From contig CAVSGM010000001.1 in NCBI GenBank assembly GCA_963727485.1, positions 992,001 to 1,056,000 of the forward strand: DNA of 64,000 nucleotides, in the 5' to 3' direction. A program made the position numbers and the translations under genes. Within the stretch, counting starts at the first letter, position 1; every line of letters begins with the position of its first letter. Below the pieces are notes generated by a model. It searched no databases. It saw only the letters and a list, made by a program, of their open reading frames with translations, and was not told where the DNA came from. Below are positions 1 to 64,000 of this stretch, in pieces. This stretch comes from an uncultured delta proteobacterium (lineage in GTDB: Bacteria; Myxococcota; Myxococcia; SLRQ01).

Positions 1-539
1 CAGCCGTCCCCGTCCTGCGTGGCCCGGCAGGCCATGGCGCCGACGTCCGAGCCCGCCTCGGCCTCGGTGAGGGCGAAGGCGGCGAGCTGCTCGCCCCGGG
101 CCACCGCCGGGAGCACCGAGCGCTTCTGGGCCTCGGTGCCGAAGCGGGTGACCGGCCAGGTGCCGAGGCCCTGCATGGCGAAGGTGGTGTCGGCCAGCCC
201 GCTGGCCCAGGCGAGGTGCTCCCGGGCGAGGCACAGGGACCTCACGTCGAGGTCGTCGGGGCGGCCCACGGCCACACCGCCGAAGGCCTCGGGGACCGCG
301 AGGCCCAGGACCCCGGCGCCGGCGAGGGTCCGGGCGAGGGCCCGGGCCCGGTCTCCGGCGGGCTCGGGAGCGGGGTGCCCGTCGGCGAGCGCCGCGGCCT
401 CGGCCCGGGCGTGGGCGTCCTCCGCCGGGGCGAGGGTCTCCACCGAGAGGCGGCGGAGGACCTCGGCGAGGGCCCGGTGGCGGTCCTCGAAGAGGAAGGG
501 CAGGGCCTCGGGAGGCGTCGGGCGCAGGTCCAGGGCCAT
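1..539 (-). CDS. Acyl-CoA dehydrogenase (3' part outside window)
   Basis: Manual translation from ATG at 539: MALDLRPTPPEALPFLFEDRH...FAMQGLGTWPV...AAFALTEAEAGSDVGAM; FALTE..AGSD is the ACAD signature. Confidence 0.9.
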   Translation of the reverse strand, partial: MALDLRPTPPEALPFLFEDRHRALAEVLRRLSVETLAPAEDAHARAEAAALADGHPAPEPAGDRARALARTLAGAGVLGLAVPEAFGGVAVGRPDDLDVRSLCLAREHLAWASGLADTTFAMQGLGTWPVTRFGTEAQKRSVLPAVARGEQLAAFALTEAEAGSDVGAMACRATQDGDG

Positions 540-785
540 GGCGCGGCCAGGAGACCACGGTGGGCAGGCGTTGTCGACGGCGCGCCCGGCGTCGCGGGGG
601 CGCAGGGATGGCGCGGCGCCCAGCGAGGCGACACGTCTGATCCAGGCTGACCGCTCCGAGGACAGGGCCCTGGCCTGGCTTCGGACAGAAATGCGTAACG
701 TGGTGTTACTCCCTTACCTGGACTGCATTATCCAAGTAGCTGGAATTCATATGGAATCCAGCGAAGCGCCGTGACCAGCCTGGGG

Positions 786-801
786 TGGCACCCCCACTGC
801 A
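786..801 (+). promoter_or_regulatory. Sigma54-type -24/-12 promoter of the GH25 gene
   Basis: TGGCACCCCCACTGCA, with GG and GC exactly 10 nt apart, just upstream of ATG 814. Confidence 0.55.
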
Positions 802-813
802 CTCTCCCAGGGC

Positions 814-3507
814 ATGCGCACCCGGACCCCCCTCCTCGCCCTCGTCGCCGCCGTCGCCGTCGCCTCCTGTGGCGGCGGGAAGCTCACCCAGAGCGGCACC
901 ACGCCCATCGACTTCCCCGAAGGCCAGGCGCTGCAGTTCTCCGGCGACCCGGCCCACAACGCGGTCTTCGGCGTGGACCTGTCGGTGTACACGGGCCCCA
1001 TCGACCAGTCCGAGGTCGACTGCCTCTGGGACTCGGGGGTGCGCCACGTCATCGTCGGGACCCAGAACCCCGAGCTCTCGGCCCAGCAGCTCGACATGGC
1101 GGTGCGCGAGGGGATGACCGTCGACGAGTACGTCTACGTCTACTGGGGCCGGGACATGCAGACCCAGGTCCAGACCGCCCTCGACCTGGCGCAGGGGCGG
1201 CCGGTGGGGCGCATCTGGCTCGACCTCGAGGACAGCTCCGGGGGCCGGTCCGTGTCCACCCTCAAGGGCCTGGTCCAGCAGGGCCTCGACGCCTGCGGCT
1301 CCATGCCCTGCGACATCTACACCGGGCCGAACTTCTGGAAGACCACCATGGGCGACACCGCGTCGTTCTCGAACGTGGCCCTCTGGTACGCGCGCTACAA
1401 CGGCAAGCGCACCCTCGGCGACTGGCCCACCGAGCACTTCGGCGGCTGGGCCCAGCCCACCGGCAAGCAGTGGAACAGCCAGTACGTCTGCGGCCTCAAC
1501 GCGGACGTCGACACCATCCAGGTCCACCAGCAGCCCCAGAACGTCCACAACGGCAACGTGCCCCCGGACGACGGCCAGCCCCCGGCGGCCCCCACCGGGC
1601 TGTGGCCCTCCGACGGCTCCTCGGTGCACACCAACTACCTGCGGATGATGACCGACGTCACCCCGCGGGCGACCCAGTACCAGTTCGAGCTCCAGTACTG
1701 GAACGGCAGCAGCTGGGCCAAGTACTACACCTGGAGCCGCACCACCGACGCGGTGCGCATCAACCCCTCGCACCCCAACGCCGGCTACCGCTTCCGCGCC
1801 CGGGTGCAGAACAGCCACGGCTGGTCCGGGTGGAGCGGCTGGTCGACCTTCGACTTCGGCCAGGTGATCAACCCGCCGCCCCCGAGCGGTGGGGGCACCG
1901 GTGGCGGCACCGGCGGCACCGGCGGCACGGGTGGCGGCACCGGCGGGACGGGTGGTGGCACCGGTGGGACCGGCGGCGGCACCGGCGGCACCGGCTCCGG
2001 CGGCACCCCCGCCCCGACCACCCCGGGCAACCTCTCGCCTGACGGCACCACCGTCACCGGCAGCTCGGCGACCCTGAACGTCGACAGCGTCGCCAACGCC
2101 TCCCAGTACGAGTTCGACATCGAGTACTGGACCGGCAGCGCCTGGACCGCCTACTACACCTACACCACCAGCGGGCCCACCAAGACCTTCTACCCGGCCT
2201 ACGACACCGACTACCGGTTCCGGGTGCGGGCGGCCAACGCCAGCGGCTGGAGCGACTTCTCGAGCTTCGCCAAGTTCACCTTCTCCAGCGGGAGCGGGTC
2301 GAGCGGCGGGACCGGGAGCGGCGGGACGGGCAGCGGCGGCACGGGCACCGGCGGCACCGGCTCTGGTGGCACGGGCACCGGCGGCACGGGCACCGGCGGC
2401 ACCGGCTCCGGCGGCACCGGCGGCGCCACCGTCCCCGCGACCCCCGGGAACCTCACCCCCGCGGGCACCACGGTCACCGGGTCCGCGGCGACCCTGAACT
2501 GCGACAGCGTGTCCGGCGCCACCCAGTACCAGTTCGACATCCAGTACTGGACCGGCAGCGCCTGGGGCGCCTACTACGCCTACACCACCAGCGGGCCCAC
2601 CAAGACCTTCTACCCGGCCTACGACACCGACTACCGGTTCCGGGTCCGGGCGGCCAACGGCAACGGGTGGAGCGCCTACTCGAGCTACGCGCAGTTCACC
2701 TACAGCACCAGCGGCTCCACCGGTGGCGGCACCGGCTCCGGCGGGACGGGCTCGGGCGGCACCGGCGGCACCGGCGGCACCGGCTCCGGCGGCACCGGCT
2801 CCGGCGGCACCAGCGGCGGGACCACCGTCCCCGGCGTCCCCGGGAACCTCACCCCCAACGGCGGCGCCCAGATCTCCACCGCCTCGGTGACCCTCAACAG
2901 CAACTCGGTCGCCTCCGCCACCCAGTACCAGTTCGACATCGAGTACGTGAGCGGCGGGACCTGGACCTCCTACTACACCTACACCTCCTCGGCCCCCACC
3001 AAGACCTTCTGGCCGGTGAGCGACGCCGACTACCGGTTCCGGGTGCGCGCCGGCAACGGCAACGGCTGGGGCGACTGGTCCGGCTACGCCACCTTCACCT
3101 TCGGGACCCCGAGCGGCGGCAACACCTCGGGCGGCACCACCGGCGGCACCGGGGGCTCCACCGGCGGCGGCACCGGTGGCACCAGCGGCGGCGGCACCGG
3201 GGGCACCACCGGGGGCACCTCCTCCGGCGCCCCGGCCACCCCGACGGGCCTGGCCCCCAACGGCACCACCGAGACCTCGAGCTCGGTGACCATGAGCTGC
3301 GCCTCGGTCTCCGGCGCCACCAGCTACACCTTCGACATCCAGTACGTCCACAGCGGGAGCTGGGCCAGCTACTACACCTACACCACCAGCACCAACTCCA
3401 AGACCTTCTGGCCCCAGGTCACCGGCACCAGCTACCGGTTCCGGGTGAAGGCCACCAACGCCAACGGCGACAGCAGCTGGAGCGGGTGGGCGAGCTTCAG
3501 CTACTAG
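814..3507 (+). CDS. Lipoprotein: GH25 (lysozyme/muramidase-like) domain plus five FN3-like repeats with Gly/Thr/Ser linkers
   Basis: Lipobox-like VAVASC; GVDLSVY, IWLDLED (DxE), IYTG, LWYARY and ADVD GH25 motifs; five copies of ATQYQFDIxY..W..YYTYT..YRFRVRAxNxxGWSxWS. Confidence 0.85.
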   Translation: MRTRTPLLALVAAVAVASCGGGKLTQSGTTPIDFPEGQALQFSGDPAHNAVFGVDLSVYTGPIDQSEVDCLWDSGVRHVIVGTQNPELSAQQLDMAVREGMTVDEYVYVYWGRDMQTQVQTALDLAQGRPVGRIWLDLEDSSGGRSVSTLKGLVQQGLDACGSMPCDIYTGPNFWKTTMGDTASFSNVALWYARYNGKRTLGDWPTEHFGGWAQPTGKQWNSQYVCGLNADVDTIQVHQQPQNVHNGNVPPDDGQPPAAPTGLWPSDGSSVHTNYLRMMTDVTPRATQYQFELQYWNGSSWAKYYTWSRTTDAVRINPSHPNAGYRFRARVQNSHGWSGWSGWSTFDFGQVINPPPPSGGGTGGGTGGTGGTGGGTGGTGGGTGGTGGGTGGTGSGGTPAPTTPGNLSPDGTTVTGSSATLNVDSVANASQYEFDIEYWTGSAWTAYYTYTTSGPTKTFYPAYDTDYRFRVRAANASGWSDFSSFAKFTFSSGSGSSGGTGSGGTGSGGTGTGGTGSGGTGTGGTGTGGTGSGGTGGATVPATPGNLTPAGTTVTGSAATLNCDSVSGATQYQFDIQYWTGSAWGAYYAYTTSGPTKTFYPAYDTDYRFRVRAANGNGWSAYSSYAQFTYSTSGSTGGGTGSGGTGSGGTGGTGGTGSGGTGSGGTSGGTTVPGVPGNLTPNGGAQISTASVTLNSNSVASATQYQFDIEYVSGGTWTSYYTYTSSAPTKTFWPVSDADYRFRVRAGNGNGWGDWSGYATFTFGTPSGGNTSGGTTGGTGGSTGGGTGGTSGGGTGGTTGGTSSGAPATPTGLAPNGTTETSSSVTMSCASVSGATSYTFDIQYVHSGSWASYYTYTTSTNSKTFWPQVTGTSYRFRVKATNANGDSSWSGWASFSY

Positions 3508-3510
3508 GCG

Positions 3511-4626
3511 TCAGTCGGGGACCCGGACCGTCCGCTTGCCCACCAGGTTCATCCGGGTGCGGCGGATGGTCTCGGCCTCGACCACCTCGCCTTTGGCGTA
3601 GCGGAAGCGCAGGGCGCTCTCGGGGCACTGCACCACGCAGGCCCCGCACTGGATGCACTGGTCCGGGCGGGCGATGACCACCTTCCGGCGCTTCCCGTCC
3701 ATCTGGAGCACGTCGCGCGGGCAGACCTGGACGCAGTCGGCGGCGCCGGTGCACTTCTCCTCGACCAGGTCCACCGACGCCGGGTTGTGGAAGGTGTTGA
3801 TGTAGCTGCCGTACCAGGGGGTGGTGCCCTCGAGGTCGGCGCCGAGGATGCCGGCGGCGACGAGGCTGGTGGCCCCGGTCCAGAGGAGGGGACCGGTGGC
3901 GTAGGCGCCGAGGCCCACCAGCACCATGGAGGCGACGCCGAAGCCGAGGAGCGCGAAGGCCCCCAGGGTCGGCCACCGCCAGCCGGGGCCCACCTTCAGC
4001 CAGGGCAGCAGGGCGAAGCAGCCGGCGACCACGGTGAGCAAGGAGGCGGCCGCGGCGGCCATCACCCGCCAGCCCGCCAGGGGCCAGACCCCCAGGGCCA
4101 TGAGGAAGAGGGTCGGCACCCCCCACATCGCCGCCATCTCCATCCGCTCCCAGAGGGGAAAGCGCATCTTGCGCTCGTCCTTGTGCACCCGCCGGCCCCG
4201 GTCGAGGAAGCCCGGGAGATCCTCGAGGCGCGCCGGGCCCCAGCGGGTCTCGAAGCCGGTGGCCTCGGTGATCTTGTGGTGCTCGACGCCGGTGGCCGAG
4301 AGCTGGGGGAGGATGAGCTCCCGGTGGGTCACCTGGTCCGCGAGGCCGGAGGTGCGGATGGCGGAGATGACGTCGTGGTGGGTGAGGTGGCCCCCGCCGG
4401 CGGCGCACCAGACGTTGATGCCCCGGCTGTCGGCCACCAGGACGAAGGCGTCGCGCCCCCGCAGGGCGTCCAAGAGCCGCCGCACGGTGAGGGTGAAGTT
4501 CCCGGTGACGAGGACCGGGGCGTCGGGGCCCGGGTGCCCCACGCGCTTGAGGCCGGTGCGTGCCCGGTGGGGAAGCATGCGCAGGACCGTGTCCCGCACG
4601 TAGGCCGGCAGATCGCGGAGCCTCAT
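3511..4626 (-). CDS. HgcAB-like fusion protein (CdhD/HgcA-type corrinoid domain + TM helices + ferredoxin)
   Basis: PVLVTGNFTLT, cap helix GINVWCAAGGG, LILPQLSATG, WGPAR; hydrophobic middle; C-terminal CTGAADCVQVCP and CIQCGACVVQCP; ATG overlaps the upstream TGA (ATGA). Confidence 0.88.
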   Translation of the reverse strand: MRLRDLPAYVRDTVLRMLPHRARTGLKRVGHPGPDAPVLVTGNFTLTVRRLLDALRGRDAFVLVADSRGINVWCAAGGGHLTHHDVISAIRTSGLADQVTHRELILPQLSATGVEHHKITEATGFETRWGPARLEDLPGFLDRGRRVHKDERKMRFPLWERMEMAAMWGVPTLFLMALGVWPLAGWRVMAAAAASLLTVVAGCFALLPWLKVGPGWRWPTLGAFALLGFGVASMVLVGLGAYATGPLLWTGATSLVAAGILGADLEGTTPWYGSYINTFHNPASVDLVEEKCTGAADCVQVCPRDVLQMDGKRRKVVIARPDQCIQCGACVVQCPESALRFRYAKGEVVEAETIRRTRMNLVGKRTVRVPD

Positions 4627-5285
4627 GACGCGGCCTCCTTCACCCCGTGGACCAGGAGGAAGCTGTCCTCCCAGATCCGGGTCTCGGTGACCGCGGCGAA
4701 GCCGGCGGCGCGCACCGCGTCGGCGAGGCCCTCCACCGGCCGGGTGGTGGTCTGGGTGAGCAGGTAGGTCAGCGCGGTCGAGGGGGCCCGGCGCAGGTGG
4801 TACCAGGCGCGGCGCCCGGCGCTCCGGGGCACCACCTCGTCGGCGATGACCAGCTCGCCGCCGGGCTTGAGGCGGGTGCGGGCGACCTTCAGGGCGTAGG
4901 CCCGCTGCTCGAAGGAGAGCTCGGAGAAGGCGAGGCAGGAGACCACCGCGTCGAAGGTCTCCTCGGGGAACCGGTCCTCGATCTCCGCGGCGGCGAGCTG
5001 GAGGAAGGTGACCTGGCCCTCCCCGGGGACGGGCTTGGCCCGGGCCACCTCGAGCATCCCGGCGTCGAGGTCGATGCCGAAGACCTCGGCGCCCCGGGCG
5101 GCGCAGGCCAGCGACACGCCCCCGGTGCCGCAGCCGATGTCGAGGACCGTGCGTCCCGGGGCGGCGACGGCGCCCGCGAGCCGCCGGTAGACGTCGTCGA
5201 TGCGGCCGCGCGAGAGCCGGGCGATGCCCTGGTCGTAGCGCTCGGGCGCCGACTCCAGGACCTTCATCCACACGAAGCTGCTCAC
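4623..5285 (-). CDS. Class I SAM-dependent methyltransferase (resembles corrinoid-protein-associated CpaM-type)
   Basis: VLDIGCGTG motif I, FDAVVS, LKPGGELVIAD; start and stop both overlap neighbouring genes. Confidence 0.85.
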   Translation of the reverse strand: MSSFVWMKVLESAPERYDQGIARLSRGRIDDVYRRLAGAVAAPGRTVLDIGCGTGGVSLACAARGAEVFGIDLDAGMLEVARAKPVPGEGQVTFLQLAAAEIEDRFPEETFDAVVSCLAFSELSFEQRAYALKVARTRLKPGGELVIADEVVPRSAGRRAWYHLRRAPSTALTYLLTQTTTRPVEGLADAVRAAGFAAVTETRIWEDSFLLVHGVKEAAS

Positions 5286-5890
5286 AGTTCACCTCGGGGG
5301 GCGGCGCCGTCGAGGAAGCTGGTGACGGCGAGGTCGGGGATCTCGTCGAGGGTGGGCCAGGCGCCGCCGCTCCCCCAGTGCTGCACGTAGAGGAGCGAGA
5401 GGGTGCCCACGAAGAGGAGGGCGAGCTGGGGGGTGGGGCGGTCGCCGCGGAGCTCGCCGGCCCGGGCGCCCTCGGCGAGGACCTTCTCCACCCGCATCAG
5501 GTAGGGGCCGAGGTGGGCGACGATCGCGGGGTAGGTCTCGGGGCGGAAGGCCAGCGCCTCGCGGACCACCACCTTCTGGAACGCCTCCTCCTCGCGGATC
5601 ACCGAGACGTCGGCCTCGGCGAGGGCGAGGAGGCGGTCGCGGAGGGGGCCCTGGTCGTCGAGGTCGGCGTAGCGGGCGGCGGCCCGGCGGGCACCCTCGG
5701 CGATGACCTCGAGGAAGAGGCCGGTCTTCCCCTCGAAGTAGTTGTAGACGGTGCCCTTGGCGTAGCCGGCGTCGGTGGAGATGGCGTCGATGCTCGCCCG
5801 CTCCAGGCCGTCGCGGGCGAAGTGGGCGGCGGCGGCCTCGAGGAGGCGGTGGCGGGCTTCGGCCTTGGCGTCGGCGGTGATCCGGGGCAT
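5282..5890 (-). CDS. TetR/AcrR family transcriptional regulator
   Basis: LLEAAAAHFARDGLERASIDAISTDAGYAKGTVYNYFEGK HTH; ATG at 5890. Confidence 0.93.
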   Translation of the reverse strand: MPRITADAKAEARHRLLEAAAAHFARDGLERASIDAISTDAGYAKGTVYNYFEGKTGLFLEVIAEGARRAAARYADLDDQGPLRDRLLALAEADVSVIREEEAFQKVVVREALAFRPETYPAIVAHLGPYLMRVEKVLAEGARAGELRGDRPTPQLALLFVGTLSLLYVQHWGSGGAWPTLDEIPDLAVTSFLDGAAPRGEL

Positions 5891-5905
5891 CTGCGGTGGG
5901 TTCCA

Positions 5906-5933
5906 GAATATGGGTGACTGGTCACCCATATTC
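5906..5933. promoter_or_regulatory. Perfect inverted repeat, likely TetR operator
   Basis: GAATATGGGTGAC-TG-GTCACCCATATTC (13-bp arms, 2-nt spacer), 15 nt upstream of the tetR start. Confidence 0.8.
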
Positions 5934-6065
5934 ATAGCACCGGCGCCCGGAGCGGGCAAGGCCCCTGTGTCCGGGCGCTTGGTGGGGGACAGGCGGGCCC
6001 GTGTCCTCGACACGTCGCCGGCCGCCCGGTAGGGTCGCGGGCCCCTTTCGACCCGGAGCCGACCC

Positions 6066-7881
6066 ATGGCCGATACCGAGTCCCGAAGCCCCCCGAGCGC
6101 CACCGGCGTCGCCGAGGCGATGGTCGGCGAGTACCGCGAGCTCACCCCCGCCGCCTTCATCCTCGGGGTGATCCAGGGCGTGGTGTTGAACCTCGCCTTC
6201 GTCTACGCGGGCCTCAAGCTCGGGTTCACCATCGGCGGGTCCACGGTGGCCGCGATCCTCGGCTACGCCCTTCTTCGTGGAGTCATGAAGAAGGGGACGA
6301 TGATCGAGAACAACATCAACCAGACCATCGCGTCCGGCATCAACACCGCCGGGACGGGGATCATCTTCACCCTCCCGGCGCTGTTCATGCTCAACGCCAA
6401 GTGGGTGAGCGAGGGCCACGCCGGGCTCTCCTTCCACGTGGCGCCGCTGCTCCTCGGGGGCATCGCCGGGGCGCTGCTCGGGGTGGTGCTCATCATCCCC
6501 CTGCGCAAGCAGATGATCGACCTCGACCGTCTGCGCTTCCCCTCGGGGGTCGCCACCGCGGTGATCATCCGCTCGGGCTCGGCGGGCATGGAGAAGGCCA
6601 AGCTCCTCGGGTGGGGCTTCCTCATCGCCGCGGGGTGGAAGCTGCTCCTGGTCTCCGGGTGGATCGACGTCAAGGGCCTCATCGCCGACGAGACGCTCAA
6701 CTACGGCTTCGGGGTGCTGCCGGCGTACATCTGGCCCCTGCTCTCGCTCTCCCTGATGAACATCGCCGCGGGGATGCTCGCCGGCCGCGGGGGGCTGGCG
6801 TTCTTCGTGGGCGGGGCCCTGTCCTGGTGGATCATCTCCCCGGCGGCGGTGCACCTGGGGTGGACGCCGGCGACCCTCCACGGCACGGCGCTGGCCGGGT
6901 TGGATCTACGGCAACATGCTCCGGCCGCTGGGGATCGGCGCCCTCATCGGTGGGGCGCTGATGGGCGTGGTGGTGAGCTTCCCGGCGATCAAGAGCGCCA
7001 TCAAGTCGCTGGCCAGCGCCTCCAAGAGCTCGGGCGCCGGCGCCTCCAAGGCCGGCCAGGACGAGATGCCCCTGTGGGTGCTCATCGTCGGCGGCGTCGC
7101 CGCGGTGGTGCTCTTCTTCGTCGCCTCGATCCTGACCCCGGGGGTCGACCTGACCCAGGCGCTCATCTCCTCGGTCGTGGGCACCATCTGGCTGGGCCTC
7201 GCCGGCCTCATCGTCGCCCAGGCCACGGGGATGACCGACATCTCGCCGATGAGCGGCATGGCGCTGATCTCGGTGACCCTGATGATGTTCCTCCTTGCCG
7301 GGAACATCGCCGCCGCCATGGTGGTGGGCATCGCGGTGAGCGTCGCCATCGGCCAGGGCGCCGACATGATGCAGGACCTCAAGACCGGGTTCATGGTCGG
7401 CGGCCGGCCCATCAAGCAGCAGATCGCCCAGTTCTCGGTGACCTGGATCGGCGCGGTGGTCGCCATGGGCGCCATCTACGTCCTGTGGAAGGGCGGGCCC
7501 GGAGGGGCGAACGGCTTCGGGCCGGGGACCTCGCTCCCGGCGCCGCAGGCCGGGGCGCTGATGGGCATCATCAACGCGGTGAAGAGCGGGCACGTGCCCA
7601 TCGACAAGTACCTGATGGGCGGCGGCATCGGCGCCCTCCTCGGCGCGGCGCCCATGGCGGGGCTGGGGGTGCTCATCGGGCTGGCCATGTACCTGCCCTT
7701 CGACATCACCTTCGGCTACGGCATCGGCGTGGCCCTGGAGATGGCGCTGGAGCGCAAGTACGGCGCCGCCTTCTACGACCAGAAGATCGTCCCCCTGGCG
7801 GCGGGGCTCATCGTCGGCGAGGCGATGATGGGCATCGGCAACGCCGGCTTCCAGATCATCCGCTCACTCCACGGAGGCTGA
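6066..7881 (+). CDS. OPT/YSL family oligopeptide transporter (frameshift near 6900)
   Basis: YAGLKLG, ENNINQTIAS, PLRKQMID..LRFPSGVATA in one frame; ADMMQDLKTG and LPAPQA in ORF 6916..7881. Confidence 0.88.
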
Positions 7882-7885
7882 CCCC

Positions 7886-8449
7886 ATGATGACCAAGATC
7901 GGAGCCGCGCTCTTCGGCCTCGGGGCCATCCTGGGGATCACCGCCGGGGCCAAGGCCCCGCCGCGCATCGGCGCCTTCCCTGACACCGCGGCCTTCTACG
8001 TGGTGTCGCTGGCCGTCGCCATCGTGGGCCTGGTGCTGTGGCGCCGGGGCCGCGCCCAGGTCGGCGACGCCGAGGCCGAGGACCGCGCCCAGGGGAAGAA
8101 GGGCGCCTTCGACCTCCTCGCCGGTGCGGTGCCCGAGGCCCAGAAGCTCGCCGCCGAGCTCGGCGAGCTCGACGCCACCACCATCTGCGACCGGGTGGAG
8201 GCGTTCCTGGTGGAGTGGCTCCTCCCGCTCGCCGAGGTGCGCCAGCGGTTCATCGACCGCCTGGGGATGGCCAAGGGCGCCGAGATCCTGGTGTCGCTGG
8301 CCTACGCCGAGCGCCTGTTCAACCGGGTGTGGTCGGCGGCCGGCGACGGGCACCTCCCCGAGGCGCGCCGGGTGATGCCCGAGGCGGTCGAGGGGCTCGA
8401 GGAGGCGGCCAAGCTCGCCGCGGCGGCGAAGGCACAGCTCGCCGGCTAG
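7886..8449 (+). CDS. Hypothetical membrane protein
   Basis: Two N-terminal hydrophobic segments, GGAGG RBS, directly after the OPT gene. Confidence 0.7.
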   Translation: MMTKIGAALFGLGAILGITAGAKAPPRIGAFPDTAAFYVVSLAVAIVGLVLWRRGRAQVGDAEAEDRAQGKKGAFDLLAGAVPEAQKLAAELGELDATTICDRVEAFLVEWLLPLAEVRQRFIDRLGMAKGAEILVSLAYAERLFNRVWSAAGDGHLPEARRVMPEAVEGLEEAAKLAAAAKAQLAG

Positions 8450-9144
8450 GGGGCGTCGGGTCCGGCGGTGAGCACCAGGTTCGACGGGAGGCCGGCGAAC
8501 CAGTGGCTGCCGATCCGGGCGCGCACCCCGGTTGGCAGGAGCCTCCGCAGCCCCCGCCGGTCGAGGAGGTTCAGGTTCTCCTCCTCGGCGAAGAAGTCGA
8601 AGCCCAGGCGCCGGTAGACCGGGCGATGGATCGCCGGCGGCAGGTAGTGGAGCAGGGGCACCACCGTGTGCAGCTCCACCGGGTACCAGCGATTGGGGGT
8701 GGTGAGGAACACGTTGCGGCCGACCCGGAAGACCTCAGCGACGAAGGCCCGCTGGGCCGCGCGGCTGCCCACGTGCTCCACCACCGCGTTGCAGAACACG
8801 ACGTCGAAGGCTCCGTCCTCGAAGGGCAGGGGCTCCCCCCGGCGCAGCTGCACGTAGCGCGCCTCCGGGAAGCAGCCCTCGAACGAGGCCGGATCCTCGA
8901 GCCCACCGGCGACGACCTGGCTGAGGTGGGGGAAGCGCGACTCGAAGAGGTAGTCCTCGCGCCGCGCGTGGTCGGCGCTCACCCCGAGATCGAGGACCCG
9001 CCAGTCGGGCCTCGGCGGGAAGGCCCGGGCGAAGCGCCGGTAGAGCCGGCCCTGCTCCCGGCGCAGGATCCGCTGCCACACGGCGGCCGGCACCGCCTTG
9101 CGCCGGTAGCGCGCGGTGACGTGGGACGCCGGCTCACTCGTCAC
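8446..9144 (-). CDS. Class I SAM-dependent methyltransferase (Methyltransf_11-like)
   Basis: VLDLGVS, LPFEDGAFDVVFCNAVVEHV, TTPNRW. Confidence 0.8.
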   Translation of the reverse strand: MTSEPASHVTARYRRKAVPAAVWQRILRREQGRLYRRFARAFPPRPDWRVLDLGVSADHARREDYLFESRFPHLSQVVAGGLEDPASFEGCFPEARYVQLRRGEPLPFEDGAFDVVFCNAVVEHVGSRAAQRAFVAEVFRVGRNVFLTTPNRWYPVELHTVVPLLHYLPPAIHRPVYRRLGFDFFAEEENLNLLDRRGLRRLLPTGVRARIGSHWFAGLPSNLVLTAGPDAP

Positions 9145-9953
9145 CGACGACCTCGGCCCCCTCGAACACCGCGGGCTTCTTGTCCCGGAACGCCTCGTAG
9201 GCGATGCGGAAGTCCGGGTGCTGCATGCAGATGGCCTGGGCCTGGGCCTCGGCCTCGATGGCCTCGTCGAGGCCCAGGGGGTGCTCGTCCTCGAGCATCC
9301 GCTTGGTCATCCCATGGGCAAACGCCGGGCCCCGGGCCAGGCGGCGGGCGAGCTTCAGCGCCTCGTCGAGCACCGCCTCCGGCGCGACCACCCGGTTGGC
9401 CAGGCCGATGCGCTCGGCCTTGGCCGCGTCCACCAGCTCGCCGGTGAGGAGGATCTCGCTGGCGTGCCCCAGCCCCACCACCCGCGGCAGGAGCCACCCG
9501 GCGCCCATGTCGGCGCCGCAGAGCCCCACCTGGGGGAAGATGAACCCGAAGCGCGCCTTGGCGCTGGCGATGCGCACGTCGCAGGCGAGCGCCATCACCG
9601 CCCCGGCGCCGGCGGCGGTGCCGTTGACCGCGGCGATGACCGGCTTGGGGCACCGGCGGATGGCCTGGACCAGGGCCCCGGTCATCCGGGTGAACTTGAG
9701 CAGCCCCTGCATGTCGTAGGCGAGCAAGGGGCCGATGATGTCGTTGACGTCGCCGCCGGAGCAGAAGGCGCGGCCCTCGCCGGTGAGGACCACCGCGCGC
9801 ACCTCGTCGTGCTCGCCAAGCGACGGCGAAGAAGTCCCGGAGCTCGCCGTAGATCTCGAAGGTCAGCGCGTTGAGGACGTCGGGGCGGTCGAGGGTGATG
9901 GTCCCGACGCCGCGGTCGAGGGACCAGCGGAAGGACTTGGGATTGAGGCTCAT
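9134..9953 (-). CDS. Enoyl-CoA hydratase/isomerase family (frameshift near 9820)
   Basis: MSLNPKSF..ITLDRPDVLNALT in one frame; AFCSGGDV, KPVIAAVNGTAAGAG, GADMGA in the next. Confidence 0.88.
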
Positions 9954-10348
9954 GGGGCCTCCAGGACGGCGACGCCTTCGATCTCCACCAGCGCCTCGGG
10001 CTCGACGAGCTCGGTGACCCCCACCAGCGCCATGGCGGGGAAGTGGCGGCCCATGCGCTGCTTCCACACCGCGCCCACCTCGCGCAGGCTGGCGCGGTAG
10101 GCGTGCATGTCGGTGACGTAGACGGTCATCCGGGCCACGGACTGGGCGGTGCCGCCGGCGGCCTCGACCACCGCGAGGAAGTTCGCCAGGGCCTGGTCGA
10201 GCTGGGCCACGAAGCCTCCGGGGAAGCGCTCCTCGGTGTCCCAGCCCACCTGGCCGGCGACGTGGAGGTGGCGGCCTTCGCCGATCATGCCGTTGGCGTA
10301 GCCCTTGGGACGGGGCCAGCCGGAGGGGAGGACGGGTGCGAGGGACAT
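9950..10348 (-). CDS. RidA/YjgF family protein
   Basis: PKGYANG, VAGQVGWD, FPAMALVGVTELVEPEALVEIE. Confidence 0.9.
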   Translation of the reverse strand: MSLAPVLPSGWPRPKGYANGMIGEGRHLHVAGQVGWDTEERFPGGFVAQLDQALANFLAVVEAAGGTAQSVARMTVYVTDMHAYRASLREVGAVWKQRMGRHFPAMALVGVTELVEPEALVEIEGVAVLEAP

Positions 10349-10405
10349 GCCCGGGTTGTAGTGGGCGGGGAGGGCGGCGTCCAGGGCGGGCGACGGGCGC
10401 GCGGC

Positions 10406-10705
10406 CTACGCGAAGGGTCCGGAGGTTCCGCCCGTCCGCCGCATCAGCCACCCGACGCCGCAGCCCACGAGCACCACGGCCCCGACCGCGGTGGTCACCG
10501 CGAAGGCGAGGGCGCCGGCGACCGGCCCGCCGAGGCCCGTCGCCAGCCCCAGGATGCCGACCAGCAGGGCGGCGACGCCGACGCCGGCGGCGACCCGGAG
10601 CACCGGCGAGCGCCGGTCCCTGCCGTCGGGGCGGGGTGACGGGGAGGCGTCCACGCTCCCCAGCCTAGGCAGTCTGCGCCCCGCCCGCAGCGCGCGGTGC
10701 GTCAT
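10406..10705 (-). CDS. Small hypothetical membrane protein
   Basis: Two hydrophobic helices; lies between the co-oriented SDR and RidA genes; start uncertain. Confidence 0.45.
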   Translation of the reverse strand: MTHRALRAGRRLPRLGSVDASPSPRPDGRDRRSPVLRVAAGVGVAALLVGILGLATGLGGPVAGALAFAVTTAVGAVVLVGCGVGWLMRRTGGTSGPFA

Positions 10706-10724
10706 GCCGGGGTCGCGCGCGGGA

Positions 10725-11495
10725 TCAGTGCGGCACCTGGCCCCCGTCGAGGCTGATCGCCGACCCGTTGATCCCCCGGGCCGCCTCGGGCAGGAGCGCC
10801 CCGCAGAGGTAGGCGACCTCCTCCACCGTGTAGATCCGCCGCTGGGGCGAGAGATCCTCCAGGGCCCGCCGCGCCTCGCCCTCGCTGCGCCCGGTGGACT
10901 GCACGATCCCCTCGAGGGCGTTGGCGAGGATGTCGGTCTCCACGAACCCGGGGCACACGGCGTTCACCGTGATCCCCTTGCGGGCGACCTCGTGGGCGAG
11001 GGTCCGGGTGAGCCCGATGAGCCCGTGCTTCGAGGCGACGTAGGCGGCGATGTAGGGGCGCCCGAAGAGCCCGGCGTTCGAGGCCACGTTGATGACGCGC
11101 CCCCAGCCCGCCTCGATCATGTCCGGGAGCACCGCCCGGGTCACCATGAACGGCCCGGTGAGGTTGGTGGAGAGCACCCGCTCCCACTCGGCGTCGGTGG
11201 TCTTCACCACCGGGGCCGAGCTGGCCACCCCGGCGCCGTTCACCACCACGGTGATGGGCCCGAGGCGCGCGTGGATGAGGGCCACCCCGGCGTCGATGGA
11301 CGCCCGGTCGGTGACGTCCATGGGGACCGGCAGGCACCCGCACTCCTCGGCCATCTCCCGCAGGCGCGCCTCGTTGCGCGCCGCGGCGGCGACCTTCAGC
11401 CCCAGCCTGGTGAAGTGGCGGACGATGCCCGCGCCGATCCCCCGGCTCCCCCCGGTGACCAGCGCGACCTTCCCCGTAAGCTCTGCGTGCTCCAT
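10725..11495 (-). CDS. SDR family oxidoreductase
   Basis: VTGGSRGIG, VNGAG, YVASKHG (YxxxK), NAVCPGFVET. Confidence 0.92.
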   Translation of the reverse strand: MEHAELTGKVALVTGGSRGIGAGIVRHFTRLGLKVAAAARNEARLREMAEECGCLPVPMDVTDRASIDAGVALIHARLGPITVVVNGAGVASSAPVVKTTDAEWERVLSTNLTGPFMVTRAVLPDMIEAGWGRVINVASNAGLFGRPYIAAYVASKHGLIGLTRTLAHEVARKGITVNAVCPGFVETDILANALEGIVQSTGRSEGEARRALEDLSPQRRIYTVEEVAYLCGALLPEAARGINGSAISLDGGQVPH

Positions 11496-11592
11496 GGCGT
11501 TCCCCCCGGTATGGCCGCGACCGCGGCCGTAACGCACAGCGTCAAGCTAGCCGCGCGCGGCGACCCGGGCAACGCCGGCCACCCGGGTTAGG

Positions 11593-12495
11593 ATGCGCCC
11601 CATGGCTTTCCGCAAGACCGTCGAGCCCGGCGACGTCCGCCGGGAGCTCCTCCCCGGCCAGAGCCCGGGCCTCCTCCAGACCCTCCACCTGCTGGACCGC
11701 GACGGGCGGATGCACGCCGACAGCCGGCGCAAGCTCAAGCAGGTGAACCACTTCGTGCGCCTCTTGACCCCGGCCCTCGACGACGCCTTCGCCCGGCACG
11801 ACCAGCCGGTGATCGTCGACGCCGGCGCCGGCAACGCCTACCTCGGCTTCATCCTCCACGAGCTCTTCGTGGGGCCCAACGGCCGCGGGGAGGTCATCGG
11901 CATCGAGGCCCGGTGCGAGCTGGTCGAGCAGGCGAAGAGCCGCGCCGATGAGCTCGGCTACGACCGCCTCCAGGTCCTGGAGAGCGCCGTGGAGACCGCG
12001 CCGGTCCCCGACCGGGTGCACGTGCTCGTGGCGCTGCACGCCTGCGACACCGCCACCGACGACGCGTTGCTCCTGGCGCTGGCCAAGGGCGCCGACCACG
12101 TGGCGGTGGTCCCCTGCTGCCAGGCCGAGGTCGCCCGCCAGCTCCGGGAGGCCGGCCGGCGCGTCCCCGACCCCGAGCTCGCGCCCCTGTGGCACCACGC
12201 CTGGCACGCCCGGGAGTTCGGCTCGCACCTGACCAACGTCATCCGGGCGCTCGTCCTCGAGGCCCACGGCTACCAGGTCACCGTCACCGAGCTCGCCGGG
12301 TGGGAGCACTCCCTGAAGAACGAGCTCATCCTCGGGCGGCGGGTGCACCAGGAGAACCCCAAGGCGAGGCGGGCGCTGATGGCCCTCCTGGCCCGGGTCC
12401 CGGCGCGGCCGAAGCTGGTGCGCGAGCTGGGCCTTTTGCCCGAGGCCTCAGACCTCGAGGCTCCGCCAGCGCCCGCGGCCGAAGACCACGGCTAG
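11593..12495 (+). CDS. SAM-dependent methyltransferase (Methyltransf_32-like)
   Basis: RKLKQVNHF, VDAGAGNAYLGF, ALHACDTATDDA, VPCCQ, HSLKN. Confidence 0.82.
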   Translation: MRPMAFRKTVEPGDVRRELLPGQSPGLLQTLHLLDRDGRMHADSRRKLKQVNHFVRLLTPALDDAFARHDQPVIVDAGAGNAYLGFILHELFVGPNGRGEVIGIEARCELVEQAKSRADELGYDRLQVLESAVETAPVPDRVHVLVALHACDTATDDALLLALAKGADHVAVVPCCQAEVARQLREAGRRVPDPELAPLWHHAWHAREFGSHLTNVIRALVLEAHGYQVTVTELAGWEHSLKNELILGRRVHQENPKARRALMALLARVPARPKLVRELGLLPEASDLEAPPAPAAEDHG

Positions 12496-13851
12496 CCACA
12501 CCGCGCGGACCCCCCAGTCCAGGGTGCTCCCCACCCACACGCCGATGAGCCCCCAGCCGAGGACGAAGGCGAAGAGCCAGGTCCCGGCGACCCGGACCGC
12601 CACCGGCCCCACCAGCGCCGCGATCATCGGCGTCTTGGTGTCGCCCGCGCCCCGGAGGCCGTTGGCCAGCGAGTCGGTCACCGCCATCAGCGGCTGGGCC
12701 ACCGCGGCGACCAGGAGGCACTTCGCCCCGAGGGCGACGATCGCCGGGTCGGTGGAGAAGAGGCCGATGAGCTGCCGGGGGAGGCCCACGAAGAGCGCCG
12801 AGATCCCGAGGAGCCAGGTGGTGGCGATGCCCGTGGCGACCCACCCGGCCCGGGCTGCGTCGTCGGGGCGTCTGGCGCCGAGCTTCTGGGCCACCAGCGC
12901 CCCGGCGGCGATGCCGAAGCCCTCGGCGGCGATGAAGCCGATGGACTCGATGGCGATCAGCGCCTGGTTCGCGGCCATCGCCGTGTCCCCGAGGCGGCCC
13001 ACCAGGGCCACGAAGGTGAGGAACCCGGCGTGGAAGAGCAGCTGCTCCCCGAAGCTCGCCCGGCTCACCCGGAGGATGCTCCCGAGCGCCGCCCGGTGCC
13101 GGGCGGTGGGTCGCTCGACGACCAGCCTCGCCGCGTGGCGCCGGCGCAGGAGCACCGCCACCAGGATCACCCCCTCGAGGACGAAGGACGCCGCGGTGGC
13201 GATGGCCGCGCCCTCGACCCCCAGGCGCGGGGCGCCGAGCTTGCCGTAGATGAGCACCCAGTCGAGGCCCACGTTGGTGGCCTGGGCGACGATGGCGACC
13301 ACCAGCGGCGTCCGGGTGTCGCCGGAGGCCTGGAGCACGGTGGTGGCCACCAGGCCCACGAAGCCCAGGCCGATGACCGGGAGGATGACGCCCAGGTACT
13401 GCTCGGAGAGGGCGCGCACCGCGGGGCTGGTCGCCGGGCCGCTGGCGAGGAGGGTCGCCACCAGGGGCCGGGCGAGGTAGCCGGCGAGGCCCACCGCCGC
13501 GCCGATGCCCACCGCCAGGGCGATGGCCGAGGCGGTGGCGTGGCGGGCGCGGTCGGCGTCCTCGGCCCCCACCGCCCGGCCGACCACCGCCAGGGTCCCC
13601 GCGGAGAAGGCGGTGAACACCGAGGTCAGAGACCAGAGGAACGGGCCGCTGACCTGCATCGAGGCCAGGGCGTCGGCGCCGTAGCGACCGAGCATCAGCC
13701 GGTCGGTGAGGAAGACGCCGGTGGCGACGACGCCCTGGAGGATCGCCGGCCAGGCGAGGCGCAGCACCTCGCGGCCGAGGGCCCGGGTGGTGGCTACACC
13801 CAGAGGGCGCGGGGGATGAAGGTCCAGCTCTGGGGGCGTGCCGTCGGCCAC
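12448..13851 (-). CDS. MATE family efflux transporter
   Basis: LAWPAIL, DRLMLGR, LQASGDTRTPL, LGVEGAAIAT, LRGAGDTKTPM; many TM segments. Confidence 0.92.
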   Translation of the reverse strand: MADGTPPELDLHPPRPLGVATTRALGREVLRLAWPAILQGVVATGVFLTDRLMLGRYGADALASMQVSGPFLWSLTSVFTAFSAGTLAVVGRAVGAEDADRARHATASAIALAVGIGAAVGLAGYLARPLVATLLASGPATSPAVRALSEQYLGVILPVIGLGFVGLVATTVLQASGDTRTPLVVAIVAQATNVGLDWVLIYGKLGAPRLGVEGAAIATAASFVLEGVILVAVLLRRRHAARLVVERPTARHRAALGSILRVSRASFGEQLLFHAGFLTFVALVGRLGDTAMAANQALIAIESIGFIAAEGFGIAAGALVAQKLGARRPDDAARAGWVATGIATTWLLGISALFVGLPRQLIGLFSTDPAIVALGAKCLLVAAVAQPLMAVTDSLANGLRGAGDTKTPMIAALVGPVAVRVAGTWLFAFVLGWGLIGVWVGSTLDWGVRAVWLAVVFGRGRWRSLEV

Positions 13852-14729
13852 AGGGGTGCCATCATGGGGAGACTCGACTTCCGTGCAACCTCCCGGCCGA
13901 GGGCCGCGGGCAGCGGCGGGTCCCCGGGGCTCGTCCAGTGGCGGACCTCGGCCACCCCGAGGTGCGCCGCCGTGCGCCGGGCGGCCTCCACCAGGGCCGA
14001 GGCCCCGGCCTCCGAGCCGGCGAGGAGCAGCAGGAGCTCGAGCCGGTCGGTCTTCCGATCGAGGTACCAGACCACGAGGTCGCGCCCCGCCCGGGCGCCG
14101 CAGACCTCGGTGTGGGCGAGGCCCATCAGGTCGTCGTAGATGCGCTGGCGCTCCAGGTGCCAGTCGAGCTGCGGGGCCGTGGGCCGCACCCCCACCTCGC
14201 CGCCCGGCCAGGGAGCCACCGCCAGGGCGGCCTCCAGGTCACCTTGGGTGAGCAGCGCGTCCACGGCGGTCGCGGGATCCCCGGGGACGGCCTCGAGCAC
14301 CCGGTAGGGGAAGACCCGGGCCACGTAGCCCGCCCGGCCGTAGATCGCCTCGCCCACGTCGGAGAAGAGGATGGAGGCGAAGGCGTCCGAGTCGACCGAC
14401 GGGAGCCGCGCCACCAGGGCCCGCATCATCGCGGTGGCGTGGCCGCGGCCCCGGAGGTGGGGCTCGGTGTACACCGAGGCGACCCCGTAGGCGTGCCCGG
14501 CGCGCCCGCCGGCGGTCCCCTCCATGCGGAAGGTCTCGCAGGAGGCGAGGATCGCTCCCGCGTCGTCCTTCCACAGCCAGGCGGTCATCGCCGCCCGGGC
14601 CCACCGGTGGGCCCGGAGCCGCCGCTCCCGCTCGGCGTAGGCGTCGACCGAGAGCCGCTGCCCCCAGGCCGCGTGGGTGACCCGGTCCCGGGCGCGCTGC
14701 TCCGCCTCGGTGGCGACGACCAGGGGCAC
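13794..14729 (-). CDS. GNAT family N-acetyltransferase
   Basis: GVASVYTEPHLRGRGHAT acetyl-CoA motif; LFSDVG..Y..GY. Confidence 0.82.
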   Translation of the reverse strand: MPLVVATEAEQRARDRVTHAAWGQRLSVDAYAERERRLRAHRWARAAMTAWLWKDDAGAILASCETFRMEGTAGGRAGHAYGVASVYTEPHLRGRGHATAMMRALVARLPSVDSDAFASILFSDVGEAIYGRAGYVARVFPYRVLEAVPGDPATAVDALLTQGDLEAALAVAPWPGGEVGVRPTAPQLDWHLERQRIYDDLMGLAHTEVCGARAGRDLVVWYLDRKTDRLELLLLLAGSEAGASALVEAARRTAAHLGVAEVRHWTSPGDPPLPAALGREVARKSSLPMMAPLWPTARPQSWTFIPRALWV

Positions 14730-14748
14730 GGCGCGGGGGCCTCCCGGC

Positions 14749-15084
14749 CTAGAGCCGGTCGCCGTACTTGGCCTTGGCCGGGCGGAAGGAGTCGAAGGCC
14801 CGGGCCAGGATCTCCTTGGGCTTCGTCGACCGGGGCGGCACCAGCTCGGGGACCTCGAGGCCCAGGATCTTCGCCGCCTCGTTGTAGTCGGAGGCGCCGC
14901 GCTCCCGGAGCTGGGAGGTGGAGGTGTGGCCCTCCTCGCCGCCGAGGGAGCCCGCGAGGCGCTCGCGCAGCACGCCCAGGCGCGCCCGCTCGGCCCAGTC
15001 CATCTCCGGGGTGCCCATCTTCACGTCGAGGGTGCGGATCATCTCCGCCAGCTTCTCGCGCCACTGCCGCTCACGCAGGTTCAT
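14749..15084 (-). CDS. Hypothetical protein
   Basis: [15 protein letters not shown]...; ATGA overlap with the queF stop; typical codon usage. Confidence 0.6.
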
Positions 15085-15483
15085 CGCTTGCCTCCAGCCC
15101 GGGACGCCGGGCGGCGCCGGGATCGCGCCAAAGCCTCGTGGGAGGCCTCCACCACTGTATGGATTCCGCCGCGGATGTTGAAGTCCCCGGTGACCTTCAT
15201 CCGCCTCGGCTTCAGGAGGGCCACCAGGTCGTCGAGGATGAGGTTGGTGACCGCCTCGTGGAAGTGGCCCTCGTTGCGGAAGGACCAGAGGTAGAGCTTG
15301 AGGGACTTCAGCTCCACGCACAGCTTCTCCGGGACGTACTCGATGCGGACGGTGGCGAAGTCCGGCTGCCCGGTCATCGGGCACACGCAGGTGAACTCCG
15401 CCGTCTCGAAGCGGATGACGTAGTCGCGCCCCGGCTTCGGGTTGGGGAAGGTCTCGAGAATCCTTGGACGGGCGGGTCGCCAT
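15081..15483 (-). CDS. queF: 7-cyano-7-deazaguanine reductase (preQ1 synthase), frameshift near the 5' end
   Basis: [41 protein letters not shown]-terminus MATRPSK lies in another frame. Confidence 0.9.
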
Positions 15484-15496
15484 CGGGGCCCGGGTT

Positions 15497-18400
15497 CTAC
15501 CATGGAATCGGGCCCCGGCAACGTCTCCCGGGGCGCACCCGGCCGACGGCGCGCTCGGCCCACTGGGGCACCGGGTCAGTCGCCGTCGTCATGGCCCGGA
15601 ACCCGGCGACCGTCTCCCACCGCTTCGCCGCCCCGGCCCCGAGCTCGCCGCCCATCTCCAGGCGCAGGGCCCGCACCGTCTCCATCTCCAGGAACAGCCG
15701 CCGGTCGTCGGCGGCGTCGGTCTGGCCGCCGGCGCGGGTGAGCATGGCGTCCGCGGTCGTGAGGTCGGACCGGCGCAGGGCCAGGTGGGCGTGGTTGATG
15801 AGCACCCCCGGGACCTTGGCGACCTCCGGGTCGTCGGGGGGCGGGAGGCAGGCGAAGGCGCCGGCGTAGTCCCCGAGCTGGGTCAGCACCGAGCACAGGC
15901 CGCTGCCCCGGCCCACGTGGGTCTTGGTGCCGGGCACGGTGAGGCGCCACGCCGCCTCCAGGCTCACCCGCGCCGCCGGGTAGTCCCCGCGCCCCCAGGC
16001 GTTCCACCCCCGCACCGCGTGGAGATTGGAGCGGTCGAGGTCGTTCCCGAACTGCTCGGCCAGCGGCAGGGTCTGGTCCACCGCCCGGTCCGCGGCGGCG
16101 TAGTCGGCGGCGAGGCTGTGCTGGGTCGCCGCGTGGAGCCCGAAGGCCACCGCCAGGTCGTCGCGGCCGAGGGCCTGGGCCTCGCGGAAGGCGGTCTCGG
16201 CGAGGGCCACCGCGTCGCCCCGGCGGCCCACCAGCCCCAGGGCGTGGACCCGCAGGGAGTGGAGCTGGAGGCGGCTCGAGGGGGCGGGGCTCCGGCCCAG
16301 GGCGTCGTCGACGTAGCGCAGGGCCCGCTGCCCGGCACGGTGGTCCACCGCGGCCCGGGCGACGGTCAGGGCCACGTCCACCGCCCCGGCGTCGTCGCCG
16401 ACCCCCACCAGGTGGCCGTGGAGGACCGCCGGGTCGACCTCGTCCTCCTGGCCGAGGATTCGGAGGGCCGCCTGGTGCAGGGACCGGCGGTGGCTGAAGG
16501 AGAGGGACTCGTAGGTCACCTGCCGATCGATGGCGTGGGCGAAGCGCCACCTCCCCGGGCCCCGGGTCTCGATGAACCGCGCGGCCTTGAGCCGGCCGAG
16601 GGCGGCCAGGACCGCGCGGCGCCCCTCCTCGGCCACCAGCGCCTGCAGGGCCTCGAGGCCGAAGTCCTCGCCCCACACCGCGCCGGCGGCGAGGACCTGC
16701 CGGGCCAGGCCGTCGAAGCGGTCGATCCGGGTGCGGATGGCCTCCTCCACCGTGGCTGGGAGGCTCCGGGTGTCGCCCTGGAGTGCCAGGGCCTGGAGGA
16801 AGAGGGGATTGCCCCCGGCGCGGCGGGCGAGGACCAGGGCCTCGGTGGGGGAGAGCCCGGGCCGCAGGTGGCGCACCAGCTCCAGGGACTCGGACACCTC
16901 GAGGGGGGCCAGGGCCAGGTGGCGCTCGGGGACCGGCGGGCCCCCCTCGCCCACGGTGGTGACCAGAAGCGGGGTGCCGGTGCGCCGGGCGGCGTCGCAG
17001 AGGGCCGCCCAGGGGACGGCGTCGTCGGCCTCGGCGAGGTGGAGGTCCTCGACCAGGACCGCCACCGGGGCCCGGGCCAGGGCCGCGGCCAGGGTCGCGC
17101 CCACGGCCCCGGGATCCGAGGCGTCGAGGGGGCAGCCCAGGGCCCCGGCGAGCTCCACGAAGGCGCTGAAGGCCCGGGGCCCGCCGAAGTGGCCGAGGAC
17201 CGCCCGCCGGTGGGCGCCGGCGGCCAGGGCCCTGGCCTCCTGGAGGAGACGGGTCTTGCCCAGGCCCACCTCGCCCAGGATCCCCAGGGGGCCGGCGCCC
17301 TCTGCGAGGTGGCGGCGGAGGGCCTCGAGCTCGGCCTTCCGGCCCACCAGCGGCGTCAGCTCCAGGTTCGGGCGGGCGGCGACTGCGGTCGTCACCGGGG
17401 CCCGCACCTCGATGGGGGCGTCGAAGCCCTTGGCGGTGATGCCCGGGCGCGGCTCGAAGGTCAGGCTCCGGGCGGCGGCGGCGGTGGCGAGGTCGCAGAG
17501 GACCTCGCCGGCGGGGGTCCGCTGGAGGATGCGCGCGGCCCGGTTGACCGCTTCGCCGATGGCGGTCACCTCCCGGCGCACCGTGGAGCCGAGGGCGCCC
17601 AAGAAGACCCGCCCGGTGGCGATGCCGGCCGCGAAGGCCCCGGTGGCGGCCAGCGCCCGCGCGGTCTCCACCGCCCGGGCGGGGGCCGACTCCAGGGCCG
17701 CCGGGGCGCCGAAGCCGGCGAGGAGCACCGTGCCCTTGTCGCCGCTCTCGAATCTTCTGGACGTAGCCCCCGGCCCGGGCGACCACCGACACCGCCTCCC
17801 CGAGGCGCGTGGCCACCGCCCGGGGCCCGGCGTCGCCGGCGGTCTCCAGGCGGAGGAAGAGGGTGGTCACCGCCCGGTGCTCGCCGATCTCCGGGGGCAG
17901 GAGCAGGCCCTGCCACACCCGGTCGTGGAGGAGCGGGCGGAGGCGATCGAGGCCGGCCCCGGCCAGGACCCCGAGGTTGTCGCCCTCGGCCGTGTCCACC
18001 GCGTCGTCGGCGGGGGGCGTGGGGTCGTCGTTCTCCACGGGCAGTGGCGGCCCCGTCCCCGACTCCGGCGGCGCCGGCGCCCGCAGGGAGAGCACCCGGG
18101 CGAGGCCGGGCCCGTCCCCCTCGGTCTCCACCGACGGGGAGGCGGTGGCGGTCCACAGCTCGTCGATGCCGGCGACACCCAGGGCCCGCGCCGCCTGGCG
18201 CACCGCCGGCCCCAGGGTCACCGCCTGGCGCACCCGGTCGTCGCCGGCGGTGAAGGTGAGCACCTCCCCGTCGGCGAGGCCCAGGCGGCTCGCGGCCCCG
18301 GGTCCCTGGAGGATCTCCAGGCCCGCGGCGGCGGCCCGGGCCAGCCGGTCGTCCCGGTCGCCGCCGGTGAACAGGGCGGTGAAGGCGTCCCCGGCGAAGG

Positions 18401-18662
18401 TGGTCACGTCCCCCTGGTGCCGGGCCACCGGCGCCAGGACCTCGGCAAACCAGGCGTTGAGGCGCCCGGTGGTCTCCTCGGCGCCGGCGCGCCCCTGCTC
18501 GGCGAGCTGCCGGGTCAGCACGGTGAACCCGGCCATGTCGACCATGAGCACCGACGCCTCCACGGACACCGGGGCCACCAGATCCTCGCCCCCGAGGGCG
18601 CGCTGGTAGAGCCACAGGGGCAGCCAGCTTCGCGCGGCGACCAGGAGCTCGAGTTCGGACAC
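15497..18662 (-). CDS. Tandem class III nucleotidyl cyclase + AAA/STAND ATPase + helical-repeat protein (frameshift near 17750)
   Basis: [10 protein letters not shown] and TFAGDAF (cyclase Asp pair); [58 protein letters not shown]. Confidence 0.82.
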
Positions 18663-18754
18663 GGACTCCCAGAATGCCAAAGGCCCGGCCCCCGGGCCAC
18701 TCCCGACGACCGGGCCGCGGGTCCGGCCTCGAGGGCGGGTCGGCCCGCGGCGGG

Positions 18755-19089
18755 TCAGTCCCCGAGAAGCTGGTGGGCACCCCGAGCGCCATGCCGAAGA
18801 GCGTGGCGCCCATGCGGGTGACCGCGGAGGTGCCCACGAAGTGCAGGGACCGCACCTGCTTGCGCACCGGCCAGACCTTCTCCTGCCAGGCGGCCCGGGC
18901 CCCGCTGTCGTAGCCGGCGACGCCCCGGACGTCGAAGGTGACGTCCACGGTGTCGGCCCCGAGGAGGGTGAGGAAGCGGTCGGCGGCGGCGGCGCCATCG
19001 GCAGCGGAGACCCGGCTCTGGAAACGCACCACGATGCGATCGGTGCCTCCCCCCCGGGTTACCTCCCACCCTGCGGATCCGGTAACCAT
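18755..19089 (-). CDS. STAS/SEC14-like small protein (stop uncertain)
   Basis: FDVRGVAGYDSGARAAW..LHFVGTSAVTRMGA pattern; no in-frame stop nearby, probable indel. Confidence 0.45.
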
Positions 19090-19199
19090 GGTCGCACGAT
19101 TGTTCAATGGATTCCCCCGCGTTGGCCAGTGCCAGTGGAACCTAGGCGCCGACCGATGGGGCGCACGCCCACTCCGGCCCTCTTGACCCGGCCCCGGCG

Positions 19200-20484
19200 A
19201 TGGCCGAAGCCACGGCGACGATGGTCCGCCTCGAACGCGTCCCCGCCAATCCCGCCGCACCGCGCCTCGACTGGCCCGGCCGGCCCGCCGGGCCCCTGGA
19301 GGTGGCGGAGGTCGTCCCCGGGGTGCGCCAGCGGTGGGGCACCGGCGCGGCCATCGGCCGGGTGGTCGCCGGGGACAACCTGGGTCTCCTCGCGGGCCTC
19401 GAGCCCGGCTCGGTGCGCCTCGCCTACCTCGACCCGCCGTTCATGAGCGGCGACCGCTACACCTTCCGCACCCGGGCGGGGGAGGCGCGCTACGAGGTCC
19501 CGGCCTTCGCCGACGCCTGGCCCGGGGGGCTGGCCGGCTACCTCGCCTTCCTCGAGGACCGCCTGCGCCTGGTGGCCCGGGCACTCGCCGACGACGGGAG
19601 CCTCTACCTCCACCTCGACGCCCGGGGGGTCCACTACGCCCGGGTGCTCCTCGACGAGATCCTCGGCGCCGGGTGCTTCACCCGGCAGATCGTGTGGCGC
19701 ATCGGCTGGGTGAGCGGGTTCAAGGCCCGGGCCCGCAACTGGATCCGCGACCACGACGTGATCCTCTACTACGCCCGCCCCGGGGCGCCCTTCCACCGGC
19801 ACCTGCTGCCACACCCCGAGGGCTACGTGCGCCGGGGCGGTGGCGCCGGGGCCGGGCGCCCGGTGGACGACGTGTGGGTCGACCTTCCGTCGATCCAGAT
19901 CAAGAGCTTCTCCTCGGAGAAGACCGGCTGGGCCACCCAGAAGAACGAGGCGCTGCTCCGGCGGATCGTCGAGGCCTCGAGCGACCCTGGCGACCTCGTC
20001 CTCGAATCCCTTCGCCGGCGCCGGGAGCACCGCGGTCGCGGCGGCGGACACCGGGAGGCGCTTCGTGGTCCTCGATCGGTCGCCGCTGGCGATTCACCTG
20101 TGCCGCCGCCGGCTCCTCGCCCGGGGGGCGGCGTTCACCGTGGAGGGCACCGCCGGGGCGCCCGAGGGCGAGGTGGTCGCCTCTGCCCGGCTCCAGGGGG
20201 CGGGGACGGTGGTGCGGCTGGTGGACGTCCCTGGCGCCGCGGGCCCGGACGGCGTGGACCCCCTGGGCCGGATCGACGGGTGGTGGGTGATCGATCCCGC
20301 CGCCCCCGAGGCGCCTGCCTGGCAGGCCCACCGCCCCGGGGGCCTGCGGCCGGGGCGGGTGGCCCTGGAGACCCCGGCGCTGGCCTGCGCGGGGCCGTTC
20401 ACCGTGGAGGCGGTGGACCTCGCCGGCCGCCGCCACCGGGGCGTGGCTCAGACGTCGAGGACCCCGAAGCGCCGCCGGGGGTGA
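19200..20484 (+). CDS. Beta-class N6-A/N4-C DNA methyltransferase (frameshift near 20005)
   Basis: GDNL, AYLDPPF (motif IV), DDVW, TQKNEALLRRIVEASSDPGDLVL, then PFAGAGST (motif I). Confidence 0.85.
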
Positions 20485-21215
20485 CCGGCGCCGGTGACCG
20501 GGGCGAGGCCGAGGCGGGCGAGGGTGCGCCCGTCGGGGCCGTCGGCGACCACCACCCGGCGTCGCGCCACCCTCGCCGCCAGCGCCAGGGTCTCCCGGGT
20601 CAGGGGCGCGGGATCCGCCAGCGCCCGGATCACCGCGAACTCGGCCCGGGCCGCCCGGGCCCCGGGGAACATGGGGTCGAGGTAGACGAGGTCCACCGAC
20701 GCCGGCGCCGCGGCGGCGAGCCAGGGGCGGTGGTCGGCGTGCACCACCTCCACCCGCCGGCGCGCCGCCTCCACCGCCGCCTCGTGCCCGAGGGGTCGGG
20801 CGAGGCCCTCGGCGAGGAGGACCGCGAGCCACTGGCTCGACTCCAGGGCCACCACCCGGCCCCCGTCGCCGACGGCGTGGCCCAGGACCAGGGCGTCGCT
20901 CCCGGCGCCGGCGGTGGCGTCGACCACCGTGTCCCCGGGCCGGACCCCGAGGGTGTCGACCAGGGTGTCCCGCCCGCCCCGGGCCAGGGCCCGGACGCGC
21001 ACCACCCCCAGGCTCCCGTGGAAGCGCAGCGGCGGGCCGCCCCCCGGGAGGTGGTAGGCGAGGCCCCGGCGGCCGGCGACGGCGATGACCGGGGCACCGG
21101 TCTCGGCGAAGAGGCGCGCGAGGCCCCGGCGGGGGACGAAGGGGGCCCCGAGGCGACCCGCGAGGACGCGGGCCGCCTCGAGCTCCGACGCCGAGGCGCC
21201 GGCGGGCGCGGTCAC
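20448..21215 (-). CDS. SAM-dependent methyltransferase, RsmJ/YhiQ-like
   Basis: VVDATAGAGSDA, DLVYLDPMF, ARRRVVV. Confidence 0.75.
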   Translation of the reverse strand: MTAPAGASASELEAARVLAGRLGAPFVPRRGLARLFAETGAPVIAVAGRRGLAYHLPGGGPPLRFHGSLGVVRVRALARGGRDTLVDTLGVRPGDTVVDATAGAGSDALVLGHAVGDGGRVVALESSQWLAVLLAEGLARPLGHEAAVEAARRRVEVVHADHRPWLAAAAPASVDLVYLDPMFPGARAARAEFAVIRALADPAPLTRETLALAARVARRRVVVADGPDGRTLARLGLAPVTGAGHPRRRFGVLDV

Positions 21216-21660
21216 CCGCCGATCGGAGATCGGCGAGGACCTCGTCCGGGTGCCCCGTGGGATCGACCTTGGCATAGGCCTTCAGGACGGTCCCGTCGGC
21301 TCCGACCAGGTAGCTGATCCGCTTGGGGTACAGGTCCTGCTCCGAGCCGATGGCCCCGTAGGCGAGGCTCACCGCCCCGTCGACGTCGCAGAGCAGGGGA
21401 TAGGGGAACGAGAACTTCTCGGCGAACGCCCGGTTCTCCGCGACCGTGTCGCGGGAGATGCCGAGCACCACCGTGTCCTTGGCTTCGAACTCGCGGATTC
21501 GATCACGGAACCCGTTGCCCTCGATGGTTCACCCAGGGGTGTCGGCCTTGGGGTACCACCAGAGGAGCACGCGCTTGTCCCGGAGATCCGAGAGCCGGAC
21601 CGTCCTCCCGTCGTGGGCGGGGAGGGCGAAGTCCGGCGCCGCATCGCCGACCTTCAGCAT
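21212..21660 (-). CDS. bcp: BCP/PrxQ peroxiredoxin with in-frame UGA (probable selenocysteine) at the peroxidatic position; stop uncertain
   Basis: MLKVGDAAPDF..WWYPKADTPG-TGA(21531..21529)-TIEGNGFRD..VLGISRD..FAEKFSFPYPLLCD..RISYLVG, all one frame; GGAGG RBS. Confidence 0.85.
21494..21514 (-). promoter_or_regulatory. Candidate bacterial SECIS hairpin
   Basis: CGGGUUC-CGUGAUC-GAAUCCG, 7-bp stem (one G-U) starting 14 nt after the UGA, G at the second loop position. Confidence 0.6.
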
Positions 21661-21893
21661 GACGCCTCCGATTGCAGGGGTGAGGGGGTACGACCGCTTG
21701 AGTATCGTCGCGGCGACGGGGCGGTGACAACCGCCGGCGGGATTTGCCTCATGGCGCCCTCCGTCCCAACCTTGAGGGCCGCGGACGGCGGAGATGACGG
21801 CGCATCGCGTCATACCCCTTCGTTGCCCAGGGGCCGTTCGCCTGCTATCTCACCCCCGGCTTCACCCCAGCTCCATCACTCGGGAGACGGCGC

Positions 21894-22895
21894 ATGACAG
21901 GCAGCACGCTGAGAAAGAAGACCTCGGGCCAGCTCACCAAGGGCGACCTCAAGGAGATCCACCGGCTGATGGTGGAGGCCCGGGTGGCCGAGGAAAACCT
22001 CATCGCCATGTACCGCCGCGGCGACGGCTACTTCTGGATCGGCGGGCCGGGCGAGGAGGCCTTCGGGGTGTCCCTCGGCCTCCAGGTGCACAAGGGCGAG
22101 GGCCCCGCCTACGACTACCTCCACCTCCACTACCGGGGCTCGGCGACCTACGTGGCCATGGGCGGGCGGTCCATCGACCTCTTCCGCCAGATGCGCTCCA
22201 CGGTGAAGGACCCGTTCTCCGGCGGCCGGAACTTCTCCGACCACATCGCGGTCAAGGCGTGGAACATCGTCCCGGTGACCTCCACCATCGAGACCCAGTA
22301 CAGCCAGGCGCCGGGGACCGCGTGGATCCAGCGGCGCCACGGCGGCGAGGGGCTGTCCATCGTCACCGGCGGTGACGCCGGATCGGCCGAGGGCGACTTC
22401 GCCACCTGCCTCATCTGGTCCTCCCGGCCGGGCAACGAGGTCCCGCTGCTCATCGTGGTGGTGAACAACGAGTTCGGCATCTCCACCGAGAAGCACACCC
22501 AGTGGGCCATGGAGAACCTCGCCAGCCGCGCCGAGCCCTTCGGGATCCCGGTCAAGAGCTTCGACGGCAACGACGTGTTCAAGACCTGGGACGCGCTCCA
22601 CGAGGCGATGAGCTACATCCGCACCGAGCGCAAGCCCTACTGCGTGCAGGCCAACGTCTCCCGGCTCAACGGGCACAGCTCCGCCTCCGGCGCCGAGCGC
22701 AACGCCGAGCGCGACTGCCTCCCCGAGTTCGAGGCCCAGCTCCTCGAGCGCAAGGTGATGAGCAAGAAGGACCTCGCCACGGTCTGGGAGACCGTGCGCG
22801 AGCGGCAGAAGAACGAGATCGAGGAGGTCCGCGGCGAGGCCTTCCCCAAGGCCGAAACCATCTGGGACCACATCTACGCGGAAGGGGAGGTCTGA
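21894..22895 (+). CDS. 2-oxoacid dehydrogenase E1 alpha (TPP-dependent, probably branched-chain type)
   Basis: HYR, GDAGSAEGDF...VVNNEFGIST TPP motif, DGNDV, RLNGHSS. Confidence 0.9.
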   Translation: MTGSTLRKKTSGQLTKGDLKEIHRLMVEARVAEENLIAMYRRGDGYFWIGGPGEEAFGVSLGLQVHKGEGPAYDYLHLHYRGSATYVAMGGRSIDLFRQMRSTVKDPFSGGRNFSDHIAVKAWNIVPVTSTIETQYSQAPGTAWIQRRHGGEGLSIVTGGDAGSAEGDFATCLIWSSRPGNEVPLLIVVVNNEFGISTEKHTQWAMENLASRAEPFGIPVKSFDGNDVFKTWDALHEAMSYIRTERKPYCVQANVSRLNGHSSASGAERNAERDCLPEFEAQLLERKVMSKKDLATVWETVRERQKNEIEEVRGEAFPKAETIWDHIYAEGEV

Positions 22896-22896
22896 C

Positions 22897-24000
22897 ATGG
22901 CGAACATGGCCCAGGCGATCCGGATGGCCCTCCATGTGGGGGAGACGAAGCTCGGCGTCACCGACATCTTCGGTGAGGACGTCGGCGCCCCCCTCGGCGG
23001 CGTGTTCACCGTCACCCAGGGGCTGGAGTCGGCGTGGAACAGCCCCCTCGACGAGCGCGGCATCGTGGGGATGGCCATCGGCATCGGCCTCACCGGCACC
23101 CGCTGCGTCGCCGAGATCCAGTTCTGCGACTACGCCCTGAACGCCTACGACCAGATCCGCCAGGCGGGGATGGTCCACTGGGCGACCAACGGCGAGTACC
23201 ACCTGCCCATCGTCCTCAAGACCCCGGTGGGCGCCGGCATCCACGGCTCCATCTACCACTCCCACTCCTTCGACACCTTCGCCACCCACAACCCCGGGTG
23301 GAAGATCGTGTGCCCCTCGACGCCGCTGGACGCCTACGGGCTGATGATCTCGGCGATCAAGGACCCCAACCCGGTGCTCTTCATGGAGCCCAAGGCGCTG
23401 CTCCGCATCCGGGGCGAGGAGCGGATCCCCGGGGAGCCCGCGGACGAGAAGACCCTCAAGCAGAGGATCGACAAGCCCGTGGGCAAGGGCGCCGATCCCA
23501 ACTGGGTCCCCGACTGGCCGGACACGGAGATGTACGAGGTGCCCATCGGCAAGGCGCGGTTCTTCCGCACCGGCGAGAGCGCCACGGTGGTGAGCTGGTC
23601 GCGGCACGTCCACATGGCCGCGAAGGCCGCGGACGAGCTGGCCAAGGAGGGGCTGACCTTCGACGTCATCGACCTGCGCAGCCTCTTCCCCTACGACTGG
23701 GACGCCATCTGCCAGTCGGTGGAGAAGACGAGGCGGCTCATCGTCATCAACGAGGACACCGAGGTCACCAACTTCGGCGAGCACCTCATCCGCCGGGCGG
23801 TGGACGAGATGTTCTACCTCTTGGAGGCGCGGCCGAAGCTCCTCGCCGGGGCCAACACCCCGGGCATCGGCATCGCCCCGGTCCTCGAGGAGGCCAGCGT
23901 GCCCCAGCCCCAGGACGTCCTGGAGGCGATGCGGGCGGTGGCCACCGAGCGCGGCTTCGGGGCGGAGCATGCCCCGCGGGTGGTGAGCGCCTCCCGGTGA
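22897..24000 (+). CDS. 2-oxoacid dehydrogenase E1 beta
   Basis: FGEDVG..GGVF..T.GL, PLDERGIVG, EIQFCDY, HSHS, DPNPVLFMEPK, DLRSL.P.D. Confidence 0.92.
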   Translation: MANMAQAIRMALHVGETKLGVTDIFGEDVGAPLGGVFTVTQGLESAWNSPLDERGIVGMAIGIGLTGTRCVAEIQFCDYALNAYDQIRQAGMVHWATNGEYHLPIVLKTPVGAGIHGSIYHSHSFDTFATHNPGWKIVCPSTPLDAYGLMISAIKDPNPVLFMEPKALLRIRGEERIPGEPADEKTLKQRIDKPVGKGADPNWVPDWPDTEMYEVPIGKARFFRTGESATVVSWSRHVHMAAKAADELAKEGLTFDVIDLRSLFPYDWDAICQSVEKTRRLIVINEDTEVTNFGEHLIRRAVDEMFYLLEARPKLLAGANTPGIGIAPVLEEASVPQPQDVLEAMRAVATERGFGAEHAPRVVSASR

Positions 24001-24082
24001 TTCCCCCGCGGATCCGGGGCGCGCGTCGTCCCGGATCCCCCGGGCGGGCATGGCGCCCGCACCCCAGGTGTTGCCCGGGGGC

Positions 24083-24964
24083 ATGAAGGTCCTCCACCTC
24101 TCCGACGTCCACCTCGCCCCGGTCGTCCCCGGGCGGCCCCCGTGGCACGGCGGGTGGCGGCGGCTCCTGGCCCAGGTGGAGCTCAAGCTCATGGGCCGGG
24201 CCCGGCGCTACGTCGACGCCCCGCAGGCCCTGGCCCGGATCCTCGAGGAGGCCGCCTCGCTCGGGGTGGACCACCTGGTCCTCTCCGGCGACCTCACCGT
24301 CCTCGCCCGGGACGAGGAGTTCGCCCTGGTGGCCGAGGCCCTCGGGCCGCTCACCGGCCAGCCGGCGCGCCTCACGGTGGTCCCGGGCGACCACGATCGC
24401 TACACCCCCGGGAGCCACCGGGACCGGCGCTTCGAGCGTCACTTCGCCTTGCTGCTGGCCTCGGACCTCCCCGAGTACCAGGTCGAGGGGGCCTTTCCCC
24501 TGGTGCGCCTGGTGGGTGACGACCTGGCGGTGGTCGGCCTCGACTCCACCCGGGTGCCGCCCTTTCCCGGGCTCGCCTACGGCCGGGTGGGGGCGGCCCA
24601 GCGCGAGGCGCTGGCGGCGCTCCTCGACGACGACCGCCTCGCCGGGCGCAGCGTCCTGGTCACCTTCCACCACGCCCCCTACGATCACACCGGCCGGCCG
24701 GAGCTCTGGACCCACGGCCTCCACGACGCCGGCGCCGTCCTCGACGTCTGCGCCGCCAGGGGCGTGGCCGCGGTCCTCCACGGCCACGTACACCACCGCT
24801 ACCGCCGGGCCTGCCCCCGCACCGGGGTGGAGATCTTCGGCGCCGGCTCGTCCACCCTGGCCGGCGACGAGGGCTACTGGCTCCTGGAGCTCGAGGGCGG
24901 GCGGGTGATCTCGGCCGAGGCCCTGGCGCCGGCGCCCGCGGGGGACGCGGCCCTGGCGCTCTGA
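24083..24964 (+). CDS. Calcineurin-like metallophosphoesterase
   Basis: HLSDVH, SGDLT, PGDHD, HHAP, LHGHVH. Confidence 0.85.
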   Translation: MKVLHLSDVHLAPVVPGRPPWHGGWRRLLAQVELKLMGRARRYVDAPQALARILEEAASLGVDHLVLSGDLTVLARDEEFALVAEALGPLTGQPARLTVVPGDHDRYTPGSHRDRRFERHFALLLASDLPEYQVEGAFPLVRLVGDDLAVVGLDSTRVPPFPGLAYGRVGAAQREALAALLDDDRLAGRSVLVTFHHAPYDHTGRPELWTHGLHDAGAVLDVCAARGVAAVLHGHVHHRYRRACPRTGVEIFGAGSSTLAGDEGYWLLELEGGRVISAEALAPAPAGDAALAL

Positions 24965-25018
24965 TCCGCGTCCCCGTGCCATCGGGGATCGGATGTTGTA
25001 TAGGTTCGATCGAGCGCC

Positions 25019-25564
25019 ATGGACATGGACACGCAGGCACCGAGCAAGCGAAGCCTCCTCGAGCGGCTCCTCGACCAGGGCATGGTGATGGTCCACCTCG
25101 ACGCCCGCCGGGAGGGTGTCGACGTCCCCGGGACCTTCCGCCCCGAGGCCGACCTCCGCCTCAACTTCTCCTACCGCTTCGCCCACGGCAATCTCGCCCT
25201 CGGCGACGACGAGATCAGCGCCACCCTCAACTTCGACCGGGGGCCCTACCGCTGCGAGGTGCCCCTCTCGGCGATCTTCGCCGTGGTCAGCCACGTCACC
25301 GGCGAGGGCTTCTTCTTCCCCGGCGACGCGCCCCCGGAGGCGTTGGCGGCCCTGGCGGCGATGGTCACCCGGGACGAGGACGGCGAGATCGAGCTCCCCC
25401 GCCCCGGCGAGACCGCCCCGGAGGTCTCGGGCGACGAGGACCTGCCGGCGCCGGTGGGCAAGCCGGTGCTGCGCGCCATCGACGGCGGCGGCGAGAACGA
25501 CGAGGCCGAGGACGAGGACGCCGAGCGGCCTCGACGCCCGCCGCACCTCCGGGTGGTGAAGTAG
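25019..25564 (+). CDS. sspB: ClpXP specificity-enhancing factor SspB family
   Basis: VHLDARREGVDVP, LNFS, ATLNF, acidic linker, C-terminal RPPHLRVVK ClpX-binding tail. Confidence 0.82.
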   Translation: MDMDTQAPSKRSLLERLLDQGMVMVHLDARREGVDVPGTFRPEADLRLNFSYRFAHGNLALGDDEISATLNFDRGPYRCEVPLSAIFAVVSHVTGEGFFFPGDAPPEALAALAAMVTRDEDGEIELPRPGETAPEVSGDEDLPAPVGKPVLRAIDGGGENDEAEDEDAERPRRPPHLRVVK

Positions 25565-25570
25565 TCCGAG

Positions 25571-26815
25571 ATGTCGACGCCCGCCCGTCCGCGACTCCGA
25601 CCCATCGAGCTCTTGCCCTTCGTCACCGACGAGGGCCAGGCGGTGCTCCTGCGCGATCCCGCGGGCATCGGCGGCGACCCGGTGGCCCTGGCGCCGGCCG
25701 GCGCCTTCCTCGCCAGCCGCTTCGATGGCAGCCGCACCGTGGAGGAGCTCCGCGCCGAGCTGGTCCGCGCCAGCGGCGGGGTGGTGGTCAACCTCTCGGA
25801 GGTCGAGGGGCTGGTGCGCCTCCTCGACGAGCGGGGCTTCATCGAGGGCGAGGGCTACGCCCGGCGCCTCGCCGCCGCCCGGGCCGAGTGGGAGGCTGCG
25901 CCGGTGCGCCTTCCCGCCCACGCCCCGGTGGTCTACCCCGAGGACCCCGAGGCCCTGCGCTCGGTGCTCACCGGCTACTGGCGTGCGGGCCCGGGCAGCG
26001 CGCCCACCGCCGGCGAGGCCGATCCGTCGCTCCGGGGGGTGTTCGCGCCCCACATCGATCTCCGGGCCGGGGGCGCGGTGATGGCCCACGCCTACGACGC
26101 GCTGCTGCGCCAGGCCCCGGACGCCGATCTCTTCATCCTCCTGGGCACCGGCCACGCCCCCTGCGAGGGGCGGGTGGCGCTGACCCGCAAGGACTACGGC
26201 ACCCCGCTGGGGACCCTGCGCACCGACGTCGCCGCGGTGGAGCGCCTGGCCTCGGCGGTGCCGGGCGACGCGTTTGCCTCCGAGCTCAACCACCGCAGCG
26301 AGCACTCCCTCGAGTTCCAGGCGGTGTTCCTGGTCCACGCCCTCAGGGAGGCGCTCGGGGCCGAGGCGGTGGAGCGGGTGCGGGCGGTGCCGGTGCTGGT
26401 GGGCTCCTTCCACGACCTGGTGGCGTCGGGCGCCGATCCCATGACCGACCCCCAGGTCGCGGGGCTGGTCGAGGGGATCCGGGCCCTGGTGGCGGCACAC
26501 CCGGGGCGGGCGGTGGTGGTCGGCGGCGTCGATCTCGCCCACCTCGGCCGGCGCTTCGGGGGCGACGACTTCACCGACGCCGGCCTCCCGGACCTCGAGC
26601 GCCGGGACCGGGGCTTCCTCGACGGCGTGGTGCGGGGCGACGCCGGCGCCGTCCTCGCCGACGTGGTCGCCGACACCGACGGCCGGAACTACTGCGGCTT
26701 CCCGCCGCTGTGGGTCATGACCCGGAGCCTCGGGCCCGGCCAGGGCCGGGTGCTGGGCTATGGCTCCGATCTCTCCGAGGGCGCGGTGGTGACCTTTGCC
26801 GCCGGTGCCCTCTAG
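25571..26815 (+). CDS. MEMO1/AmmeMemoRadiSam protein B with N-terminal extension
   Basis: APHID..G, LGTGH, TPLG, EHSLEFQ, DLAH.G, NYCG. Confidence 0.85.
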   Translation: MSTPARPRLRPIELLPFVTDEGQAVLLRDPAGIGGDPVALAPAGAFLASRFDGSRTVEELRAELVRASGGVVVNLSEVEGLVRLLDERGFIEGEGYARRLAAARAEWEAAPVRLPAHAPVVYPEDPEALRSVLTGYWRAGPGSAPTAGEADPSLRGVFAPHIDLRAGGAVMAHAYDALLRQAPDADLFILLGTGHAPCEGRVALTRKDYGTPLGTLRTDVAAVERLASAVPGDAFASELNHRSEHSLEFQAVFLVHALREALGAEAVERVRAVPVLVGSFHDLVASGADPMTDPQVAGLVEGIRALVAAHPGRAVVVGGVDLAHLGRRFGGDDFTDAGLPDLERRDRGFLDGVVRGDAGAVLADVVADTDGRNYCGFPPLWVMTRSLGPGQGRVLGYGSDLSEGAVVTFAAGAL

Positions 26816-26834
26816 GACCGAAACGAGGGGACCG

Positions 26835-27791
26835 ATGCAGGTGCGGGTGCTGTTTCACGACAACTGCTTCGACGGGATGTGCTCCGCGGGGCTCTTCCGC
26901 GACTACTACCTCAAGCACCAGGACCCGTCGGCGGAGGTGGTCTTCGGGGGGCTGGCCCACGGCCCCACCGGCGGGCTCACCAGCGGGCGCCTCGACGGCG
27001 AGGTGAACGCGGTGGTCGACTTCCGCTACCTCGTCGACCCCCGCCTCACCTGGTGGTTCGACCACCACCGCTCGGGCTTCCCGGGCGCGAGCGACCGGGC
27101 GCACTTCGAGGCGGACCGGTCCGGGCGCAAGTACTTCGACCCCACGGCGCCCTCGTGCGCCGGGTTCATCGCCCGGAGCCTCGCCCGGGACCACGGCTAC
27201 GATCCTTCGCCCCACGCCGAGCTGCTGCGCTGGGCGGACATCATCGACGCCGCCCGCTTCCCCGAGCCGAGGACCGCGGTGGAGCTCGAGGAGCCGGCCC
27301 TCAGGCTCATGCTCTGGATCGAGCACAGCCGGTCCTTCGAGGAGCGGGTGGCGCTCATCGACCGGATGCTCGGAGGCTCCCTCGAGGACGCGGTGAACGC
27401 GCCCTTCGTCAAGCCCGTGGTGGCGCGCCTCCTCGAGGAGCACCGGGAGATGATCGGCGCCTTCGAGCAGCGCTGCCACCGGGCGGGCTCGGTGGTCTTC
27501 TGCGACCTCACCGACCTCTCGGTGAGCGCGGTGAACAAGTTCATCCCCTACTACCTCTTCCCGGACGCCCGGTACGCGGTGGTGGTCAGCCGCTCGCCGA
27601 GCCGGAGCAAGGTCAGCGTCGGCTACAGCCCCTGGCAACCCGCCGGCGAGCGCGAGCACGACATCTCCGCCCTCTGCGAGCGCTACGGCGGCGGCGGGCA
27701 CCCGGTCGTCGGCGCGGTGACCCTCTCGGCCGGCGAGGCCGACGAGGTGGTGCGGATCGGGCGCGAGATGGCCGAGGTGCTGCGGGCCTGA
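26835..27791 (+). CDS. DHH/DHHA1 family phosphoesterase
   Basis: FHDNCFDG, VDF, FDHH, GGGGHPVVG. Confidence 0.85.
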   Translation: MQVRVLFHDNCFDGMCSAGLFRDYYLKHQDPSAEVVFGGLAHGPTGGLTSGRLDGEVNAVVDFRYLVDPRLTWWFDHHRSGFPGASDRAHFEADRSGRKYFDPTAPSCAGFIARSLARDHGYDPSPHAELLRWADIIDAARFPEPRTAVELEEPALRLMLWIEHSRSFEERVALIDRMLGGSLEDAVNAPFVKPVVARLLEEHREMIGAFEQRCHRAGSVVFCDLTDLSVSAVNKFIPYYLFPDARYAVVVSRSPSRSKVSVGYSPWQPAGEREHDISALCERYGGGGHPVVGAVTLSAGEADEVVRIGREMAEVLRA

Positions 27792-27938
27792 CGCGGTCCG
27801 GTGGGGGCGGGCGCGCGGGACGGGCACATGGCCCGCCCCGCGCTGTGGCCGGCTCGGCCTTGGTGTCTGGGGTGCTCGGCGGGCCCCAGCGCCCCGGGAA
27901 CGGCAACCAGGCAACGCTCCGCCGACAACGGTGCAGGA

Positions 27939-28014
27939 GGGCGGGGACGTCCGGGACCCCCCGCGAGGAGTGGCGAAGCGTCCCCCGGAGCGGGGGGCCC
28001 GGACGTCCCCGCCC
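27939..28014. repeat. Long inverted repeat between convergent genes
   Basis: GGGCGGGGACGTCCGGG(A)CCCCCCGC ... GCGGGGGGCCCGGACGTCCCCGCCC; 25-bp stem, one bulge, 25-nt loop. Confidence 0.75.
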
Positions 28015-28022
28015 GGCCGCCC

Positions 28023-28706
28023 CTACCCCTGGAGCGCCGCGAACGCGTCCATCAGGAGCGGATCGAAGGCCCGCTCGATGCACCGCGCCTGGGGATCCAC
28101 CAGGCCGCGGTCGAAGCAGTAGCGCCCCTCCTTGAGCCCGAGGACGACCAGGAACGCGTCCATGCCCGCGCGGTCCCGGCTCCGGGCGCCGACGATCTCG
28201 CCGCCGGAGAACACCAGGGTGCCGACGCGGTCGCCGGCGACCGAGAGGGTGCCCGTCTCCCGGCGCTGGTGGAGGAACTGGAGGAGGGCGAAGAGGCCGT
28301 CCTGGTCGGCCTGGCCGGCCAGCGCCCCGTTGTGGGGGGCGCGGGTGGCCAGGGCGGCGCGGACCACGTCGAGGATCGGCCCCTCGCCGAGGGCCCGGGG
28401 GGCGATCTCGTCGGCGCCCACGGCCCGGGCGGTGGTGCGGTCCTCGGCGGCGACCTGGTCCTTGAGGAGGACGATGCGGACCACGTCCGGGGAGAGCTCC
28501 TCGCGGATGGAGAGGGCCAGGCCGTAGCCGTCGAGGCCCGGGAGCGCGACGTCGGCGACCACCAGGGCGGGCTGGGAGGCCAGGGCCTTGTCCAGGGCGG
28601 CGTGACCGTCCACCGCCAGCAGGGTCCGGTGGCCCTCGGTGCGCAGGGCGGAGCGGAGCACCTCCTGCCGGGTGTCGTCGGGGTCGGCGATGAGGACCGA
28701 GGCCAT
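28023..28706 (-). CDS. Receiver domain + DUF4388-like protein
   Basis: VLIAD, PALVVADVALPGLDGY; LQFLHQRRETGTL..G.LVFSGGEIVGA. Confidence 0.78.
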   Translation of the reverse strand: MASVLIADPDDTRQEVLRSALRTEGHRTLLAVDGHAALDKALASQPALVVADVALPGLDGYGLALSIREELSPDVVRIVLLKDQVAAEDRTTARAVGADEIAPRALGEGPILDVVRAALATRAPHNGALAGQADQDGLFALLQFLHQRRETGTLSVAGDRVGTLVFSGGEIVGARSRDRAGMDAFLVVLGLKEGRYCFDRGLVDPQARCIERAFDPLLMDAFAALQG

Positions 28707-28819
28707 CTGCCGCCCAGGCTACCACCGGTCCCGGTGGGGAGCCATGCCGGTGTGCACCTGGCGCCCGGCGCTTGTGGTAGGTGCCCTGGGCCGCTAGATT
28801 CGCGGGCCGGAGACCCCCC

Positions 28820-29641
28820 ATGGAGCCCCCCGACGATCGCCGCCGCCTCGAGACCCTGGAGAAGCGCCTGCTCCTCGAGGTCGGCCGCTGCAACCAGGAC
28901 TTCGGCCTCATCGAGGACGGGGACCGGATCCTGGTCGGCGTCTCCGGGGGCAAGGACAGCCTGACCCTCCTCCACCTCCTCCACCTGGTCCGGCGCCGAT
29001 TGCCGGTGCGTTTCGAGGTCCTGGGGGTCACCCTCGACCAGGGCCACCCGGGCTTCCCCGCCGACCGGCTCGTCCGCTGGGCGGCGGACCTGGGCTACCC
29101 CTTCGAGGTGGTCCGCCGGAACACCTACCAGGTGGTCCTCGACAAGGTCCCCGAGGGGAAGACCTTCTGCTCCCTGTGCTCGCGCCTGCGCCGGGGCATC
29201 CTCTACCAGGCCGCGGTGGACCGGGGGTGCACCAAGATCGCCCTGGGGCACCACCGCGAGGACCTCATCGAGACCCTGCTCCTCAACCTCTTCTACTCGG
29301 GGCAGCTCAAGGCCATGCCGCCGCGGCTGGTGAGCGACGACGGGCGCAACGTGGTCGTCCGGCCCATGGCCTACGTCGCCGAGGCGGCCATCGCCGAGTA
29401 CGCCGAGGCCATGGGCTTCCCGGTGATCCCCTGCGACCTCTGCGGGTCCCAGTCGGACCTCAAGCGCCAGCAGATCAAGGGCCTCCTCGGCGCCCTCGAC
29501 GCCGAGAACGATCACGTCAAGGGCAACCTCCTGGCGGCCCTGGGCAACGTGGTGCCCGGGCACCTCCTCGACCGCCGGCTCCTGGCCCGCCTCGCCGCCG
29601 CCGAGGACGACGACGCCCCCCGGGTGGCGGCCGGCGCCTGA
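28820..29641 (+). CDS. ttcA: tRNA 2-thiocytidine(32) synthetase
   Basis: SGGKDS PP-loop, CSLCSRLRRGILY, ALGHH, IPCDLCGSQ. Confidence 0.93.
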   Translation: MEPPDDRRRLETLEKRLLLEVGRCNQDFGLIEDGDRILVGVSGGKDSLTLLHLLHLVRRRLPVRFEVLGVTLDQGHPGFPADRLVRWAADLGYPFEVVRRNTYQVVLDKVPEGKTFCSLCSRLRRGILYQAAVDRGCTKIALGHHREDLIETLLLNLFYSGQLKAMPPRLVSDDGRNVVVRPMAYVAEAAIAEYAEAMGFPVIPCDLCGSQSDLKRQQIKGLLGALDAENDHVKGNLLAALGNVVPGHLLDRRLLARLAAAEDDDAPRVAAGA

Positions 29642-29677
29642 CGACCGCCGCCCCGGCCGGAACCCTTCGGAGCAACC

Positions 29678-29998
29678 ATGGACGAGCGACCGAACGATCG
29701 CGTCGACACCCTCAAGCAGTTCGTCGCCGAGAGCCCCGACGATCCCCTGCCGCGCTACGGCCTGGCCATGGAGTACCGGCGCCTGGGGCAGCTCGAGGCC
29801 TCGGACGAGGCGTTCCGGCAGATCCGCGCGCGCTTCCCCGACTACCTGCCCCAGTACCTCATCCACGGCCAGGTCCTCGAGGCCCTCGGCCGGACCGACG
29901 CCGCCCGGGAGGCCTACACCCTGGGGCTCGAGAAGGCCCGGGCCACCGGGGAGGCCCACGCGGCCCGGGAGCTCGAGGCCGCCCGCGACGCCCTGTGA
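29678..29998 (+). CDS. Small TPR-like protein
   Basis: PDDPLPRYGLAMEY, PDYLPQY..GQVL..LG. Confidence 0.75.
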   Translation: MDERPNDRVDTLKQFVAESPDDPLPRYGLAMEYRRLGQLEASDEAFRQIRARFPDYLPQYLIHGQVLEALGRTDAAREAYTLGLEKARATGEAHAARELEAARDAL

Positions 29999-30096
29999 AG
30001 CCAGCGCCTCACCTGCCACCCACGCTTCGCAGCGACCGCCCCGGGCCTGCGTGTGGCTCTCACGGGATTACAGTACCTTGGCCAGCCCGTGCAGGG

Positions 30097-30112
30097 TGGC
30101 GTCGTTCTTGCT
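30097..30112 (+). promoter_or_regulatory. Sigma54-type -24/-12 promoter
   Basis: TGGCGTCGTTCTTGCT (GG-N10-GC), 20 nt before ATG 30133. Confidence 0.6.
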
Positions 30113-30132
30113 AAACCCCCAGCCGGCGCGAC

Positions 30133-31365
30133 ATGACCCTCTCGACCACCCTCATCCTCCTCTTCCTCGCCATCTACGGTTTCGTGGTGGTCACCGCCAT
30201 CCTCTGGATCCGGCGGCGGCGTCCGCGCCTCGACGTCGAGGCCGACGGCTTCACCCCGAAGGTGAGCATCCTCAAGCCCCTCAAGGGGGTCGACGAGGGG
30301 CTGGAGGCGAACCTCGAGTCGTTCTTCCGCCTCGACTACCCGGACTACCAGCTCGTCTTCGCCATCGCCGACGACGACGACCCGGCGGCGGCCCTGGCCC
30401 GGCAGGTCGCCGAGCGCTACCCCGAGCAGGACTGCCTCGTCCTCATCGGTGAGGAGCCCATCGGGCGCAACCCCAAGGTCAACCTCCTGGCGGCGATGCT
30501 CCCGAAGGCGAAGCACGAGCTGTGCCTCATCAGCGACTCCAACGTCCAGGCCGACCCCTGCTACCTCCGGCGGACCGTCGCCGGGATGCGCGATCCGGCG
30601 GTGGGCGTGGTCTCCAACCCGGTCATCGGCCTGGGCGAGGAGACCGCCCCGGCGGCGATGGAGAACATCCACCTCTCGGGCTTCATCGCCTGCGTGAACA
30701 TCGCCGCCAAGGCGGTGGCGGGCATCGACGCGGTGGTGGGCAAGAGCATGCTCATCCGCAAGCAGGCCCTCGCCGACATCGGCGGCCTGCAGTCGGTGCG
30801 CAACGTCCTCGCCGAGGACCAGCTCATCGCCAAGAAGATGCTCGAGGCCGGGTGGAAGGGTCGCCTGGTCGCCGAGCCGGTGCGCAACGTGAACCGCCAG
30901 TGGTCCCTGCGGCGCCTGGTCGAGCGCCACAGCCGCTGGGGGCGCATCCGCATCCGCCTGGTGCCCTGGAGCTACCCCCTGGAGCTGGTGGGCAACCCGG
31001 TGGCCATGGCGGTGGTCTTCGCGCTCCTCGGCGCCGAGCACCCCTTCTGGCTCATCCTCAGCGCCGCCCTGGGCAAGACCGCCCTCGACGGGCTCGCGTC
31101 CTACGGGCTGCGGGGAGAGCTCCCCAAGGGCGCCTACCTCCTGCTCACGCCGGTGAAGGACCTGCTGCTCTTCGGGGTCTGGTTCATCCCCTTCTTCTCC
31201 AGCCGGGTGAACTGGCGCGGCCATGATCTGCGCATCACCAAGGGGACGAGGCTGGTGAGCCCCCAGGCGTACTCCCGGGCCAAGGCGATCCACCGCGCCG
31301 GACGCGGCCACCATCGGCCTCCCGACGACCCGGACCAGCGCACGCCCATCGACGCCGCCGCGTGA
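30133..31365 (+). CDS. GT2/GT21 glycosyltransferase (ceramide glucosyltransferase/HpnI-like)
   Basis: SILKPLKG, NPKVNLL, ISDSNV, GKSM, LAED, RHSRW; terminal TM segments. Confidence 0.85.
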   Translation: MTLSTTLILLFLAIYGFVVVTAILWIRRRRPRLDVEADGFTPKVSILKPLKGVDEGLEANLESFFRLDYPDYQLVFAIADDDDPAAALARQVAERYPEQDCLVLIGEEPIGRNPKVNLLAAMLPKAKHELCLISDSNVQADPCYLRRTVAGMRDPAVGVVSNPVIGLGEETAPAAMENIHLSGFIACVNIAAKAVAGIDAVVGKSMLIRKQALADIGGLQSVRNVLAEDQLIAKKMLEAGWKGRLVAEPVRNVNRQWSLRRLVERHSRWGRIRIRLVPWSYPLELVGNPVAMAVVFALLGAEHPFWLILSAALGKTALDGLASYGLRGELPKGAYLLLTPVKDLLLFGVWFIPFFSSRVNWRGHDLRITKGTRLVSPQAYSRAKAIHRAGRGHHRPPDDPDQRTPIDAAA

Positions 31366-33098
31366 CCGGCCGCGGTCGGGGGCCGCGGGGCCCCGGCGGA
31401 GGTGGCACCCCGGGCGCCGGGACACTCCCTCCGGTGGTATACTCCGCCGCCGTGCGACCCAGTCCGTCAGCGGCCACGCCTCCCGCGCCAGGGGACGTCG
31501 ACGAGGTCGTCCCGGACCCCAGTGACCGACCCCGGGCGCTGGTGGTCGACGACGACACCTCGATCCGTCGCATGCTCATCGACGTGCTCGCCGGGCTCTT
31601 CGAGGTGGAGGGCGCCGCCGATGGCGAGCAGGCCCTCGACCTCCTCGCCGCTCGGCACTTCGACCTCATCGTCTCCGACCAGATGATGCCCGGGATGAGC
31701 GGGACCGACCTGTTGCAGCGGAGCCTCCAGATCCGCCCCGACGCGGTGCGGATGCTCATCACCGCCAGCCGCCAGGTGGAGAACGCGGTGGAGGCCATCA
31801 ACGCCGCCAAGGTCGACCGGTTCTTCATCAAGCCGGTGCGCCTCGCCGAGCTGCGCCAGCAGGCCTTCGAGGCGGTGCACCAGCGCCGGGCCGAGGCCGA
31901 CCTCCGGGCCCGCCTCGCCTCGCTCCGGGAGATCGAGAGCCGCCAGACCGCGGTGGTGCCCCGGATCCTCCTCGTCGACGACGACGAGGGGGCCCTGATG
32001 ATCTTCCAGACCATCCTCGAGGACGCGGGCTACGAGGTGGTCACCGCGGCCACCGGCCAGGGGGCCCTCGACCAGCTCGGTGCCCGGACCTTCAACCTGG
32101 TGGTCATGGACAAGAACCTCCCGGACCTCTCGGGCCTCGAGGTCCTGCGCCTCGGGCGCCAGCTCCACCCCGACCTCGAGTCGGTCCTGGTCACCGCCTA
32201 CCCGTCGACGGACAGCGCCATCCAGGCCATGGAGGCGGGGTTCTACGACTACCTGAAGAAGCCCCTCGACGACATCGAGCTCCTCCCCCGCACGGTGCAC
32301 CGGGCCCTGGAGCGCCAGGCGCTCTCCCGGGAGCGGCAGCGGCTGATGGTCGACCTCCTCGACACCAACGGGGCGCTCACCCGGCTCAACGAGGAGCTCC
32401 GGGAGGCTCACCAGCGCCTGGAGGTGAAGGTCGCCGAGCTCGATCTCCTCCAGGACGCCACGGTCATGGGCCTCACGCGCCTGGCCGAGTACCGGGACAT
32501 GGAGACCGGCGAGCACCTGGAGCGGATGCGCAACTACTCGCGGATCCTCGCCCGGGGCCTGATGGGCGTCGACGGGTTCTCCGTCATCGACGACGCCTTC
32601 GTCGAGGCCATCTACAAGGCCGCGCCCCTCCACGACATCGGCAAGGTGGGCATCCCCGACCGCATCCTCACCAAGCCCGGGCGGCTGACCCCCGACGAGT
32701 GGGTCATCATGCGCACCCACCCGACCATCGGCGGCCAGACCCTCGAGGAGGCGGAGAAGCGCGCCGGCCCCGGGGGGCCCATCGGCCTGCTGCGCATGGG
32801 CAAGCACATCGCCTACTACCACCACGAGCGGTGGGATGGCGGCGGCTACCCCCACGGCCTCGAGGGCGACGAGATCCCCGTCGAGGCGCGGATCGTCACC
32901 GTCGCCGACGCCTACGACGCCATCACCTCGCGGCGCTGCTACAAGGCGTCGATCCCCCACGAGAAGGCCCGGGAGATCCTCCTGGCCGCGGCGGGGCAGC
33001 ACTTCGACGCCCGGGTGGTCGACGCCTTCATCGAGAGCGAGGCCGAGATCCTCGAGGTGAAGGCCCGGTGGGCCGGAGACGAGGTCGACCTGAGCTAG
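31362..33098 (+). CDS. Dual receiver + HD-GYP cyclic-dinucleotide phosphodiesterase (start uncertain)
   Basis: Two REC domains (SDQMMPG, MDKNLPD); ETGEHLERM, LHDIGKVG, HHERWDGGGYP, ADAYDA. Confidence 0.9.
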   Translation: MTGRGRGPRGPGGGGTPGAGTLPPVVYSAAVRPSPSAATPPAPGDVDEVVPDPSDRPRALVVDDDTSIRRMLIDVLAGLFEVEGAADGEQALDLLAARHFDLIVSDQMMPGMSGTDLLQRSLQIRPDAVRMLITASRQVENAVEAINAAKVDRFFIKPVRLAELRQQAFEAVHQRRAEADLRARLASLREIESRQTAVVPRILLVDDDEGALMIFQTILEDAGYEVVTAATGQGALDQLGARTFNLVVMDKNLPDLSGLEVLRLGRQLHPDLESVLVTAYPSTDSAIQAMEAGFYDYLKKPLDDIELLPRTVHRALERQALSRERQRLMVDLLDTNGALTRLNEELREAHQRLEVKVAELDLLQDATVMGLTRLAEYRDMETGEHLERMRNYSRILARGLMGVDGFSVIDDAFVEAIYKAAPLHDIGKVGIPDRILTKPGRLTPDEWVIMRTHPTIGGQTLEEAEKRAGPGGPIGLLRMGKHIAYYHHERWDGGGYPHGLEGDEIPVEARIVTVADAYDAITSRRCYKASIPHEKAREILLAAAGQHFDARVVDAFIESEAEILEVKARWAGDEVDLS

Positions 33099-33108
33099 GG
33101 GGGCCGGC

Positions 33109-33633
33109 TTAGTCGTCGTCGGAGCGGACGAGGGCCGGGCGGATGTGGATTTGGGTGACCTCGTCGCCGCTGGCGTCGGCGACCTGGGCCAGGCGGTCGC
33201 CGGCGCCCCGGAGCCGGCGGCACAGCTCCCGGTTGATGTTCTGGAGGATGAGCACGTAGGCGTGCACGTCCGCCTGGTAGAGCCGGTAGAGGCCCATGCT
33301 GGTCAGCTCGTGGAGGACGGTTCCGGCCTCGGCGCAGACCGTGTAGGGCCTCGGGTGCATCTCGATGAGGGTGGTCTCGCCGAAGAAGTCCCCGGTGCGC
33401 AGGCGCATGATGCGGACGGGGCGGCCGGAGGGGCCCGCCTGGGTGGCGAGGAGCTCGCCGGCCTCGACGATGAACATCGAGGCGCCCCGGTCGCCCTCGG
33501 CGAAGACCGCCTCGCCCCGGCGGTAGTCGCGCCGCTCGAGCATCGCCGCGACCCGGTGGAGGGCGTCGTGGTCGAGGCCGCCGAAGAAGGGCGTCCGGGA
33601 GAGAAACCGCTCGAGCTCCGCGTGGCCGGCCAT
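33109..33633 (-). CDS. Cyclic nucleotide-binding domain protein (no evident HTH)
   Basis: VFAEGDRGASMFIVEAG, GDFFGE..L...PR. Confidence 0.82.
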   Translation of the reverse strand: MAGHAELERFLSRTPFFGGLDHDALHRVAAMLERRDYRRGEAVFAEGDRGASMFIVEAGELLATQAGPSGRPVRIMRLRTGDFFGETTLIEMHPRPYTVCAEAGTVLHELTSMGLYRLYQADVHAYVLILQNINRELCRRLRGAGDRLAQVADASGDEVTQIHIRPALVRSDDD

Positions 33634-33681
33634 CCCCGGGAGTCTAGCGCATCCGCGGGCGCGACCGCGCGGTGCGGCCCC

Positions 33682-34518
33682 TCAGCCGTGGCCCATGAGC
33701 GCCTGCCCCTCGGGGCAGTAGGGGAGGATCGGGCACTCGTCGCACAGGGGCGCCTTGGCCTTGCACAGGGTCCGGCCGTGCCAGATGGTCCGGTGTGAGA
33801 AGCCGACCCACTTCTCCCGCGGCAGGATCGCCTGGAGCACCTTCTCGACCTTCACCGCGTCCTTGAGGGTGTGGAAGCCCCAGCGCCGGGTGAGGCGCAT
33901 CACGTGGGTGTCGACGACCACGCCGGTGGTCAGGCCGAAGGCGGTGCCCATGACCACGTTGGCGGTCTTCCGGGCGGCGCCGGGGATGGTGAGGAAGGTG
34001 TCCATCTCCCGGGGCAGCTCGCCGCCGAGCTCGACGACCCGCCTCGCCGCGCCGATGATGTTCTTCGCCTTGTTCCGGTAGAAGCCCGTGGGCCGGACCA
34101 GGGCCTCGACGTCGGCCTGCGCCGCCTTCGCCAGCGCCGGGGCGTCGGGGTAGCGGGCGAAGAGGGCCGGGGTGACCTTGTTGACCATCTCGTCGGTGCA
34201 CTGGGCCGAGAGGATGGTGGCGATGAGCAGCTGGAAGGGCGTCCGGTGGTCCAGGGCGCAGACCGCGTCGTAGTGATCCTCGAGGAGCTCGAGGATGGCG
34301 GCCACGCGCTTGGGCTCGGGGCGGGGGACGCCGGCGAAGCGCCGGTAGCCGGTGGCGGTGGTGAGGTCGGCGGGGCGCCGGCCGCCGGTCTTCTTGCGGG
34401 CGGGCCTGTTGCTGGCCTTGGCCTTGCGTGCGGTCTTGCCGGCTGCGGCCTTCCCGGTGGTCTTCTTGGAAGGCGCCTTCGGCTTCGACGTCGCGGGCTT
34501 CTTGCGGGCGGCGGGCAT
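33682..34518 (-). CDS. nth: Endonuclease III
   Basis: LLIATILSAQCTD, PGAARKTANVV, VDTHV, C-X6-C-X2-C-X5-C cluster. Confidence 0.93.
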   Translation of the reverse strand: MPAARKKPATSKPKAPSKKTTGKAAAGKTARKAKASNRPARKKTGGRRPADLTTATGYRRFAGVPRPEPKRVAAILELLEDHYDAVCALDHRTPFQLLIATILSAQCTDEMVNKVTPALFARYPDAPALAKAAQADVEALVRPTGFYRNKAKNIIGAARRVVELGGELPREMDTFLTIPGAARKTANVVMGTAFGLTTGVVVDTHVMRLTRRWGFHTLKDAVKVEKVLQAILPREKWVGFSHRTIWHGRTLCKAKAPLCDECPILPYCPEGQALMGHG

Positions 34519-34610
34519 GGGCCGAGAGCATGGGGTGGCCCGGCGAGGGAGTCAACGCGGGAAACCGGGTGCCACACGCTGGCCCGCCCCCGCCACGGCG
34601 GAGGCCCGCT

Positions 34611-35357
34611 TCACCCTGGTACCAGAAGCCCGTGTCGCCGCCAGCCGATGGAGAGCAGCCAGGTGTGTGGCCGGGCCACGGGGGCCTGGAGCGGCCCGGC
34701 TCGGCCCTCCGCCGGTGCGCCGGAGAGTGGGAGCCGCCAGCCGTCGAAGCTCCGCGCGGACGAGTAGGGATCGAGAGCCGCCCCGCGCCGGTGCCGTCCC
34801 CTGGTCGGCGGCGCGAGGTCGGCCGGGCCGGGCGTCCACTGCGAGGCGTGGTGACGATGGTTTCCGAGCACGTAGGCGAGGACGCCCCGCACCTCGCGCG
34901 GCGTGCGGAGGATCCGCGCGTGGTAGCGGTCGGCGAGGACCGGGCCGCGCGTGCCCATGAGCCCGTTGAGCCCCCGGGCGATGCGCACGCCCAGCCCCTT
35001 CATGGCGCGGCCGAGGGACGCTGCGTCACGCGCCTCCGCCACGAGGTGCAGGTGGTTGCCCTGCACCGAGTAGTGGCAGAGCCGCACCCCGTGGCGCTCC
35101 CTGGCGGCGAGGAACGCGGCGCGGAGGACCCGGAAGCAGCGCCGCGAGCGGCGCTGGTAGACGCGCGGCCGGACCCGGAGGGTGACGTGGACCGGGTACC
35201 GGGCAGCGAGGCGGGGACGGGGAGCGTGGGAGATGCCGGGCCTGGTACCGGTGGGCTTGCGCCCGGCGCCGGTGCGACGCCCTCCCCAGGTGGGGAGGTG
35301 GAGATCGAGCTGGCGGGGTCGGCGGAAGCGATGAGCGCGGCGTTGGGACACGAGCAT
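34611..35357 (-). mobile_element. RAYT-like/Y1 HUH tyrosine transposase
   Basis: PVHVTLR, YSVQGNHLHLVAE (HUH), DRYHARIL, LAYVLGN (catalytic Tyr), DPYSS. Confidence 0.78.
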
Positions 35358-35388
35358 CTCCGAGTGGGAGGATCTCGATTCGGCGGAC

Positions 35389-35410
35389 ATTCTACCGGGG
35401 GGGTCTGACA
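35389..35410 (-). promoter_or_regulatory. TGTCRG-N10-TANNNT promoter motif (PafBC/RecA-NDp-like)
   Basis: Minus strand reads TGTCAG-ACCCCCCCGG-TAGAAT, about 30 nt upstream of the transposase ATG. Confidence 0.55.
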
Positions 35411-35500
35411 GTCGGAGGTGAGCGCGCCATTTGGCGACCAGCGCGGATGCCAGATGGCCTTCTCCACGGGTGCCGCCCGGCACGGACCGACATGCCCCGG

Positions 35501-35821
35501 CTATCCGAAGAGCGCGTCGAACCCGGCCAGCGCCGGGACCAGGGCGGCCACGGCGGGGTCGGTGTCACCCTCGCGGGCGGCGACGACCGCCACCGAGCTG
35601 CTGGCCGGGAACGGTCCCCCCGCCTCCACCAGCGCTTCGACGTTCGGCACGAAGACGAAGCGGAGCCACTGGGCGAAGCTCATGGTCCGCTGGCCGAACG
35701 GGCCCATGTCGGCGAAGGCCTCGTCATCGGGGCGGGGAAGGTCCCACAGGCCTGCGGCCTCCATCGCCGTGATCACGGCGTGAAGGTGGGTCCGGACGGC
35801 GTCCGACTCGGGCTGGTGCAC
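35501..35821 (-). CDS. YqcC (DUF446) family protein
   Basis: MEAAGLW...P..EAF...PF...TMSFAQWLRFVFVP. Confidence 0.8.
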   Translation of the reverse strand: MHQPESDAVRTHLHAVITAMEAAGLWDLPRPDDEAFADMGPFGQRTMSFAQWLRFVFVPNVEALVEAGGPFPASSSVAVVAAREGDTDPAVAALVPALAGFDALFG

Positions 35822-36043
35822 CAGGTCTCCTCGCTCGACCCGGGACGGCCGGCGCCGCCCGCCGCGGCGGCGCATCAGGTGATTTCCCCCCCGTGGACGC
35901 AGACCGTCCCAATTGGGCAGGATGCCGGGGCTGCCGCCGGCGCGCAACACTCCGGCGGCGCACCCGAACGCCTCGCCTCACCCACCACACCGATGTCTCG
36001 CGCCGCCGCCCCTGGGTCCCGCCCGGGCCACCCGCCCCACGCC

Positions 36044-36922
36044 ATGCCACCGGTCCATGCCGTCGTCGCGGCCAGCACCCTGGCCCCGGCGGCCAGCGGT
36101 CCCCTGGTCTGGGCCGGCGCCGGACTCGGGCTCCTTGCCGTCGTCGGCCTCCTGGTGCTCCTCCACCGCCGGCCCTGGCGTGGGCCCCGGACCCGCTACC
36201 CGGTGGTCCTGGCCCACGGCGTCATGGGCGTGGGCACCCTGGGCCTCGGCGGGACCCGGCGCGACTACTACTTCCGGGGCGTCGCCGACCACCTGCGCGC
36301 CCTGGGCCTCGAGGTCCACTGCCCCAGCGTCCCGCCCCTGAAGTCGGTGGCGGAGCGGGCGCAGGCGCTGGCCGACTACGTCGAGGCGCTCCCGGCCCGG
36401 AAGGTGAACCTGGTGGCCCACTCCATGGGCGGCCTCGACGCCCGCTACGCCATCGCCCACCTGGGCCTCGCCCGCCGGGTCGCCTCTCTGACCACCATCG
36501 GGACGCCCCACCGCGGGACGCCGGTGGCGGACCTGGGCCTGGAGACGGTGGCGGCGCCCCTTCACCTCGACCGGCTCCTCGGCGGCCTGGGGGTCACGGC
36601 GTTCTTCGACCTGACCACGCGGCGCATGACCCGGTTCAACGCCGAGACCCGGGACGCGCGCCGGGTGCGCTACGCCAGCGTGGTCTCGGTCGCGCGCCCG
36701 GAGCAGGGCCCGGTGCGCGCCCTCCTCCGGCCGACCCACGCCTTCCTCCACCGTCGCGCCGGCGACAACGACGGCATGGTCCCCGCGGACTCCCAGGCCT
36801 GGGGCAAGGTGCTGTGGCGGATCGACGCCGACCACTTCGCCCAGGTGGGCTGGTCCGAGGGCTTCGACGCGCCGGCCCTCTACGAGCGGCTGGCGCGCCG
36901 GCTGCGCAGCTGGGGCTGCTAG
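36044..36922 (+). CDS. Lipase/esterase (alpha/beta hydrolase) with N-terminal TM
   Basis: YPVVLAHG, AHSMGGLDARY, TPHRGT, NDGMV, DHFAQVGW. Confidence 0.88.
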   Translation: MPPVHAVVAASTLAPAASGPLVWAGAGLGLLAVVGLLVLLHRRPWRGPRTRYPVVLAHGVMGVGTLGLGGTRRDYYFRGVADHLRALGLEVHCPSVPPLKSVAERAQALADYVEALPARKVNLVAHSMGGLDARYAIAHLGLARRVASLTTIGTPHRGTPVADLGLETVAAPLHLDRLLGGLGVTAFFDLTTRRMTRFNAETRDARRVRYASVVSVARPEQGPVRALLRPTHAFLHRRAGDNDGMVPADSQAWGKVLWRIDADHFAQVGWSEGFDAPALYERLARRLRSWGC

Positions 36923-36925
36923 TGC

Positions 36926-38317
36926 CTAGGCCGCCGGCGCGTCGCCCGCCTGCTTCGCCCCCTCCTCGCGCCACCACTTCTGGCCGTCCTCGGGGAGGGT
37001 GTCGATGGGGTCGTAGTAGGGGTACTGGCGGGTGAGGGCGTCGGGGTCGTTCTTCTCGATGGACGTCAGGTAGTTCTTGGTCCAGTAGGAGATGCCCTTG
37101 ACCCGGTCGTAGTCGGCGAGCTGGTGGACCCAGCGCTTGCCCACGAAGGGCACGTCACAGACGATGCGCGGCGTGGCGAAGCCCGGGAGGTAGCCCATGA
37201 TGTCGTGCTGGAGCTGCTGGGCCTCGGCGACGCTGACCCGCCAGTGCTCCGAGCTCGGGATCATGTCGCACATGTAGAAGTAGTACGGCATCACGTGGGC
37301 GTGATCGAGCAGCGTGAAGCACAGGTCCAACAGGTCCTTGGAGGTGGCGTTCACGCCCCGGAGCAGCACGCCCTGGTTGCGCACGTCGCGCATCCCCATG
37401 TCGAGGAGCTTCTCCACGGCCTTCGCCACCAGCGGGGTGAGCTGGCGGGCGTGGTTCACGTGGGTGTGGACCGCGAGGTCGACGCCCTGCTGCCGCGCCT
37501 TCTTCGCCAGGCGGTCGAGGCCGGCGAGGACGTCGTCCTGGAGGAAGTGCTGGGGGATGGCCATCAGCCCCTTGGAGGCCAGGCGGATGTCCCGGATGTT
37601 GGGGATGTCCATCAGCGCCGAGACGAAGGCCTCGAGGCGACCGATGGGCAGGTTGGCGATGTCGCCGCCGGAGACCACCACGTCACGGACCTGCGGCGTC
37701 TCCCGGAGGTAGGCGAGGATCTGCTCGTAGCGGTCGGGCTGCTTCACCTCGAAGCGCTTCTTCTTCACCTGGTCCACGTCGTTGCCCACCAGGTCCATGC
37801 GGGTGCAGTGGCCGCAGTACTGGGGGCAGGTGGAGAGCAGCTCGGCGAGGACCTTGGTGGGGTAGCGGTGGGTGAGCCCCTCGACGGCCCACATGTCCGC
37901 CTCGTGGAGGCTGTCACGGCTGGCCATGGGGTGGCTCGGCCAGTCGGCGCGGCGGTCGGAGAGGGCGGGGATCATGTAGCGACGGACCGGGTCGTGCCAC
38001 AGGTCGTCGAGATCCATGGTGTTGATCATCTGGGGCGGGATCAGCATCGACATCGTCGCCCGCTGGTGCTGGTCGCGCTCGATGTCCGCGGCCAGGTCCT
38101 CGGGGAGCCTGTCGCCGAGGGCGGCCTTGAGGTCCTTGAGGTTCTTGAGGGTGTTCCGGCGCTGCCACAGGGCGCTCTCCCACTCCTCCCGGGTGACGTC
38201 CTTCCAGGCGGGGACGCGGCGCCAGTCCGGCTCCTCGAAGGGCCGGGCCAGGGGGTACCGGAAGGGCTGGGCCGCCTTGGGGGCGGACTCGGTGGGGACG
38301 GACATGGGTGCGGTCAT
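36926..38317 (-). CDS. KamA family radical SAM protein (lysine 2,3-aminomutase-like)
   Basis: GLTHRYPTKVL, CPQYCGHCTR, DVVVSGGD, NQGVLLRGVN, PYYFY, GK. Confidence 0.88.
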   Translation of the reverse strand: MTAPMSVPTESAPKAAQPFRYPLARPFEEPDWRRVPAWKDVTREEWESALWQRRNTLKNLKDLKAALGDRLPEDLAADIERDQHQRATMSMLIPPQMINTMDLDDLWHDPVRRYMIPALSDRRADWPSHPMASRDSLHEADMWAVEGLTHRYPTKVLAELLSTCPQYCGHCTRMDLVGNDVDQVKKKRFEVKQPDRYEQILAYLRETPQVRDVVVSGGDIANLPIGRLEAFVSALMDIPNIRDIRLASKGLMAIPQHFLQDDVLAGLDRLAKKARQQGVDLAVHTHVNHARQLTPLVAKAVEKLLDMGMRDVRNQGVLLRGVNATSKDLLDLCFTLLDHAHVMPYYFYMCDMIPSSEHWRVSVAEAQQLQHDIMGYLPGFATPRIVCDVPFVGKRWVHQLADYDRVKGISYWTKNYLTSIEKNDPDALTRQYPYYDPIDTLPEDGQKWWREEGAKQAGDAPAA

Positions 38318-38587
38318 GGATTGGGACCTCTCGGGTCGGACGAGGGGCACGCGCCCTGGCGCGCCGTCCTCGGGGTAAGACGAAGGTGACCTCGCGGCGG
38401 CGCGGGCGAACCGCGGCAGGCGAGATTCAGTGACGACGGGGCGCACGTGACGGAGGGTCACGCGGATCCGGACGGCGCTGGTGCATCAGCACGTACGTCA
38501 CGGCGCCCACCATAGGCGTCGGTGGGGTAACCGGTCAAGGTTCGCTGGGATTCCGCGGGGATGCGTCGCCCGGCCCCCGGCGGGCCC

Positions 38588-39500
38588 TCACGGCTGGTGG
38601 AGGTGCACCGGCTTGAGGTGGCCCACGCCGTCCCAGGTCCAGGCCTCGGGGAGCAGGCGCCCGAGCAGCTCGTAGAGGGCGTGGACCCCCAGGAGGAACG
38701 GCACCGCGAAGACCAGGTCGAGGACGTAGTGGAAGCGCATCAGCAGCGTCGCGGAGATGATGCCCACGGCGAAGGGGAGCATCACCCAGAAGAAGCGCCG
38801 GTCGTGACGGAAGGCGTACCAGAGGATGAGCAGCGAGAGGGCGGTGTGCCCCGAGGGGAAGCAGTCGCGGATCATCGGCGAGCGCAGGAGCGCCTCGTAG
38901 AGGGCGGTGCCCAGAAGCCACCCCTGGGGCGGGCCGGCGAAGTGGCTCGCCAGGGTGAAGCGCGGGCCGATGACCGGGACCAGCACGTAGAACAGGAAGT
39001 TCAGCCAGATCGCCAGCACCACCAGGGTGGTGAACCGGCTGAAGCTGCTCGTGCTCGCCGCGGACGTAGAGGCGGACCGCCATCGCCACCGGCCACGCGT
39101 AGTAGGAGACGTAGGCGATCATCAGCAGGTCGACGAGGGGCGGGGGGAGGTCGCCGGCGAAGTACACCGCCGGGTAGCCCCCGAAGAGCAGGTGGTCGGC
39201 GCGGAGGATGAAGGGGTCCATGAGCGTCGGGCTCACCCGGTCGATGAGGGGGTTGAGGGTCGAGTAGAGGGCGAAGACCACCGGGAGGGGCCAGAAGGCG
39301 GCGACGGCGTCGGTCACCCGCGAGGGGTACCGGGCCCGGAGGACCAGGGCGGTGACGCCGGCGAACAGGCAGGTCGCCCAGACGGTCAGCGCCGTGGTCC
39401 AGGCGGGCGTCCTCGTGGCGAGCCCGAGGCCGAGGACCAGGAGCACCAGGGGGCCGGCGAGGCCCACCGCGTCGGCCTGTCGGATCCGGACTGCCTGCAT
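38588..39500 (-). CDS. PAP2 family membrane phosphatase/phosphotransferase (frameshift near 39045)
   Basis: PVIGPRF, CFPSGHT, RFHYVLDL; multiple TM segments. Confidence 0.82.
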
Positions 39501-39537
39501 CGACGCCTCCTCCCTACGGTTAACCACCCAGGGCGTC

Positions 39538-39555
39538 GTGACAAGATCCTGACAC
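39538..39555 (-). promoter_or_regulatory. Pho-box-like 11-bp-period direct repeat
   Basis: Minus strand GTGTCAGGATCTTGTCAC (TGTCA-N6-TGTCA) upstream of the PAP2 gene. Confidence 0.4.
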
Positions 39556-39606
39556 GCCCCTGGGGCAGGGGCCGCCGGGCCACAGGGGGCCCACCGGGCG
39601 GGGACG

Positions 39607-40503
39607 TCAGCCGGAGGTGGGGGGCTCGGAGGGCCCGGACGGCTCGGCGGGCTCGGGCGCCTCGACGGCCGGTACGGGCGGGGGCGGCACCGGCGGGGGC
39701 GGCACCGGCCGCGCGGGCACCGGTGCCCGGTCCCGCGCCCGGGCCGCGCTCACCGCCGTGTCCCCGAGCACCGCCGCCGTCGCCCCGAGGACGAAGCGCT
39801 CGTCGGAGAGGGCCGCCGGCCGGGGCACCCCCAGATCCTCGAGGTACCCGGCCAGGCGCCCGAAGAGCCCCATCCGCGCCTCCACCGCGATCTCCTCCCG
39901 GCGCAGGGCCAGGGACACCAGGATCTCCCGGAGCGCCGGGGTCACCCGGGCCCGGGCGGCGGCGAGCGCCCGGCGATCCTCGACCAGGCTGTTGTACCGG
40001 GCGCCCTCGGGGAGGATCCCCGCCGGGAGGGGACGCCGGCTCTCACGGACCACCACCGTGCCGGCGAGGAGATCGCCGAGGCGCTGGCGCCGGCGGCTGG
40101 CGAGGACGGTCCCGGCGCCGGCGAGGTAGGTCACCGGGAGGCTGTCGAGGACCCGGAGGAGGTTTCGCACCATCGCCTCGTAGAAGCCCACCCGCCCGCC
40201 GCCCAGGCGCATCACCCGCAGGCCCACCACCCGCTTGCCCACGGTCTGGCCCTGACGCGCCCACTCCAGCACCGCGAAGTAGCCGAACTGGAGGACGAAG
40301 ACCGCGGCGAAGTAGACCGCCACCGCGAACCCCCGGAGGACCACCCCGGCGATGCCGGCGAAGAGGAGGAGCCCGAAGGAGAGGGCGCCCATCACCAGGG
40401 CGTCGATGCCCCAGGCCAGGGCCCGGGAGGCGAGCCCGGCGAGCTCGAAGTCGAAGACCACGTACTCCGGGGTCTCGACCTGGTGGACCACCTCGGTGCG
40501 CAC
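39607..40503 (-). CDS. RDD family protein
   Basis: TPEYV, LAGLASRALAWGID, GQTVGKRVVGLRV, RNLLRVLD, QRLGDLLAGTVVV. Confidence 0.9.
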   Translation of the reverse strand: MRTEVVHQVETPEYVVFDFELAGLASRALAWGIDALVMGALSFGLLLFAGIAGVVLRGFAVAVYFAAVFVLQFGYFAVLEWARQGQTVGKRVVGLRVMRLGGGRVGFYEAMVRNLLRVLDSLPVTYLAGAGTVLASRRRQRLGDLLAGTVVVRESRRPLPAGILPEGARYNSLVEDRRALAAARARVTPALREILVSLALRREEIAVEARMGLFGRLAGYLEDLGVPRPAALSDERFVLGATAAVLGDTAVSAARARDRAPVPARPVPPPPVPPPPVPAVEAPEPAEPSGPSEPPTSG

Positions 40504-40526
40504 CGCCCCATGGTACCATCCGACCC

Positions 40527-41561
40527 GTGGATCTCGCGGCCTTCATCTCCGAGCGGCGCCCGGTGTGGGCCCGCCTCGAGACCGGCCTCGACGACGCCGA
40601 CCGCCGGGGGCTCGGGCGCCTCTCCGTCGACGAGGCCCGGGCCCTCGGTCGGCTCTACCGCGAGGTCTCCGGCGACCTCCTCCTCGCCCGGAGCAAGGCC
40701 GCCAGCGCCGAGGTCGTCGACTACCTCAACGCCCTGGTCGCCCGGGCCCACGCCCGCATCCACCCCTCGCGCCGCCCGCGCCTCGCCGACGTGAGGCGCT
40801 TCTACGCCCGGGGCTTCCCCCGCCTGGTCCGCGCCGAGCGCCGGGCCATCGCGCTGTCGGCGGTGTGCCTCCTCGCCGGGGTCCTCTTCGGCGCCGGGGC
40901 CATGGCCGTCGACGGCGACGCCTGGGTCTACCTGGTCCCCGCCCAGCACCAGCACTTCACCCCCAAGGCCCACGCCGACCAGGCCAACCACCGCGTCGCC
41001 GGCCCGGGGAACGAGGCCGCCTTCAGCGCCTTCCTCTTCACCCACAACATCCGGGTCACCGTCCTCACCTTCGCGGTGGGCGTGTTCGCCGGGGTCCTCA
41101 CCGCCCTGCTCCTCTTCCTCAACGGGGTGATGCTCGGGTCGCTGGCCTGGGTCTACGCCACCCGTGGCTACGGCCTCTTCTTCTGGGCCTGGATCCTGCC
41201 CCACGGGGTCCTGGAGCTCTCGGCGGTGGTCCTCGGGGGCGGCGCCGGCTTCGTCCTCGGCCGGGCGGTCCTGGCGCCGGGGCGCCTGCGCCGCAGCGAC
41301 GCGGTCCGGGAGGCGGCGGCCCGGGCGGTGCGCCTCCTCCTCGGGCTGGCGCCTGTCCTGGTGGTCGCCGGCCTCATCGAGGGCAGCCTCTCCCAGTGGG
41401 GCGACCAGATCGTCAGCCCCTGGCTCAAGCTGGCCTTCGCCGCCGTCGCCGGGAGCCTCCTGTGGCTCTATCTCCTCCGGGCGGGCCGGGGCGCGGACGA
41501 CGCCCTGGGCCAAGGGGTAGGAGGATCCCCTGGGGTCGCGCAACTCCCCCGTCCGGGGTAA
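40527..41561 (+). CDS. SpoIIM/DUF95 family membrane protein
   Basis: MDLAAFISERRPVWARLE, LFTHNIRV, LNGVMLG, ILPHGVLEL, AGLIEG. Confidence 0.88.
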   Translation: MDLAAFISERRPVWARLETGLDDADRRGLGRLSVDEARALGRLYREVSGDLLLARSKAASAEVVDYLNALVARAHARIHPSRRPRLADVRRFYARGFPRLVRAERRAIALSAVCLLAGVLFGAGAMAVDGDAWVYLVPAQHQHFTPKAHADQANHRVAGPGNEAAFSAFLFTHNIRVTVLTFAVGVFAGVLTALLLFLNGVMLGSLAWVYATRGYGLFFWAWILPHGVLELSAVVLGGGAGFVLGRAVLAPGRLRRSDAVREAAARAVRLLLGLAPVLVVAGLIEGSLSQWGDQIVSPWLKLAFAAVAGSLLWLYLLRAGRGADDALGQGVGGSPGVAQLPRPG

Positions 41562-41630
41562 CCTGCTCCCCGGCCGCGCCTCCACCCGGAGGCGCGCATG
41601 GCCCCCCGGCGGGAGACAGGAGCGACGCCC

Positions 41631-41882
41631 ATGGCGCCTGAAGATCCGGGCGACCGCGTCGCCCTCTCGGAGCTCGCCGGGCTGCTCGCCGCCAGCCTCG
41701 GCGAGGACAGGGCCCGCGCCACGGTGGAGGGCACGGTGAGGGCCATGGGCCTCGAAGGCCCCGAGCTCGAGGCCCGGGACGCCTTCCGGGTCCTGGCTCA
41801 GCTCGGCGAGGCGCCGGGGATCGTGGGGACGGTGGCGCGCTTCGCCAAGGCCCGGTTCATCCTCGCCCACCCGGTGGAGTGA
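41631..41882 (+). CDS. Small hypothetical protein
   Basis: ATG preceded by AGGAG; typical codon usage. Confidence 0.55.
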   Translation: MAPEDPGDRVALSELAGLLAASLGEDRARATVEGTVRAMGLEGPELEARDAFRVLAQLGEAPGIVGTVARFAKARFILAHPVE

Positions 41883-42084
41883 CCCCGCTGGGCTCGCCGG
41901 CGTCGCAGCGCTTGCAGTCGAGGCGTCGGCCGAGGAAGCCTCGGCGCCCGGCCTCGGTGGTGACCCAGGGGCGCACGGTCCACGGCGGGTCGTGGCGCAC
42001 GTGCTGGCCGTGACCGCAGGCGAGCTCGGCGACCCAGTGGCCCTCGTCGTCCCGGTGGTAACCCACGATCGGCTGCTCCATCAT
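41857..42084 (-). CDS. DUF3565 family protein
   Basis: IVGYHRDDEGHWVAELACGHGQHVRHDPPW..RPWV...LDCKRCD. Confidence 0.82.
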   Translation of the reverse strand: MMEQPIVGYHRDDEGHWVAELACGHGQHVRHDPPWTVRPWVTTEAGRRGFLGRRLDCKRCDAGEPSGVTPPGGRG

Positions 42085-43727
42085 CCCGCTCCTTCGGCGC
42101 CAGGCCGCGGGCTCCCGCACACCGCGGCCTCGAGGGCGGCGGCGACCAGCTGCTCCTCGGAGAGCACCTCGTCGGCGCCGAGGCGGCGCAGCCCCTCGAC
42201 GTCGGCAGCGTAGCGCGTCCGGGCGATGCGGCGCACCCCCGGGGCGAGGCGGCCGGCGGTGGCCAGCGCCCGGCGGGTGGTCTCGGCGTCGGGCAGGGTG
42301 AGGACCAGGGCCGCGGCGTGCGCCAGCCCCGCGTGGTGGAGGACCTCGGGGCGGGTGACGTCGCCGAGGAGGAGCGGCAGCCCCGCCCGGCGCGCCTGGC
42401 GGACCATCGCGGCGTTGAGGTCGACCACCAGGTAGGCGAGGCCCCGGGCGGCCAGCCCCGCGGCGACCTCCCGGCCCGCGGGGCCGAAGCCGGCGACGAT
42501 CACGTGGCCCTCGAGGGCCGGGGCCCCGGGGGTGCCGGCGGCCGGGCGTCCCAGGCGCCTCGCCAGGGCCGAGCCGTCCGCCCACCGGGCGAGGCGCGGG
42601 GCCACCGCCAGCACCAACGGCGTCCCCCCCATGGAGAGGACGGTGGCGGCGAGGAGGGTCTGCTGCACCCGCGGGGGCAGGACCCCGGTGGCCACGGTGA
42701 GGAGCACGAAGGAGAACTCGCCGACCTGGGCCAGCCCCAGCCCGGTGCGGGTCGCGGTGCCGGGGCCGTGGCCCAGGGCCAGGGCGAGGACGAAGATCAC
42801 CGCCGCCTTCCCCACGGCGATCGCCACGGCGGTCCCGAGGATGGGCACCGGGTCGGCGACCAGCGCCCGGGGGTCCAGGAGCATCCCCACCGCCACGAAG
42901 AAGAGGGCGATGAACAGGTCCCGGAAGGGCACCGCCTCGGTGAGCACCGTGAGCCGGTGCTCCGAGCCGCCGATGGCCAGCCCGGCGAGGAAGGCGCCGA
43001 GGGCCATGGAGAGGCCGGCGGCGGTGGTGAGCCACCCGATGCCCAGGACCCCGGCGGCGACGGCGATGAGGAAGAGCTCCCGGCTCCGGGTCGCGGCCAG
43101 GCGGTCGAGGAGCCAGGGGACGAGCCGGCGGGAGACCAGGACCACGCCGGCGATCACCGCCACCCCCTCGGCGAGGGCCGGGAGCAGCCCCCGGGTGCCC
43201 GGGGCGGCATTGCCGCCGAGGACCGGGATCAGGAGGGTCATGGGCACCACCGCCAGGTCCTGGAAGAGGAGCAGGGCCAGGGCGAGGCGGCCGTGGGGGG
43301 TCTCGAGCTCGCCCTGGTCCGAGAAGGCCCGGAGGACGATGGCGGTGCTCGAGAGGGAGACCACGAAGCCCACCACCAGGGCCGGGCCCGGGGCGAGCCC
43401 GAGGGCGAGGGCGACGCCGGCGGCGGCCGCGGTGGTCACGGTGACCTGGAGGGCGCCGCCGACGACGAAGGCGACCCCCAGCGACCGCAGGCGCGAGAGC
43501 GAGAGCTCGAGGCCGATGGAGAAGAGGAGGAGCACCACCCCCACGTCGGCGAGGGTGCGCACCGCGGTGGCGTCGGGGACCAGGTGCAGGGCCCCGGGGC
43601 CGATGAGGGCCCCGGCGACGAGGTAGCCCACCAGCACCGGCAGCTTGAGCCGCCGGAGCAGCAAGGTCACCGACGCCGCAGCGCCGAGGACCACCGCGAG
43701 CTCCCCCAGGATCGCGACGTCGTGCAT
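42081..43727 (-). CDS. CPA2 cation:proton antiporter (KefB/KefC-like) with TrkA-N domain
   Basis: GVVLLLFSIGLE, SSTAIV, LLFQDL, PFRDLF, LAQVGEFSFV, HVIVAGFG. Confidence 0.9.
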   Translation of the reverse strand: MHDVAILGELAVVLGAAASVTLLLRRLKLPVLVGYLVAGALIGPGALHLVPDATAVRTLADVGVVLLLFSIGLELSLSRLRSLGVAFVVGGALQVTVTTAAAAGVALALGLAPGPALVVGFVVSLSSTAIVLRAFSDQGELETPHGRLALALLLFQDLAVVPMTLLIPVLGGNAAPGTRGLLPALAEGVAVIAGVVLVSRRLVPWLLDRLAATRSRELFLIAVAAGVLGIGWLTTAAGLSMALGAFLAGLAIGGSEHRLTVLTEAVPFRDLFIALFFVAVGMLLDPRALVADPVPILGTAVAIAVGKAAVIFVLALALGHGPGTATRTGLGLAQVGEFSFVLLTVATGVLPPRVQQTLLAATVLSMGGTPLVLAVAPRLARWADGSALARRLGRPAAGTPGAPALEGHVIVAGFGPAGREVAAGLAARGLAYLVVDLNAAMVRQARRAGLPLLLGDVTRPEVLHHAGLAHAAALVLTLPDAETTRRALATAGRLAPGVRRIARTRYAADVEGLRRLGADEVLSEEQLVAAALEAAVCGSPRPGAEGAG

Positions 43728-43789
43728 CTACCGGGAGGCTAGGGTCCCGGGCGGGCGAGGCGACCGGGGCGAAGGTCCCCAGGCCGGGA

Positions 43790-45145
43790 TCAGAGCGCGG
43801 CCCGGCGCTTGACCTCGACGTAGGCGTTCACCGCCGCCAGGGTCGCCTCCTCGGGCAACGGGTCGAGGATCCGGGCGCCGGCCTGGGCCAGGCCCCGGCG
43901 CAGGCCCTCGCGCTCGTCGAGGAGCTCGGCGGCGACGGCCATCCGCCAGGGGTCCTCGGTGTCCACCGGGGCCCGGCGGGCGGTGGCCTCGAGCTCGGGA
44001 TCGCGCATGGCGAGGACCACCGGGAGGTGCCGGGTGGCCAGCCGCCGGACGTTGTCGACCAGGGGCCGGCTGGTGGCCTCGTCGTGGAGGTCGGTGAAGG
44101 CGAGGACCAGGGCCCGGCGCGGCTGGCGCGCCAGCACCGCCCGGGCGAAGGCCCGGTAGTCGACGTAGGTCCGCGAGGGCTGCACCGCGAAGAGGGCCTC
44201 GAGGATCCGCTGGTACTGGGCCCGCCCCTTGCCCGGGGGGACGTAGGCCTGCACCGCGTCGTCGAAGACCATCAGGCCCACCCGGTCGTCGTGGCGCAGG
44301 GCCACGAAGGCCACCAGGAGCGCGGCGTTCACCGCGTGGTCGAGGCGCGAGAGGCGCCCGGCGCGCACCGCCATCAGCCGGCTGGCGTCGACGCAGAGGA
44401 GCACGGTCTGGGAGCGCTCCGGGGCGTGGACCCGGACCACCGGCGTCTCCCGGCGGGCGGTGGCCTTCCAGTCGACGTCCCGGTAGGCGTCGCCGGGGAC
44501 GTAGTCGCGCAAGAGCTCGAACTCGCTCCCCTCGCCCTCGCGGCGCAGCACGTGGACCCCGACCCGGGCGAGGTCCCGGGCGCCCCCGGCGAGGACCACC
44601 CCGGTGGCGCTGCGGACGTCGGGGTAGACCCGGGCCTCGCCGGCGAGGGGCACCACCCGGTCGGCCCAGGCGAGGCCCAGGGGCCCCCGCACCCGCAGGT
44701 GGACGTCGCCCCAGTCGAAGCGGCCCCGGGACGGCGGGGTGACCCGCAGGGTGGCGGTGGCGGCGCCGAAGGCGGGGACGGTGAGGCGGACCTCGGGGCG
44801 GTCGACCTCGAAGGCGGCGGGGACGTCGTCCCGGAGGCGCACCACCCGGGGGCGGGCCTCCCGGCTCTCGACCACCAGGCGCACCCGGTTGGGGGCGCCC
44901 ACCGAGAGGCGCCTGGGGAGCTTGCGGGCCACCGTGAGGGGGATGCGTGCCGCGGCGGCGGCGTCGGCGACGGCGATGACGCAGAGGAGGGCGTCCACCG
45001 CGGCCACCGCCCACACCACCGCCGGGGCGGCCGGGGCCAGGAGCAGGACCACCCCGGGCAGGAGGAGCACCCAGGCGAGGCGCGCCCCGGGGACGAAGCG
45101 GCCGCCCTCGGCCGGGCGCGCCGAGGTGGGCAGGGGCCCGGCCAC
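43790..45145 (-). CDS. DUF58 domain protein (vWA-like)
   Basis: EFELLRDYVPGD.YRDVDWKATAR, DASRLM, DRVGL, FTD. Confidence 0.88.
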   Translation of the reverse strand: MAGPLPTSARPAEGGRFVPGARLAWVLLLPGVVLLLAPAAPAVVWAVAAVDALLCVIAVADAAAAARIPLTVARKLPRRLSVGAPNRVRLVVESREARPRVVRLRDDVPAAFEVDRPEVRLTVPAFGAATATLRVTPPSRGRFDWGDVHLRVRGPLGLAWADRVVPLAGEARVYPDVRSATGVVLAGGARDLARVGVHVLRREGEGSEFELLRDYVPGDAYRDVDWKATARRETPVVRVHAPERSQTVLLCVDASRLMAVRAGRLSRLDHAVNAALLVAFVALRHDDRVGLMVFDDAVQAYVPPGKGRAQYQRILEALFAVQPSRTYVDYRAFARAVLARQPRRALVLAFTDLHDEATSRPLVDNVRRLATRHLPVVLAMRDPELEATARRAPVDTEDPWRMAVAAELLDEREGLRRGLAQAGARILDPLPEEATLAAVNAYVEVKRRAAL

Positions 45146-46125
45146 TACCGGGGCACCTCCACCTCGTCGAGGATCCGGTCGAGGACCTCCTCGGCGGTCA
45201 CCCCGTCGACCTCGGCGTCGGCGGTGAGGCGCAGGCGGTGGCCCAGGGTGGGCACGGCGAGGCGGCGGACGTCGTCGGGGGTGACGAAGTCCCGCCCCGA
45301 GAGGGCGGCGAGGGCCTGGCTGCACACCAGCAGGTGGATGGCGGCCCGGGGGCCGGCGCCGAGGCGGACCTCGGGGCTCTCCCGGGTGGCGGTGGCGAGC
45401 TTTCGGACGTAGCCGCGGACCGAGGGCTCGACGGTGACCGCGCGCACCGCGCCCCGGGCCCCGAGGACGTCGGCCACCGAGACCACCGGCCGCACCCCGG
45501 CGGCGTCGAGGTCGCCGGCGCCGAGGCCCTGGTGGGCCTGCTCCAGGATCCGGTCCTCGTCCTCGGCCGAGGGGTAGCCCACGTGGACCTTGAACAGGAA
45601 CCGGTCGAGCTGGGCCTCGGGGAGGGGGTAGGTGCCCTCGGACTCCACCGGGTTCTGGGTGGCGAAGACGGTGAACACCGCCGGCAGGGCGTGGGGCTCG
45701 CCGTCGATGGTGACCTGGCGCTCCTGCATCGCCTCGAGGAGGGCCGACTGGGTCTTGGGCGGCGCCCGGTTCACCTCGTCGGCCAGGAGCAGGTCGGCGA
45801 ACACCGGGCCCCGCACCAGGCTGAAGGTCCGGCTGGCGAGGTCGAAGACCCTTGTGCCGAGGATGTCCGAGGGCATGAGGTCCGGGGTGAACTGGATGCG
45901 CCGGAAGCCCCCGTCGAGGCTCCGGGCCAGGGCCCGGACCATGAGGGTCTTGGCCACGCCGGGCACGCCCTCGAGGAGGACGTGGCCGCCGGCGACCAGC
46001 CCGGTGAGGAGGAGCTCGACGACGTCGTCCTGGCCGACGACGGCCTTGCGGATCTCCTGGAGGACGGCGTCGCGGAGGCGGGCGGCCGCCTCCGTCGGCG
46101 AGGTGCTGCGGGCTTCGGGCTCCAC
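45145..46125 (-). CDS. MoxR family AAA+ ATPase
   Basis: HVLLEGVPGVAKT, RIQFTPDLMPSD, ADEVNRAPPKTQSALLEAMQE, EGTYPLPEAQLDRF. Confidence 0.95.
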   Translation of the reverse strand: MEPEARSTSPTEAAARLRDAVLQEIRKAVVGQDDVVELLLTGLVAGGHVLLEGVPGVAKTLMVRALARSLDGGFRRIQFTPDLMPSDILGTRVFDLASRTFSLVRGPVFADLLLADEVNRAPPKTQSALLEAMQERQVTIDGEPHALPAVFTVFATQNPVESEGTYPLPEAQLDRFLFKVHVGYPSAEDEDRILEQAHQGLGAGDLDAAGVRPVVSVADVLGARGAVRAVTVEPSVRGYVRKLATATRESPEVRLGAGPRAAIHLLVCSQALAALSGRDFVTPDDVRRLAVPTLGHRLRLTADAEVDGVTAEEVLDRILDEVEVPR

Positions 46126-46136
46126 GGGCGGTCCCC

Positions 46137-47623
46137 CTACGTGGCTTGGGCGTCGCCGCCCTCCGAGGCGGCGCGCGGGTGGCGTCTCTTGCCCCGGCGG
46201 CGGGCCGGGCGCTGGGACAGGGCATGGTACAGGGCGGCGGCGCGGCGGGCCACCTCGGTCAGGGCGGCGCGGGTGTCGTGGCCGGCCTCGGCCTCGGCGC
46301 GGAGGCGGGCCCGGGCGGTGGCCAGGGGCCGGGCGGCCTCGGCGACCGCCTCCCGGCCCCGGTGGGGGCGCGCGAGGCCCAGGGCCCGGCGGGCGATGGT
46401 CTCCCCGGCGTGCGCCCCGTGGCGCCCCACCTGGTAGAGGCGGCTCATGGCGGCGAGGAAGTCGGCGCCGGTGCCCTGGGGGGCGTCCTCGAGGCGCGCC
46501 GCCGGGCCCAGGCGCCGGCCGGCGAGGGCGGCGACCAGGAGGACCAGGAGCACCTGGAGGATCGCCGGCACCAGGCCCCGGTCCCGGGCGTAGCCCATGA
46601 GGGTGCGGTCGCCGGCGTGGCCGTGGTGGTACTCGTCGAAGTCCACCGGGCGCCCGTGGGCGAGGGCGCCGAGGCTGGAGACCCAGAAGGCGGCGTCGTC
46701 GGCCTTGCCCAGGTAGGCGTTGGTGGCGAGGTCCGGGGCGGCCACGGCGACCACCCACCCGTCGCCGTGGGGGACGGCCACGGCGGCGGCGGGGGCGGTG
46801 GCCCGGTCGGGCGCCTTGGGGTCCGGGGCCACCAGGAGGCGCACCTCCCGGCCGTCGGGGCGGTAGAGCCAGCCGGCGACCGGGGTCACCACCCGGTGGA
46901 CGCCCCGGGTGAGGAAGCTCGGCTGGCCGGGGACCAGGGTGCGCGGGGGGCCGAGGTCCCGGGGCTTCGCCGGGGCGAAGGGGTCGAAGGCGAGGGCGCG
47001 GTCGGGGCCGCCGTCGGGGCTGCCCCCGTCCGGGGAGCCGCCGTCGGCGACGCCCCCGTCGGCGCCGGTGGCCGCCCCGTCGGCGACGGCGCCGGGGCCG
47101 GTGGCCACCGGGGCCTCGACGCTGTCCCGGGTGCCCGCCTCCGGGTCCCGGAACCGCAGCCCCACCTGCCGGAGGAGGGCGTCGTCCCGGCGGACCACGT
47201 CCACCAGGTTCCCCCCGGCGGCGACCCAGTCGAGGAGGGCCCGGCACTCGGTGGGCGTGACGCCGCCACCCAAGGGGAAGCCCGCCGCCGCGGCTCCATC
47301 CGCTCCGTCCCCGCCGTCCCCGCCGTCCCTCGCCGTCCGCCGTCCGCGCCGTCCGCCCCGGCGGCGCAGGCGGACGGCCCGGGGACGTCGAGGAGGACCA
47401 GGGTCTGGGCGTGCTCGAGGACCTCGAGGTCGAGGTGGCGCCGGCGGACCTTCAGGCCCGCGGCGTCGGCGAGGAGGTAGAGCCCCCGGGCCCCATCGGG
47501 GGCGGCGCGGTAGGTGGAGCCCGGGTCGGCGAAGGCGCCGCGGCGGGCGCTCCTCGCCATGACCAGGCCCAGGCCGGCGGCGAGGGCCACCAGGAGGGCC
47601 GCCGGGGCGAGCCACCTACCCAA
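46137..47623 (-). CDS. DUF4350 domain protein (frameshift ~47300)
   Basis: STYRAAPDGARGLY in the first frame; LLDWVAAGGNLV, LATNAYL..DDA, FDEYHHG, RRLGP in the second. Confidence 0.75.
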
Positions 47624-49445
47624 GGCCCAGCCCTCCCACGGCGTGGACCACCTGGAGGGCGCTCGCCCGCACCAGCTGGTAGCCGTCGCCGGTGACCGCG
47701 CCCAGGCCGTACCAGGCGTGCTCGTAGCGCCGGGTCACGTCCTCGAAGGTCTCGAGGGCGAGGCCCTCGCCCCGGAAGCCCCGGACCAGGTCCCAGTTGG
47801 TCCGGGCCCGCGCGTAGTCGATGGCCTGGGCCCGGTGGAGGGCGGAGAGGAGGGCGAGGTAGCCGAGGCGCACCGCCTCCCGGTGGGCGCCGTCCCGGGC
47901 GGCGGCGTCGGCCTCGGCGAGCCAGGCGTCGGGGGCCCGGGCGAGGGCGTCGGCGAGGGCGGTCCCGGGACGCGGCGGAGGCCGGTCGGTCGGGGCGTCG
48001 TCGGAGGCGTCGACGCCCTCCGGGGGGCGGCGGCCGCCGAGGGCCCGGGTGACGCCGAGGGCCACCACCACCAGCGCCCCGCCGAGGATCAGCGCCCACA
48101 TCACCCAGCCGAGGCCGTGGGTGGGGGTGGGGGCCTTCGCCGGAGCCTGGGGGGCGTGGGAGAAGAGCTTCTTCAGGAGCCGCCCGAGCCACCGGAAGAA
48201 CCGGTCGAAGGGGCCGGAGTCGAGGTCGGCCTTGCCGGCGGGGTGGACCTGGACCTCCTGGAACGCCGGCTCGGCGAGGATGCGCCGGGCCAGCACCCGG
48301 GGGTCGGTCCGGGCCGCCGGCGCCCGGGCCTGGGGGAGGGCGGCGAGGGCCAGGGACAGGCGCCGGCCGGCGGCGGCCACCCGCCCGGCGCCGAGGTCCG
48401 CCTCCACCTCCGAGGCGAGAGCGGCGAGGGCCGGGTCGTCGCCCTGGGCGCCTCGGAGGGCCCGGGCGATGGCCTCCGGATCGACCGGGGCGCCCTGGGC
48501 CGCGGCCCACCGGGCGTCGGCGAGGAGCCGGGCCCGGGGCGAGGCGGCGGCCCCGGGGGGGACCTGGGCCCGGGCGGCGGTCGCGCCCCCGAGGACCAGG
48601 CAGAGGACCAGGGCGGCGGTGCCCCGGCGCCGGCGGCGCGCCACCGGGGGCAGGGCGGCGGCGGCGGCCTCGAGGTCCAGGGCGTCCCGGCGCACCCGGC
48701 CGTCGACCAGGAGCAGGGCCAGGCTCGCCCAGCGCACCGGCTCCAGGAGCACGAAGGCCACGGCGGTGGTCGCCGGGAGGAAGATCGGGTTGCCCGGGGA
48801 GAGGACGCTCCGGAGGTAGACCACGTCGAGGTCGAGGAGGTGGGCCCCGAGGTAGAGGGCCAGCATCGAGAGCCCCGCGAGGTTGAGCGAGAGGAGGACG
48901 ATGCCCAGGAGCCAGAGGAGGGTGAGCCCCAGGCTCCGGCCGGTGTTCAGGCCCAGGAGGGCCCGGGCGCCGCGGATGCTCCGCCAGGGGGCGGCCTCCC
49001 GGGTGAGCACCAGGGGCACCGAAAGGAACACCCCGCCCCAGGCCAGAAGCGGCAGGAAGCCGGCGACGGCGCTCACCGCCACCGCCCAGGCGCCCATGGC
49101 CCCGGCGGCGATGAGCGACGGGGCCCGGCGCGCGGCCTCGGCGAACGCCCGCCCCGGCGAGATCCGCTCCCCCTCGACCCCGGTGAGGACCAGGCGCACC
49201 GCGGCGCCGCCGGCGACGTAGCGCAGGAGCCCGGCCCCGGCGGTGAGGGCGGCGAGGCGCACCAGCGCCGGCCACCCGGCGGCGTGGGCGCTGGCGTCGT
49301 AGGCGAGCCAGAGGGCGGCGAGGGCCACGGGCACCCCGCCGAGGATCGCCGGCCACGCCGCCTCTGGGGCGCTCACCACCGCCTCGAAGGCGGCGTCGAG
49401 GAGGCGCAGGGCGTCCCGGGGACGGAGGGGGGCGGAGGTGGGCAT
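47616..49445 (-). CDS. Membrane protein with C-terminal DUF4129-like domain
   Basis: N-terminal TM segments; REAVRLGYLALL..L, TNWDLVR, YEHAWYG. Confidence 0.78.
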   Translation of the reverse strand: MPTSAPLRPRDALRLLDAAFEAVVSAPEAAWPAILGGVPVALAALWLAYDASAHAAGWPALVRLAALTAGAGLLRYVAGGAAVRLVLTGVEGERISPGRAFAEAARRAPSLIAAGAMGAWAVAVSAVAGFLPLLAWGGVFLSVPLVLTREAAPWRSIRGARALLGLNTGRSLGLTLLWLLGIVLLSLNLAGLSMLALYLGAHLLDLDVVYLRSVLSPGNPIFLPATTAVAFVLLEPVRWASLALLLVDGRVRRDALDLEAAAAALPPVARRRRRGTAALVLCLVLGGATAARAQVPPGAAASPRARLLADARWAAAQGAPVDPEAIARALRGAQGDDPALAALASEVEADLGAGRVAAAGRRLSLALAALPQARAPAARTDPRVLARRILAEPAFQEVQVHPAGKADLDSGPFDRFFRWLGRLLKKLFSHAPQAPAKAPTPTHGLGWVMWALILGGALVVVALGVTRALGGRRPPEGVDASDDAPTDRPPPRPGTALADALARAPDAWLAEADAAARDGAHREAVRLGYLALLSALHRAQAIDYARARTNWDLVRGFRGEGLALETFEDVTRRYEHAWYGLGAVTGDGYQLVRASALQVVHAVGGLGLG

Positions 49446-49452
49446 CGGCGCG

Positions 49453-49716
49453 CTAGCGGAGGAGGGCGGCGACGCCCAGCCACAGGAGGGTCAGGCCCCC
49501 GAAGGCGGTGGCCACCAGCCCCAGCGAGAGAGGGTGGAGCTCCGAGCCCTCCCACCGGGCGCGGCCGCCGGCCTGGCCCAGCTTCTCCACGCACCGGAAG
49601 CAGCGGTGGATTCCGTCGATGGGGGTGGAGCACTCGATGCAGATGACCGTGCGGCAGACCACGCAGACGCCGACGGCGTTCCGATCGGGGTGATAGGTGC
49701 ACCGTCCCGAGAGCAC
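49453..49716 (-). CDS. Small B-box-like zinc-finger membrane protein
   Basis: CTYHPDRNAVGVCVVCRTVICIEC....RCFRC plus C-terminal TM. Confidence 0.72.
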   Translation of the reverse strand: MLSGRCTYHPDRNAVGVCVVCRTVICIECSTPIDGIHRCFRCVEKLGQAGGRARWEGSELHPLSLGLVATAFGGLTLLWLGVAALLR

Positions 49717-49750
49717 CCTTGGAGCCTAGCACGTGCTAGAGTCCGCGCCC

Positions 49751-50431
49751 ATGGACGCCCCCAGCCTCGACCAGATCGCGCAGCGCCTGTGGAGCGAGCA
49801 CAAGTACGCCATCCTCGCCCGATCCCGGGAGGCGGCCTCGCACATCGGCGGCCTGGTGGCCCACGGGGAGCGCCAGCCGGCGGCGGTGGTCGACGCGGTC
49901 GTCGAGGCCATGGCCGGCCCCGAGACCGACCTCCCCGGGGCGGTGAACGAGGCCTGGCAGCACCTGCTCCCCCGGGTGGGCTCCCCGGCGCGCCGGGCCA
50001 TGGCCCTGACCCTGGCCCGGGATCCCGACGACGCCCGGTGGCTCATGGGCGCCGTCGCCGAGCGGGTGGGCGACGCGGTGGTCGCCGGCTCGAGGCTCTT
50101 CGATCATCCCGCGGCGGCGAGGCGCCTGTGGCTCCGGGACCACCTGGGCCCGACCATGTACATGGTCGAGGGCGGCGAGGCGGTGCGGGTCTCGCCGGCG
50201 GAGGTCGGGGGGGTGCTGGTCGACGCCTTCGGCGACGCCGCCTACGAGGTCCTGCGCCTGGTGGGCGAGGCCCCGCGGGTCCCCGCCGAGATCACCGCCG
50301 CCGTGGGCCGGAAGGGACCAAGAATCCTCGAGGCCGCCCACCGCCTGCTGATCCTCCGTCGCATCGCCGGGGTCTACCGGGGGCGGGGAGATGCCCTGCG
50401 GGTGGTCCTCTCGGGCCTGGGCATCGGTTGA
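49751..50431 (+). CDS. Hypothetical protein
   Basis: Long ORF with typical codon bias; no recognised motif. Confidence 0.6.
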   Translation: MDAPSLDQIAQRLWSEHKYAILARSREAASHIGGLVAHGERQPAAVVDAVVEAMAGPETDLPGAVNEAWQHLLPRVGSPARRAMALTLARDPDDARWLMGAVAERVGDAVVAGSRLFDHPAAARRLWLRDHLGPTMYMVEGGEAVRVSPAEVGGVLVDAFGDAAYEVLRLVGEAPRVPAEITAAVGRKGPRILEAAHRLLILRRIAGVYRGRGDALRVVLSGLGIG

Positions 50432-50457
50432 CGATCCGCCGCCCCGAGCGCTAGCAT
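50428..50457 (+). promoter_or_regulatory. Sigma70-like promoter
   Basis: TTGACG-N18-TAGCAT. Confidence 0.5.
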
Positions 50458-50600
50458 TCCCGTGTGGTGGGGCGTCCCCTGGGGCGTGCCACCGGCGACA
50501 GATAGGCGCCCTCCGGCGCCGGTACGTCTGAGAAGAGCAAGGTCCGGGTCGCCGGGCCGCGCAGAGCTGCGCACCCCCGAGGCCTCGGCCGACGGGGCAG

Positions 50601-50666
50601 GCGGGCCGCCAGCGTACGCACGAGGTCCTTCGACCTCCTGTGTACGAAGGCGGCCCGTTTTCGTTT
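50601..50666 (+). terminator. Long hairpin + U-rich tract (terminator/attenuator-like)
   Basis: GCGGGCCGCC/GGCGGCCCGT, CGTACGCA/TGTGTACG and GAGGTC/GACCTC nested stems, then TTTTCGTTT. Confidence 0.6.
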
Positions 50667-50680
50667 GGGCCCTCTGGAGG

Positions 50681-51733
50681 ATGGCGATGATGCACCGCTT
50701 CGGCGCCTACGAGCTGCAACGTCGGATCGGGGTGGGGGGGATGGCCGAGATCTGGCTGGCAATCCGCCGCGGGCCCCACGGCTTCGCCCGGCAGGTGGCC
50801 CTCAAGCGCATCCTCCCGGCCCACGCCACCGACGAGGCCTTCGTCCGCTCCTTCCTCCAGGAGGCCCGGCTCCTCTCGCAGCTCTCGCACCCCAACGTGG
50901 TGCAGGTCCACGAGGCCGGGGACGTCGACGGCACCTGGTACCTCACCATGGAGTACGTCCACGGCGCCGACCTGCGGACCCTGCTCCAGCGCTTTCGCCG
51001 CCAGCGTCGCTACCCGCCGCTCGCCTTCACCCTCAACGTCGTCGCCGACCTCTGCGCCGCCCTCGAGCACGTCCACGGGGCCACCGACGACCGGGGCCGG
51101 TCCCTCGGTCTCATCCACCGCGACGTCTCCCCCCACAACCTCCTGGTGAGCCTCGAAGGGGTGGTGAAGCTCACGGACTTCGGCATCGCCAAGGCCCTGG
51201 ACCAGGAGCACAAGACCGCCACCGGGATCCTCAAGGGCAAGATCGCCTACATGGCCCCGGAGCAGGTCCGGGGGGTGCCCGTGGATCCGCGCACCGACCT
51301 CTTCCAGGCGGGGATCGTCTTCTACGAGTGCCTGACCCTGGCCCACCCGTTCCTCGGCGGCGCCACCGGCGAGACCCTGGCGCGGATCCTCGCCGGGAAG
51401 ACCACCCGGCCCCGGACCCGGCGCCCCGAGGTGCCCCAGGTGGTCGAGGATGTCCTCCGGGACGCCCTCCGCCCCCGCCCCGACGACCGGTTCCCGGCGG
51501 CGTCGGTGATGCGCCGGGCCTGCGAGGCGGCCCTGGCCACCCTCGAGCTCCCCCGGGGCCCGGGCCCGATCCGGGCGCAGATGAGCCTCCTCTTCCCCGA
51601 GCTCAAGAGCCGGCGGCGCCCGGCGACCCCGCCCCCGATCCCCCCGGAGGCCCTCTCGGCGCCCACCCGCGACGAGGTCCGGCCCCGGCGCCCGGGGGCG
51701 CCGCCGCCGGGGACCCCCGGCGAGCGTCACTAG
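50681..51733 (+). CDS. Hanks-type Ser/Thr protein kinase
   Basis: IGVGGMAEI, VALK, HRDVSPHNLL, DFGIAK, YMAPE; GGAGG RBS. Confidence 0.93.
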   Translation: MAMMHRFGAYELQRRIGVGGMAEIWLAIRRGPHGFARQVALKRILPAHATDEAFVRSFLQEARLLSQLSHPNVVQVHEAGDVDGTWYLTMEYVHGADLRTLLQRFRRQRRYPPLAFTLNVVADLCAALEHVHGATDDRGRSLGLIHRDVSPHNLLVSLEGVVKLTDFGIAKALDQEHKTATGILKGKIAYMAPEQVRGVPVDPRTDLFQAGIVFYECLTLAHPFLGGATGETLARILAGKTTRPRTRRPEVPQVVEDVLRDALRPRPDDRFPAASVMRRACEAALATLELPRGPGPIRAQMSLLFPELKSRRRPATPPPIPPEALSAPTRDEVRPRRPGAPPPGTPGERH

Positions 51734-51815
51734 GGCGCGCGCCACCCGCCCGGCGACGGTCTCCCACCCGCGTCCGGTTTTTTGACGGACCCGGTTACGC
51801 CGGTACCGTGGGCCC

Positions 51816-52652
51816 ATGGTGCGGCGTCTCCCGGTGCTGGTCCTCGTGCTCCTCCTCCCCACCGTGGCCCGGGCCGGGGGCGCCCACCCTCGCCGTCACC
51901 CGGCCCACCCCAAGGCGGCGGCGCACCCCCTGGTCATCGCCCTCGACGCCGGGCACGGCGGGGCCAAGTCCGGGGCCGTGGGGGTCCACCACCTCCTGGA
52001 GAAGAACGTCACCCGGCGGGTGATCGCCAATCTCGCCCGGCGCCTGCGCCGGCAGGGCTACGAGGTCCACCTCACCCGCCCCGGGGACCAGGACGTGGGC
52101 CTGCGGGAGCGGGTGCGCCGGGCCAACGCCTGGCACGCCGACGTCTTCGTCTCGGTCCACTGCAACGCCGTCGCCGGCCGCCGGGCGCGTCGCGAGTCCA
52201 AGGGCATCGAGACCTACTTCCTCTCCGCCGACGCCACCGACGAGGCGGCAAGGCGCCTCGCCGAGCAGGAGAACGCCGCCGGCGACGCGCCCACCCCCAA
52301 GGTCCAGGCGAACCCGGTGGCGGCCATCTTGCGTGACCTGGTGGTCAACGCCTCCCAGGCCGAGTCGAGCCACCTCGCCGACGCCATCCAGCACAGCCTG
52401 GTGCGGGCGATGCGCTGGCCCGACCGGGGGGTGCGCCAGGCGCCCTTCGCGGTCCTCAACGGGGCCAAGATGCCCGCGGTGCTGGTGGAGATCGGCTTCA
52501 TCACCAACCCGGTGGAGGGCCGGGCCCTCGGGCGCCCGGCGGACCAGCGTCGCATCGCCGCGGCCATCGGCCGAGGGGTCCGGCGTTTCCTCCACGTCCT
52601 CGACCGGCACCGTCGCCCGGTGCAGCTCGCCGAGCGCGATCCCGTCCGGTAG
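51816..52652 (+). CDS. N-acetylmuramoyl-L-alanine amidase (Amidase_3)
   Basis: Signal peptide; LDAGHGG, EK, FVSVHCNA, PAVLVEIGFITN. Confidence 0.92.
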   Translation: MVRRLPVLVLVLLLPTVARAGGAHPRRHPAHPKAAAHPLVIALDAGHGGAKSGAVGVHHLLEKNVTRRVIANLARRLRRQGYEVHLTRPGDQDVGLRERVRRANAWHADVFVSVHCNAVAGRRARRESKGIETYFLSADATDEAARRLAEQENAAGDAPTPKVQANPVAAILRDLVVNASQAESSHLADAIQHSLVRAMRWPDRGVRQAPFAVLNGAKMPAVLVEIGFITNPVEGRALGRPADQRRIAAAIGRGVRRFLHVLDRHRRPVQLAERDPVR

Positions 52653-52709
52653 GCGGCGCCGCGGTCTCCAGCCTCGACCCCGGGGGCCCGGTGGCCTATG
52701 GTGCGCGCC

Positions 52710-53438
52710 ATGTACATCGAGCGCGCCGGCCGGGGCCTTGACGCCCTGCGGCCCATCACCATCGTCCCCGACTTCACCCGGCACCCCGAGGGCAGCGCCC
52801 TGGTGACCTTCGGGGAGACCCGGGTCCTGTGCACCGCCAGCTACGAGGGGCGGGTGCCGCCGTTTCGCATGGGCTCGGGCGAGGGGTGGATCACCGCCGA
52901 GTACGGCATGCTCCCCCGGGCCACCCACACCCGCAGCGACCGCGAGGCCGCCAAGGGCAAGCAGAAGGGGCGCACGGTGGAGATCCAGCGCCTCATCGGC
53001 CGGTCGCTGCGCCAGGCGGTGGACCTGAAGGCCCTCGGCGAGCGCACCTTCGTCATCGACTGCGACGTGCTCCAGGCCGACGGGGGCACCCGCACCGCGG
53101 CGATCACCGGCGGCTACGTGGCGCTCGCCATCGCGCTCAAGCGCCTCCAGGCCGACGGCACCCTCTCGGTGGACCCGCTGCGGGCCCCGGTGGCGGCGGT
53201 GAGCGTGGGCCTCATCGGCGGCGAGGTGCGCCTCGACCTCGACTACGCCGAGGACAGCAACGCCGAGGTGGACATGAACGTCGTCGCCAACGTCGAGCGG
53301 GAGCTCATCGAGGTCCAGGGCACCGGCGAGGGGCGGACCTTCGCCCGCAGCCAGCTCGACCAGATGCTCGACCTCGCCCTCGAGGGCATCGAGCGCCTCG
53401 CGGTGCACCAGCGCGCGGCCATCGAGGCGGCGGGATGA
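52710..53438 (+). CDS. rph: Ribonuclease PH
   Basis: [54 protein letters not shown]. Confidence 0.96.
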
Positions 53439-54082
53439 AGCGGCTGGTGGTCGCCTCGAGGAGCGCCCACAAGCTCGAGGAGCTCCGCCGGATGGTGGCG
53501 CCGCTCCTCGAGGCCGGGCGCCTCGAGGTGGTGAGCGTCGCCGAGGTCGAGGCCGAGACCGGCGCCGCCCTCCCGGAGGTCGAGGAGGACGCCCCGGACT
53601 TCGCCGGCAACGCCGAGAAGAAGGCCCGGGCGATCGCCGAGCACGCCGGGCACCTGGCCCTGGGCGACGACTCGGGGCTCTGCGTCGACGCCCTCGGCGG
53701 CGCCCCGGGGGTCTACTCGGCGCGCTACAGCGGCGCCGAGGGCGAGTGGCGGGACGCCGCCAACAACGAGAAGCTCCTCGCCGAGCTCCAAGGCGTCCCC
53801 GAGGCGCAGCGGGGGGCGTCGTTCGTCTGCGCCCTGTCCCTGGTGGCCCCCGACGGCCGGGTGTGGCAGGTCGAGGGCCGCTGCCACGGCCGCATCGCCC
53901 TGGTGCCCCGGGGCGAGGGGGGCTTCGGCTACGATCCCCTCTTCGTGAGCCTGGAGCCGGGTCTCGACGGGACCCGGACCCACGGGGAGCTCACCGCCGA
54001 GGAGAAGGACCGGGTCAGCCACCGGGGCCGGGCCCTCCGGGCGCTGCTGCCGCTCCTCGACGAGGTGGTGGGCGAACCGTGA
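53435..54082 (+). CDS. rdgB: Non-canonical purine NTP pyrophosphatase
   Basis: [37 protein letters not shown] overlap with rph. Confidence 0.94.
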
Positions 54083-54090
54083 CTCCGCTC

Positions 54091-54119
54091 TTGACGTCCC
54101 GCCGGAGCTGCTCTAATAC
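54091..54119 (+). promoter_or_regulatory. Sigma70-like promoter of the tRNA operon
   Basis: TTGACG-N17-TAATAC just upstream of tRNA-Pro. Confidence 0.6.
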
Positions 54120-54135
54120 GACCGCTCCCGCGTTG

Positions 54136-54212
<77 letters not shown>

Positions 54213-54229
54213 TTCCCACAGACGGGTTC

Positions 54230-54306
54230 GCGCCAGTAGCTCAGTCGGATAGAGCAGCGGCCTTCTAAGCCGCGGGTCGGGGGTTCGATCCCCTCCTGGC
54301 GCGCCA
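54230..54306 (+). tRNA. tRNA-Arg(TCT)
   Basis: GCGGC-CT-TCT-AA-GCCGC; GGTTCGATCCC; CCA. Confidence 0.96.
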
Positions 54307-54330
54307 AAAGGCCACACACATCGCGAATAC

Positions 54331-54407
54331 GGTGACCATAGCTCAATTGGCAGAGCGCCGGACTGTGGCTCCGGAGGTTGAGGGTTCAATCCCCTCTGGT
54401 CACCCCA
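54331..54407 (+). tRNA. tRNA-His(GTG)
   Basis: CCGGA-CT-GTG-GC-TCCGG; extra G-1; CCA. Confidence 0.96.
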
Positions 54408-54424
54408 AGATGCACCACGGACAT

Positions 54425-54500
54425 GGGGGCGTAGCTCAACTGGCAGAGCAATGGACTCTTAATCCATAGGTTGAAGGTTCGATTCCTTCCGCCCTCACCA
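54425..54500 (+). tRNA. tRNA-Lys(CTT)
   Basis: ATGGA-CT-CTT-AA-TCCAT; GGTTCGATTCC; CCA. Confidence 0.96.
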
Positions 54501-54504
54501 TCCG

Positions 54505-54541
54505 AAGGCCGCCGGTACTCAAGGTACCGGCGGCCTTTTTT
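54505..54541 (+). terminator. Intrinsic terminator of the tRNA operon
   Basis: AAGGCCGCCGGTAC-TCAAG-GTACCGGCGGCCTT followed by a T run. Confidence 0.9.
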
Positions 54542-54560
54542 CGTCCCGGGGGCCGTCGGG

Positions 54561-55185
54561 TCAGAGCCGGCTCTGGCTCCGGCCGATGGCCCGGAGGAGC
54601 GGTCCGGTCGGGGCGATCCCCCGGAGGCTGACGTCCAGGAGGTAGGGCCTCGGCTGGCCCGGCGCCGGCGGGTAGACCGCGGTCTGGCCGCAGCTCTCCT
54701 CCTCGCCCCGGAGGGCGACCCGGAGGGTGTAGGTCACCGGGTGCCGCGTCGCCGGCAGGGGGCAGGCGAGGCGCGGATCGCGCTGCCACCCCGGGCGCAG
54801 GGGCCGGTCGGCGTAGCACACCAGCGCTCCGTCGCCGTCGAGGACCTGGAGGCAGTATCCCCCGGGGCCCCCCTCGTCCTCGCAGCCGCCGCCCGGTCCC
54901 GCCGTCGGCCTCGGCCTCGTGGTCCCCGGCGGGGCGGCCGAGGGTCTGGTAGACGTCGGCGTCGAGGGTGGCGAAGAGGATCTCACCCCCGGCGCTCCGG
55001 AAGGTGTAGTCGGCGTAGGCGCCGGTGAGGGCCCCGGCCACCGAGCCCACCCCGGCCTCCCTCACCACCTGGGCCCCGGCGGGGTCCGGGCGGGCGAGGC
55101 CGCAGGCGAGCACCAGGGCGACCGCGGCGACGACGAGGCCGCTGCCGAGGCTCGCCCGGACGAGGAGTCGCGGTCGAGGCGTCAT
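54561..55185 (-). CDS. Hypothetical exported protein (frameshift ~54900)
   Basis: Signal-like N-terminus in ORF ..55185; Cys-containing C-terminus in ORF 54561..54986. Confidence 0.55.
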
Positions 55186-56274
55186 CGCCGGTGCCCCCCG
55201 CCGCCGCCCGGCTTGCTGTTGATGAAGATGTCGATCCAGGTCAGCCCGCCGCCCACGTCGCCGGCGAGGCGCGGGTCACCTTCGGGGATCACCTCGGCGG
55301 TGCCGGCGGTGCCGGCCACGTTGACCACCGCGGTGTTGGTGTCGAACGAGGTGTTCAGGGTGTGGGTGCAGGGGCCGCCCACGTCGGGGCCGCCGTCGAG
55401 GACGAAGGTGAGCCGGTAGAGGCCCGCGCCCTCGCCGGTCTTCCGCAGGTTGAGGTTGTAGCCGTAGATGAGGTTGCCCCCGACGTTCACCTCGGCGTTG
55501 AAGCCGCCGGCGTAGGTCGACCCCTCGAAGGACGGCGAGTTGGCGCCGTTCACCCACCGGCCGCCGGTGCCGCTCCAGGTGAGCTGCGCCGGGTCGCCGG
55601 TCACCTTCTGGATCAGGAACCGGGTGCAGGCCGAGTACACGGTGGCGTGGAAGCCCGGGTGCACGGTGGTCGGGTCCACCAGCGACTGGTCGGTGCCCCG
55701 CATCTCGCTCGGGGAGTTCTCGGTCCCCGGGACCGCCGGGCTCATGGCGAAGGCGAAGAGGTCCTCCGCGCTCACGCCGCCGGGGCTGCCGGTGGCGTCC
55801 TCGTAGAGGACGGTCTCCACCCGGATTCTGGGAGCGGGTGTTGAGGTTGGTCCTCGACTCCAGGAGGTCACCCCAGTCGATGGCGGTGACCGCCAGGGGC
55901 TCGGTGGCCACCGGGCTGGGGGCCTGCCAGGTGTTCTCGGGCCGCTGCTGGAGCCACCAGATGGTGGTGCCGTCGTACCAGCACGGGGCGTCGGCCAGGG
56001 CCACCGCCGGGTAGCACTGGGTCGAAGGCTCCGAGATTGGCGCGAAGGTCCAGCTCCCCGAGGGCAGGAACACCCAGCCGTCCGGGGCCACGCCGTCCCC
56101 GAAGATCACCGGGTAGGAGAGGCTGTTGGCCGCGGTCTCCTCCCCGGGCGGCTGCTGGCCGCCGCCCTGGCCCGGAGGGCCCTGACCGCCGGGGCCCCTG
56201 CCCTTGCCCTGGGCGAGGGCGGCGGTGGCCGGCAAGAGGATCAGGATCGCGAGCAGGTACACGACGCGCTTCAT
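55182..56274 (-). CDS. Hypothetical secreted protein (frameshift ~55830)
   Basis: Signal peptide MKRVVYLLAILILLPATAALA; continues as IRVETVLYED...LYRLTFVLD in the second frame. Confidence 0.65.
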
Positions 56275-57013
56275 GGCGTTCCCCCCGTTTCAGGCGCCGG
56301 GCCCCTCGCCCGGCGCGTGGATGCACCGCCGTCGCGGTGCACTTGGGAGGCTCGTCACCGGGCCTCGGGGATCAATCCGGGCAGATGCCCCTCGGGGACG
56401 GCGCCCCCCGGCGGGGTGGGACCGCCGTCACCGGGTGGCGGTGTCCTCCAGCGCGGCCCGGAGCTCGGCGAGGAGGCCCGGCGGCACCTGGCCCCCCGCG
56501 GCCTCCCGGGCCCGGTCGGCGGCGCCCCGGGCGTGGAGGAGATTGAGGATGCCCGCGAGGGCGTAGACGGCGCCGGCGGCCTGGTGGGGGCGGTGGCTGG
56601 CGAGGCCGGCCTCCGCGAGGACCAGGTACCGGCGGGCGAGGCGCTCGAGCTCGGCCGGGGCGAGGGGACCCATGCGTCGGGGTCGGGGCCGCGGATCGTG
56701 GCGCCGGTCGGCGGCGGTGAAGCCCGGCCGGGACGAGGTCTCGGGAACCGGGCCGGGGCCCGACGGTGAACCTGCCTGGGACGCGCCCTGCGTCTCGCGG
56801 TACATGATTTCCCCCCTGGGACCTGCGGCGGGCGCGCGGGGCATCCACGCACCCTTCACAGGACCGACAGGCTAGACAGCGGGGAGGGTGGGGCAAGCGC
56901 GTGGCGACGGCGGGACGGCGGCGTCGCCAGGGGGGGACGCGGGGGCCTCACGCGCCTTGACCTGCCCCGGCCGGGTGCCATACGTACATCCGCCCACCGC
57001 AACCAACTTCCCT

Positions 57014-57099
57014 GCGAGCGTGGCGAAACGGGTAGACGCGCCAGACTTAGGATCTGGTGGCCAAAGGCCGTGGGGGTTCGAGTCCCTCCGCTCGCACCA
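57014..57099 (+). tRNA. tRNA-Leu(TAG)
   Basis: CCAGA-CT-TAG-GA-TCTGG; long variable arm; GGTTCGAGTCC; CCA. Confidence 0.96.
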
Positions 57100-57145
57100 T
57101 CGCGGCCTACCGCCCCGCCCCGCCCCTGGCGCCTGGAGCACCCTG

Positions 57146-58672
57146 ATGAAGGTCACCGTCGAGGATCTTTCCCCTGTCCTGAAGAAGCTCTCCGTGGAGC
57201 TGCCCCCGGAGACCGTCGACAAGGCCCTCGACCGGGCCTATCGCGCCGTCGGTCGCAAGGCGAAGATCCGCGGCTTCCGCCCGGGCAAGGTGCCCCGCCG
57301 GATCCTCGAGATGCACTACGGCCACCAGGTGCTCCACGAGGTCGCCGAGGATCTCGTCCGCGAGACCTACGCCGAGGCCCTCGAGCAGGAGAAGATCGAG
57401 CCGGTGGCCTACCCCGAGGTCGAGGAGACCGGCCACGTCCACCCGGGCGAGACCTGGAGCTACTCGGCCAAGGTGTCGGTGCTCCCCGAGGTGAAGGTCA
57501 CCGAGTACGAGGGCCTCGCCGGCCAGGCGCCCACGGTCGAGGTCGGAAGCGAGGACGTCGACGGCGAGATCGATCGGATCCGCGAGGCCATGGCCCAGCT
57601 GGTCCCGGTGGAGGATCGGAAGACCGCCGAGGACGGCGACTACGTGGTCGCCGACGTGGAGGCCACCCACGACGGGCAGCGCCTCGACGACGCCTCGGGC
57701 GAGGGCTTCACCTTCGAGGTCGTGGAGGGTGACCTCACCCAGGGGAACCTCCCGGAGGCCGCGGGCAAGGCCCTGGGCGAGACGGTGACCTTCACCCAGG
57801 CCTTCCCCGCCGACCACCCCAGCGACCAGCTCAAGGGCAAGAAGGTGAGCTTCGCCGCCACCCTCAAGCAGCTCAAGCGCCGGGAGATCCCCGCCGCCGA
57901 CGACGAGCTGGCCAAGGATCTCGGTGAGGACGGCGTGGACAGCCTCCTGGCGCTCCGGGGCCTCATCCGCGAGCGGCTCACCACCCGTCGGCAGAAGGAC
58001 GCCGACCGCGACCTCCGGGACAGCCTCCTCGACAGCCTCGTGGAGAAGAACCCCATCGACGTGCCCCCGGTCCTCGTCGACCGCACCGCCGAGGCCATGG
58101 TCCGGCCGGTCCTCGAGCAGATGCTCCGCGCCGGCCTCGACCCCGAGCAGCTCGGCCAGGACGGCGGCCTCCGCCAGATGCTCGACGAGGTCCGGCCCCG
58201 GGCGGAGAAGGTGGTCAAGGGCTCGCTCCTGCTCCGGGCGCTCGCCGAGCAGGAGAAGCTCGAGGTGGCCGACGAGGACATCGAGGCCCACTATGCCGAG
58301 GTGGCCGAGGAGACGGGCAACCCCGTGGAGAAGGTCCGCGCCACCTTCAAGAAGAACGCCGAGGAGTTCGAGTCCCTGAAGCGCCGGCTCCTCGAGGACA
58401 AGGCGCTTGCCTTCATCAAGGACCGGGCTAGCATCTCCGAACCCGCGCCAGCCGCCGAGGAGGGGAAGGCCGAAGGCGCCGCCGAGGTTGAGAAGAAGCC
58501 GGCGAAGAAGGCCACCAAGAAGGCCACCGCCAAGAAGGCGCCGGCGAAGAAGGCGGCCACCGAGAAGCCCGCCACCGAGAAGACCGCGTCCAAGAAGGCC
58601 GCCACCAAGAAGGCCCCGGCGAAGAAGACCACCAAGAAGTCGGGGAAGGCGTCCGGGGACAAGTCGGAGTAA
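57146..58672 (+). CDS. tig: Trigger factor
   Basis: GFRPGKVP ribosome-binding motif; position upstream of clpP-clpX. Confidence 0.95.
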
Positions 58673-58713
58673 GATTCGGATCCCACTCAACGCCCCAACG
58701 GGGGGAGTCATCC

Positions 58714-59334
58714 ATGCCCTACGTGCCCATGCCCTACGTGGTGGAGCAGACCCATCGCGGCGAGCGCACCTACGACATCTACTCCCGGCTCCTCAAGGAC
58801 CGGATCATCTTCCTCGGCACGCCCATCGACGACGACGTGTCGAACGTGGTCACCGCCCAGCTCCTCTTCCTCGACTCCGAGGACCCGGACAAGGACATCA
58901 ACCTCTACATCAACTCCCCGGGCGGCTCGGTGACCGCCGGCCTCGCCATCTACGACACCATGCAGTACGTCAACGCCCCGGTCTCCACCATCTGCGTGGG
59001 CCAGGCGGCGTCGATGGGGGCGGTGCTCCTCGCCGCCGGTGAGCACGGCAAGCGCTTCGCGCTCCCCCACAGCCGGGTGATGATCGACCAGCCCCTCGGC
59101 GGGTTCCAGGGCCAGGCGTCGGACATCGAGATCCACGCCAAGGAGATCATCATGATGAAGGAGATGCTCAACCGGATGCTCGCCGAGCACACCGGCCAGG
59201 ACTACGACCGGATCGCCACCGACACCGATCGTGACTTCTTCATGAGCGCCGGTGCGGCCAAGGAGTACGGCCTCATCGACGAGGTGGTCACCGCCAACAA
59301 GGCCACCGAGGCCAAGGGCGACAAGAAGGACTAG
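58714..59334 (+). CDS. clpP: ATP-dependent Clp protease proteolytic subunit (catalytic His reads Asp)
   Basis: [45 protein letters not shown]. Confidence 0.95.
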
Positions 59335-59343
59335 GTCCCAGGA

Positions 59344-60585
<1,242 letters not shown>

Positions 60586-60704
60586 CGGCGCCCGGTCCCC
60601 ACCCCTCCTCGAGCCCCGGCCGACGCCCGCCATCGGTCGTCGTCTGGCGCCTGACGCCTCCCGGGCGCTAGATTGGGCGGAACCGGCACCCGGAGCGACG
60701 AGCG

Positions 60705-63141
<2,437 letters not shown>

Positions 63142-63220
63142 ACCGCTCGGCAGCGATGGGGTGGAATAGTCCCCGGTCGCCCGGGTTCCCCCATCTGGCG
63201 GCCGAGGCCGCACCGACTCC

Positions 63221-64000
63221 ATGCGCGTCGCCCGAAAGCTGGTCCTGGCCCTGGTGGTGGTCATCGCTGCCGTCCTCGCGGTGCAGGTGTACCTGCGCGT
63301 CGAGCGCGAGGACGCCATGACCGAGGCCGACATGCGGGGCGACCACGACGTCCTCGCCAAGGGCCTGGCCACGGCGGTGGAGCGGGTGTGGGAGACCCAC
63401 GGCCAGGGCGAGGCCCTGTCGCTGGTCCGGCGTCTCAACCAGGAGGAGCGCAACATCAAGGTCCGGTGGGTGTGGCTCGACGCGCCGCCCGGGAGCGCGG
63501 AGGCGCCCCTGGCCCCCGCGGGCACCCTGGGGCCGGTGCGCAACGGCCGGGAGATCCACGTCGTCGACCGCGCCATCCCCCCCGACGGGGTGCTCCTCAC
63601 CTACCGGCCGGTGGACGTCCCCGGGGGCTTCGGCGGGGCCTTGGAGCTCGCCGAGAGCCTCCAGCCCGAGGAGCGCTACGTGAGCGTGAGCACCATCCGC
63701 TCCGGGGTCACCGCCGCGGTGCTGGCCCTGCTCACCGCCATCGTGGCCCTGGCCCTGGGAACCTGGTTCGTGGGCCGGCCGGTGCAGGCCCTCATCGCCA
63801 AGGCCCGCCGGGTCGGCGACGGCGATCTCGCCGGACCCCTGCACCTCAGGCAGCACGACGAGCTCTCGGAGCTGGCCGAGGAGATGAACCTGATGTGCAC
63901 CCGGCTCTCCGAGGCCAACCGCCGGATCTCCGAGGAGACCCAGGCCAAGCTCCAGGCGGTGGAGCAGCTGCGCCACGCCGACCGTCTGATGACCGTGGGC
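63221..64000 (+). CDS. Membrane sensor histidine kinase with HAMP domain (runs off window)
   Basis: Manual translation: two TM segments, RPVQALIAKARRVGDGDL..DELSELAEEMN (HAMP), QLRHADRLMTVG. Confidence 0.85.
   Translation, partial: MRVARKLVLALVVVIAAVLAVQVYLRVEREDAMTEADMRGDHDVLAKGLATAVERVWETHGQGEALSLVRRLNQEERNIKVRWVWLDAPPGSAEAPLAPAGTLGPVRNGREIHVVDRAIPPDGVLLTYRPVDVPGGFGGALELAESLQPEERYVSVSTIRSGVTAAVLALLTAIVALALGTWFVGRPVQALIAKARRVGDGDLAGPLHLRQHDELSELAEEMNLMCTRLSEANRRISEETQAKLQAVEQLRHADRLMTVG

Follow-up and report, generated by a model that had tools for sequence, protein, structure and literature searches.

Proteins that carry the features of HgcA and HgcB in one chain appear as "fused HgcAB" in passages of Podar 2015, Gilmour 2018 and Lin 2023. 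What they do has been an open question since 2015, and there is dispute over the native role of HgcA as well. The HgcA cap motif is N[V/I]WC[A/S][A/G/S]GK (PMC10087281), and mercury handling has been attributed to an N-terminal CU/CC extension of HgcA (excerpts of bioRxiv 2022.07.06.499078) and to Cys73 and a C-terminal Cys pair of HgcB (PMC7305189). According to passages of PMC11588087, Co(I)-HgcAB is methylated by SAM, with no partner enzyme, to a Cys-ligated methyl-Co(III), from which radical or carbanion transfer has been proposed. At the family level, NCBIfam lists both an HgcAB-like fusion (NF043039) and a "corrinoid protein-associated methyltransferase CpaM" (NF043040). The pair dealt with here, which an earlier sequence-only reading had put forward as new, is thus already named, and the locus itself is no discovery. 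No passage linking fused genes to a neighbouring methyltransferase was found in the portions of main texts covered, few of them from subscription papers, nor, with similarly few subscription papers covered, was any literature found on CpaM with a corrinoid or on the HgcAB-like fusion by name.

The window, that is, the whole 64,000-nucleotide stretch of DNA that was analysed, comes from an uncultured delta proteobacterium of the phylum Myxococcota (assembly GCA_963727485.1, contig CAVSGM010000001.1, positions 992,001 to 1,056,000) and carries tetR, cpaM and an HgcAB-like fusion gene, in this order, as a three-gene operon (Table 1). The translational coupling that had been read from the sequence was confirmed: tetR and cpaM overlap by GTGA (5285-5282), and the start of the fusion gene overlaps the cpaM stop by ATGA (4626-4623). 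A 593-aa open reading frame (5292-3511) was dropped as the fusion gene, as homologues start at the ATG at 4626. The flanking genes code for a GH25/fn3 protein and an OPT transporter; as previously noted, no ars or mer genes adjoin the cassette. Each of the three genes is also partly represented by near-identical short contigs, which come from 4 runs of 4 studies; none of them spans the cassette from end to end, and one run is possibly the source of the window. Scanning the locus for promoters and terminators yielded none (no promoter site in the sigma-70 scan), and there was no RNA sample carrying the locus among the matches listed.

Table 1. Positions of the cassette features, in window numbering.
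Feature	Position	Strand	Description
tetR	5890-5282	minus	202 aa, TetR-family regulator without Cys; PF00440 (TetR_N)
cpaM	5285-4623	minus	220 aa, GTG start; class I SAM-dependent methyltransferase
HgcAB-like fusion	4626-3511	minus	371 aa: corrinoid domain, membrane helices, dicluster ferredoxin
GINVWCAAGGG cap-helix region	4390..4422	minus	confirmed by translation; Cys74 = predicted lower cobalt ligand
Ferredoxin motifs of the fusion	3622..3753	minus	7 cluster Cys
Inverted repeat, likely TetR operator	5906..5933	.	28 bp perfect palindrome, 13-bp arms, 2-nt spacer

Profile searches against NCBIfam placed the fusion protein in NF043039 (399 bits, cut-off 285, residues 9-340), with corrinoid, membrane and ferredoxin domains in a single chain, and its partner in NF043040 (274 bits, cut-off 180), with a corrinoid-protein gene adjoining through the ATGA overlap; no defining difference separates either from its family, and what this copy has beyond them is a dedicated TetR, together with its likely operator, and membership of an oxygen-respiring subgroup. 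The corrinoid domain of HgcA/CdhD type proposed earlier was recovered both as a PF03599 (CdhD) match (residues 19-135, E 1.9e-11) and by Foldseek, in which the HgcA model 9a0b_A came first (E 1.6e-10) and CFeSP next. This domain covers about residues 12-145, and its cap motif, NVWCAAGGG, contains Cys74, the first Cys of the protein. In the AF2 model (pLDDT 80), helices 158-265 lie between the corrinoid and ferredoxin domains and coincide with hydropathy maxima at about 183-244, bearing out the membrane helices. The protein ends in a conserved, Cys-free tail of 36 aa; as had been observed, there is no Cys beyond C334, and none of 116 close homologues has two or more tail Cys. By analogy with HgcA, the fusion is predicted to bind cobalamin with Cys74 as cobalt ligand. 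The same architecture is seen end to end, at 40% identity, in a protein labelled Kosmotoga pacifica (P0346), which shares the Gly-type cap, the three-Cys first cluster and the tail.

The ferredoxin (Fer4 match at 288-339, dicluster region 282-340) lacks the second Cys of its first cluster motif, C292-x5-C298-x3-C302-P (C292-x2-A-x2-C298), while the second motif, C324-x2-C327-x2-C330-x3-C334-P, has all four. This Cys is likewise missing from all 116 complete sequences among 119 close homologues examined. We take the C-x5-C-x3-CP pattern to be of the [3Fe-4S] type and, since the ferredoxin has seven Cys, it probably holds a [4Fe-4S] cluster alongside a [3Fe-4S] (or open-site 4Fe) one. The proposal of a two-cluster ferredoxin therefore holds as to the dicluster, but not as to an HgcB-like pair of [4Fe-4S] clusters, one cluster having three Cys only.

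Set against HgcA and HgcB of Pseudodesulfovibrio mercurii ND132, the fusion shares the cap-Cys corrinoid domain, the membrane domain and the dicluster ferredoxin, and probably works like them, as far as the analogy reaches, in the first half-reaction, from SAM to cobalt. It differs in being one chain, in having Gly instead of Lys in the cap, as the sequence-only reading had remarked, seven instead of eight cluster Cys, and neither Cys73, C-terminal Cys nor the CU/CC extension (bioRxiv 2022.07.06.499078); its cassette, moreover, has CpaM as partner and a TetR instead of ArsR. The fusion scored below the cut-offs of both HgcA (NF040863; 165 vs 275 bits) and HgcB (NF040864; 55 vs 99 bits). Its NVWCAAGG departs from the HgcA cap motif although the cap Cys is present, and its second ferredoxin motif is CIQCGA and not C(M/I)ECGA, the first being devoid of Cys 2. 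In the alignment, the cap Cys is kept in 134/135 non-HgcA rows and in 21/21 HgcA rows, while position 78 holds Lys in 21/21 HgcA rows but Gly in 100/135 of the rest. The tree (FastTree; 157 of 244 corrinoid domains sampled, one long outgroup row) placed the fusion with fused proteins in a non-Lys group of 135 rows (support 88), with an HgcA group of 20 rows (support 84) branching separately. The distinction from HgcA made at the outset is thus upheld by score, motif and tree. With the large CFeSP subunit of the Wood-Ljungdahl pathway (AcsC/CdhE) the corrinoid fold is common (PDB 2h9a, E 6e-12 by sequence; VIA against 2h9a_A, Z 16.1, rmsd 2.1, 120 aligned), but the C-terminal domain alone is shared, the fusion adding the cap Cys and a membrane domain. 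It reached only 63 of the 306 bits required by NF003195, with neither a full-length match nor a Wood-Ljungdahl context.

CpaM, the sole copy over cut-off in the host genome, displays motif I (DIGCGTG) and the acidic D72, and likely binds SAM and transfers its methyl group, judging from these motifs; its AF2 model has a pLDDT of 94. Among 45 rows, M7, E11, Y17, D18, M77, L118, D149 and E150 are invariant, and no invariant Cys was found. The class I fold is that of UbiE/MenG, CmoA, PmtA and ArsM (TM about 0.65-0.72 to Coq5, CmoA and PmtA), with about 20% identity and scores far under their cut-offs (UbiE 53/158; ArsM 33 vs 263 bits, the lack of an invariant Cys likewise separating CpaM from ArsM). 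Fold and Atlas searches gave only generic class I matches as regards its substrate.

Based on its neighbourhood, CpaM looks like a near-obligate partner of the fusion, because of three lines of evidence: (i) in a survey of 112 loci, not independent of one another, cpaM lay within 250 nt upstream or in frame at 64 of the 68 non-Lys-cap loci whose upstream DNA extended to 800 nt or more, and beside none of 27 canonical (AGK) hgcA genes, (ii) CpaM and corrinoid domains occur in single chains, with 12 sequence clusters over the CpaM cut-off (8 with ferredoxin, 4 without) in a scan of 24 long representatives out of 150 listed, and (iii) co-folding of the fusion with CpaM and SAM scored 0.72 (best control 0.00), a mark reached by 116/157 solved and 2/215 mismatched pairs, counts that apply here only roughly. 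The functional tie between fusion and methyltransferase suspected earlier is thereby strengthened, and the two are anything but rare companions. An intact adjacent cpaM was missing at four loci with enough upstream DNA (L035, L055, L071, L110), at the first of which it lies on another contig. Among 301 genomes of the same phylum, the fusion exceeded its cut-off in 3, all of which also had CpaM over cut-off; the unpublished G196 is one of the 298 without such a match. None of 12 genomes with separate hgcA-type genes had CpaM over cut-off. Identities of CpaM and fusion correlate over 990 pairs (r = 0.94), a value inflated by shared ancestry and not used as evidence. In the co-fold runs, at least 59% of contacts agreed, with a partner pLDDT of at least 81, and the models make docking of CpaM onto the B12-binding domain likely, the fusion contributing the helix that follows the cap (79-93) and residues 356/358 of the tail, and CpaM its residues 73-76, 96-101 and 124-130. 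These CpaM residues presumably line the SAM pocket on its adenine/ribose side, as in class I topology, and the model, built with SAM and without cobalamin, therefore does not imply a methyl group facing cobalt.

The regulator is an accessory to the cassette, since only 9/59 loci have one immediately upstream, in at least two unrelated TetR groups; hence, of the gene order proposed as a unit, the cpaM-fusion part is conserved and the TetR part is not. TetR orthologues (57-84% identity) directly precede cpaM in four loci (L002, L004, L018, L059), and a search of 13 host genomes located the TetR in 2, beside the cassette both times. The palindrome (Table 1), which falls inside the stretch marked in the sequence-only reading, sits 16 nt upstream of the tetR start and is likely a TetR operator that overlaps the promoter. 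An 18-nt core of it is unchanged in the first three of these loci and partly kept in the fourth; the palindrome has 1 match at up to 3 mismatches in the 5.55 Mb genome, where 9 palindromes of this size or larger were counted. TetR probably represses the three genes through this conserved operator, and this part of the earlier proposal stands, while TetR as a defining part of the system does not. Solved relatives gave generic matches only (best E 6e-12) as to its ligand.

The subgroup of this fusion is found in oxygen-respiring Gemmatimonadota, Myxococcota and Pseudomonadota, and PF00115 is present in 15/16 host genomes. In the host, 6 B12-binding domains scored over cut-off, and the POR family (PF01558) gave 2 matches, which might supply electrons; no CobS turned up in the 93%-complete genome. 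PF03599 has a single match in it, with no second CdhD-family gene. The fusion, TetR and CpaM matched no plasmid and no viral contig. Although the distribution is patchy, GC (0.73-0.745) and GC3 (0.97-0.99) of the three genes match those of the genome (0.73 and 0.97), so that recent transfer is not shown.

Taken together with what is reported for HgcAB, these data are consistent with a mechanism to which we give an even chance: CpaM would methylate cob(I)alamin, and the Cys-ligated methylcobalamin would give up a radical- or carbanion-type methyl group to an electrophile other than mercury. CpaM, docked on the B12 domain, would move the SAM methyl onto reduced cobalt; the Cys-bound methyl-B12 would pass it, as radical or carbanion, to an electron-poor membrane target, probably non-mercury; the built-in ferredoxin would re-reduce the cobalt at each turn; and TetR would keep the three genes repressed until its ligand comes. 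B12 binding, methylation of Co(I) by SAM and methyl transfer with reversed polarity are what we infer by analogy. An electrophilic target is favoured because a nucleophilic one would need just CpaM and SAM, without B12 or electrons, and on such chemical grounds the original "loads or unloads" role of the methyltransferase narrows to loading. As TetR is Cys-free and the neighbours are scattered detoxification and export genes, our guess, and the weakest step, is a lipophilic organic electrophile or an organometalloid. HgcAB self-methylation with SAM, however, means that a loader such as CpaM is not strictly needed, and a [3Fe-4S] cluster in oxygen-respiring hosts would seem to fit very low-potential Co(I) chemistry awkwardly. 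At somewhat less than even confidence, CpaM and the fusion may represent a class of two-component, membrane-bound SAM/B12 enzyme of oxygen-respiring bacteria, a sister of mercury methylation that reverses methyl polarity towards a non-mercury electrophile.

The CpaM lid, UbiE/MenG-like with invariant residues, could accommodate a separate small substrate, which counts against this mechanism; with the amphipathic helix 156-177, resembling small-molecule methyltransferases, and a predicted dock that gives the lid no role, it favours instead an unlikely alternative, in which the fusion is a reductase (dehalogenation, or chalcogen, metalloid or quinone-type reduction) whose product the docked CpaM methylates from SAM. 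B12 with mixed 3Fe/4Fe clusters is reminiscent of reductive dehalogenases, and heterologous HgcAB is stated, in excerpts of bioRxiv 10.64898/2026.04.26.720869, to dechlorinate CCl4. However, four over-cut-off CpaM-corrinoid-membrane fusions have no ferredoxin, with none next door in L098 and L107, so that the electron input varies more than the link between methyltransferase and corrinoid. The near-universal cap Cys is tied to methyl-Co chemistry, and no dehalogenase (RdhA/QueG B12 fold) was among the fold or family matches listed.

That the cassette is an inducible mercury or soft-metal(loid) methylase, CpaM supplying SAM or handling the metal and the negative reports reflecting repression or missing uptake, appears improbable. 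Methylmercury was not formed by either of two cultured organisms that carry fused genes, as reported in passages of PMC4646819 and PMC5893877, though the former (Podar et al.) contains the point that the lack of methylmercury from P. furiosus need not mean an incapable fused protein; the proteins of P. furiosus and M. methylutens did not appear in a list of 120 matches. A locus of a distant subgroup (L119) reads arsR, a CC-motif membrane gene, cpaM, a fusion gene with a CxCxxC tail, and merC, and its CC domain is fused to a corrinoid protein in P0207 (36% identity); the CC-motif protein, which had no Pfam or Atlas family, resembles, we presume, MerT/MerF. Further loci have arsP downstream (L087) or arsR and Nramp nearby (L079). 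Against these stand the Cys-free TetR, the non-adjacency of ars and mer genes, the lack of the GK cap, C(M/I)ECGA and the remaining mercury-handling features in the fusion, and a failure to find MerB (the search control likewise matched nowhere). The target is probably not mercury, given the missing mercury-handling features, and HgcAB-like fusion genes should not count as mercury-methylation markers, as is confirmed here. About as improbable is CpaM as a mere reactivase, as in SAM-dependent repair of methionine synthase, with the fusion stripping or shuttling a methyl or alkyl group from another donor such as a TetR-sensed methylated or halogenated compound: corrinoid methyl-transfer systems require reductive reactivation (a passage of PMC11588087) and the corrinoid domain has a homologue in the CFeSP methyl carrier, but no methyltransferase for a donor or an acceptor turns up repeatedly around the cassette, the single match in the host leaves no further CdhD-family gene, and equal-level translational coupling and single-chain fusion would be more in keeping with a partner in catalysis than with a repair enzyme needed now and then.

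Returning to methyl transfer to a non-mercury electrophile by CpaM and the fusion, the locus offers three handles: the CpaM partner, absent from the fused-hgcAB passages available, which belongs in any assay; a predicted docking surface that can be mutated; and a single-copy putative TetR operator for a ligand screen. If the polarity-reversing class is real, TetR and its operator would be a direct reporter for the substrate search, and the substrate might shed light on the role for which HgcA-type proteins evolved. A third enzyme or transporter that would name the substrate was sought and discarded: besides TetR (11 loci), no neighbour family occurs in more than 4 of 84 non-Lys loci. Occasional operon neighbours, to be regarded as leads only, are PEMT-like (L016, L085, L106), nitroreductase (L063, L120) and DinB (L107) genes and ABC-2/MMPL exporters (L073, L076, L085, L068).

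The three translationally coupled genes of the sequence-only reading were confirmed, with a GTGA overlap between tetR and cpaM and an ATGA overlap between cpaM and the fusion gene. Pfam assigned TetR_N and a methyltransferase domain to the two upstream products, and CdhD (residues 19-135) and Fer4 (288-339) to the fusion. An AF2 model of the latter (40-row alignment, pLDDT 80) shows a Rossmann-type domain, a helical region (158-265) and a ferredoxin; Foldseek ranked a deposited HgcA model first and CFeSP next, the VIA-align comparison with CFeSP giving a Z of 16.1 and an rmsd of 2.1 over 120 residues.

Positions of the operon features and of the flanking genes in the window
Feature	Position	Strand	Remark
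GH25/fn3 gene	814-3507	plus	897 aa
HgcAB-like fusion	4626-3511	minus	371 aa
Cap motif GINVWCAAGGG	4390-4422		in fusion
Class I methyltransferase (cpaM)	5285-4623	minus	
tetR	5890-5282	minus	
Candidate TetR operator	5906-5933		perfect palindrome, upstream of tetR
OPT-family transporter	6066-7881	plus	frameshift near 6900

When compared by profile and tree with HgcA, fused and CFeSP sets, the fusion passed NCBIfam NF043039, "HgcAB-like fusion protein" (399 bits, cut-off 285), and failed the models for HgcA (165 bits, cut-off 275), HgcB (55, cut-off 99) and AcsC/CdhE (63, cut-off 306). A FastTree of 157 corrinoid domains, thinned at 72% identity from the 244 found and including one long outgroup row, set an AGK-cap HgcA group (20 rows) apart from a non-Lys group (135 rows) that holds the fusion. 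The methyltransferase passed NF043040, "corrinoid protein-associated methyltransferase CpaM" (274 bits, cut-off 180). Since both partners exceed these cut-offs, the pairing is already known to curators, the NCBIfam evidence for it being the family names; the locus adds an accessory TetR and a candidate operator. According to the accessible text of PMC7438021, the fused gene of Kosmotoga pacifica serves as a reference, and a protein so labelled is 40% identical to the fusion end to end, sharing its cap type, three-Cys motif and tail. Judged by sequence, the locus is a real, intact and ordinary member of a named two-gene family, with a predicted activity. Among the listed homologues, P0255 is a ferredoxin fusion whose cap is the canonical AGKG and whose tail has two Cys; it branches with HgcA, so the name "fused HgcAB" spans two different things. 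A 16-row group (P0188, P0191, P0198 and relatives) carries an additional hydrophobic N-terminal region of about 150 aa, devoid of Pfam matches, and a divergent NxWCSSLAG-like cap. The 218-aa record P0123, which matches the C-terminal portion of the fusion exactly, is probably a late start call that lost the corrinoid domain; such calls would conceal these genes in annotations.

The association of methyltransferase and fusion held widely. Each of the 18 full-length relatives in GTDB has cpaM directly upstream (of 33 loci retrieved, 15 matched by the ferredoxin only and were excluded). We then pooled these with 80 metagenome and 14 phylum-search loci (112 examined, not independent of one another), detecting CpaM with a profile of our own at a 70-bit floor: of the 68 non-Lys-cap loci with 800 nt or more upstream, 64 had cpaM adjacent or in frame, the exceptions being L035, L055, L071 and L110, versus none of 27 canonical hgcA loci. 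An over-cut-off fusion occurs in 3 of 301 genomes of the host phylum, all three with an over-cut-off CpaM (in G163 on another contig), which was found in none of the 12 with separate hgcA-type genes. Both domains form a single chain, its CpaM domain over cut-off, in 12 of the 24 long representatives scanned (24 of 150 listed), eight with a ferredoxin and four without. Ferredoxin-free CpaM-corrinoid-membrane chains include L098:7254-8876, L107:1654-3279, P0215, P0228, P0244 and P0268. The fusion and cpaM of L035 and L135 (G163) are on separate contigs, and the same short tandem-repeat DNA adjoins each of them; they are possibly one operon that repeat insertion or assembly has split. Co-folding of the fusion, SAM and CpaM scored 0.72 (best control 0.00), a level that 116 of 157 solved pairs attained, as did 2 of 215 mismatched ones, a calibration only rough for this pair; at least 59% of contacts were common to runs, with partner pLDDT of at least 81. 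This score supports a predicted binding of CpaM to the fusion. The modelled contacts join fusion residues 23-25, 66, 79-93, 122, 356 and 358 to CpaM residues 73-76, 96-104 and 124-130.

The TetR-methyltransferase-fusion order was conserved for its last two members, but tetR is directly upstream at only 9 of the 59 loci whose sequence extends far enough. These regulators fall into at least two groups, about 20-24% identical to each other; TetR is thus an accessory and no fixed part of the system. The proposed TetR control nevertheless fits this locus: L002, L004 and L018, all with a TetR orthologue, share the window's palindrome core letter for letter, and L059 retains part of it; the 5.55-Mb genome contains the core a single time. 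Of 13 host genomes searched, two had the orthologue, in each case at the cassette. This conserved single-copy palindrome and confined orthologue make autorepression of one operon likely. The window's TetR is devoid of cysteine. An accessory TetR with a candidate operator offers an easier test of the family's function.

The predicted ferredoxin is present, but not with two complete cluster motifs: with Cys at 74, 203, 292, 298, 302, 324, 327, 330 and 334, the first motif lacks its second Cys. This residue is missing in all 116 complete close homologues (119 examined), replaced by Ala, Ser, Thr, Lys or Arg. We take the three-Cys motif to be of the [3Fe-4S] type, and the first cluster is a probable [3Fe-4S] site. 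Among distant representatives (72 complete among 150), 17 of 18 without that Cys have the long Cys-free tail that the fusion also has.

The replaced cap Lys and the lack of HgcB-type C-terminal Cys were borne out. In contrast to the known system, as described in the accessible parts of the reports, the fusion has none of the parts linked to Hg handling: neither Cys73 and the C-terminal Cys pair of HgcB (PMC7305189), nor the GK motif of the cap and the C(M/I)ECGA motif of HgcAB (PMC10087281), nor the CU/CC extension of HgcA (bioRxiv 2022.07.06.499078). The cap Cys is conserved in 134 of 135 non-Lys rows, including the fusion. Published accounts give fused HgcAB a limited distribution and call its function unknown (PMC4646819, PMC10087281); Pyrococcus furiosus (PMC4646819) and M. 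methylutens (PMC5893877), both with fused genes, did not produce methylmercury, which Podar et al. do not regard as proof of inability (PMC4646819). No mention of a neighbouring methyltransferase was found in the accessible parts of such descriptions, nor any paper joining CpaM to a corrinoid or treating the HgcAB-like fusion, subscription papers and supplements lying outside the search.

In HgcAB, according to the accessible text of PMC11588087, SAM methylates Co(I) to Cys-ligated methyl-Co(III), from which Hg is proposed to receive a radical or carbanion, the electrons coming from the ferredoxin. By analogy, we give about an even chance to a reading in which CpaM would move the methyl of SAM onto the cobalt of the fusion, the Cys-bound methyl-B12 would reverse its polarity and transfer it at the membrane to an electrophile other than Hg, and the cobalt would be reset by the ferredoxin; an electrophile is favoured because CpaM alone could methylate a nucleophile. 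Against this reading stand the substrate-type lid retained by CpaM, a predicted contact surface near the adenine end of SAM (in a model that contained no cobalamin), and HgcAB, which needs no loader (PMC11588087, accessible text). Neighbouring genes at the examined loci indicated no substrate, which also counts against it. A fusion acting as reductase, followed by direct methylation by CpaM, is clearly less probable, though HgcAB is reported to dechlorinate CCl4 (2026 preprint, bioRxiv 10.64898/2026.04.26.720869, accessible part). An inducible metal(loid) methylase is improbable, a distant subgroup with arsR, merC or arsP speaking for it. L119:550-4059 carries one run of genes in which arsR and an unknown gene are followed by a membrane gene with a CC motif, cpaM, an HgcAB-like fusion whose tail contains CxCxxC, and merC; in P0207 and P0265 the CC domain and the corrinoid protein form a single chain. 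Unlike the window's copy, this subgroup may have mercury or some other soft metal as its target. CpaM as a reactivase is marginally the least probable.

The host genome holds one CdhD-family gene, six over-cut-off B12-binding domains, two POR-family (PF01558) matches and two PF00115 oxidase-family genes, the last family also occurring in 15 of the 16 genomes that host close relatives. A search for CobS in this 93%-complete genome gave no match, which suggests B12 salvage. The sole PF01497 (BtuF-like periplasmic-binding-protein) match is in two pieces (C2:903204-903870 and C2:171691-171790), and tRNA-SeC is present. Named relatives belong to Gemmatimonadota, Myxococcota and Pseudomonadota, and nearly identical pieces turned up in sequencing runs from salt marsh, sediment and soil; the window may derive from one of these runs. 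The OPT frameshift is probably an assembly error, since a contig of run X4 has one base fewer at 6900 (with 14 other differences in 665 letters) and the transporter of relative G301 is one 593-aa frame. On the other side, the GH25/fn3 gene, whose product is probably a lipoprotein in which a GH25 lysozyme domain and repeated fn3 domains are joined by Gly/Thr linkers, ends 3 nt away from the stop of the fusion.
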